Below, piece by piece: positions 1 through 32,000 of a DNA stretch of 32,000 bases. The translations under genes were made by a program, and so were the position numbers. The stretch lies in the NCBI RefSeq assembly GCF_000012805.1, contig NC_007484.1:480001-512000 (forward strand). The letters run 5' to 3'. The notes below the pieces were generated by a model. The model was not told where the DNA came from. It did no database searches and saw only the letters and a program-made list of their open reading frames with translations. Each line of letters opens with the position of its first letter. The stretch's first letter is position 1. This DNA comes from Nitrosococcus oceani ATCC 19707. Its GTDB lineage: Bacteria; Pseudomonadota; Gammaproteobacteria; Nitrosococcales; Nitrosococcaceae.

Positions 1-289
1 ACCAATGCTCGGGCAAACGCCTTGAGGTATGAAACACACGCAGAACCTCGATCTGTTGCAGGCGCGGCCTCACGCGATAGGGCACAAGATAGTGCGTATC
101 AGCAACCACCAGTTCACGCGTACCCGGCACTCGGCCTGGTCGGCCCAGCGCCGGATTATCGGACAGCAAGTTGATGGCATCCACAATGGTTTGCACCACC
201 CGCCTGGCGGCGGCCGGGTTGTCTTGAGCAATATAGGCGGCTTCCGCATCAAGGTTTTGCAATGCCTTGTTCAACCACTTAACTTCCAC
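1..289 (-). CDS. parE: ParE/RelE-family type II toxin; 3' end cut by the window edge
   Basis: Absent from the ORF track because it has a GTG start at 287-289 and no stop before position 1. My minus-strand translation is VEVKWLNKALQNLDAEAAYIAQDNPAAARRVVQTIVDAINLLSDNPALGRPGRVPGTRELVVADTHYLVPYRVRPRLQQIEVLRVFHTSRRLPEHW. This fits the ParE layout (NPxAA ... GRxGxxxGTRE ... YxxxY ... IxVLRVxH). It overlaps the upstream antitoxin gene by 11 nt. Confidence 0.8.
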   Translation of the reverse strand, partial: MEVKWLNKALQNLDAEAAYIAQDNPAAARRVVQTIVDAINLLSDNPALGRPGRVPGTRELVVADTHYLVPYRVRPRLQQIEVLRVFHTSRRLPEHW

Positions 290-521
290 CCACTCGCCAC
301 TTACTCAGGGTTTGGCTGACAGCCTGTTGCGAGGCAAAGTCGCCCTGGTCGGCTTCCTTGATAGCGCTTTCTATTTCGCCTACCTGCCATTCGTTCAGCT
401 CGATAAAGTCTTGCAACGCCTGCACGGCAAGAAAAGATTTGGAACGGTGCATCGCCTTAGCCAACTGATCCAGGCGATTTTTGAGTTCCGGATCAAGGCG
501 CAATGTCATGGTTGTGGTCAT
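279..521 (-). CDS. parD: Ribbon-helix-helix (CopG/ParD-type) antitoxin
   Basis: This is the track ORF 279..578. I prefer the internal ATG at 519-521 (MTTTMTLRLDPELKNRLDQLAKAMHRSKSFLAVQALQDFIE...) because GAGGG lies about 7 nt upstream. The beta-strand plus two-helix RHH pattern is present. It sits directly upstream of and overlaps the ParE gene. Confidence 0.8.
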   Translation of the reverse strand: MTTTMTLRLDPELKNRLDQLAKAMHRSKSFLAVQALQDFIELNEWQVGEIESAIKEADQGDFASQQAVSQTLSKWRVGGS

Positions 522-532
522 GGAAATACCCT

Positions 533-563
533 CATGTGTTCTTTTGTATACAATAGCACACAT
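533..563 (-). promoter_or_regulatory. Candidate parDE operator: inverted repeat around a 10-bp palindrome
   Basis: CATGTGT (533-539) and ACACATG (557-563) flank the perfect palindrome TTGTATACAA (544-553). The site lies 12-40 nt upstream of the parD start. RHH antitoxins typically autoregulate at such palindromes. Confidence 0.35.
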
Positions 564-606
564 GCCAGATACCGGCAAATCCGGTTAGCGTATTGGGGCA
601 ATCGAG

Positions 607-1911
607 TCATGCATGGACTTCCTCCAGCGAAGGAAAGAGCTGCTGCATCAGTCCTTTTTTGTGGGTTTTGAGGGCGTCGATTTTTTCCGCCTGGGCGGCA
701 ATCAGGGCATCGAGGGAGGAGAGGCAATGGGCGATTTTTTGTTGTTCGCGTTTTTCATATGGAAAACAAACTTTAATCTTTGACAACCGCCCGGAGGAGA
801 TGCCCAAAACCTTAGCGCCTTGAGATTCTCTTTTGATCTGTTCTCGAATTAAGCCAGACTTAAATAGATAACCACCAAAACCAATAACTAAGTCATTATT
901 TTTTTGTCGCGCCAGCAATGTATGCAGTCCAGATAGTATTTTTTCGTTACCAGTGTTTACGATTTCAATGCTTTTCCCTACATCTTCGACGTCCTCTGAA
1001 GCATCTGCGAATACGATATCGCCCTCTAAGCAATAGCTGTCATCTTTTATCCGTTCTAGCGATTCAGTCCTATTAATATATGGAACGTATTCTTGTGTTA
1101 CATCGAACAACGTAGAAAATTTTGTATGGATGTCTCCGTAATGAATATTTTTTACTTCCCCTTTTTCGTAATTCAACTTGTCTCTTGAATACGTATTTGT
1201 TGAGAGGAATCGGTACACGTCACTCATCTTTTTACTTGTCCAACGCCCCCCATCCCGAAACTTGGGAAAGCGCAGCCGGGGGACGGTTTCGCCGGCCCGG
1301 GGGAAGAGTTGCTGCATCAGTCCTTTTTTGTGGGTTTTGAGGGCGTCGAGTTTTTCTGTCTGGGCGGCAATCAGGGCATCGAGGGAGGAGAGACAATCGG
1401 CGATTTTTTGTTGTTCTTCATGGCTTGGCACTGGCACTTTGAGGCTTAAGATGTCGCCCCGTGAGAGTCCCGGAATAAGGTTCCCAGAGGCCAGAGCAAT
1501 CAGCCGCAGGCGCTGCGTTATCAGAAAATGGAAAATAAACTCTCCGTGTGCTGTACGTGCTCTGACTGCCATCAACTGACGACCCATAGCCACTTCATCG
1601 AGCTCTAAGTTAAGCAGCTCGCCCACACCGCTCCCCTTTACAGTTATTAGTGTATCCCCCGCGCGCCCTACGTTTGCACTACGAGTTGTCCATTTACTCA
1701 CTAAAGCTAAGTCATTTGTGTAATCTGATGGCCCTGTGAAATACGGGATGTCTCCCGTGTCTGTATATCCGTCCGGTGAAAGATGAAGCCCCGAGAGGAG
1801 TTCAACTTGCGTTGAAAGCGCAACTTTCTCCCACTCTCCCGCATCCCGAAACTCAGGAAAGCGCAGCTTGGGCACCCGCATTTGTTTGTCATTCTTCATT
1901 GCCTTACTCAT
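607..1911 (-). CDS. hsdS: Type I restriction-modification specificity subunit (HsdS), two target-recognition domains
   Basis: 434 aa. The N-termini of both halves repeat (VPKLRFPEFRDAGEWEKV and VPRLRFPKFRDGGRWTSK). The conserved coiled-coil segment LSSLDALIAAQ.EK.DALKTHKKGLMQQLFP occurs twice. The ATG overlaps the hsdR stop (ATGAGTAA, 1904-1911). Confidence 0.95.
   Translation of the reverse strand: MSKAMKNDKQMRVPKLRFPEFRDAGEWEKVALSTQVELLSGLHLSPDGYTDTGDIPYFTGPSDYTNDLALVSKWTTRSANVGRAGDTLITVKGSGVGELLNLELDEVAMGRQLMAVRARTAHGEFIFHFLITQRLRLIALASGNLIPGLSRGDILSLKVPVPSHEEQQKIADCLSSLDALIAAQTEKLDALKTHKKGLMQQLFPRAGETVPRLRFPKFRDGGRWTSKKMSDVYRFLSTNTYSRDKLNYEKGEVKNIHYGDIHTKFSTLFDVTQEYVPYINRTESLERIKDDSYCLEGDIVFADASEDVEDVGKSIEIVNTGNEKILSGLHTLLARQKNNDLVIGFGGYLFKSGLIREQIKRESQGAKVLGISSGRLSKIKVCFPYEKREQQKIAHCLSSLDALIAAQAEKIDALKTHKKGLMQQLFPSLEEVHA
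635..747. repeat. 113-nt direct repeat, copy 1 (HsdS C-terminal conserved region)
   Basis: Near-identical to 1304-1416: aagagctgctgcatcagtccttttttgtgggttttgagggcgtcga...ggcggcaatcagggcatcgagggaggagag. I saw only a handful of mismatches by eye. Confidence 0.85.
1304..1416. repeat. 113-nt direct repeat, copy 2 (HsdS central conserved region)
   Basis: Pairs with 635-747 and encodes the same LDALIAAQ..KTHKKGLMQQLFP helix. Confidence 0.85.
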
Positions 1912-4900
1912 AGGCCGCCAACCCTGAAATTTCCCGCCCTTGGGCCTGCTTTTTCAGAAACGGCGCTAGCTCTTCCATCAGTGCCAGCTCCGCCTTGCTG
2001 CGTGCTTTCCAGCCTAGCTCCAAGGGCGCGAACAGATCGCTTAACTGCTCGCCGTCGAAGATCATGCGGTCGAGAATGGCCTCCACGAAAGCTTTGAGGG
2101 TGCCAGCCTGCAAGTTGTGCCGGGCGGCCATGTTGCTCAGTTCGCTGTCGGCTTTTTGCGCTTTAAAGGCTTGGTAGCCATCGCGGATGGCTTCCTCGCT
2201 CAACCCTTCGCCCGCTTGCAGGCTGTTGATGTAAGCGATGATGTGGTCGCGTTCCTCCATGAGATTACTGCTGGCGGCGAGCATGCTGACCAACTGCTCG
2301 CGGCTCATGGTCTGCTTGCCGGGCTTCTCCTGACTGAAGCGGGCGGCCAGGCCCATGATGTAGTCGTAGTCGATCAGCGCCGAGGAAAAGAGCACAAACT
2401 CAAAATCGAGCTGCTCGATGGCTTCCTGGGCATCGCTGGCTTCCTGCCGCTTTTGCCCTGCTGGTCTTTGAGGCGCTGGGCGGTTTCCAGATAGGACCCT
2501 CGCAAGGCTCGAAGCGCTTCCTCGGGCAAAAGACGATTGATTTTCTCCGCTTGGGCTTCGTCGAGATCGGTGTATTGATCGAGCTGGGTCTTCAGGCGTT
2601 GGACTTCCTTAAAGCGGTTGACGAACTCGGCGCGGGCGGCGTCGCCCTTGAGGTTGTAGACGGCTTTTGGCTCTAGCACCTTGTTGTTTTCCTCTTCATT
2701 CGCTACGTGGTTAGGGACGCCTTGCTGGGCCATGAACTGTTTTATCCCCGCCACGGCTTGCTCGTATTTCTCAATCATCTTGGGGGCAGGGTCCACCAGC
2801 CAGATCTCCCGGGAGCGGCTGGTTTCCTCGCCGGAGAACAGGGCGATGGCCTCATCCACCGCTTTTTCCTGGCTCCGAAAGTCGAGGATGTTGCCGTAGG
2901 GCTTGGTGTCGTTAAGCACGCGGTTGGTGCGTGAAAATGCCTGAATCAGACCGTGGTGCTTGAGGTTTTTGTCCACATAGAGGGTGTTGAGGTATTTGGA
3001 GTCGAAACCGGTGAGCAGCATGTCCACCACGATGGTGATGTCGATCTTATTTTGGTGGGGGTAGTCGCTGTTGGGGTACTGCTGATCCTTGATGCGCTGC
3101 TGCACGTCTTGGTAGTAGAGATCGAACTCGCTGATGCTGTGGTTACCGCCGTACTGGGCGTTGTAGTCGGCCATGATGGTTTTGAGGGCGGCTTTCTTTT
3201 TCTCCGGCTCTTGCTGGTTGTCGGCCTTTTCCTGGGGCAAGTCTTCTTGCAGTTGCTTCACGTCTTTGTTGCCGTCGGCGGGGGGTGAAAACACGCAGGC
3301 GATATTCAGCGGCTGGAACGCGGGGTCTTGTTCTTGTGGCGCGGCCTGTTCCGCTTTGAACAGTTTGTAATAGGCAATGGCCTGGTTGATGGAGGAGGTG
3401 GCCAACAGGGCATTAAAACGCCGCTGGTGGGTGGCGGCGTTGTGTTTGTCGAGAATTGACTCCACCACGGCCTGCTGGGTGATGGCCTCGCCGGGTTTTG
3501 CCTTGGGCTGCTTTTTGCCGTTGTTGGCGGCATGGGCCGATTCTTTCGTCCTTGCACTTTCGGGTTTGAAATAGTCGATATGAAAGCGCAGCACGTTGCG
3601 GTCATCGATGGCATGGGTGATGGTGTAGGCGTGTAGCTGCTTTTCGAAGATGTCCTGGGTGGTTCGGTAGGAACCGATGGTGCCGTCGATCTGTTTGTGG
3701 TTGGCGTTGTCTTCAAAAATGGGCGTACCGGTAAAGCCAAAGAGTTGCGCCTTGGGGAAAAAGGCTTTAATGGCCTTGTGGTTGTCGCCAAACTGGGAGC
3801 GGTGGCATTCGTCAAAAATAAAGACCATGCGTTTGTCCCCCAGCGGTTTCAGCCGCTCTTTATAAGTGGACTTGCCCCTGTCTTTGCGCTGCTGGTTGCG
3901 CTTGCTGTTTTCATCCAGCGCCAGGCCCAGTTTTTGAATGGTGGTGACGATGACCTTGTCGGCGTAGTCCTCGGACAGCAGGCGGCGCACCAGGGTTTCG
4001 GTGTTGGTGTTTTCCTCCACGCAGCCTTCCTGAAACTTGTTGAATTCCTGGCGAGTTTGGCGATCGAGGTCCTTGCGATCCACCACGAACAGGCATTTTT
4101 CAATGTCCGGGTTGTCCTTGAGGAGGGTGGACGCCTTGAAGGAGGTGAGGGTTTTGCCGCTGCCGGTGGTGTGCCAGATGTAGCCATTGCCCCGGTTCTG
4201 GTGAATGCAATCCACTATGGCTTTGACCGCATAGATCTGATACGGGCGCATGATCATCAGCTTTTGCTCGCTGGCCACCAGTACCATGTAACGGCTTATC
4301 ATCTGGCCCAGGGTGCATTTGGCGAGAAACTGCTCGGCAAAGTCATCCAGATGGGTAATTTTGCGGTTGTCTTCGCTGGCTAGTTGGTAGATGGGCAAAA
4401 AACGCTCATCGGCATTAAAGGCGAAATGCTGGCTGTGGTTGTTGGCAAAGTAGTAGGTGTTGCCGCGGTTGCTGACGATAAACAATTGCATAAAGCACAG
4501 CAGCGTATTGGCGTAGCCGTTGCCGGGGTCGTTTTTGTACTGGACGATCTGCTCCATGGCGCGGCGCGGGTTGATGCCGATGGTTTTCAGCTCGATCTGC
4601 GCCACGGGCAGGCCGTTGAGCAGCAGGATCACGTCGTAGCGATGGTGACTGTTATCGGTGTTGATGCGCAACTGGTTGATCACTTCAAAGTCGTTTTTGC
4701 ACCAGTCCTTGAGGTTAACCAGCATGTAGTCCAGTGACGTGCCGTTCTCGCGCTGAAAGTGAGCGTATTCGCGCAGGGTTTTGGCGGCCTGGAAGACGTC
4801 GGCGTTGACGATTTCGTCGCGCAGGCGGGCAAACTCCGCATCCGTTAGGCGGACATGGTTGAGCGCTTCAAATTTCTCGCGGAAGTTTTGCTCCAGTGCG

Positions 4901-4992
4901 GTCTTATCACGGATGTCGGGGCGGTAGGTGTATTTTAGCTCTTGGAGCTTGTGGATTAATTTTTCCTCGATATCGCTTTCTTTTTGGATCAT
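1904..4992 (-). pseudogene. hsdR: Type I restriction enzyme R subunit (HsdR), reading frame broken once near 2398-2470
   Basis: ORF 2374..4992 (872 aa) carries the PD-(D/E)xK nuclease N-domain (YDVILLLNGLPVAQIELK). It also has the SF2 motor motifs TGSGKT, FVVDRKDLDRQT, DECH and GFTGTP. ORF 1904..2395 (163 aa) is the usual HsdR C-terminal domain in another frame. My re-translation of that frame upstream gives ...QEASDAQEAIEQLDFEFVLFSSALIDYDYIMGL, so the two pieces join with a single 1-nt frame change. This is either a true frameshift or a sequencing error. Confidence 0.8.
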
Positions 4993-5174
4993 TTAAATAA
5001 CTTTTTATCCATTTCTACTCGATTATATTTTTTCGCCGAGCTAGCCAGCTCGTTTGGCATTCTACAAATCGAATGGTTGCTGTCTCAGCGGGGTGGGCTG
5101 GGACTCATAACGAGGCAAAGCCGCGTAGCGGTGTCCGCTCCAACGGAAGATAAGGCGGCGTTTGCGCCGACCTA

Positions 5175-5269
5175 TTGTCTGAGATCAGGTGCGTTTGAGA
5201 TGATGACCATTTTTGCGGCAAGCAAAAATGGGCAGCGGGTCGAACGTCACCTGCAGCGATTTGTTAGAG
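5175..5269. other. Nested imperfect inverted repeat flanked by 9-nt direct repeats, downstream of higA
   Basis: The inner stem is CCATTTTTGC (5207-5216) with GCAAAAATGG (5222-5231) and a 5-nt loop. The outer stem is CAGGTGCGTT (5186-5195) with AACGTCACCTG (5243-5253), with one extra T. It is flanked by TTGTCTGAG (5175-5183) and TTGTTAGAG (5261-5269). Confidence 0.6.
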
Positions 5270-5288
5270 GGCTAATTGCAACCAACTT

Positions 5289-5585
5289 TCACTGTGAAAT
5301 TGGTTGGATAGTAAGCTTTAGCCCGAGCCCCTTGGCTACCTTTTGGACAGTAGCAAAGCTGGGATTACCTTCCGGGGAAAGTGCCTTATATAAGCCTGCA
5401 CGGGTTAGACCTGAATCTCTGGCTAGTTGACTCATATTGCGAGCACGAGCAACAACCCCGAGAGTATGAACGATGAATGCTGGATCATCACCACCTTCAT
5501 CTTGGCAGGCTTCTAGGTAAAGACGGATATCTTCTTCCGTTTCAAGATAGTCAGCACTGTCATAATGACTGAATTTTTCGGCCAT
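5289..5585 (-). CDS. higA: HigA-type addiction-module antidote protein (HTH)
   Basis: MAEKFSHYDSADYLETEEDIRLYLEACQDEGGDDPAFIVHTLGVVARARNMSQLARDSGLTRAGLYKALSPEGNPSFATVQKVAKGLGLKLTI. The HTH segment (MSQLARDSGLTRAGLYKAL) and the N-terminal YL..EEDI..YL pattern are typical. I prefer the ATG at 5585 over 5600. It lies 2 nt after the toxin stop. Confidence 0.85.
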   Translation of the reverse strand: MAEKFSHYDSADYLETEEDIRLYLEACQDEGGDDPAFIVHTLGVVARARNMSQLARDSGLTRAGLYKALSPEGNPSFATVQKVAKGLGLKLTIQPISQ

Positions 5586-5587
5586 GT

Positions 5588-5884
5588 TCAACCCTTCCAT
5601 TCTTCAGCTATGCGTTTGGCCTTGGCAATATCTTCTTGCTGTGTACGTTTGTCACCACCGCATAATATGAGAACCAAAACCTTACCTTGCTGCATGTAAT
5701 ACACCCGGTATCCGGGACCATAATCGATCCGCATTTCACTCAACCCTTCGCCTATAGGCTGAACATTACCAGGGTTGCCGAAAGCCAGCCGATCAATTCT
5801 TGCGCTGATACGGACAGCTGCTCGACGATCCCGCAGTTTTTTGAGCCAACAGTTAAAAGTCTCGGATTTGACGACTTCGATCAT
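5588..5884 (-). CDS. higB: RelE/ParE-superfamily addiction-module killer protein (HigB-type, toxin first)
   Basis: 98 aa: MIEVVKSETFNCWLKKLRDRRAAVRISARIDRLAFGNPGNVQPIGEGLSEMRIDYGPGYRVYYMQQGKVLVLILCGGDKRTQQEDIAKAKRIA. This fits the classic killer-protein pattern (F..WL..L.D....I..RI.RL..GN.GD...VG.G..E.R...GPGYR.Y). A TATAAT lies just upstream. Confidence 0.85.
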   Translation of the reverse strand: MIEVVKSETFNCWLKKLRDRRAAVRISARIDRLAFGNPGNVQPIGEGLSEMRIDYGPGYRVYYMQQGKVLVLILCGGDKRTQQEDIAKAKRIAEEWKG

Positions 5885-5950
5885 GTGTCTATTATAGTAT
5901 ACAGTCCACTAAGATGTAAACCGCAGGATACAGAAGCCCAAACCCTGCTC

Positions 5951-6164
5951 TTACCATACGACAGGGTAGGGATGGCTCATCACGGCATAGACGCAGATGG
6001 CCATAGCGAATACGGACGATAAACTCTTGAGTTTGTCGACGACCCATGGGCGGCGATGTTCGTAGCTGCGACCGGAGAAGTCATCAACGCTGCACAGGAA
6101 CGCACGACGCAGTGGTAGTACGGCGATCGACGAGGCTGATTCGAACCGAGCGCGCTTGTGTCAT
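5951..6164 (-). pseudogene. Relic of an IS200-like HUH/Y1 transposase-family gene (N-terminal part only)
   Basis: My translation of 6109->5951 is RRAFLCSVDDFSGRSYEHRRPWVVDKLKSLSSVFAMAICVYAVMSHPYPVVW*. It matches the family pattern YHC..RCVRRAFLCG.D..SG..YEHRR.W....L..L...FA....AYAVMSNHYHLVL. YYHC lies in a different frame just upstream, which indicates a deletion or frameshift. The HYH motif has degraded to HPYP and a stop follows. Confidence 0.45.
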
Positions 6165-6288
6165 GGTGGAAGTCTAGCGGATCAAAACAGAAAACGGGAA
6201 GGGTAACAATATATGGGTGTCCTTTGTTCGGGAGATAGGCGGCGCTTTGCTCCGCCGTGGCGACCGGGGGTCCGACTGACGCTACTTG

Positions 6289-6705
6289 TTAGACATTCTG
6301 CGACTCTATCATCGCAGGGTATTTGGGGAGGTCTTTAGACATACAGTCCCAATTGGCAGCCTGGCTGCAATAGATATCAGCCCTCGGATTGTAAAGCGAA
6401 GTATCGTCAAGCGTTCCTGCCCGAATCGATATTAAAGGTTTAGCAATCTCGGCATCCCCAATTACCTGTGCCCCACATTTCGGGCAGAATCCTCTTCGGA
6501 TCTTTTTCCCACTGCCTCCGAAGCTTTCAAAGTAACTGAGGGGGCCATTAATATGCAGATCTTCTCTCTTAAAGAACATGACAGGCGCATAAGCAGCCCC
6601 CGTAGACTTCTGACAATCATGGCAATGGCAGTTAAACTGAAGAACGGGATCAGAGCTGCACTCATAGCTCACCGTTCCACACAAACAACGACCTGATATC
6701 GTCAT
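6289..6705 (-). CDS. GFA (glutathione-dependent formaldehyde-activating / CENP-V) family Zn-binding protein
   Basis: 138 aa with the Cys-rich GFA signature: GRCLCGTVSYEC ... FNCHCHDCQKSTGAAYA ... RGFCPKCGAQV. Confidence 0.85.
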   Translation of the reverse strand: MTISGRCLCGTVSYECSSDPVLQFNCHCHDCQKSTGAAYAPVMFFKREDLHINGPLSYFESFGGSGKKIRRGFCPKCGAQVIGDAEIAKPLISIRAGTLDDTSLYNPRADIYCSQAANWDCMSKDLPKYPAMIESQNV

Positions 6706-6732
6706 ATCAACCAGCCTTTAATTGCGAAACGT

Positions 6733-6794
6733 ATAATAAGCTTGGCTCAGCCGCGCGCGTTTTTTGCGCGTCGCGCTGGAGCTACTCGTTATGC
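6733..6794 (-). other. attC-like 62-nt imperfect palindrome at the 3' end of the hicAB unit
   Basis: The minus strand reads GCATAACGAGTAGCTCCAGCGCGACGCGCAAAAAACGCGCGCGGCTGAGCCAAGCTTATTAT. It starts with an RYYYAAC-like box that contains the hicB TAA stop. A GC-rich stem with bulged bases surrounds an A6 loop, and it ends in TTAT, which pairs with ATAA. The size and architecture resemble an integron 59-base element. No covariance model was run. Confidence 0.4.
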
Positions 6795-7001
6795 AGCGAC
6801 TTCGATGATCTCGATGCTTGAGGTGGAAGCTGGAATATCTTCTCCATCTTCTTTGAGTCCTTGAGTATGAAATTCGACAGCTTCCTGGATAAGTTTTATT
6901 GCTTCTTCGCGTGTCTCTCCTGCGGCGACGCAGCCAGGTAAATCTGGGACATACGCACCATAGCTGGATTCGCCCTGCTCAATTACTACGGCATATTTCA
7001 T
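6789..7001 (-). CDS. hicB: HicB-family antitoxin (UPF0150 fold, short form)
   Basis: 70 aa: MKYAVVIEQGESSYGAYVPDLPGCVAAGETREEAIKLIQEAVEFHTQGLKEDGEDIP. This is the canonical HicB N-domain motif (Y.A..PDLPGC...G.T.EEA......EA...H). Confidence 0.85.
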   Translation of the reverse strand: MKYAVVIEQGESSYGAYVPDLPGCVAAGETREEAIKLIQEAVEFHTQGLKEDGEDIPASTSSIEIIEVAA

Positions 7002-7011
7002 GTTTCTATCC

Positions 7012-7200
7012 TCATTCCTTTAATCCAGATTGCTTAAGTGTGGCGTTTAATGCGCCCTTTGGCATCTCCACACTGGGTTTGCCTGCGATTGTTACTGTGC
7101 CTAGTTTTGATGGATGTTTAAATTGTCTGTGACTTCCCTTAGTTCTTACGAGTTGCTAGCCATCCGCCTCAACTTCTTTCAGTAACTCCTTTACTTTCAT
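7012..7200 (-). pseudogene. hicA: HicA mRNA-interferase toxin with an in-frame amber stop at codon 15
   Basis: Not in the ORF track. My translation from ATG 7200 is MKVKELLKEVEADG*QLVRTKGSHRQFKHPSKLGTVTIAGKPSVEMPKGALNATLKQSGLKE*. The canonical family motif is L...GW..VR.KGSH..F.HP. The TAG at 7156-7158 sits exactly where the conserved Trp (TGG) is expected. The rest is in frame and ends 10 nt before the hicB ATG. Confidence 0.8.
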
Positions 7201-7237
7201 TAGCGTCCCTCTATAGGTATTACTCAATAATTATTAA

Positions 7238-7247
7238 GCTGCATAAC
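7238..7247. repeat. 10-bp inverted-repeat partner bracketing the hicAB unit
   Basis: The plus strand has GCTGCATAAC at 7238-7247 and its exact reverse complement GTTATGCAGC at 6788-6797. On the minus strand the unit therefore begins GTTATGCAGC (a GTTRRRY-like core) and ends GCTGCATAAC. Confidence 0.6.
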
Positions 7248-7268
7248 ATGAAATAGACTGACTAAGCT

Positions 7269-7284
7269 GCGTCTTATAAGACGC
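7269..7284. promoter_or_regulatory. Perfect 16-bp palindrome between hicA and the integrase stub
   Basis: GCGTCTTATAAGACGC. TAAGCTGC occurs twice nearby (7234-7241 and 7263-7270). TTGACA at 7315-7320 lies about 50 nt before the integrase-stub ATG. This may be a protein-binding or attI-like region. Confidence 0.3.
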
Positions 7285-7368
7285 ATCCCCTCTCTATAAA
7301 ACGGGAAAAAATCGTTGACATCATACTTGTAGCTGAAGTTATTTATTTTGCCAATCTGTAATAGACGC

Positions 7369-7524
7369 ATGATCTCAAAACCCAAGTCTCAACCTAAGCT
7401 CCTTGAGCAAGTGCGGGAGGCTGTTCGTGTCAGGCACGAGAGCATCCACCCGGAACAGGAAGAGAAAGAATCCACCATCGGGTTTCGTGGGTGTGCTATA
7501 TCATGTGATTTTGAGAATAGGTAG
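7369..7524 (+). pseudogene. 5' stub of an IntI/XerD-type tyrosine recombinase gene
   Basis: MISKPKSQPKLLEQVREAVRVRHESIHPEQ followed by unrelated sequence and a stop (51 codons). The first 30 residues follow the integron-integrase N-terminus pattern (..LLDQVRE.IR..HYS.RTEQAY..W). The catalytic domain is entirely absent. Confidence 0.5.
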
Positions 7525-7600
7525 GAAGACATCTCTAGCTAAAGAGTGAAGATAGAGAGCCCTGGTGGGAATTCGTTGGCGCTGTTTGCAACTGTTTTAA

Positions 7601-7858
7601 TGGGGGGTTGTGCATGCCTATTGGTAGATGAGCAACTATTATCATTGGGTAATGGAAAAAGTTGACGGAACCTTATCGCAGGAGATATGGCAGGTGAAGA
7701 ACGTCTATACGCAGCGCTTTAATCATTAGGAAAATTATTTGCTGGGACTGGCGAGATAAGAACTCTTGAGTCTGCAGTGAGCCGGTATGGTTGGAAAACC
7801 GGAAGATTGGTTTTGGAGCAGTGACCAGCTGATGCTCGGAGAAATGGATGTGCTGTAG
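7601..7858 (+). pseudogene. Decayed REP-associated/IS200-like Y1 transposase-family gene
   Basis: A single frame reads WGVVHAYW*MSNYYHWVMEKVDGTLSQEIWQVKNVYTQRFNH*ENYLLGLAR*ELLSLQ*AGMVGKPEDWFWSSDQLMLGEMDVL*. The family pattern is ..HAYCLMSNHYHLLLE....LS..MR.LNG.YTQRFNRRH.R.GHLFQGRYK..LV..D.YLL.L.RYI.LNPVRAGMV..PEDWPWSS. There are four in-frame stops (7625, 7727, 7757, 7778) before the terminal one, and the GHLFQGRYK block is deleted. Confidence 0.55.
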
Positions 7859-8166
7859 TGGCTGGATATGGATTAGCTATTGGTCGTTTCAGTAGGCAGC
7901 GGAAAAGGGCGATTGAGTCTTACTGTCGATATAATCGTGGGCCAAGTTGCTCACGTTTTGCTATGAATTCGCGCTATGGTTTTCTCGCTCCCGGAGCCTA
8001 GGGTGGGGAGCACCCGAAGTCAAAGCGCATGGAGCGGTCAAGAACCCAAGACCAAAGTCGTTCCTTCGTCGAGGACTGCCGGGAAACACGAATTCTCCAG
8101 GCCGAGTTTTGTGGAAACAAAATTGAAATCAGCCATGACGAAACTCCAAGGTTGTGTTCCGTGGAA

Positions 8167-8192
8167 GCCGGAGGCGGTTACCCACCTCCGGC
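8167..8192 (-). terminator. Hairpin downstream of the 8237..9145 membrane-protein gene
   Basis: GCCGGAGG (8167-8174) pairs with CCTCCGGC (8185-8192), giving an 8-bp GC-rich stem and a 10-nt loop. It lies about 45 nt after the stop. There is no clear U-tract, so confidence is low. Confidence 0.3.
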
Positions 8193-8236
8193 GGCTTGGT
8201 GAGAGATTCAGTGATACCAAAATTCGGTTGTTCACG

Positions 8237-9145
8237 TTACGCTTTGGTAGGCGGAGGGGGGGGATTGCCGCGAAGATTAATCAAGCCATCCACGACTCCG
8301 ACCAGGGCCAGCCCAATGATAAAATGAGGGGGCAGCAGGAAAAGTCCCAGGTAGATAGGCAACAGCCACCATTGGGATAAGTTGCGAGCAGCCGTCATGC
8401 TATGCATGGCGGCTAATCCCTGGAACAAATACATCATGACCGCTACGATAAACAGATCGGTCAATATGTGGCCTCTCTCGCCGAGAGCTCCCGTAAGCAC
8501 CGGAGCAGAGAGAAGCACGGTGAGATAGGTGAGGATGCGGGGCAACCGTAACTCGTAGAACTCTTTTGCAAAGCCTCCAGGATTGTAGAGAAGGGATTGC
8601 CACCAGCGGGCCAGCAGAATGGTCAACATAAGATTAAGCCCAAAAATCATGGCCACCAGGCCGTTCATCAAGGTGAGCGCCCCTTCTTGAGCGATTTCCT
8701 CAACCGTGACGCCCTCGATATTTGCCCGGGTCATGGCCTGTTCAATCCATTGTTGCCACCAGGCGGTGACATCGCCCGTTAGCGCGTGCATGCTCACAAC
8801 AAACAGGGCGGAGAAGCCTCCAACCATTAACAGGGTGGAGGCTTGGGATTGCGTGATCCGCAAGATCCAACACCCTAGGGTATTGGGGAGCCATAATCCC
8901 AGCAGCAGGAGAAGGGATAAGTCTGCCCTTCCTGTGATGGCTAAAAATATCGCCGCCACCACTAATGTCGCCCCCGCGGTAATGCTCAGCCCTTCTTTCA
9001 TGCCGTGGCGCAAGGTCGTTAAGCCGACTGTGGCACCACTAAAGAGAGATAGGGGAGGGAGCGCAACAGCCAGCGCACCGAACAATCCCGCGGTAGCTAT
9101 CGCGTAGAGGCGGCCCCGCATAATAAACCGGGCAAATTCACGCAT
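8237..9145 (-). CDS. Polytopic inner-membrane protein, family not recognised
   Basis: 302 aa, hydrophobic throughout, with roughly 8 predicted helices by eye. AGGGAA lies upstream of the ATG. The C-terminus has a Pro-run (GNPPPPPTKA). Confidence 0.7.
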   Translation of the reverse strand: MREFARFIMRGRLYAIATAGLFGALAVALPPLSLFSGATVGLTTLRHGMKEGLSITAGATLVVAAIFLAITGRADLSLLLLLGLWLPNTLGCWILRITQSQASTLLMVGGFSALFVVSMHALTGDVTAWWQQWIEQAMTRANIEGVTVEEIAQEGALTLMNGLVAMIFGLNLMLTILLARWWQSLLYNPGGFAKEFYELRLPRILTYLTVLLSAPVLTGALGERGHILTDLFIVAVMMYLFQGLAAMHSMTAARNLSQWWLLPIYLGLFLLPPHFIIGLALVGVVDGLINLRGNPPPPPTKA

Positions 9146-9317
9146 GTTTTTATTCCCTATGATGTTTTTAGTCTTTAAAAGAAGCTTGCGTTATTCAGAT
9201 GTTTATTCGCCACCCCAGCAAACGGATGATATAAGATTGGAGTTTCGCCATGACTAGCTGCGGTTCGGTCCCTCCTCACCTGGCTAGTCTGACCCATTCG
9301 CGTTTCCCGGCGGTCCA

Positions 9318-9581
9318 CTATAATACTTCACGGCCAGTCCAGGCAGCCTTGTACGCAACCTGTCGCCGCGGTTCGTACAAGCCACCATCGGCGATGGCTC
9401 TGCTCAGGTGGCGATTGAGACGGATAGCGTTCAACGCCTCCATGCTCTCCCGGCACGCCTTTGTTCGTGCTTTCAGCGCCCAATTCCACACGAACCGGGC
9501 AGGGCCGAATTCAATGGTCCATTGCCGTTTCCGCTGGGGAATTGGGTAAAACCTGAATTTGTGGGCCCATTGCGTTACCAT
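9318..9581 (-). mobile_element. tnpB: Internally deleted TnpB (IS200/IS605 OrfB) relic
   Basis: MVTQWAHKFRFYPIPQRKRQWTIEFGPARFVWNWALKARTKA matches the TnpB N-terminus (AYKFRLYP..EQ...L...FG..RFV.N..L). It is fused directly to LNRHLSRAIADGGLYEPRRQVAYKAAWTGREVL, which matches the late RuvC region (LNRSI.DAGWG.F...L.YKA.W.GRE). It is about 87 aa, whereas I recall roughly 400 aa for intact TnpB. A 7-bp inverted repeat GACTAGC/GCTAGTC lies at 9252-9289 downstream. Confidence 0.6.
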
Positions 9582-9615
9582 ATTCCAATCGTAATACAAC
9601 AGGGCTTCAATAACA

Positions 9616-9768
9616 ATGGCAAGGGAATATTTAAATGTACGGGTTGATCCCGATCTCAAAAAGCAACTGCAAGCATTGGCTAAGAGGGAAAACCGAACCC
9701 TATCAAACTTGGTTGAAACCGTGCTGAGTAACTACGCAAAACGCGAATCCATGGCAAAACGCAAGTAA
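9616..9768 (+). CDS. Small ribbon-helix-helix (CopG/Arc-type) protein, orphan antitoxin-like
   Basis: Too short for the ORF track at 50 aa. My translation is MAREYLNVRVDPDLKKQLQALAKRENRTLSNLVETVLSNYAKRESMAKRK*. It has the typical RHH strand-helix-helix pattern. The Shine-Dalgarno sequence is weak. Confidence 0.5.
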   Translation: MAREYLNVRVDPDLKKQLQALAKRENRTLSNLVETVLSNYAKRESMAKRK

Positions 9769-9942
9769 TGTGGCCCTCGCCCTCGATGCTTCCCACTACG
9801 CGGCGCACGCTCGCCGAGGAGAGCATTATACGTCCCTGCATTTCTTCAATGAGTTTTTAACCTAGACGACTGTAAGTTTAGGTGATATTGCTAATGGGCA
9901 AGGGTGGACACCTAGAGGATAAGATTTTGGAGGAGCTTTCCG

Positions 9943-10914
9943 TTGATTTCAGAGAATGTTGGCCATGGACTTGAAATAACCACCCCTAACAGCTCCCAAT
10001 CCCCCCCGTGTATAGGGATTGCCTTGGGGGGTGGTGCCGCCCGCGGCTGGGCCCATATTGGCGTACTCCGTGCTTTGGCGGAAAAGGGCATTGTTCCCGA
10101 TGTCGTGGCGGGTTCCTCCATCGGGGCGTTGGTGGGGGCGGCTTATGGAGCCGGAACTCTGGATAACTTGGAACGATGGGTCCGTTCGCTAACATGGAGA
10201 GACACCGTTGGCTTCTTTGATATTCGGCTTCGTGGCGGGCTTATCGAGGGTAAAAAACTCTTTAAATTTTTGGCCCGGTATTTTCCCTATGAGGAAATTC
10301 AAGACTTGCCCATGCCTTTTGCAGCCGTGGCGACTAATCTGGAAAATGGCCGGGAAGTTTGGCTGCAACAAGGCTCTTTATTGGAGGCGGTGCGTGCTTC
10401 CGCCGCTTTACCCGGATTGTTGACTCCCGTAAACTGGAACGGTCATTGGTTAGTAGATGGCGGTTTGGTGAATCCAGTGCCGGTAAGCGTCTGCCGTGCT
10501 TTAGGTGCAACGCGAGTCATTGCGGTAGATCTCAATGCCGGTTTATTGGGCCGGCGGGTGGTGGTGCGCTCGGCGGATCAACCTCGCCTCCTGGCCGCGC
10601 CGAACCCCCGGGGCCTGGGCTCTGCCCTAACGCAAGCCTTATGGGCCAGTTTTGGGAGTGAATCCGAAGGGCAAAATGAGAGTCAAGGGATGGATATTCC
10701 TCCTTCCTTGCTTGATATCGTCGCCAATAGTATTAATATCATGCAAGTGCATATTACCCGCAGCCGTTTGGCGGGAGATCCGCCAGATCTATCCATCACG
10801 CCTCGTCTTAACGATCTCGCGCTGTTGGATTTTCACCGGGCGGAGGAAGCTATTGCCGAAGGGCAAGAAGCCGTGGCTCGGGTTCGGGCAGAACTCGCTA
10901 CCTTAATAAGGTAA
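9943..10914 (+). CDS. Patatin-like phospholipase (RssA-type)
   Basis: GIALGGGAARGWAHIGVLRAL (oxyanion GGGxxG), AGSSIGALVGA (GxSxG nucleophile) and LVDGGLVNPVP (catalytic DGG). The start is TTG, preceded by GGAGGAG at 9927-9933. Confidence 0.9.
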   Translation: MISENVGHGLEITTPNSSQSPPCIGIALGGGAARGWAHIGVLRALAEKGIVPDVVAGSSIGALVGAAYGAGTLDNLERWVRSLTWRDTVGFFDIRLRGGLIEGKKLFKFLARYFPYEEIQDLPMPFAAVATNLENGREVWLQQGSLLEAVRASAALPGLLTPVNWNGHWLVDGGLVNPVPVSVCRALGATRVIAVDLNAGLLGRRVVVRSADQPRLLAAPNPRGLGSALTQALWASFGSESEGQNESQGMDIPPSLLDIVANSINIMQVHITRSRLAGDPPDLSITPRLNDLALLDFHRAEEAIAEGQEAVARVRAELATLIR

Positions 10915-10950
10915 CCTCAGCGTTACCTCTCGACCGGGGAAGTCACAGGT

Positions 10951-11496
10951 ATGGGAGATAGTTTGGAGAAGATTCAGCTGCTTTACAGGGAAGCGGACCG
11001 TCTTTATACACAGTCTCAAGTGGAGGCGGCGTTGGATCGGCTCGCCGGGGAGATTACGGCGGAGCTGAGTCGTCATAATCCCTTGTTGTTATGTTGTATG
11101 GTGGGGGGGATGATTCCTTGCGGATGTCTTCTGCCGCGGCTTGATTTTCCGTTGCAGCTGGACTATATCCATGTGACCCGTTACCAGGGGGCTATTAAAG
11201 GTGGGGCATTACATTGGCTACGCAAGCCTAGGGTTTCACTTCGGGATCGAGTGGTACTGGTAGTGGACGATATTCTTGATGAGGGACACACTTTAACCGC
11301 CATCAGGGAATATTGCCAGGGAGAAGGTGCAAAGGTTTATAGTGCCGTGTTAGTGGATAAGCGTCATGGGCGCAAGCAAGGCGCTCCGGCGGATTTCGTG
11401 GGACTTGAAACCGGTGATCGCTACTTATTTGGATATGGTATGGACTATAAGGAATATCTCCGTAACGCGCCTGGAATCTACGCGGTAAAGGGGTGA
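10951..11496 (+). CDS. hpt: Hypoxanthine(-guanine) phosphoribosyltransferase
   Basis: 181 aa. PRPP-binding motif VVLVVDDILDEGHTLTAI and C-terminal GYGMDY..YLRN.PGIY. Confidence 0.9.
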   Translation: MGDSLEKIQLLYREADRLYTQSQVEAALDRLAGEITAELSRHNPLLLCCMVGGMIPCGCLLPRLDFPLQLDYIHVTRYQGAIKGGALHWLRKPRVSLRDRVVLVVDDILDEGHTLTAIREYCQGEGAKVYSAVLVDKRHGRKQGAPADFVGLETGDRYLFGYGMDYKEYLRNAPGIYAVKG

Positions 11497-11509
11497 TAAG
11501 GGTATTGTC

Positions 11510-12250
11510 ATGACAGATCTTGCAATTATCGGCGGCACCGGGTTGGCTACCTTAAAAAATTTAGAGGTTACCTGGCGGCAAGTGGTACATACTCCTTTTG
11601 GGGAGCCTTCCTGTCCACTCACCTATGGTCACCTGTGTGGCAAGGAAGTGGTTTTTTTGCCTCGCCACGGTTCCGGGCATACGATTCCGCCTCACAAGAT
11701 TAATTATCGCGCTAATCTCTGGGCTCTCAAAAAAACAGGTGCCACTCGGGTGATAGCTGTTGCCGCTGTGGGAAGTATTAGCACCGAGCTTGTTGTTAGC
11801 GAACTTGCACTTCCTGATCAGATTATTGATTACACTTGGGGTCGCGGGCATACTTTTTTTGAAGAAGACCTCAGAGGGGTTGTCCATGTTGATTTTACCT
11901 ATCCTTATTGCTCGAAATTGCGGAGCTTGCTGCTCAAGGCCGCAGCGGCGGCTGGGTTAAGCATGGCCGATTGGGTGACTTATGGTGCTACCCAAGGACC
12001 TCGCCTAGAAACGGCGGCGGAAATCGATCGTTTGGAGCGGGATGGCTGCCATGTGGTGGGAATGACTGGCATGCCCGAGGCTGCTCTTGCACGAGAATTA
12101 GAGCTAAGCTACGCCGCGATTGCGGTCATTGCCAACCAGGCAGCCGGTCGCAGTGAGAATCTGATTGAGATGGCGAGTGTCGAACAAAATCTTAATAGAG
12201 GGATGGAGAAAGTCCGCCGGCTACTAGAGCAGCTCATCCCTCTGGCGTGA
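11510..12250 (+). CDS. S-methyl-5'-thioadenosine/thioinosine phosphorylase (PNP family 2)
   Basis: 246 aa: IIGGTG ... FGEPS ... FLPRHGSGHTIPPHKINYRANLWALKKTGATRVIAVAAVGS ... GPRLETAAEI ... VVGMTGMPEAALARELEL.YA. It sits directly after hpt, which I recall as a common purine-salvage arrangement. Confidence 0.9.
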   Translation: MTDLAIIGGTGLATLKNLEVTWRQVVHTPFGEPSCPLTYGHLCGKEVVFLPRHGSGHTIPPHKINYRANLWALKKTGATRVIAVAAVGSISTELVVSELALPDQIIDYTWGRGHTFFEEDLRGVVHVDFTYPYCSKLRSLLLKAAAAAGLSMADWVTYGATQGPRLETAAEIDRLERDGCHVVGMTGMPEAALARELELSYAAIAVIANQAAGRSENLIEMASVEQNLNRGMEKVRRLLEQLIPLA

Positions 12251-12664
12251 TCTTTCTCCAATCGCTTCCCGGGAAATAATAGCACGGAAGCGTTATTGTT
12301 CGAGTATGCATTATTTGATCTATATGCCTGACACGGCTCGCACCTCGGCGTTTATGATGAAAGCGCTGGTGGGATGCCGCTTTTTCTAAGCGCCTTCGAG
12401 AAGGATTTAAAGCGTTAACTTTTATCCTCATCCTATTCGATAGCTGCCTCTTCCCACTCACAGCGCTACTTAACGCCCGTCCAGTGTGTGCTAGAAATTA
12501 TTTTGTGCTTGCCATTTCGCAGGCGAGATTGACCAGCACGACACAGGCCGTATTCTTCTCGATATTTTTTCCGGAATACTTATTTATTAAAGCTGGATTT
12601 CATCTTTAACATGAACTCATAATTTGGGTAAATAATGTTCTAGGACAGACGGAATTCAGAAGCT

Positions 12665-13315
12665 ATGGGAGGGAATATTTTTGTGAATAATAGAGACTAT
12701 TATGGATTATATGGACTTATTTTAGGGGGATTGGTTGACGTCACTATCTTCTTGCAGTCAGCTAGCGCGGATGTTAGAGCGGTGCTTATTAAGGAGGGAG
12801 GATTCGTTGAGTCACTGTCGGCTATCGGCTATTTTGTTGGCGCGATACTCGTTATTCTTATAAGAAGAAAGTTTATTTACTATACTTATGCGGCATTTAT
12901 TTTGATTCTTTTTGGGTTAAGGGAACTGGATTTCCATAATCGCTTTACCACGATGAGTGTGTCTAAAATTAAATTTTATGTGAGTCCTGAGGTGCTCCTA
13001 TTAGAGAAAGTGATTGCTATAGCTATAGTCTTGCTGCTGCTATATATTCTGATTCGCTTAATAAAAACTCATTTTAATGGCTTGATAAATGCCATAAAAA
13101 AAGGAGAACCCTCGGCTTTAGGCGTCGGTGGGGGGATATTGCTGATATTGATAACTAAAACCCTGGATGGTTTATCGAGAAAGCTCGCAAGCGTGAATAT
13201 CATTGTTAGCGATAATATGGCAAAGTTGGTGGAGACCGTAGAAGAAGTTTTTGAATTGGGTATTCCCCTTATGTTTATAATTGCAGCGGCGGCGCGTTTC
13301 CGAACGGCCCGATAG
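12665..13315 (+). CDS. Hypothetical membrane protein in an AT-rich segment
   Basis: 216 aa with several hydrophobic helices and no family recognised. The start codon is uncertain. Composition is visibly more AT-rich than the neighbours. Confidence 0.45.
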   Translation: MGGNIFVNNRDYYGLYGLILGGLVDVTIFLQSASADVRAVLIKEGGFVESLSAIGYFVGAILVILIRRKFIYYTYAAFILILFGLRELDFHNRFTTMSVSKIKFYVSPEVLLLEKVIAIAIVLLLLYILIRLIKTHFNGLINAIKKGEPSALGVGGGILLILITKTLDGLSRKLASVNIIVSDNMAKLVETVEEVFELGIPLMFIIAAAARFRTAR

Positions 13316-13347
13316 AATAGCGGCTACTCTATTTAAAATTTATACCA

Positions 13348-13986
13348 ATGTCTTCCATTCTTTACTATGCCCACGATCCCATGTGTAGCTGGTGTTGGGC
13401 ATTTAGTCCAGTTTGGCAAGAAACCCACGCGGCTCTTGCTGAAAGTATTCCGATCCAATATGTATTGGGGGGGCTGGCACCCGATACGAATCAGCCCATG
13501 CCTTTTGAGCTGCAACGGAAAATCCAAGGGATTTGGAAAACGATAAAAAAACAGGTGCCGGGGACAACGTTTAATTTTGATTTCTGGACCCAATGCCAGC
13601 CACGCCGTTCTACTTATCCAGCTTGCCGTGCGGTGATTGCCGCGACAAAGCAGGAAGCCTCCTGTGGGGAAACCATGATCCTGCTAATCCAGCAAGCCTA
13701 CTATCTTCAGGCGCGTAACCCTTCTGATGATAGTACCCTTATGGAATTGGCCATGGAACTAGGGTTGGACCAGCAACGTTTTATGGCTGATTTAAATTCA
13801 GCGGCCACCCAGGAAGAGTTGTTTCGGCAAATACAATTCACGAGGCGGATCGGCGCCCAGGGATTTCCCAGTTTAATTCTCCATCAGGCAGGGAGATATC
13901 ACCCCCTCCGTTTCAGCTACCAGGATGCTTCCACAACCTTAATACAAATTAAGGAACTATCGGATGCGCAGCAAGCTGGGGGTTAA
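13348..13986 (+). CDS. DsbA-family thioredoxin-fold protein
   Basis: 212 aa with an N-terminal CxxC (YAHDPMCSWCWAF). The overall pattern is that of the DsbA-like predicted disulfide isomerases. Confidence 0.8.
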   Translation: MSSILYYAHDPMCSWCWAFSPVWQETHAALAESIPIQYVLGGLAPDTNQPMPFELQRKIQGIWKTIKKQVPGTTFNFDFWTQCQPRRSTYPACRAVIAATKQEASCGETMILLIQQAYYLQARNPSDDSTLMELAMELGLDQQRFMADLNSAATQEELFRQIQFTRRIGAQGFPSLILHQAGRYHPLRFSYQDASTTLIQIKELSDAQQAGG

Positions 13987-14038
13987 GGTAACCCGCGGCC
14001 TTGCAAAAATTATTGTGCGTTCTTAAAAAGAGATTCAA

Positions 14039-14914
14039 TCATCCCGCCCGCGTACTACCGCCTAGCAGGGTTAATACCTCGCCAGTGACATAACTGGAAT
14101 CCGCTGTTGACGCAAAATAAACATAAGCAGGGGCGATTTCCTCGGGTTGAGCGGGTCGCTGATAGGGAGTTTGAGCGCCAAATTGGCTGACTTCCTCGGC
14201 GGGCCTATCTGCTGGGTTGAGTGGTGTCCAGACCGGACCTGGAGATACGCAGTTGACACGAATCCTGGCCTCTACTAGCTTTTGGGCGAGGGATTTGGTG
14301 AATGCATGGATAGCGCCTTTGGTAGAAGAATAATCCAGCAGCGCGCCGTTGCCCTCAAGGCCAGTAATTGACCCCGTATTAATAATCGCGCTTCCCGATT
14401 TTAAGTGGGGTACCGCCGCTTTTACCATATAAAAATAGCCATAGATATTGGTTTTGAAGGTGTGATCCCATTGCTCTTCCGTAAGTTCGTCTAGTTCCTT
14501 CCGGTGCTGCTGATAGGCGGCATTATTCACTAAAATATTTAGCTGGCCGAATTCCTGGATAGTTTGCTCCACGGCGCTTCGGCAGAAGGCGCTGTCACTC
14601 ACATCACCACAGACCAATAATGCTTTCTGTCCTTCGGCTTCAACTGCCTGCCGGGTTTCTTGGGCATCGGTATTTTCTTCGGCAAGATGGATGATGGTGA
14701 CATTTGCACCTTCCCGGGCAAACAGGACGGCAACCGCCCGTCCAATGCCTGAGTCGCCCCCTGTAATTAAGGCCACTTGCCCTTGTAATTTATTCGCACC
14801 TTTATATAAGGGAGCTGAATAACGGGGCTGGGGCTGTAATTCGGATTCTTGCCCAGGTCTTTCTTGATGCTGTTCTGGAAAAGGAGGTTTTGGCTCCTGG
14901 TTTTCATTTGTCAT
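14039..14914 (-). CDS. SDR-family oxidoreductase (YghA / general-stress-protein-39-like)
   Basis: 291 aa: TGGDSGIGRAVA (TGxxxGxG), NNAA, and YSSTKGA (YxxxK). The polar N-terminal extension is typical of this subgroup. Confidence 0.9.
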   Translation of the reverse strand: MTNENQEPKPPFPEQHQERPGQESELQPQPRYSAPLYKGANKLQGQVALITGGDSGIGRAVAVLFAREGANVTIIHLAEENTDAQETRQAVEAEGQKALLVCGDVSDSAFCRSAVEQTIQEFGQLNILVNNAAYQQHRKELDELTEEQWDHTFKTNIYGYFYMVKAAVPHLKSGSAIINTGSITGLEGNGALLDYSSTKGAIHAFTKSLAQKLVEARIRVNCVSPGPVWTPLNPADRPAEEVSQFGAQTPYQRPAQPEEIAPAYVYFASTADSSYVTGEVLTLLGGSTRAG

Positions 14915-15277
14915 GCAGGTGAATCCTCTGGAAGTAATGGGAGAATAGTTTTGAAGACATAGTGTAATTTCATTACATTTTTCACCTAGTTCAATTTTTT
15001 ATAACAGTAAAAAAATAGCGAAAATATTTATCGATTAATTTAAGTGTAGGTATACGAAAAACATTTGCAAGGCGGCATTTCCCTTAAAATAATGAGAGAT
15101 GTACGAAACCTGGAATAGGAGATGTCCTTAAAATCCTCTCTTACTGACGACAATTAGAAGATAATTTTATTTTTACTTTACGGGGTGAAAATTTCTCCTA
15201 ATAACCTATCTTTATTAAGATAGATGGGGCTGTTCTAATTACCCCCTTATATACACTATCGAAAAGAAGGAGATATC

Positions 15278-15508
15278 ATGCCTTACCAAAGCTTAAGGGA
15301 ATTGCCTGATTCGGTTAAAGATAATCTACCCAAGCATGGACAGGAAATTTATAAAGAAGCCTACAATAATGCTTGGGAACAGTACGCCGATCCGGCTAAG
15401 CGTCGGGGTGACGAATCCCGGGAAGAAGTCTCCCATAAAGTTGCCTGGGCGGCCGTAAAGAATGAGTATGAGAAAAAAGATGATCGCTGGGTGCGCAAAA
15501 ATAAATAA
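15278..15508 (+). CDS. chaB: ChaB-family protein
   Basis: 76 aa: MPYQSLRELPDSVKDNLPKHGQEIYKEAYNNAWEQY ... SHKVAWAAVKNEYEKKDDRWV. AAGGAG lies at 15267-15272. Confidence 0.85.
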   Translation: MPYQSLRELPDSVKDNLPKHGQEIYKEAYNNAWEQYADPAKRRGDESREEVSHKVAWAAVKNEYEKKDDRWVRKNK

Positions 15509-15783
15509 TTAGATGGTTATCTACCTTCCTAGAAACTCCATGCTTACCATCGCTCCTGGATTTGGCTCAGCTATTCTTGTATTTGGATTTTATAGCTATA
15601 AAAACCCATACAGATCTGGAAAAGGGCCTCGGATTGCCGGTGATTAAAACTTGATTGGGTTATCTCCGCAATAAGGACAGGAAAATACTAAATACTTCCT
15701 TTATTATCGCGACTAGCTTCCTGCTTAAAAGCGAATGAAATGTTAATGAGCAATGGCGAGTGGTTATTTTTGCATTAACCCAA

Positions 15784-16167
15784 TTAAGGAGAGTCGATGA
15801 GTCCCGCAAGGAGCAAAATTAATATGAGTAATCCAGCAATAAAGAGAGATAAGGTAATAAGAACAACCGACCAGATAGGCAATCCAGGGAGTCCCTCTTC
15901 CTTTAAAGCGCGGAAAGTCACGTAATAGCCCCAGAAACTAAGGATATGAATAGCCATGCCAATCACAATCAGGATGACGCCGGCGGCATAGACCGCCCAC
16001 TTCGGCTCGGCTTCCGCCAGCAGTTTAATGTCTGCAAAGCCTAGAGCTATCGCCGCGATTCCCGTGCGCATCCAAGCGCTAAACGTTCGCTGCTCCGCGA
16101 GTAAGTTGCGGTGGAATGCTAACTCGGTACGGTCAGTCGCTAATTGTTGTTTACTTTTTTCTGGCAT
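15784..16167 (-). CDS. DUF202 (YidH-family) small membrane protein
   Basis: 127 aa. The signature is DRTELAFHRNLLAEQRTFSAWMRTGIA, followed by three hydrophobic helices. Confidence 0.8.
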   Translation of the reverse strand: MPEKSKQQLATDRTELAFHRNLLAEQRTFSAWMRTGIAAIALGFADIKLLAEAEPKWAVYAAGVILIVIGMAIHILSFWGYYVTFRALKEEGLPGLPIWSVVLITLSLFIAGLLILILLLAGLIDSP

Positions 16168-16225
16168 GCTTGATTGTGGGAAGTAAATCTATTTAAGTTA
16201 ACGGATAAAATTCTACTGCCTTGCC

Positions 16226-16606
16226 TTATTCGCTAGCATAGGCCATAGTTGACAACAACGCCAATTCTGCTTGGCGTGAATCCAGCCGGGTATGCTGCAC
16301 CACAATAGGCACATTAGATTGAATGATACTGGCGTAATCCGTGTCTTTTGGAATAGGCTCCGGATCATTCAGTTCATTGAAACGGACATGGCGGGTACGC
16401 CGAGCGGGGATGGTAAATTGGTAAGGGCCGATGGGTTCCCGATCGCTAAAGTAAACGGTGATAGCTATTTGGGCTTCTTGGTCGGTAGCATTAAGGATGC
16501 ATGCCGTTTCATGGCTGGTCATTTGGGGCGCTGGCCCGGTGCTGCTGGGGGGGATATAGCCTTCGGCGATAGCCCAGCAAGTTTTCCCAATGGGCGTGCT
16601 CATCAA
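16226..16606 (-). CDS. Sensory-rhodopsin-transducer (ASRT) family protein
   Basis: 126 aa: IGKTCWAIAEGYIPP...SHETACILNA.D..A...ITVYFSDREPIGPY.FT.PARRT.HVRFN.LNDPEPIP.DTD.ASIIQSNVPIVVQHTRLDSRQAE.ALLSTMAY. It aligns almost residue for residue with the Anabaena ASRT sequence as I remember it. Confidence 0.8.
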   Translation of the reverse strand: MMSTPIGKTCWAIAEGYIPPSSTGPAPQMTSHETACILNATDQEAQIAITVYFSDREPIGPYQFTIPARRTRHVRFNELNDPEPIPKDTDYASIIQSNVPIVVQHTRLDSRQAELALLSTMAYASE

Positions 16607-16663
16607 TCTACCTCCTAGGGTAAAAATATTTAAAACTTGGAATCAGGATTTCTCCCTTTCCGT

Positions 16664-19618
16664 TCACCATTTTCGTTCCGGATAAGCGCCACGGGTTCCT
16701 CGTTGGCCTTCCCGGAGGGCCATCAGCAAAATTTGCGATAAATGCAGCGCAGAACGATCGGTCGTTTGAGTGATTTGTTCCTGACAGGCAAAACCATCGG
16801 TGATAATCAAGGTATCCTTTTCAGCCGCGCGCACGGCTGGCAGCAGTACCCGCTCTCCGATTTTAAGCGATAGCTCATAATGATCCGCCTCGAAGCCAAA
16901 AGGACCCGCCATGCCGCAGCAACCAGAATCCAGCCAATGATACTGAAGTCCCATCCGTTCCAGAATTTGCTTTTCCCCTTCCAGGCCGATCACCGCGTGG
17001 TGGTGGCAATGGGCATGAACCACGGCCTTGCGGTGGAGTAGTGGCGGTTCATAATTTTTCTGTTGGGCTAAAAACTCGCCCAGCATAAAGGTCTGTTGGC
17101 TGATGCGTCGTGCTCGATCATCCTTGGGAAACAGCTTGATTAATTCATCTCTAAAGGCGGCGACGCAGGACGGTTCTAGACCCACGATGGGAACTCCTTG
17201 AGAGACTTCCGGGGTCAGGGCATCGAGCAAGTGGGTGAGCCGCTTTTTGGCTTTATCCAACATGCCCCAGGCATAGAGAGGGCGGCCACAGCAAAGGGCA
17301 GGCGTGGGCACGATCACCTGGAAGCCGCCAGCTTCCAGCACTTCTACGGCAGCCACCAGAATTTCCGGGTGCAAATGGTTGTTAAACGTATCGGGCCACA
17401 GGAGCACCTTATGGCCCCCTGGGTTGCCGGGGCGATGTGGCCGTTGTTGGTACCAGCGTTTAAAGGTCTGAGGCGCAAAGCGGGGTAGCCGCCGTTCCTG
17501 GGCAATACCGGCGGCGAATTTGACTACATGGGAGAAAATAGGGGTTTGAGAGAAAAAATTAACCGCCCAAGGCGCTAGAGCAGCTAACCGGCTCGCCTCA
17601 TAAATCCCGCCCATGGAATAAGCCACCCGCGGCCGCAGCCGGCCTTGAAAATGATGATAGTTAAACTCGGCCTTGTAGGTGGCCATATCCACATCTACTG
17701 GGCAGTCACTAAGGCACCCCTTGCAGGATAGGCAAAGATCCAAGGAATCATAGACCGCTTTGCTTTTCCAGCCTGCCGTTAGGGGCGCATCCTCATGGGT
17801 CATGCCGTAGATCATTTCATAGAGCAAGCGAGCCCGGCCACGGGTGGAATGCATTTCCTCTTTCGTGGCCATGTAGCTCGGGCACATCACGCCCTGGTGG
17901 TTACGACGGCATTCGCCTACCCCCACGCAACGTAAGGAAGCTTTGGAAAAGCTGCCGTCGTCTTCGGAAAAGGCAAAGACGGTCTTGAGCGTAGGGGGGC
18001 GGAAATCAGCGCCCAGCCGTAAATTGGAATCCCGTGGATAAGGATCAACCACCTTGCCTGGATTCATGTGATTTAGCGGGTCCCAGAGGGTCTTAAACTC
18101 TCGGAAGGCTTGGATCAATTCCTCCCCATACATTTTTGGCAGCAGATCGGCGCGGGCTTGGCCATCGCCATGTTCTCCCGACAGGGAGCCGCCGTAGCTC
18201 AAGACCAGATCCGCGGCATCATGGGTGAAGGCTTTAAAATTTTTAATGCCTTCCTTGGTAATAAGATCGAAATCGATCCGGACGTGAATACAACCATCGC
18301 CAAAATGGCCATAGAGGGAACAGTCATAATGGTAGCGTTTCAGCAACTGACGGAAGTCCCGTAGATACGGCCCCACTTTCTCCGGAGAGACAGCGGCATC
18401 CTCCCAGCCGGGCCAGGTATCTTCCTCGCCCCGTAGATGCGCCGTGGCTCCTAAGCCCGCTTTCCGTATTTTCCAAATACGTTCTTCTTCCTCGGGATCA
18501 TCGAAGAGTTTCATATTCGGTGGATTGTCCGATTGCTTAAGAGCCTGCATCAGGCGCTTTGCTTTTTCGTCTGCCTCGGCCTTTGTTTCACCGCCAAACT
18601 CCACGAGCAACCAGCCGCCTCCCTCCGGTAGCAACGCCCGGCCCTTGGGATACATATGCTCTTTTTTCATGTACTTGAGCAGCAGATTGTCCATGCCTTC
18701 CAGCCCTATGGGAGCATACTCGAGAATTTGAGGTATATGATCGCCGGCGGTGTAAACATCGGGGTAACCGAGCACCACCACGGTACGACTAGGGGGACTT
18801 GGAATGAGGCACAGATCAGCTTGGAGCACGGTTACACAGGTGCCTTCAGTGCCTACTACTAAAGCCCGGGCTACGTTAAAACCGTTCTCGGGAAGCAATT
18901 CGTCCAAATTGTAGCCAGAGACTCGACGTGGTATTTTGGGGTAGCGTTGCCGGATCAAGTCGGCGTACTTATCCCGGATCGCTTTCAGGCCCGAATAGAT
19001 TTCACCTCGTCTTCCGCCCGTCCGAATAATCTGTTCCAGTTTCTCTTCCGAAGTAGGACCGACCCACAGGCGCAGACCATCATAGGTGAGGATTTCCAAG
19101 GCGTTGACATTATCGGCGGTGCGGCCAGCCATGATGGAGTGAACGCCGCAGGAGTTGTTGCCGATCATACCCCCTAGGCTGTTATGATCGTGGGTTGAAG
19201 GATCGGGGCCGAAAGTAAGGTGGTGTTGTTCCGCTTCGTCGCGCAGGTCGTCCAGCACGCAGCCGGGCTCCACCCGTGCCCGGCGGCGTTCGGGATCGAG
19301 TTCAAGTACCCGCCGCAAATATTTGGACATATCCATGATGACCGCCGTGTTACAGCATTGCCCCGCCAAACTGGTCCCGCCCCCTCGCGCGAGGACCGGC
19401 GCCTGGTGCTCCCGGCAAACCGCCATGGTTTCGATAATGTCTTCCCGATTTTGAGGAACCACCACACCGATGGGAACTTGGCGGTAGTTGGAGCCATCGG
19501 TAGCGTATAAAGCGCGGCTGCCATGATCAAATCGCACCTCGCCCTGAATTCGCTGGCGCAGGTCGGCTGCCAGTGTTTCCGCGGCTGCCGGGGGGAAATT
19601 ATTCGTTCGGGAAGCCAT
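16664..19618 (-). CDS. Fused FAD-binding (PCMH-type) / 4Fe-4S / CCG-domain oxidoreductase, YdiJ-like
   Basis: About 984 aa from the ATG at 19618 (the track ORF extends to 19675). It has an FAD-binding domain (ARGGGTSLAGQ). A ferredoxin-type cluster motif is present (CLSCKGCLSDCP, plus CVGVGECRR). Two C-terminal Cys-rich GlcF/HdrD-like repeats follow (CCGRP and CCGMAGPFG). Confidence 0.9.
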   Translation of the reverse strand: MASRTNNFPPAAAETLAADLRQRIQGEVRFDHGSRALYATDGSNYRQVPIGVVVPQNREDIIETMAVCREHQAPVLARGGGTSLAGQCCNTAVIMDMSKYLRRVLELDPERRRARVEPGCVLDDLRDEAEQHHLTFGPDPSTHDHNSLGGMIGNNSCGVHSIMAGRTADNVNALEILTYDGLRLWVGPTSEEKLEQIIRTGGRRGEIYSGLKAIRDKYADLIRQRYPKIPRRVSGYNLDELLPENGFNVARALVVGTEGTCVTVLQADLCLIPSPPSRTVVVLGYPDVYTAGDHIPQILEYAPIGLEGMDNLLLKYMKKEHMYPKGRALLPEGGGWLLVEFGGETKAEADEKAKRLMQALKQSDNPPNMKLFDDPEEEERIWKIRKAGLGATAHLRGEEDTWPGWEDAAVSPEKVGPYLRDFRQLLKRYHYDCSLYGHFGDGCIHVRIDFDLITKEGIKNFKAFTHDAADLVLSYGGSLSGEHGDGQARADLLPKMYGEELIQAFREFKTLWDPLNHMNPGKVVDPYPRDSNLRLGADFRPPTLKTVFAFSEDDGSFSKASLRCVGVGECRRNHQGVMCPSYMATKEEMHSTRGRARLLYEMIYGMTHEDAPLTAGWKSKAVYDSLDLCLSCKGCLSDCPVDVDMATYKAEFNYHHFQGRLRPRVAYSMGGIYEASRLAALAPWAVNFFSQTPIFSHVVKFAAGIAQERRLPRFAPQTFKRWYQQRPHRPGNPGGHKVLLWPDTFNNHLHPEILVAAVEVLEAGGFQVIVPTPALCCGRPLYAWGMLDKAKKRLTHLLDALTPEVSQGVPIVGLEPSCVAAFRDELIKLFPKDDRARRISQQTFMLGEFLAQQKNYEPPLLHRKAVVHAHCHHHAVIGLEGEKQILERMGLQYHWLDSGCCGMAGPFGFEADHYELSLKIGERVLLPAVRAAEKDTLIITDGFACQEQITQTTDRSALHLSQILLMALREGQRGTRGAYPERKW

Positions 19619-19818
19619 ACACGTCTGAGGTTCCTTATAATCTATACATCTCTCGCTATCCAAATAATAGTCCAATAGTCCATCGTCATTGTATTATTGT
19701 CTTCTTCCCCGCCATTCAGGATAAGGAGGAGGCGCTGCCTCATCCTACCAGTCCTAGCGGTATGGTTTGATATCAACTAGTATTTAATCAACCCTAGTTA
19801 CAGACAAGGAAAGAATCA

Positions 19819-20790
19819 ATGCTTACCGACCAGCAACTAGGAACCGGTGTTCTGGTTACTCTCGCTCTTTGTCTCGGAGGCGCGGCTTTGCTGCGGTACC
19901 CAACGGTTGCCGCTAGAACGAAAAGGCGTGAGTACTCGGATTGCACATTTTCCCCTGTCGTCAATCCGCAACCAACCATCAGGGCGGCGCGGCGTTTAAA
20001 CCGCGCCGCAGGATTAATTGCGACGTCCGCATTGCTGGACAGCGCGGTTGAGCATTACCGCGGCTCGTTTCAAAACAAAGCGATGTATACGCCGCTGATT
20101 GTCTCGGCATTAACCCTGGCTGTCAGCACCCATGGCACTGCTGATAGCCGTCCCGCGGTGCATAAGGCCCGCGACACCATCTACCTGGCGGCGGCGCTGA
20201 CGGGTTTCATTGGCACCGGTTTTCATATCTACAACGTCAGCAAGCGGCCGGGCGGCTTCTCCTGGCAGAATTTGTTCTATGGCTCACCGTTGGGCGCGCC
20301 CGCCGCCGTTACCCTGTCCGGGCTGCTGGGCTATTACTCGGAACGCTTGCGCGAGAACGGGTCCGGCAAACCGGTCCGGGTTTTTGGCTTACGAGCTGGC
20401 CGCGCCTTGGCGGCGCTCTCCAGCGCCGGCATGGTGGCTACCGCCGCCGAAGCGGGATTGCTGCACTTTCGCGGTGCCTTTCACGATCCGTTCATGTACG
20501 CGCCAGTGACGGCGCCTCCGATGGCGGCAGCGCTGCTGGCTGAAACTGCGGGGAGTCACCCCAAGCCGCCCCGCCGCCTCACCCGCTGGTGGCTACGCCT
20601 AACCGCGCTGATCGGCTTCGCTGGCGCCGGCTTTCACGTCTACGGCGTGTCCCGCAACATGGGCGGTTGGCGCAACTGGCGCCAGAATGTGCTCAATGGC
20701 CCACCCATACCGGCGCCGCCCAGTTTCACGGGTCTCGCTCTCGCTGGCCTCGCCGCGCTTAGCCTGCTGGAGGAGCACGACGATGCCTGA
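19819..20790 (+). CDS. Internally duplicated polytopic membrane protein, family unknown; first gene of the GC-rich trio
   Basis: 323 aa. The two halves align. Half 1 has ALLDSAVEHYRGSFQNKAMYTPL ... LTGFIGTGFHIYNVSKRPGGFSWQNLFYGSPLGAPAAVT. Half 2 has TAAEAGLLHFRGAFHDPFMYAPV ... LIGFAGAGFHVYGVSRNMGGWRNWRQNVLNGPPIPAPPSFT. Its stop overlaps the next gene's ATG (ATGCCTGA, 20783-20790). Confidence 0.7.
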   Translation: MLTDQQLGTGVLVTLALCLGGAALLRYPTVAARTKRREYSDCTFSPVVNPQPTIRAARRLNRAAGLIATSALLDSAVEHYRGSFQNKAMYTPLIVSALTLAVSTHGTADSRPAVHKARDTIYLAAALTGFIGTGFHIYNVSKRPGGFSWQNLFYGSPLGAPAAVTLSGLLGYYSERLRENGSGKPVRVFGLRAGRALAALSSAGMVATAAEAGLLHFRGAFHDPFMYAPVTAPPMAAALLAETAGSHPKPPRRLTRWWLRLTALIGFAGAGFHVYGVSRNMGGWRNWRQNVLNGPPIPAPPSFTGLALAGLAALSLLEEHDDA

Positions 20791-21424
20791 CCGCTATCCC
20801 GGCTACGACGTGCTTGCCAAGCGCAACACGCCCTCCTGGAACGAGCCGACCCGCCGCGTGATTGCCGCGCGCCTCGCTACGCCGGACGAGCCGCGTTTTT
20901 TCAATGCTGAGGAATGGCAAACGCTAACCGCGCTCTGCGCTCGCATCGTGCCGCAGCCGAAGAGCAGAGCGCCGGTTCCCATTGCTGCTCTGGTGGACCG
21001 CAAAATGGCTAATGACGAACGCGATGGCTACCGTCAAGCCAATATGCCGAAAATGCAGGAAGCTTGGCAACGAGGACTCGCCGCGCTGGACGCGATGGCG
21101 GTGGCGAAGCACAATCAACGTTTCCACGGGCTCGTCGCCATGGACCAGGACACACTGCTGAAGGCGATGCAGGCCGGCAAGCTCGGCGGTCCAGAATGGG
21201 GCGGTATGCCGGCGGATACATTCTTCTCCACCCGCGTCGCCCACGACATCCTTTCTGCCTATTATTCCCATCCGGCTTCCTGGAACGAAATCGGTTTCGG
21301 CGGCCCGGCGAGCCCCCGCGGCTATGTGCGGATGTACTACAATCGCCGCGATCCGTGGGAAGCAGTAGAGGCCAAGCCGGGCGAAGAAGCCAAAGCGCGC
21401 AAGGCCAACGAACGTGTCGGATGA
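20783..21424 (+). CDS. Gluconate 2-dehydrogenase subunit 3 (gamma)-like protein
   Basis: 213 aa from the ATG at 20783 (the track ORF starts earlier, at 20687). FFNAEEWQTLTALCARIVPQ is the family's hallmark N-terminal helix. It is translationally coupled on both sides. Confidence 0.75.
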   Translation: MPDRYPGYDVLAKRNTPSWNEPTRRVIAARLATPDEPRFFNAEEWQTLTALCARIVPQPKSRAPVPIAALVDRKMANDERDGYRQANMPKMQEAWQRGLAALDAMAVAKHNQRFHGLVAMDQDTLLKAMQAGKLGGPEWGGMPADTFFSTRVAHDILSAYYSHPASWNEIGFGGPASPRGYVRMYYNRRDPWEAVEAKPGEEAKARKANERVG

Positions 21425-23060
21425 CGCCTTGCATGTGCCGCGCGGCAAGGACGGGCGCGCCCCCGATCCCCTGCGGGTCGGCGGTTGGGTGCCGATGCGA
21501 CAATTCGGTGAGAATGAGGAAGTGGATTTCGCCATTATCGGCACCGGCGCCGGCGGCGGCACGTTGGCGGCCAAGCTGGCCGAAGCGGGCTTTTCGGTCA
21601 TCGGTTTCGATGCCGGCGCATGGTGGCGGCCCCTTGAAGAATTTGCCTCCGACGAAACCCACCAAGGCAAACTCTATTGGACCGACGAGCGCCTTTGCGA
21701 CGGCGATAATCCGCTGACGCTCGGCAGCAATAATAGCGGCAAGGCGGTTGGCGGCTCAACGGTGCATTTTGCAATGGTGTCGCTGCGCATGCGTCCTGAG
21801 CGGTTCAAGTCGCGCACCCTGCTCGGCTATGGCGCTGACTGGCCGCTCGACTGGCGCGAGATGTGGCATTATTACACCGAAGTCGAGCAGGCGCTGAAAA
21901 TAGCCGGGCCGGTGACTTATCCCTGGGGTCCGCCGCGGCCACGTTATCCGTACCGCGCGCACGAGATTAATGCTGCCGGCTGGGTGCTGGCGAAAAGCTG
22001 TGAGGCGATGGGTATTCCCTGGTCGGAGACACCGCTTGCGACCGTATCCGCCCCGCGCGGCCGCTCGCATCCGTGCGTCTATCGTGGCTTCTGTGTGACG
22101 GGCTGTTCCACCAACGCCAAGCAGAGCGCGCTGATCACTTGGATTCCCCGCGCCGTAAAAGCCGGTGCGGAGATCAGGGATCTAGCGATGGTTGGGCGTA
22201 TTGAAACCAATGACGCCGGGCGTGCCACCGGTGTGCATTATTACCGCGAAGGCGCTTGGCGCTTCCAGCGCGCGCGCAATGTCGTAGTCGCAGGTTATGG
22301 GATTGAAACTCCAAGGCTGCTGCTGAATTCGGCAAACGCGCGTTACCCCGATGGATTAGCGAACAGCTCCGGGCTGGTTGGTAAGTATCTCATGGCGCAG
22401 ACCAACCAGGGCGTCTTTGGCGTGATGGAGGATGAGATCCGCTGGTACAAGGGACCGCCTTCTCTGACCCTGACGGAGCATTGGAACTACACCGATGAGG
22501 GCAAGGATTTTTTCGGCGGTTACGCCTACATGGCTCAAGGTCCGTTGCCACAAGCCTGGGCTGCGACGCAGGCTGGCAATCGCGGCCTGTGGGGCGATGC
22601 GCTGCTGCGCGAGATGGAAAAATATAATCACCAGGCGGGGCTTAAGATCGTCGGCGAAGTGCTGCCGCAGGAGCGCAACTGCGTCACTCTTGCCGACGAA
22701 AAGGATCAATACGGATTGCCTCTCGCGCGGGTAACCTACTCGCTTTGCGACAATGACCAGGCGCTGGTGAAACACGCGGTCGATTTCATGTCCCAAAGCC
22801 TCGCCGCAATCGGTGCCGGCGACATCTGGGCCGAGAGCGACGACACCTGCCATCTAGGGGGCACTGCACGCATGGGCGACGATCCGCGCAGCAGCGTCAT
22901 CGACGCTGACTGTCGCTCGTGGGACATTCCCAATTTGTGGGTCTGCGACGGCTCGGTGTTTCCGGTCGTCGGCGGTGTCAATCCATCGCTGACCATCCAG
23001 GCCATTGCCTGCCGCACTGCTGATCGAATTCGGGCGATGGCGGCGCAAGGCACGCTTTGA
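21414..23060 (+). CDS. GMC-family FAD-dependent oxidoreductase (large dehydrogenase subunit)
   Basis: 548 aa. DFAIIGTGAGGGTLAAKLAEAGFSVIGFDAG is the Rossmann GxGxxG. The GMC C-terminal block is HLGGTARMGDDP..SVID.DCRSWDIPNLWVCDGSVFP...GVNP.LTIQA.A.R. The GTG start overlaps the upstream stop. Confidence 0.9.
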   Translation: MSDDALHVPRGKDGRAPDPLRVGGWVPMRQFGENEEVDFAIIGTGAGGGTLAAKLAEAGFSVIGFDAGAWWRPLEEFASDETHQGKLYWTDERLCDGDNPLTLGSNNSGKAVGGSTVHFAMVSLRMRPERFKSRTLLGYGADWPLDWREMWHYYTEVEQALKIAGPVTYPWGPPRPRYPYRAHEINAAGWVLAKSCEAMGIPWSETPLATVSAPRGRSHPCVYRGFCVTGCSTNAKQSALITWIPRAVKAGAEIRDLAMVGRIETNDAGRATGVHYYREGAWRFQRARNVVVAGYGIETPRLLLNSANARYPDGLANSSGLVGKYLMAQTNQGVFGVMEDEIRWYKGPPSLTLTEHWNYTDEGKDFFGGYAYMAQGPLPQAWAATQAGNRGLWGDALLREMEKYNHQAGLKIVGEVLPQERNCVTLADEKDQYGLPLARVTYSLCDNDQALVKHAVDFMSQSLAAIGAGDIWAESDDTCHLGGTARMGDDPRSSVIDADCRSWDIPNLWVCDGSVFPVVGGVNPSLTIQAIACRTADRIRAMAAQGTL

Positions 23061-23142
23061 ATTTGGGCGTCCTTTCTCTCAGGGGACGCTAGAAAAGCTA
23101 CCCGTCAGCAAGCCCAATGAATTTTAGTGGCAATACTACATA

Positions 23143-24471
23143 ATGAATAAACTGACTTATCTATGGGAAGCTCTACGCGAAAGCTTGTGGTTCATCCCGA
23201 TGTGTATTGTCATCGGTGCAGTCCTCCTTGCATTGGGGCTGATCGAGCTAGAGGCGGCTGTAGAACGCGAGCAGCTGGCAGAGCATTGGCCCACACTATT
23301 CGGAGTTGGAGCGGATGGCTCGCGCGCGCTGCTTTCAGCGATCGCCAGCTCCATGATCACCGTTGCTGGCGTTACCTTTTCGATCACGGTCGTCGCTCTG
23401 TCTTTGGCCTCGAGTCAGTATACGTCACGCATCTTACGAAATTTTATGCGGAATCGGAGCAACCAAGCAGTCCTCGGCGTCTTTGTGGGCGTCTTTGCTT
23501 ATTGTCTCGTGGTGCTGCGGACGATTCGCGGTGGCGATCAAGGGGTATTTGTCCCGGGATTAGCGGTACTCGGTGCCCTACTGCTGGCATTCGTAGCCAT
23601 CAGCTTTCTCATCTTTTTCATCCATCATATTGCCACCTCAATTCAAGCTACAAGTATTATTAAGTCGGCAGCCACAGAGACTCTTGAAGCCATTGACCGT
23701 TTGTTCCCCACGGAGATAGGTGAGGCCACCGCCGAGCATGTGGGTAATGCTCCAGGAGCAAGAGTGGACTTGGCGGCCCAGGCGTGGATAACTATCCCCG
23801 CTCAACAATCTGGCTATATTCAAGGGATCGACGCCGATGCCCTGCTTCACGTCGCCTGCGCTCAGGACATCATCGTGCGGATGGAAAAGGAAATTGGCGA
23901 GTTCGTCATCGAAGCTTCCCCCCTTGTGTCCGTAACTGGCAAGTCGCCAGGTGATGAGACCATTTGGGAGCTGAACGCAGCCTACACGATAGACTGGCGC
24001 CGCGCGGTGGAGCAGGACGCGACCTACGGTATCCAACAGATCGTGGATGTGGCGCTCAAGGCGCTGTCACCCGGCATCAACGACACCACCACCGCAATTA
24101 TTTGTGTTGACTTCCTAGGGATGATTCTTGCACGTCTCATCGCCCGGCACATTGAAACACCCTACCACTCTGATAACGGGCAGCTACGTCTCATTACTCG
24201 CGGTCCCACTTTTTCTAATTTACTATCCCAAGCCTTTGATCAAATTCGCCGGAACGCCGAAGGTAATGTTGCCGTCCTCATTCGGCTTCTTCAGAGTCTG
24301 GAAACGCTTACCAAGTTAACGGTGAACGTACAACGGCATCAGGCGCTCCGTCAACAAGCCGCTCTCATCATTGAAACAGCCGAGCGTACTGTCCCCATGG
24401 CCTATGATCGCATGCCCATTCAAGCAATCCGAGATCGCATCTTTCCACTGCCGGCCGATGAAAGCCGGTAA
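23143..24471 (+). CDS. DUF2254-family membrane protein
   Basis: 442 aa. The N-terminal region has about 4 TM helices (LRESLWFIPMCIVIGAVLLALGL...). A large soluble C-terminal domain follows, a pattern typical of DUF2254. Confidence 0.8.
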   Translation: MNKLTYLWEALRESLWFIPMCIVIGAVLLALGLIELEAAVEREQLAEHWPTLFGVGADGSRALLSAIASSMITVAGVTFSITVVALSLASSQYTSRILRNFMRNRSNQAVLGVFVGVFAYCLVVLRTIRGGDQGVFVPGLAVLGALLLAFVAISFLIFFIHHIATSIQATSIIKSAATETLEAIDRLFPTEIGEATAEHVGNAPGARVDLAAQAWITIPAQQSGYIQGIDADALLHVACAQDIIVRMEKEIGEFVIEASPLVSVTGKSPGDETIWELNAAYTIDWRRAVEQDATYGIQQIVDVALKALSPGINDTTTAIICVDFLGMILARLIARHIETPYHSDNGQLRLITRGPTFSNLLSQAFDQIRRNAEGNVAVLIRLLQSLETLTKLTVNVQRHQALRQQAALIIETAERTVPMAYDRMPIQAIRDRIFPLPADESR

Positions 24472-24874
24472 AAGCACCCATAAATCATCAGCATATAGCT
24501 AATTGGAATCTCGCAGCAACGCTACACGATGGACAATACCAGAGAGATAAACTCAACCCTTTCAGGGCTAAGATTTTCTGTTAAATGGGGCAAATCATCC
24601 ATTTCCAGGATCAACCGATCAGCTAGCGGAGTATTGGCTTTTAAATGTGCCAGAACGAGGCGCCCGCCAAGCCGTTCGTAGCCGAGCAATTTGATATGCG
24701 GCGGCCCTGGATATTCTGTCTGAAGCGCCACTACGTTCACGCGTACGCCGGGCGCATGATCGAGACGCGCCTCCCGGACTGCTGCCAATAACAATCAGAT
24801 TATAATGGTCAATCATCATTGTAAGGAGTGCATGGACGCACGACGACCACCTACAGTTGCCTAAAAGTTTAGGC

Positions 24875-25978
24875 TTAAACCGCATACTGGACGGCATCCG
24901 CCTCCCGTAACTCTAGGCCCAATCCAGGACGGGAAGTATCCGGCTGGAGGGCGCCGTTTACGGGTTTAAGAACGCCGTCGAAGAACATCGCTTCAATGCG
25001 GACATGATCGTGGAAATACTCCAGGGGGCGGATATGGGGGAGCGCGCAGACAGGATGGGCGTGGAGGGAAGGCGCTGTATGGGCGGAAAGGGGAATCCCA
25101 TAGCCCTGGCAAAGGGCGCTGGCCGCCATAAAGCCGGTGATGCCGGCGCAGCGGGTGGCGTCCGCTTGCAGCACGTCCACCGCGCCAGCAGCCAACATAC
25201 GGCGGAAGTAATACTGATCATAGCCGTACTCTCCGGCGGCGATATCCATCCCGGCTGGACCCCGGTCGCGAAGCAAGCGAAGGCCCTCCAGATCATCAGA
25301 TGAAACCGGTTCTTCAAACCACGTGACCCTGTATTTGGTAAAGGAGTCGGCTAGGGCCAGCGCCTGTTTACGCCCATAGGCGCCATTGCCATCCACAAAC
25401 AACGCCACCCCCTCACCGATAGCCTCCCGTGCAAGCTGTACCCGTTTCGGGTCCTGCTCCGGATCGCTTCCTACTTTCATTTTGACCGCCTGAATCCCCT
25501 CGTTTGCCCAGCCGCCCAGTTGTTGCTGAAGCTGTTCAGGGGAATAACTGGTAAAGCCGCCGCTGCCATAAACCGGCGCCTCCGCCCGCGCCGCGCCCAG
25601 CAGGGTGACCAAAGGCAAATCAAGGAGACGGGCTTTCAGATCCCACAGGGCGGTATCCACGGCGGCAATGGCCATGGAGCAGATGCCGGGCCGGCCCAGG
25701 TTACGGATGGCTTTCACCATGGCTTGCCATCTGCCGGCAATGGCCATGGCATCCTGGCCGATGACCGTTTTGCGGAGTTGATTATCAATTAAAACCGCTA
25801 CCGCCTTACTTCCGTAGGAGTAACCCAGTCCTGCTTTACCGCCGCCATGGAGTTTGACCACGATGATGGTTGTTGAATCCCAGCCCAGCGTTCCATCCGC
25901 CTCGGGAAAATCGGTAGGAATCTGGTAAGCGGAAACTTCCAATTTTTCGACGGGAACTTCAAGGCTCCGGGCGTTCAT
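24875..25978 (-). CDS. Enolase-superfamily enzyme, mandelate-racemase subgroup
   Basis: 367 aa. It has the KxK motif (AVKMKVG) and metal ligands in LFVDGNGAY, WFEEPV and DIAAGEY. DVLQAD and SAHTA are consistent with the Asp-His dyad of the MR subgroup. The start lies 2 nt after the upstream TPP-enzyme stop. Confidence 0.9.
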   Translation of the reverse strand: MNARSLEVPVEKLEVSAYQIPTDFPEADGTLGWDSTTIIVVKLHGGGKAGLGYSYGSKAVAVLIDNQLRKTVIGQDAMAIAGRWQAMVKAIRNLGRPGICSMAIAAVDTALWDLKARLLDLPLVTLLGAARAEAPVYGSGGFTSYSPEQLQQQLGGWANEGIQAVKMKVGSDPEQDPKRVQLAREAIGEGVALFVDGNGAYGRKQALALADSFTKYRVTWFEEPVSSDDLEGLRLLRDRGPAGMDIAAGEYGYDQYYFRRMLAAGAVDVLQADATRCAGITGFMAASALCQGYGIPLSAHTAPSLHAHPVCALPHIRPLEYFHDHVRIEAMFFDGVLKPVNGALQPDTSRPGLGLELREADAVQYAV

Positions 25979-25980
25979 CG

Positions 25981-27795
25981 CTAATTGCCCTTTTCTTCTT
26001 GACCACTGGAAAACCAGCTTTCTTTAATTTCCTTGATGGACTGCTTAATAATGTTGATGGCTTCCGGATCTCGGTGCAGCAAGGCGGAGACATAGGCTTT
26101 GGCCTGTTCCAGCTTGATATGGGGAGGCAAGGGCGGCACGTTCCCATCGGTATACGCTTCTAGTATTACGGGTCGGTCAGCGGCTAGGGCTTCCTCCCAA
26201 GCGGGGCCGATACTTTCCGGCCGATCAACGCGGATGCCTTTAAAGCCAAGTAGTTCGGCATAACGGGCATAGGGAAAGTCGGGCAAGCTTTGGGAGCCTT
26301 CGAACTTGGGATCGCCCGACATCACCCGCTGCTCCCAGGTGACTTGATTGAGATCCCGATTATTGAGTACCAAGACAATCAGCCGGGGATCTTGCCATTG
26401 TTGCCAATATTTAGCTGCGGTGACCAGTTCGCTGTTGCCGTTCATCTGCATGGCTCCATCCCCTACAAGGGCAATAGCCACCCGATCCGGAAAGGCGAAT
26501 TTGGCCGCAATGGCATAGGGAACGCCGGGGCCCATGGTCGCCAAGCCCCCCGAGAGAGAGCACATCATACCTCGGCGGATTTTAAGATCCCGGGCATACC
26601 AGTTGGCGGCGGAACCGGAGTCGCTGCTGATGATGCAGTTATCCGGCAGTCGGGAAGAAAGCTCCCAGAAAACCCGCTGGGGGTTAATAGGGTCCGCATC
26701 GTGCATGGCGCGGCTTTCGAGTACCTGCCACCATTGGGCCACGTCTTTTTCGATCTTCTCTCGCCAGGCCCGGTTCGTTTTTCGTGTGAGAAGAGGGATT
26801 AAGGCCCGCAGGGTTTCCGCACTGTCTCCCACCAGATTCACTTCCATGGGATAGCGGATTCCCAGCATGCGCCCGTCCAGGTCAATCTGCACGCCCCGGG
26901 CTTGGCCTTCCTCCGGCAGGAATTCGGAATAGGGGAAACTTGAACCAATCATCAACAGCGTATCGCAGCCGTCCATTAATTCCCAGCTCGGTTTAGTCCC
27001 CAGCAGGCCGATAGCGCCGGTCACGAAGGGAAGTTCATCAGGCAGAGCGCCCTTGCCCAGCAAGGCTTTCGCTACCCCTGCGCCGAGCAGTTCAGCGACC
27101 TGAATAACTTCATCCGTGGCCCCCAAAGCGCCAGCTCCCACCAGGATAGCGACCTTTTTGCCTCTATTGAGCACCTCGGCAGCTTGTTGGAGATCTTGCT
27201 GATGAGGAATCACCCGGGGGATCGTATACCCGGTGCTGGAATGGATGGTGCCGTGAGCCCGTGGCGGTTTCTCAACGGCTTCCAATTCCTGCACGTCATT
27301 GGGAAAGATAAGGCAGGTCACGGTGCGCTCTGTTTTGGCAATGCGGACCGCGCGATCAATTAAATGGCGCACCTGGGCGGGAGTAGCGCACATATGTACG
27401 TATTCATGGGCGACATCCTTGAACAAGGAAATGAGATCCACTTCTTGTTGATAATCTCCCCCGAGGGCGGCGCGGGATTGTTGGCCCACAATGGCCACCA
27501 CCGGCTGATGGTCCAGTTTGGCATCATAAAGGCCATTCAGCAGGTGGATGGCCCCGGGTCCTGAAGTGGCCAGGCAGACGCCTACTTCGCCGGTAAATTT
27601 AGCATGGGCGCAGGCCATAAAAGCCGCCATTTCCTCATGCCGGGTTTGAATAAACTCTATCCGGTCTTGAAGCCGGTCCAGGGCGCCGACGATTCCATTG
27701 ATGCCATCCCCGGGATAGCCGTAAATCCGGTTGATGCCCCATTCGTTCAATCGGTGTAAGAGAAAATCGCTGACTATCTGGCTCATGCTGCTCAA
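25981..27795 (-). CDS. Thiamine-diphosphate enzyme, pyruvate-oxidase/PoxB-like
   Basis: 604 aa. The N-terminal PYR domain reads YGYPGDGINGIVGAL...IQTRHEEMAAFMACAHAKFTGEVGVCLATSGPGAIHLLNGLYDA. The TPP-binding motif is GDGAMQMNGNSELVTA...VLVLNN. Confidence 0.9.
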   Translation of the reverse strand: MSSMSQIVSDFLLHRLNEWGINRIYGYPGDGINGIVGALDRLQDRIEFIQTRHEEMAAFMACAHAKFTGEVGVCLATSGPGAIHLLNGLYDAKLDHQPVVAIVGQQSRAALGGDYQQEVDLISLFKDVAHEYVHMCATPAQVRHLIDRAVRIAKTERTVTCLIFPNDVQELEAVEKPPRAHGTIHSSTGYTIPRVIPHQQDLQQAAEVLNRGKKVAILVGAGALGATDEVIQVAELLGAGVAKALLGKGALPDELPFVTGAIGLLGTKPSWELMDGCDTLLMIGSSFPYSEFLPEEGQARGVQIDLDGRMLGIRYPMEVNLVGDSAETLRALIPLLTRKTNRAWREKIEKDVAQWWQVLESRAMHDADPINPQRVFWELSSRLPDNCIISSDSGSAANWYARDLKIRRGMMCSLSGGLATMGPGVPYAIAAKFAFPDRVAIALVGDGAMQMNGNSELVTAAKYWQQWQDPRLIVLVLNNRDLNQVTWEQRVMSGDPKFEGSQSLPDFPYARYAELLGFKGIRVDRPESIGPAWEEALAADRPVILEAYTDGNVPPLPPHIKLEQAKAYVSALLHRDPEAINIIKQSIKEIKESWFSSGQEEKGN

Positions 27796-27876
27796 CCTCC
27801 TATGCTGAGGGTTATTTATAATATCGCCTGAACGGGTATCATCGAGCTGTCTGCAAATTTGGGAGGGTACCTACTC

Positions 27877-28863
27877 TTATAAAAAAGCTAGAATAAACAG
27901 CGCTAAAATCAACCCTGCCGCGAGGGCAAACCAACGGGGGTGGGTGGTTACCCAAAGAGAGATACTGGCGCGATGGGCTATCTCATCAAAGCTGCCGTGG
28001 GTGCCGAAATCCCCAGCGACCGGATTCCAAAGATTGTGGGGGCGGTTAGGATCTTCCGGTTCGTCCCGCTGCTGGGACTGATAGCCAGTGCGGGCTAAAT
28101 AATGATCTAGCAGGCCCGGCATGAACTTATTGATAGCTACGATTAAAATCGTGGGCAGTCCCACCTTCAGCTCGCGGCAGGGATGCCTGACGGTCCAAAG
28201 AATAGCCCGGGCCGCTACTTCCGGCTGATAGACTGGCGGTACGGGCTGGGCTTTGCGAGGCAGCCGTGATTTAATCCAGTCAAACTGAGGCGTATTGAGC
28301 GCGGGCATTTGCACCATGGTCACGCGGACTTGGGATTTTTCATGGAGCAGTTCGCATCGCAGCGAATCGGTAAAGCCCCGAATGGCATGTTTGGCCGCGC
28401 AATAGGCGGCTTGCAAAGGGATGGCCCGATAGGCCAAAGCCGAACCCACCTGAATAATCACCCCTCGGTTGCGGGGTAGCATACGCTTAAGGGCGGCCAG
28501 GGTCCCATTGACGCAACCGAGGTAGGTCACCTCGGTGACGCGGCGAAATTCCTCGGGGGTCATTTCCTTGACCGGAGAGAACACGCTGGTCATGGCGTCG
28601 TTAATCCAGACCTCAATGGGGCCAAAGGCTTTTTCAACGGCAGCCGCGGCCGCCTCCACTTGATCCGCATCAGCCACATCCGTTGGGAGAATCAAAGCTT
28701 TTCCTCCCTGGGATTCCACTTCCCGGCACGCCCCTTCTAATCCTTCACGCCCCCGCGCCAGCAGTCCGATCGAGACTCCGCCTCTAGCAAACGCCTGGGC
28801 GACTGCCCGACCTACCCCCGCGGAGGCGCCCGTGATCACAACGACTTTGGGTGAAAAAGGCAT
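27877..28863 (-). CDS. SDR-family oxidoreductase with a C-terminal membrane anchor
   Basis: 328 aa: ITGASAGVGRAVA, NDAM, and YCAAKHA (YxxxK). The hydrophobic tail is WFALAAGLILALFILAFL. Confidence 0.9.
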   Translation of the reverse strand: MPFSPKVVVITGASAGVGRAVAQAFARGGVSIGLLARGREGLEGACREVESQGGKALILPTDVADADQVEAAAAAVEKAFGPIEVWINDAMTSVFSPVKEMTPEEFRRVTEVTYLGCVNGTLAALKRMLPRNRGVIIQVGSALAYRAIPLQAAYCAAKHAIRGFTDSLRCELLHEKSQVRVTMVQMPALNTPQFDWIKSRLPRKAQPVPPVYQPEVAARAILWTVRHPCRELKVGLPTILIVAINKFMPGLLDHYLARTGYQSQQRDEPEDPNRPHNLWNPVAGDFGTHGSFDEIAHRASISLWVTTHPRWFALAAGLILALFILAFL

Positions 28864-28917
28864 TTTTTTATTGGCTGTTATTAATTTCTAAATATCAATT
28901 TTGAAGATACGAACAAA

Positions 28918-28960
28918 GCATAGACGGATGGCTTGCAATCCGTCTATGCCTGTTTTTTTT
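28918..28960. terminator. Strong hairpin with flanking A- and T-runs (bidirectional-type intrinsic terminator)
   Basis: GCATAGACGGAT (28918-28929) pairs perfectly with ATCCGTCTATGC (28938-28949), with an 8-nt loop. T8 follows on the plus strand. On the minus strand it lies about 25 nt after the PRC-LysM stop and is followed by TTTGTT. Confidence 0.6.
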
Positions 28961-28975
28961 ATTTAAGGAAAGTGT

Positions 28976-29752
28976 TTATTCATTAGAAGATGGAATGGTT
29001 AATTTCGTCCCTACCAGCAAATCCCTGGGATCTTTAATTTTGTCCTTGTTCGCGTTATAAATTAGGCGCCACTTATTGGCATCACCGTACGCATGGTGGG
29101 CAATGTCGGCAAGGGTATCGCCCTCTTGGACGGTGACTGTTTTTGGAGTCGAGCTTCCGTTGTCTTGTTGCTGAAATTGTGATCTTTCGTTTGTTGATTG
29201 TTGATCAGTAGATTGGCTACCCGCGGTAGAAGATTGTTGCTGCTCCTTCAGGGAACTGGTATCGGTCACCTGCGCGTTGGCGGGCCAATTATCTTTATTG
29301 AAAGAAGGCGCATTCGCCAATTCTTCCGGCGTTGCGTCCATGACTAGGGTATAACTTTCCTCTTCAGGAGAAACCTGAATTAAATCCCAGGAAATAGCGA
29401 GCTTTTTTCCTCCCACGCCGAGGGTTTCGCCATGGGATAAGACCGCATATCTCACTTGACCTGATTTATCAATGACTAAATCGCTGATCTTGCCTAATTT
29501 CTTATTTTGCTTGTTTTTAACTTCCTTGCCGATTATTCCCGTGGCTTTGTAAATGTTTGGATAGGAGCCGGTAATACGTAAACTTTGGTCAGATTCCTGG
29601 CTCTGATGAGTGGTTTGGTTATCGGCGCGTTGTTGTTGCGACTCTTCATCCGCCAATAAGGCCGCGCTTGAAAATATCATTGATAAGATAGTTAAGGAGG
29701 CAAAAATTCTATCTTTACGGAGTAATGAAATAGAAAAAATAAGTTTGTTCAT
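28976..29752 (-). CDS. Secreted PRC-barrel plus LysM two-domain protein
   Basis: 258 aa. The N-terminal segment is hydrophobic and signal-like. The PRC barrel reads IIGKEVKNKQNKKLGKISDLVIDKSGQVRYAVLSHGETLGVGGKKLAISWDLI. A Q/S-rich linker follows. The C-terminal LysM reads VTVQEGDTLADIAHHAYGDANKWRLIYNANKDKIKDPRDLLVGTKLTIP. Confidence 0.8.
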   Translation of the reverse strand: MNKLIFSISLLRKDRIFASLTILSMIFSSAALLADEESQQQRADNQTTHQSQESDQSLRITGSYPNIYKATGIIGKEVKNKQNKKLGKISDLVIDKSGQVRYAVLSHGETLGVGGKKLAISWDLIQVSPEEESYTLVMDATPEELANAPSFNKDNWPANAQVTDTSSLKEQQQSSTAGSQSTDQQSTNERSQFQQQDNGSSTPKTVTVQEGDTLADIAHHAYGDANKWRLIYNANKDKIKDPRDLLVGTKLTIPSSNE

Positions 29753-29987
29753 AATGATAATTTCCTTTCAAGGTTCTATAAAAAATAGCGGAGTTAGTTT
29801 AATAAGCGTATTTCCCGAGAAGAAATTTTCTATACGGGAAAACCCTTAATAGCCGTATTTAAAAATGCTTCTTTGGAAAGACTCGCTCTTCTAAATAAAG
29901 CACTTCAGCAAATAAAAAGTAGATTTATTTTGCTCGCCCGTCTTTAATTTTCAACTACGCCGTTCCTTAACGGGGCTAAGTACAAAA

Positions 29988-30305
29988 ATGATTTTGCAGA
30001 CTTACGCCATTGTGGCGCTTGTTGGATTATCTGTATTGGGGTTGTCATTGCTCGCGGCAGCTTTCTGGCGTCCTCCCTCCAGGCCATTGCGGGCGCCCGA
30101 TTCTTGGAAGAAATACCGTTTCGGTTTTGCCACTTATTCGCTTATTTTTGTGGCCTTCGATATGGAAATGATTTTTATGTATCCCTGGGCGGTAGTCTTT
30201 GCAGAGATTGGATTGAAAGCGTTTCTCGATATGCTGGTATTTATTGCGTTGCTGGGCGGTGGCATTACTTATGTGTGGGGAATGGGCGGATTGAAATGGG
30301 AGTGA
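29988..30305 (+). CDS. nuoA: NuoA/ND3-like membrane subunit (divergent)
   Basis: 105 aa with three hydrophobic helices. The core motif FVAFDMEMIFMYPWAVVF corresponds to F..FDVE..FL.PWA. The C-terminus ITYVWGMGGLKWE corresponds to Y.W.KG.L.W. Confidence 0.75.
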   Translation: MILQTYAIVALVGLSVLGLSLLAAAFWRPPSRPLRAPDSWKKYRFGFATYSLIFVAFDMEMIFMYPWAVVFAEIGLKAFLDMLVFIALLGGGITYVWGMGGLKWE

Positions 30306-31228
30306 TGACAAGCGTATTAGCCACCGTGGCCGCGCTCTTGGCGGGGGTAGGGCTTACGGCCTGGCTGGAGCCTAAGTGGCTTGGCGCTAACGGCGAGCGG
30401 GGACCGGCAAGTCCCGTGAAAATTGCCGCCGATGTGCGGTTAACTCAGCCCGATCCCTGGCTCTATTACGCCGGGCCGGTAATCGCGTGTATGGGCGTGA
30501 GCTGGGCCATGGTCTGCATTCCCTTTAGTCCTTCCCTGGTAGGCAATGATGTCAATATCGGGCTTTTTTATTTCATCGTTGTGGTTGATTTCGTAGTGCT
30601 GGGTATTGCCTTGGGCGGATGGGGTGCCAACACCCCCGATAGTGTTGAATCCTGTTATCGGGCTATCGCCCAATTGATTGCCTATGTGATTCCCCTCGGG
30701 CTAGCGATTATCGGTCCGATTATGATGGCCCGCTCCTTATCGACGGTCCACATTGTTGAGGCGCAGGCCAACGCCCAGCTTTGGTATCTCATCCCCCAGC
30801 CAATTGGTTTTATTCTTTATGTGATATCGGGATTGATGCAAGTGTATCGGGCGCCTTTTCTGGAACCCTTTGCCGATCCCATTGGCCGGGGTGTGCTAAG
30901 CGTGTTTGGCGGCTGGAAGGGTTTGCTCTGGCGGCTCGCCTTGTCAGGGGTGCTTTTTGTGGTCGCCGCCATGGGAGCAGTCATTTTTCTCGGCGGCTAT
31001 AGCGGGCCGTTCCTGCCAGGGCCGGTTTGGATGGTCATCAAGACCGTGGGGCTAATGGTCCTCATGATTTGGTTGGGGCGCCAGGTGCGGTTATTGAGCG
31101 TGGCTGAAATGCTCAGCCTGTCATGGAAAGTACTTATCCCGGTAGGTTTATTGAACGTGCTGCTAGTGGGCGGATTAATTTTGTTGGGTGCCGGTCAAGA
31201 CCCCTTTTCTCCTGGAGGAGGCCACTGA
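30305..31228 (+). CDS. nuoH: NuoH/ND1-like membrane subunit (highly divergent)
   Basis: 307 aa from ATG 30305, which overlaps the nuoA-like TGA (an alternative ATG lies at 30296). It is collinear with NuoH: ...VNIGLFYFIVV...LGGWGANTPDS...IAQLIAYVIPLGL...YRAPF...IFLGGYSGPFLPGPVWMVIKT...WLGRQVRLLSVAEMLSLSWKVLIPVGLLNVLL. The last block corresponds to the R...PR.R.DQ.M...WK.LLP..L.N motif. Confidence 0.75.
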   Translation: MTSVLATVAALLAGVGLTAWLEPKWLGANGERGPASPVKIAADVRLTQPDPWLYYAGPVIACMGVSWAMVCIPFSPSLVGNDVNIGLFYFIVVVDFVVLGIALGGWGANTPDSVESCYRAIAQLIAYVIPLGLAIIGPIMMARSLSTVHIVEAQANAQLWYLIPQPIGFILYVISGLMQVYRAPFLEPFADPIGRGVLSVFGGWKGLLWRLALSGVLFVVAAMGAVIFLGGYSGPFLPGPVWMVIKTVGLMVLMIWLGRQVRLLSVAEMLSLSWKVLIPVGLLNVLLVGGLILLGAGQDPFSPGGGH

Positions 31229-31229
31229 G

Positions 31230-32000
31230 ATGGAAGTGAGTCCGGTGCTGCAATGGGCCGCCTTTGGGATCTTCGCTTTTATCAGCATCGCCGGAGCCTT
31301 GGGCATGGCTACGACCATGAGCATGTTTCGCAGCGGTATTTTTCTGATGGCTTCATTTATTGGGGTGGCGGGATTGTTTATTTTATTGCTTGCGGACTTG
31401 CTGGCCCTGTTGCAGATCATGATGTACATCGGCGGTATGTTGGTGATGATTCTGTTCATGCTGCTGTTCAGCGGCGATCCCGGCGGTGGGATGATGAGCA
31501 CTCATATGCGGCTTCGGGGTCCTGAGTGGTTCTTTAGCCTGGGTTTGGCCCGCTCCCCATCCGGAACGGATGGGAATAACGCTAATGATTCCTCGGATAA
31601 GGAAGAAGACCAGCGTGATCAGGCCAGGGACAGCCACCAAGAGGAAGGGGAGAAGGAGGAGAGTAACGACATGTCCATGTTTACCCCTGCTAAGCGGGGG
31701 GCCGCTGGGCTGGCGCTAGGTATCGGCGTTTTACTGATCGCGCTGCTGCTGTGGCGGCCCCATTGGGCGGTGGTGGCGCAAATGCCGGATCCGGACTCAC
31801 CCCGCCGTATTGGCCACTTGCTCATGGATAAATACATGATCGCTTTTGAAGGCGCGGGGCTGCTTATTCTACTGGGTATTTTCGGCGCCGTTCTGCTGCA
31901 ACGCCCTGGCAAATATCCTGACTCGGCCCACCGGGAGGAACTCCGGGCCGCGGTAGAGGATGCGCCCGCCCCGGTGAAAACCGATCCACTTAAACCCTTA
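31230..32000 (+). CDS. nuoJ: NuoJ/ND6-like membrane subunit with a long acidic insertion; 3' end beyond the window
   Basis: Not in the ORF track because there is no stop before the window end. My translation begins MEVSPVLQWAAFGIFAFISIAGALGMATTMSMFRSGIFLMASFIGVAGLFILLLADLLALLQIMMYIGGMLVMILFMLLFSG. The middle reads ...SGTDGNNANDSSDKEEDQRDQARDSHQEEGEKEESND. The end reads ...IGHLLMDKYMIAFEGAGLLILLGIFGAVLL... The blocks A.FL...Q...Y.G....LF.FV.M and L...Y...FE.....LL.A..GA fit NuoJ. The ATG lies 1 nt after the nuoH-like stop. Confidence 0.7.
   Translation, partial: MEVSPVLQWAAFGIFAFISIAGALGMATTMSMFRSGIFLMASFIGVAGLFILLLADLLALLQIMMYIGGMLVMILFMLLFSGDPGGGMMSTHMRLRGPEWFFSLGLARSPSGTDGNNANDSSDKEEDQRDQARDSHQEEGEKEESNDMSMFTPAKRGAAGLALGIGVLLIALLLWRPHWAVVAQMPDPDSPRRIGHLLMDKYMIAFEGAGLLILLGIFGAVLLQRPGKYPDSAHREELRAAVEDAPAPVKTDPLKPL

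Follow-up and report, generated by a model that had tools for sequence, protein, structure and literature searches.

The window, that is, the whole 32,000-nt stretch of Nitrosococcus oceani ATCC 19707 DNA under analysis, ends in three closely packed genes whose products resemble the complex I membrane subunits NuoA, NuoH and NuoJ (Table 1). Direct reading agrees with the initial annotation that the nuoA-like TGA (30303–30305) overlaps an ATG at 30305 and that the nuoH-like stop (31226–31228) is followed by the nuoJ-like ATG at 31230; the peptides quoted there (RAPFLEPFADPIGRGVLSVFGGWKG, AYV, YRFG and FDME) are likewise all present. The true nuoH-like start is more likely the ATG at 30296 than that at 30305, because homologues and the NCBI protein begin with 'MGV...', and this would give a 10-nt overlap with the nuoA-like gene and a product of 310 rather than 307 residues. 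This product matches, at 100% identity, the protein P0001, which is named NADH dehydrogenase subunit H of N. oceani ATCC 19707. All three proteins score far under the NCBIfam equivalog cut-offs (NuoA 57.7 vs 145; NuoH 143.6 vs 399; NuoJ 68.8 vs 174). Upstream of the nuoA-like gene, the gap contains palindromes at 29808–29882 and 29907–29934 (inverted-repeat search, I1–I3), and GC content is 0.417 over 29001–30000. A scan for sigma-70-like promoters returned weak matches only, none convincing on the + strand inside the gap, and a terminator scan of the locus gave no convincing candidate.

Table 1 Features of the nuo-like locus at the end of the window.
Feature	Position	Strand	Basis or remark
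Upstream intergenic gap, AT-rich	29753..29987	+	Between divergent PRC-barrel/LysM gene and nuoA-like gene; presumed promoter/operator
nuoA-like (Noc_0474), 105 aa	29988..30305	+	Pfam PF00507, E=2.5e-19
nuoH-like (Noc_0475), 310 aa from ATG 30296	30296..31228	+	Pfam PF00146, E=1.6e-44
nuoJ-like (Noc_0476), cut by window end	31230..32000	+	Pfam PF00499, E=2.9e-23
NuoJ TM3-4 loop hydrophilic insertion, residues ~84–151	31479..31682	+	Loop composition, AF2 disorder

Beyond the window, the nuoJ-like ORF (10926–11723 of the N. oceani contig, L001) continues to a stop at window-equivalent position 32027, giving a full product of 265 residues, and Noc_0474–0481 form an operon of eight ORFs in the order A, H, J, K, L, a split-off C-terminal piece of L, M and N. 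Their Pfam domains (PF00507, PF00146, PF00499, PF00420 and three copies of PF00361) identify homologues of seven membrane subunits; unrelated small ORFs lie downstream of the nuoN-like gene. The gene content of the contig thus bears out the proposal of a complex-I-derived membrane module without any peripheral-arm gene, and refutes the alternative of Q-module genes lying downstream of the window, since the contig continues with K, L, the L tail, M and N and carries no nuoB, C, D or I. The operon is flanked by PRC-barrel/LysM, SDR, TPP-enzyme, MR_MLE, DUF2254 and GMC-oxidoreductase genes, with no metal genes among them. Stein et al. 2013 had already listed Noc_0474–0481 as 'NuoAHJKLLMN (C I-membrane arm)'; the eight ORFs are all transcribed under common regulation, with levels 2–12-fold lower after an ammonium pulse (PMC3772326). 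N. oceani also has two complete canonical complex I operons (PMC4453560).

One 111-residue ORF of the operon has no Pfam match, which raised the possibility of a novel subunit; it is instead the C-terminus of NuoL, with which it is in frame in ~40 other loci. NuoL is frameshifted into two ORFs only in N. oceani and at one further locus (L023). The tail ORF has its own AGGAGG-N4-TTG start, and the NuoL lateral helix and TM16 are retained in the nuo-like membrane arm.

The A-H-J adjacency was found again in 63 related loci, all of which have the identical order A-H-J-K-L-M-N, so the gene arrangement is not due to chance. Their hosts represent about ten phyla and include Chloroflexota, Bacteroidota/Ignavibacteria, Deinococcota, Alpha-, Beta- and Gammaproteobacteria, Actinomycetota (MAG loci L029, L035 and L054), Acidobacteriota, a cyanobacterium and Desulfobacteraceae; many come from soil or freshwater (Methylobacterium, Deinococcus, Microflora Danica soil MAGs). 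In tblastn searches with the E. coli proteins, no NuoB, CD, E, F, G or I was found within 10 kb of 62 of the 63 loci, the sole exception being a cluster that directly follows a canonical nuo operon (L011). The membrane-arm module is self-contained and mobile: copies also occur on plasmids of Rhodopseudomonas (conjugative), Methylobacterium (mobilizable) and Deinococcus. When the flanking ORFs of the 63 loci were clustered all against all, no non-Nuo partner family proved universal, the commonest flanking families being CopA, cytochrome c, CusA, two-component systems, DUF326 and DUF305.

We compared the subunits residue by residue with those of E. coli, using the peripheral-arm contacts listed in PMC10212512. 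Among PDB entries, the NuoH-like protein matches E. coli NuoH (7nyh_H) best, with an alignment that starts only at residue 69. Glu157 of NuoH, stated to be invariant in complex I (PMC8357420), is replaced by Val in 24/24 aligned sequences. Two changes in NuoH noticed in the initial annotation hold up in the alignment, namely the conversion of SYE to AYV and the loss of the acidic TM5-6 loop (D213L, E216F, E220P, E228V, with E218 being Asp in N. oceani); D213, E216 and E228 are replaced in all 24 sequences, and E218 and E220 vary across the family. The TM1-2 loop is shortened and its motif lost, as are E71, K140 and Y141, and the protein has gained an invariant Asp (VVVDF) and an invariant Glu (PFLEPF). 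In NuoA, the residue table agrees that the Glu is lost and FDxE kept: the TM1-2 loop is ~13 residues shorter than in E. coli, E51, S52 and D55 are deleted and K46 has become Leu, Ile or Val, while D58 and E60 (E. coli D79/E81) are kept in 26/26 sequences, flanked by methionines (FDMEMIFM). NuoK carries R25Q and keeps E36 and E72. Among the antiporter-like subunits, NuoM is fully canonical and most of NuoL keeps its proton-path residues, including E144 and K229, with K399 replaced by Glu; NuoN carries both E133Q and K217E in 37/37 sequences. By alignment, every peripheral-arm docking loop is remodelled, and the family as a whole has lost the docking and coupling elements.

The NuoJ-like subunit shows the most distinctive changes. 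The hydrophilic, acidic insertion described in the initial annotation is real and lies between TM3 (58–81) and TM4 (156–174); in the AF2 model, whose overall pLDDT is only 63, it is disordered over residues 103–151 (pLDDT below 50). Insertions of 40–115 residues occur at this peripheral-arm docking site across the family. In a composition analysis of 37 sequences including N. oceani, the loop is rich in His, Met and Asp in most of the 36 relatives; the N. oceani loop, which runs from DPGGGMMSTHM through an acidic Ser/Asn/Asp/Glu-rich core (1 His, 0 Met and 13 Asp+Glu) to DMSM, is an outlier. A Pfam HMBD domain (PF19335) lies inside the loop at one locus (L006, 52.7 bits) and in 9/10 long representatives; copy numbers of one to six are seen in these representatives and in P0121, P0123, P0126 and P0226. 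The core of the family's NuoJ contains 9.8% Met vs 3.3–3.4% in canonical NuoJ, with Met in 15/92 conserved columns and a methionine ladder on TM3. NuoJ also carries E55Q (35/36) and keeps Y59 and G61. Met enrichment of the whole complex was considered and rejected, with only J (and A) being enriched. Of the putative metal-binding features, the N. oceani copy has only this Met-rich NuoJ core, the HMBD domains and His/Met loops belonging to other family members.

These replacements bear on whether the products might take the place of the membrane subunits in one of the canonical complex I enzymes of the host, binding its peripheral arm to form an isozyme. Stein et al. treat the N. oceani cluster as 'forward Complex I', the two complete nuo operons could donate a peripheral arm (PMC4453560, PMC3772326), and the L011 cluster sits directly after such an operon. 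However, all listed inter-arm contacts are deleted or replaced (NuoA K46, E51, S52 and D55; NuoH E71, K140 and Y141; NuoK R25; NuoJ E84), NuoH has lost E157, the acidic TM5-6 loop and the TM1-2 loop motif, and the docking site is occupied by the NuoJ insertion, which in some members contains folded HMBD domains. The module, at 55–70% identity, also moves on plasmids and across phyla that have different complex I clades. We therefore consider an alternative membrane arm very unlikely.

Pairwise dN/dS values are mostly 0.05–0.2 for all seven genes over nine lineage pairs, reaching 0.56 for J in one near-identical pair. These values place the family under purifying selection and, together with the joint regulation of the N. 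oceani transcripts, mark its genes as functional. The N. oceani operon could still be a decaying, functionless remnant of a horizontally acquired module: the NuoL split, shared only with L023, could be early decay, low-complexity acidic sequence has taken the place of the His/Met loop, and metal context is absent. Against this, all family-invariant residues are intact, including the 15 conserved NuoJ methionines; the L tail has a start signal of its own; the NuoH-like protein is 88% identical in N. watsonii; and transcription of all eight ORFs is co-regulated (PMC3772326). We consider a remnant highly improbable.

Metal-resistance genes recur around the cluster. In 34/63 loci, CopA P1B-ATPase, CusA/CzcA, HMBD, DUF326, DUF305, YHS or Met-rich proteins are encoded within 10 kb, as in Deinococcus, where a DUF305 gene lies 23 nt upstream; ~20 of the 63 lack any scored metal family. 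Copper and heavy-metal neighbours recur in eight or more lineages, with L071 and plasmid pBAL398.3 as independent cases. In Marinobacter atlanticus, a seven-gene nuo-like cassette interrupts a copper-resistance operon and is co-expressed with it (Eddie et al. 2021, PMC8233155), the only remark on a copper-linked complex-I-like antiporter that we found in the literature. Such neighbours could also arise if the cluster hitch-hikes on stress or resistance islands, and the His-rich loops fit Zn, Ni or Co equally well. Of the three metal signatures, two are missing at the N. oceani locus, where the loop is acidic and the flanks are free of metal genes.

Gene content, conservation, residue replacements, metal-binding domains and the association with metal-resistance genes, all directly observed, lead us to favour, tentatively, a stand-alone cation exporter that would be driven by the proton-motive force and would most likely carry Cu(I)/Ag(I). 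A more specific version, in which a redox-free membrane arm has been repurposed as a predicted pmf-driven soft-metal (Cu(I)/Ag(I)) exporter, with NuoJ handling the metal and metal-binding domains at the former docking place, is a possibility that we put forward with caution. We infer the assembly, transport, substrate, direction and energy coupling as follows. The products would assemble as a redox-independent complex acting as an Mrp-kind secondary transporter, in which protons flow inward through the canonical antiporter-like L and M, with N modified. This flow would drive a cation outward by way of the remodelled 'E-channel' region of H, A, J, K and N; for the family as a whole, a soft metal ion, Cu(I) or Ag(I), is the most likely cargo. 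On the cytoplasmic side, the NuoJ TM3-4 loop with its His/Met-rich sequence or HMBD domains, lying in the docking place of the peripheral arm, would take up the ion, which would then move along the NuoJ TM3 methionine ladder to the Met-flanked carboxylates of NuoA and NuoK. To our knowledge, the canonical E-channel does not open to the periplasm, and no periplasmic exit for a metal ion was identified in the remodelled arm. The N. oceani copy may have a substrate different from that of the family, because its loop is acidic and no metal genes are nearby, despite its Met-rich core.

Mrp and complex I share a common antiporter-like fold, which also counts in favour of an Mrp-like antiporter that would exchange Na+(K+) for H+ in salt or alkaline pH homeostasis, in which the His/Met loops would be regulatory or incidental. 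The kept buried carboxylates (NuoA D79/E81, NuoK E36/E72), the new NuoN Glu at the K217 position, the acidic rather than thiophilic N. oceani loop and its metal-gene-free flanks are in line with such a function. N. oceani is marine, and Penn and Jensen read partial nuoAHJKLMN operons, which occur in Salinispora, Streptomyces and Kocuria and were flagged as gains of marine actinomycetes, as 'marine adaptation' genes (PMC3314556, PMC6676996). What this antiporter leaves unexplained is the family-invariant NuoJ methionine ladder, the tandem HMBD insertions and the copper/heavy-metal neighbours in eight or more lineages, and many hosts are from soil or freshwater; we consider it unlikely.

The pairing with a non-canonical redox partner suggested in the initial annotation finds no support, as the cluster is not accompanied by any conserved redox gene. 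For Marinobacter, Eddie et al. (PMC8233155) speculated on a pump powered by redox chemistry through a partner not yet recognised, such as an adjacent membrane-anchored cytochrome c or a copper redox reaction. In favour of such a pump, a membrane-anchored class-I cytochrome c gene lies directly beside the cluster, though in only ~12 loci, and a sister variant (L073), which adjoins SCO1/SenC, keeps a degenerate NuoB-D fusion. Against it, N. oceani has no redox gene adjacent, the cytochrome would sit in the periplasm, across the membrane from where the peripheral arm once docked, and the NuoB-like part of the fusion matches E. coli NuoB only weakly (E=0.056), with no cluster-binding cysteines seen on reading. 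Together, these observations render a redox pump quite improbable.

How the E-channel and NuoH drive distant antiporter-like subunits is the central open question for complex I, and a conserved membrane arm working without quinone chemistry would be a tractable system for finding which elements long-range coupling needs. Its value as a test lies in combining replaced residues (the 'invariant' Glu157 of NuoH and the Glu/Lys pair of NuoN) with a canonical NuoM and a largely canonical NuoL. If the arm is a metal exporter, it would represent a new metal-efflux class and would offer a naturally occurring 'coupling-only' model for the membrane domain of complex I. A true metal link would also mean an unrecognised heavy-metal resistance determinant on plasmids and resistance islands across ~ten phyla, and would make the ammonium repression of the operon worth revisiting in ammonia oxidisers, which depend on copper enzymes. 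Furthermore, the family is annotated everywhere as 'NADH-quinone oxidoreductase subunit', inflating complex I counts in genome surveys.

Among known systems, complex I (NDH-1) is similar in its seven homologous membrane subunits in the canonical relative order, with an E. coli-type NuoH (7nyh_H) as the closest match, and in the kept proton-path residues of NuoM and most of NuoL, NuoK E36/E72, NuoA D79/E81 and NuoJ Y59/G61. The N. oceani cluster differs in lacking NuoB, C, D, I, E, F and G, in NuoH E157V, the lost acidic TM5-6 loop, the shortened NuoA loop and NuoJ E55Q, and the family in its Met-rich NuoJ with a putative metal-binding loop. The complex I pattern of TM5 Glu, TM7 Lys and TM12 Lys or Glu is intact in NuoM and altered in NuoL (K399E) and NuoN (E133Q, K217E).

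Like the nuo-like arm, Mrp (CPA3) lacks a redox module; it combines small subunits of the NuoK and NuoJ kind with several antiporter-like subunits that a lateral helix ties together, and both are presumed secondary transporters. However, Mrp contains MrpE/F/G and lacks NuoH and NuoA, the reverse of the nuo-like arm, whose best Pfam, NCBIfam and PDB matches are Nuo; an MrpA-G set was not found, the content being A, H, J, K, L, M and N with no extra small conserved genes. We know of no metal-binding features of the NuoJ type in Mrp. Ehr/Mbh-type complexes differ in their NuoB-/NuoD-like (hydrogenase small/large subunit-like) proteins, which are absent here; only the sister variant L073 has a degenerate B-D fusion.

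The cluster listed by Stein et al. 2013 is this same locus, with matching gene content, and the Salinispora, Streptomyces and Kocuria operons, likened by gene names only, match it in all seven genes, their NuoJ being annotated as hypothetical. Those papers list the genes and read them as a proton or sodium pump or 'forward complex I', with no residue analysis, metal link or distribution; the recurrence across phyla and plasmids, the remodelled docking loops and the metal signatures are new beyond these listings. The Marinobacter atlanticus cassette is similar in its seven co-located nuo-like membrane genes (one annotated 'hypothetical'), which have cop genes on their flanks and are expressed together with them; being annotated nuoADHJKL, it may be the sister variant with a degenerate NuoB-D protein, as in L073. 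Finally, methionine relays, His/Met-rich or HMBD capture domains and location on the same islands suggest a possible functional analogy to CopA P1B-ATPases and CusCBA RND systems; there is no homology to these, and the nuo-like arm would instead draw its energy from the proton-motive force through complex-I-type antiporter subunits.

On direct reading, the nuoA-, nuoH- and nuoJ-like frames of the initial annotation are exact. The nuoH-like ATG at 30305 overlaps the nuoA-like TGA, and the ATG at 30296 is the one used by homologues and NCBI. The nuoH-like product matches the ATCC 19707 protein at 100% identity, and the NCBIfam equivalog cut-offs lie far above the scores of all three proteins. 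We followed the operon on the N. oceani locus L001 (contig BJWX01000014.1 of GCA_007990675.1; window coordinate = L001 + 20304), where it continues with K, L, a 111-aa ORF, M and N, with unrelated small ORFs 3' of nuoN-like. As the full contig encodes no NuoB, C, D or I downstream of nuoJ-like, the proposed alternative of a rearranged operon with a downstream Q-module is refuted.

Features of the window and of the adjoining N. oceani locus (L001).
Feature	Size	Position	Basis or remark
Type I restriction-modification locus		window 607-4992 (-)	includes HsdR-like gene
HsdS-like gene		window 607-1911	
ORF next to HsdR-like ORF	163 aa	window 1904-2395	remainder of EcoR124_C domain
Sensory rhodopsin transducer region		window 15784-19675 (-)	PF07100, E=8e-58
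Upstream PRC-barrel protein		window 28976-29752 (-)	
Imperfect palindromes		window 29808-29882, 29907-29934	5' of nuoA-like
nuoA-like		window 29988-30305	direct reading, PF00507
nuoH-like		window, ATG 30296 ('MGV...') or ATG 30305, stop end 31228	direct reading, PF00146
nuoJ-like		window 31230 onward, past window end	direct reading, PF00499
nuoK-like	104 aa	downstream of nuoJ-like	full contig
nuoL-like	548 aa	L001 12118-13764	
ORF without Pfam match	111 aa	L001 13748-14083	+1 frame relative to nuoL-like
Both NuoL pieces		window-equivalent 32422-34387	past window end
nuoM-like	491 aa	after 111-aa ORF	
nuoN-like	470 aa	after nuoM-like	
Downstream PRC-barrel protein		L001 20517-20906 (-)	

Over its full length, the 111-aa ORF matches the C-terminal end of an unsplit 639-aa NuoL-like protein from a Rhodopseudomonas plasmid (E=1e-10), and its E. 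coli NuoL C-terminal motif identifies it as the NuoL lateral helix and TM16. In ~40 other loci this tail is in frame with L as a single gene. Local decay in N. oceani is a rival explanation for its copy, whose frame change recurs only in locus L023 and whose tail ORF has its own start (AGGAGG-N4-TTG).

PRC-barrel proteins lie on both sides of the operon, the upstream one with an additional LysM domain and a long linker rich in Gln and Ser. The AT-rich region 5' of nuoA-like contains imperfect palindromes (TTTCCCGAGAAGAAA/TTTCTATACGGGAAA; AGCAAATAAAA-N6-TTTATTTTGCT) that may be operator sites. Elsewhere in the window, the HsdR-like gene appears split, its 872-aa ORF stopping inside the EcoR124_C domain. 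An oddity for an ammonia oxidiser with no rhodopsin in sight is the homologue of the sensory rhodopsin transducer of Anabaena, flanked on one side by a DUF202 membrane protein and on the other by a 1003-aa FAD-oxidase/4Fe-4S/CCG-domain protein.

The A-H-J adjacency also occurs in other genomes: a profile-guided scan, with each species represented by one genome, yielded 63 loci, and every sufficiently long one has the order A-H-J-K-L-M-N, with identities of 45-80%. Hosts include Chloroflexota, Bacteroidota/Ignavibacteria, Deinococcota, Methylobacterium and other Alphaproteobacteria, Beta- and Gammaproteobacteria, Actinomycetota, Acidobacteriota, one cyanobacterium and Desulfobacteraceae. E. coli NuoB/CD/E/F/G/I queries found no match within 10 kb of the cluster in these loci except in a Bacteroidota MAG (L011 1-16752), where a complete canonical E. 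coli-like nuo operon directly precedes the membrane-arm-only cluster on the same strand. When the NuoJ-like alignment served as the profile in an exhaustive search, 59 representatives were returned at E<=1e-30 versus 4471 NuoJ-like proteins at E<=1e-3, with a clear score gap between the family and canonical NuoJ. Plasmids also carry the cluster: a conjugative one in Rhodopseudomonas, a mobilizable one in Methylobacterium and one in Deinococcus. The membrane-arm-only clusters are a compact, well-delimited and horizontally mobile family.

Some genomes are multi-copy (loci L024 and L025; L038 and L043; L061, L063 and L064), among them Deinococcus marmoris, whose two copies, on separate contigs, are identical; the two in Methylobacterium nonmethylotrophicum differ from each other, and M. 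variabile has three partial matches. In one metagenomic genome, nuoA-like and nuoH-like are fused into one 402-aa gene (L072 8796-10004).

Using E. coli complex I as the reference for all subunits, we found that NuoH E157, described as invariant (PMC8357420), is Val in 24/24 sequences, that K140, Y141 and E71 are lost, and that ~26 residues are missing from the N-terminal TM1-2 loop, which does not align. The loss of acids from the NuoH TM5-6 loop, noted in the initial annotation, is borne out by the alignment, with D213, E216 and E228 replaced in 24/24 and E218/E220 variable; new family-invariant acids occur in the motifs VVVDF and PFLEPF. The NuoA TM1-2 loop is ~13 residues shorter, with E51, S52 and D55 deleted and D79 and E81 invariant. 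NuoJ has E55Q (35/36) and keeps Y59, G61 and V65; NuoK has R25Q and keeps E36 and E72; NuoN carries E133Q and K217E (37/37) and NuoL K399E (39/43), and NuoM is fully canonical. Through these losses, every peripheral-arm/membrane-arm contact listed by Sazanov 2023 (PMC10212512) is missing in the family, so that an alternative membrane arm serving a canonical peripheral arm is hard to reconcile with the data; a redox partner of unknown kind is a further rival. The remodelled residues are fixed substitutions under selection rather than decay, and each of the seven genes has dN/dS values mostly of 0.05-0.2 across nine lineage pairs (maximum 0.56, gene J, one near-identical pair).

Methionine makes up 9.8% of the NuoJ-like core, compared to 3.3-3.4% in two canonical NuoJ proteins, and occupies 15 of its 92 conserved columns; enrichment is mild in NuoA and absent from H, K, L, M and N. 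A Met ladder runs along NuoJ TM3 (M64, M65, (Y66), M70, M73, M77), followed by D83-P-G-G..M88, M89 and M93, and retained carboxylates are Met-flanked in NuoA ('FDMEM') and NuoK ('MxxMGIE', 'IEM'). The NuoJ TM3-4 insertion, initially described as acidic, is so in N. oceani, an outlier among 36 relatives, most of which have a His/Met/Asp/Gly-rich loop (e.g. 'HEGHGHEGHEHEGHGHEGH', 'MDHGDMDMGDM'). An AF2 model of the N. oceani protein places TM3 at 58-81, disorder at 103-151 and TM4 at 156-174. In locus L006 the loop contains a heavy-metal-binding domain (HMBD; Pfam PF19335, 52.7 bits), and one to six HMBDs occur in the loop or C-terminus of P0121, P0123, P0126, P0226 and 9/10 long family representatives; by homology, these segments would be cytoplasmic, on the peripheral-arm side.

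At least one metal-linked gene (CopA-type P1B-ATPase; CusA/CzcA RND pump; HMBD, DUF326, DUF305, YHS or Met-rich protein) lies within 10 kb of the cluster in 34/63 loci. A DUF305 gene is located 23 nt 5' of the cluster in Deinococcus and is also the 5' neighbour in one cyanobacterium, Pseudolabrys and the Rhodopseudomonas plasmid, where it comes after DmeF, metal repressors and CzcA. Of two independent metagenomic contigs, L071 has a divergent upstream CopA and a downstream DUF305 gene, and L072 has no metal genes; none flank the N. oceani cluster. The copper-resistance operon of Marinobacter atlanticus is interrupted by a nuo-like cassette of seven genes, and the two are expressed together (PMC8233155).

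A ~184-aa membrane-anchored class-I cytochrome c (PF13442) adjoins the cluster in ~12 loci from several phyla (L009, L018, L020, L022, L023, L031, L033, L049, L058, L059, L060, L066), 60-2400 nt away; in Ignavibacteria/Bacteroidota, such a gene is directly 3' of nuoN-like on the same strand.

A sister variant (L073 3724-13499), 42-54% identical to the N. oceani proteins, has the order A, a 494-aa degenerate NuoB-NuoD fusion (PF00346), H, J, K, L, M, N, with SCO1/SenC and a BlaR/BlaI-type pair as neighbours. The NuoB-like part of the fusion resembles E. coli NuoB only weakly (E=0.056), and no cluster-binding cysteines were seen on reading it. NuoH keeps E157 and several loop acids, and NuoJ, with six HMBDs, is already Met-rich with Q55, a mixture that suggests a series from a complex-I-like ancestor through a redox-dead Q-module remnant to no Q-module.

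From the observed gene content, conservation, residue changes, metal-binding domains and context, we infer assembly, transport, substrate and direction, the best-supported reading being a stand-alone, Mrp-like cation mover. The products would form a redox-independent complex in which L, M and N tap the proton-motive force so that a cation is driven through the remodelled region of H, A, J, K and N, with Cu(I)/Ag(I) the likeliest substrate across the family. An Mrp-like antiporter of alkali cations is a rival, and the predicted substrate is less certain for the N. oceani copy, because its loop and context are not metal-like, although its Met-rich core is intact.

The initial observation is correct and is on record in the literature as a gene list. 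Stein et al. 2013 tabulated Noc_0474-0481 as 'NuoAHJKLLMN (C I-membrane arm)', loosely named 'forward Complex I', with transcript levels that after an ammonium pulse were 2-12-fold below those of starved cells (PMC3772326), and partial nuoAHJKLMN operons, with NuoJ annotated as hypothetical, have been put forward as a trait for marine adaptation in Salinispora, Streptomyces and Kocuria (PMC3314556, PMC6676996); the arrangement itself is therefore no discovery. Two complete canonical complex I operons, belonging to clades B and E, are also present in N. oceani (PMC4453560). The family is a real, unusual and uncharacterised complex I derivative, whose link to heavy-metal handling is testable and largely unreported.
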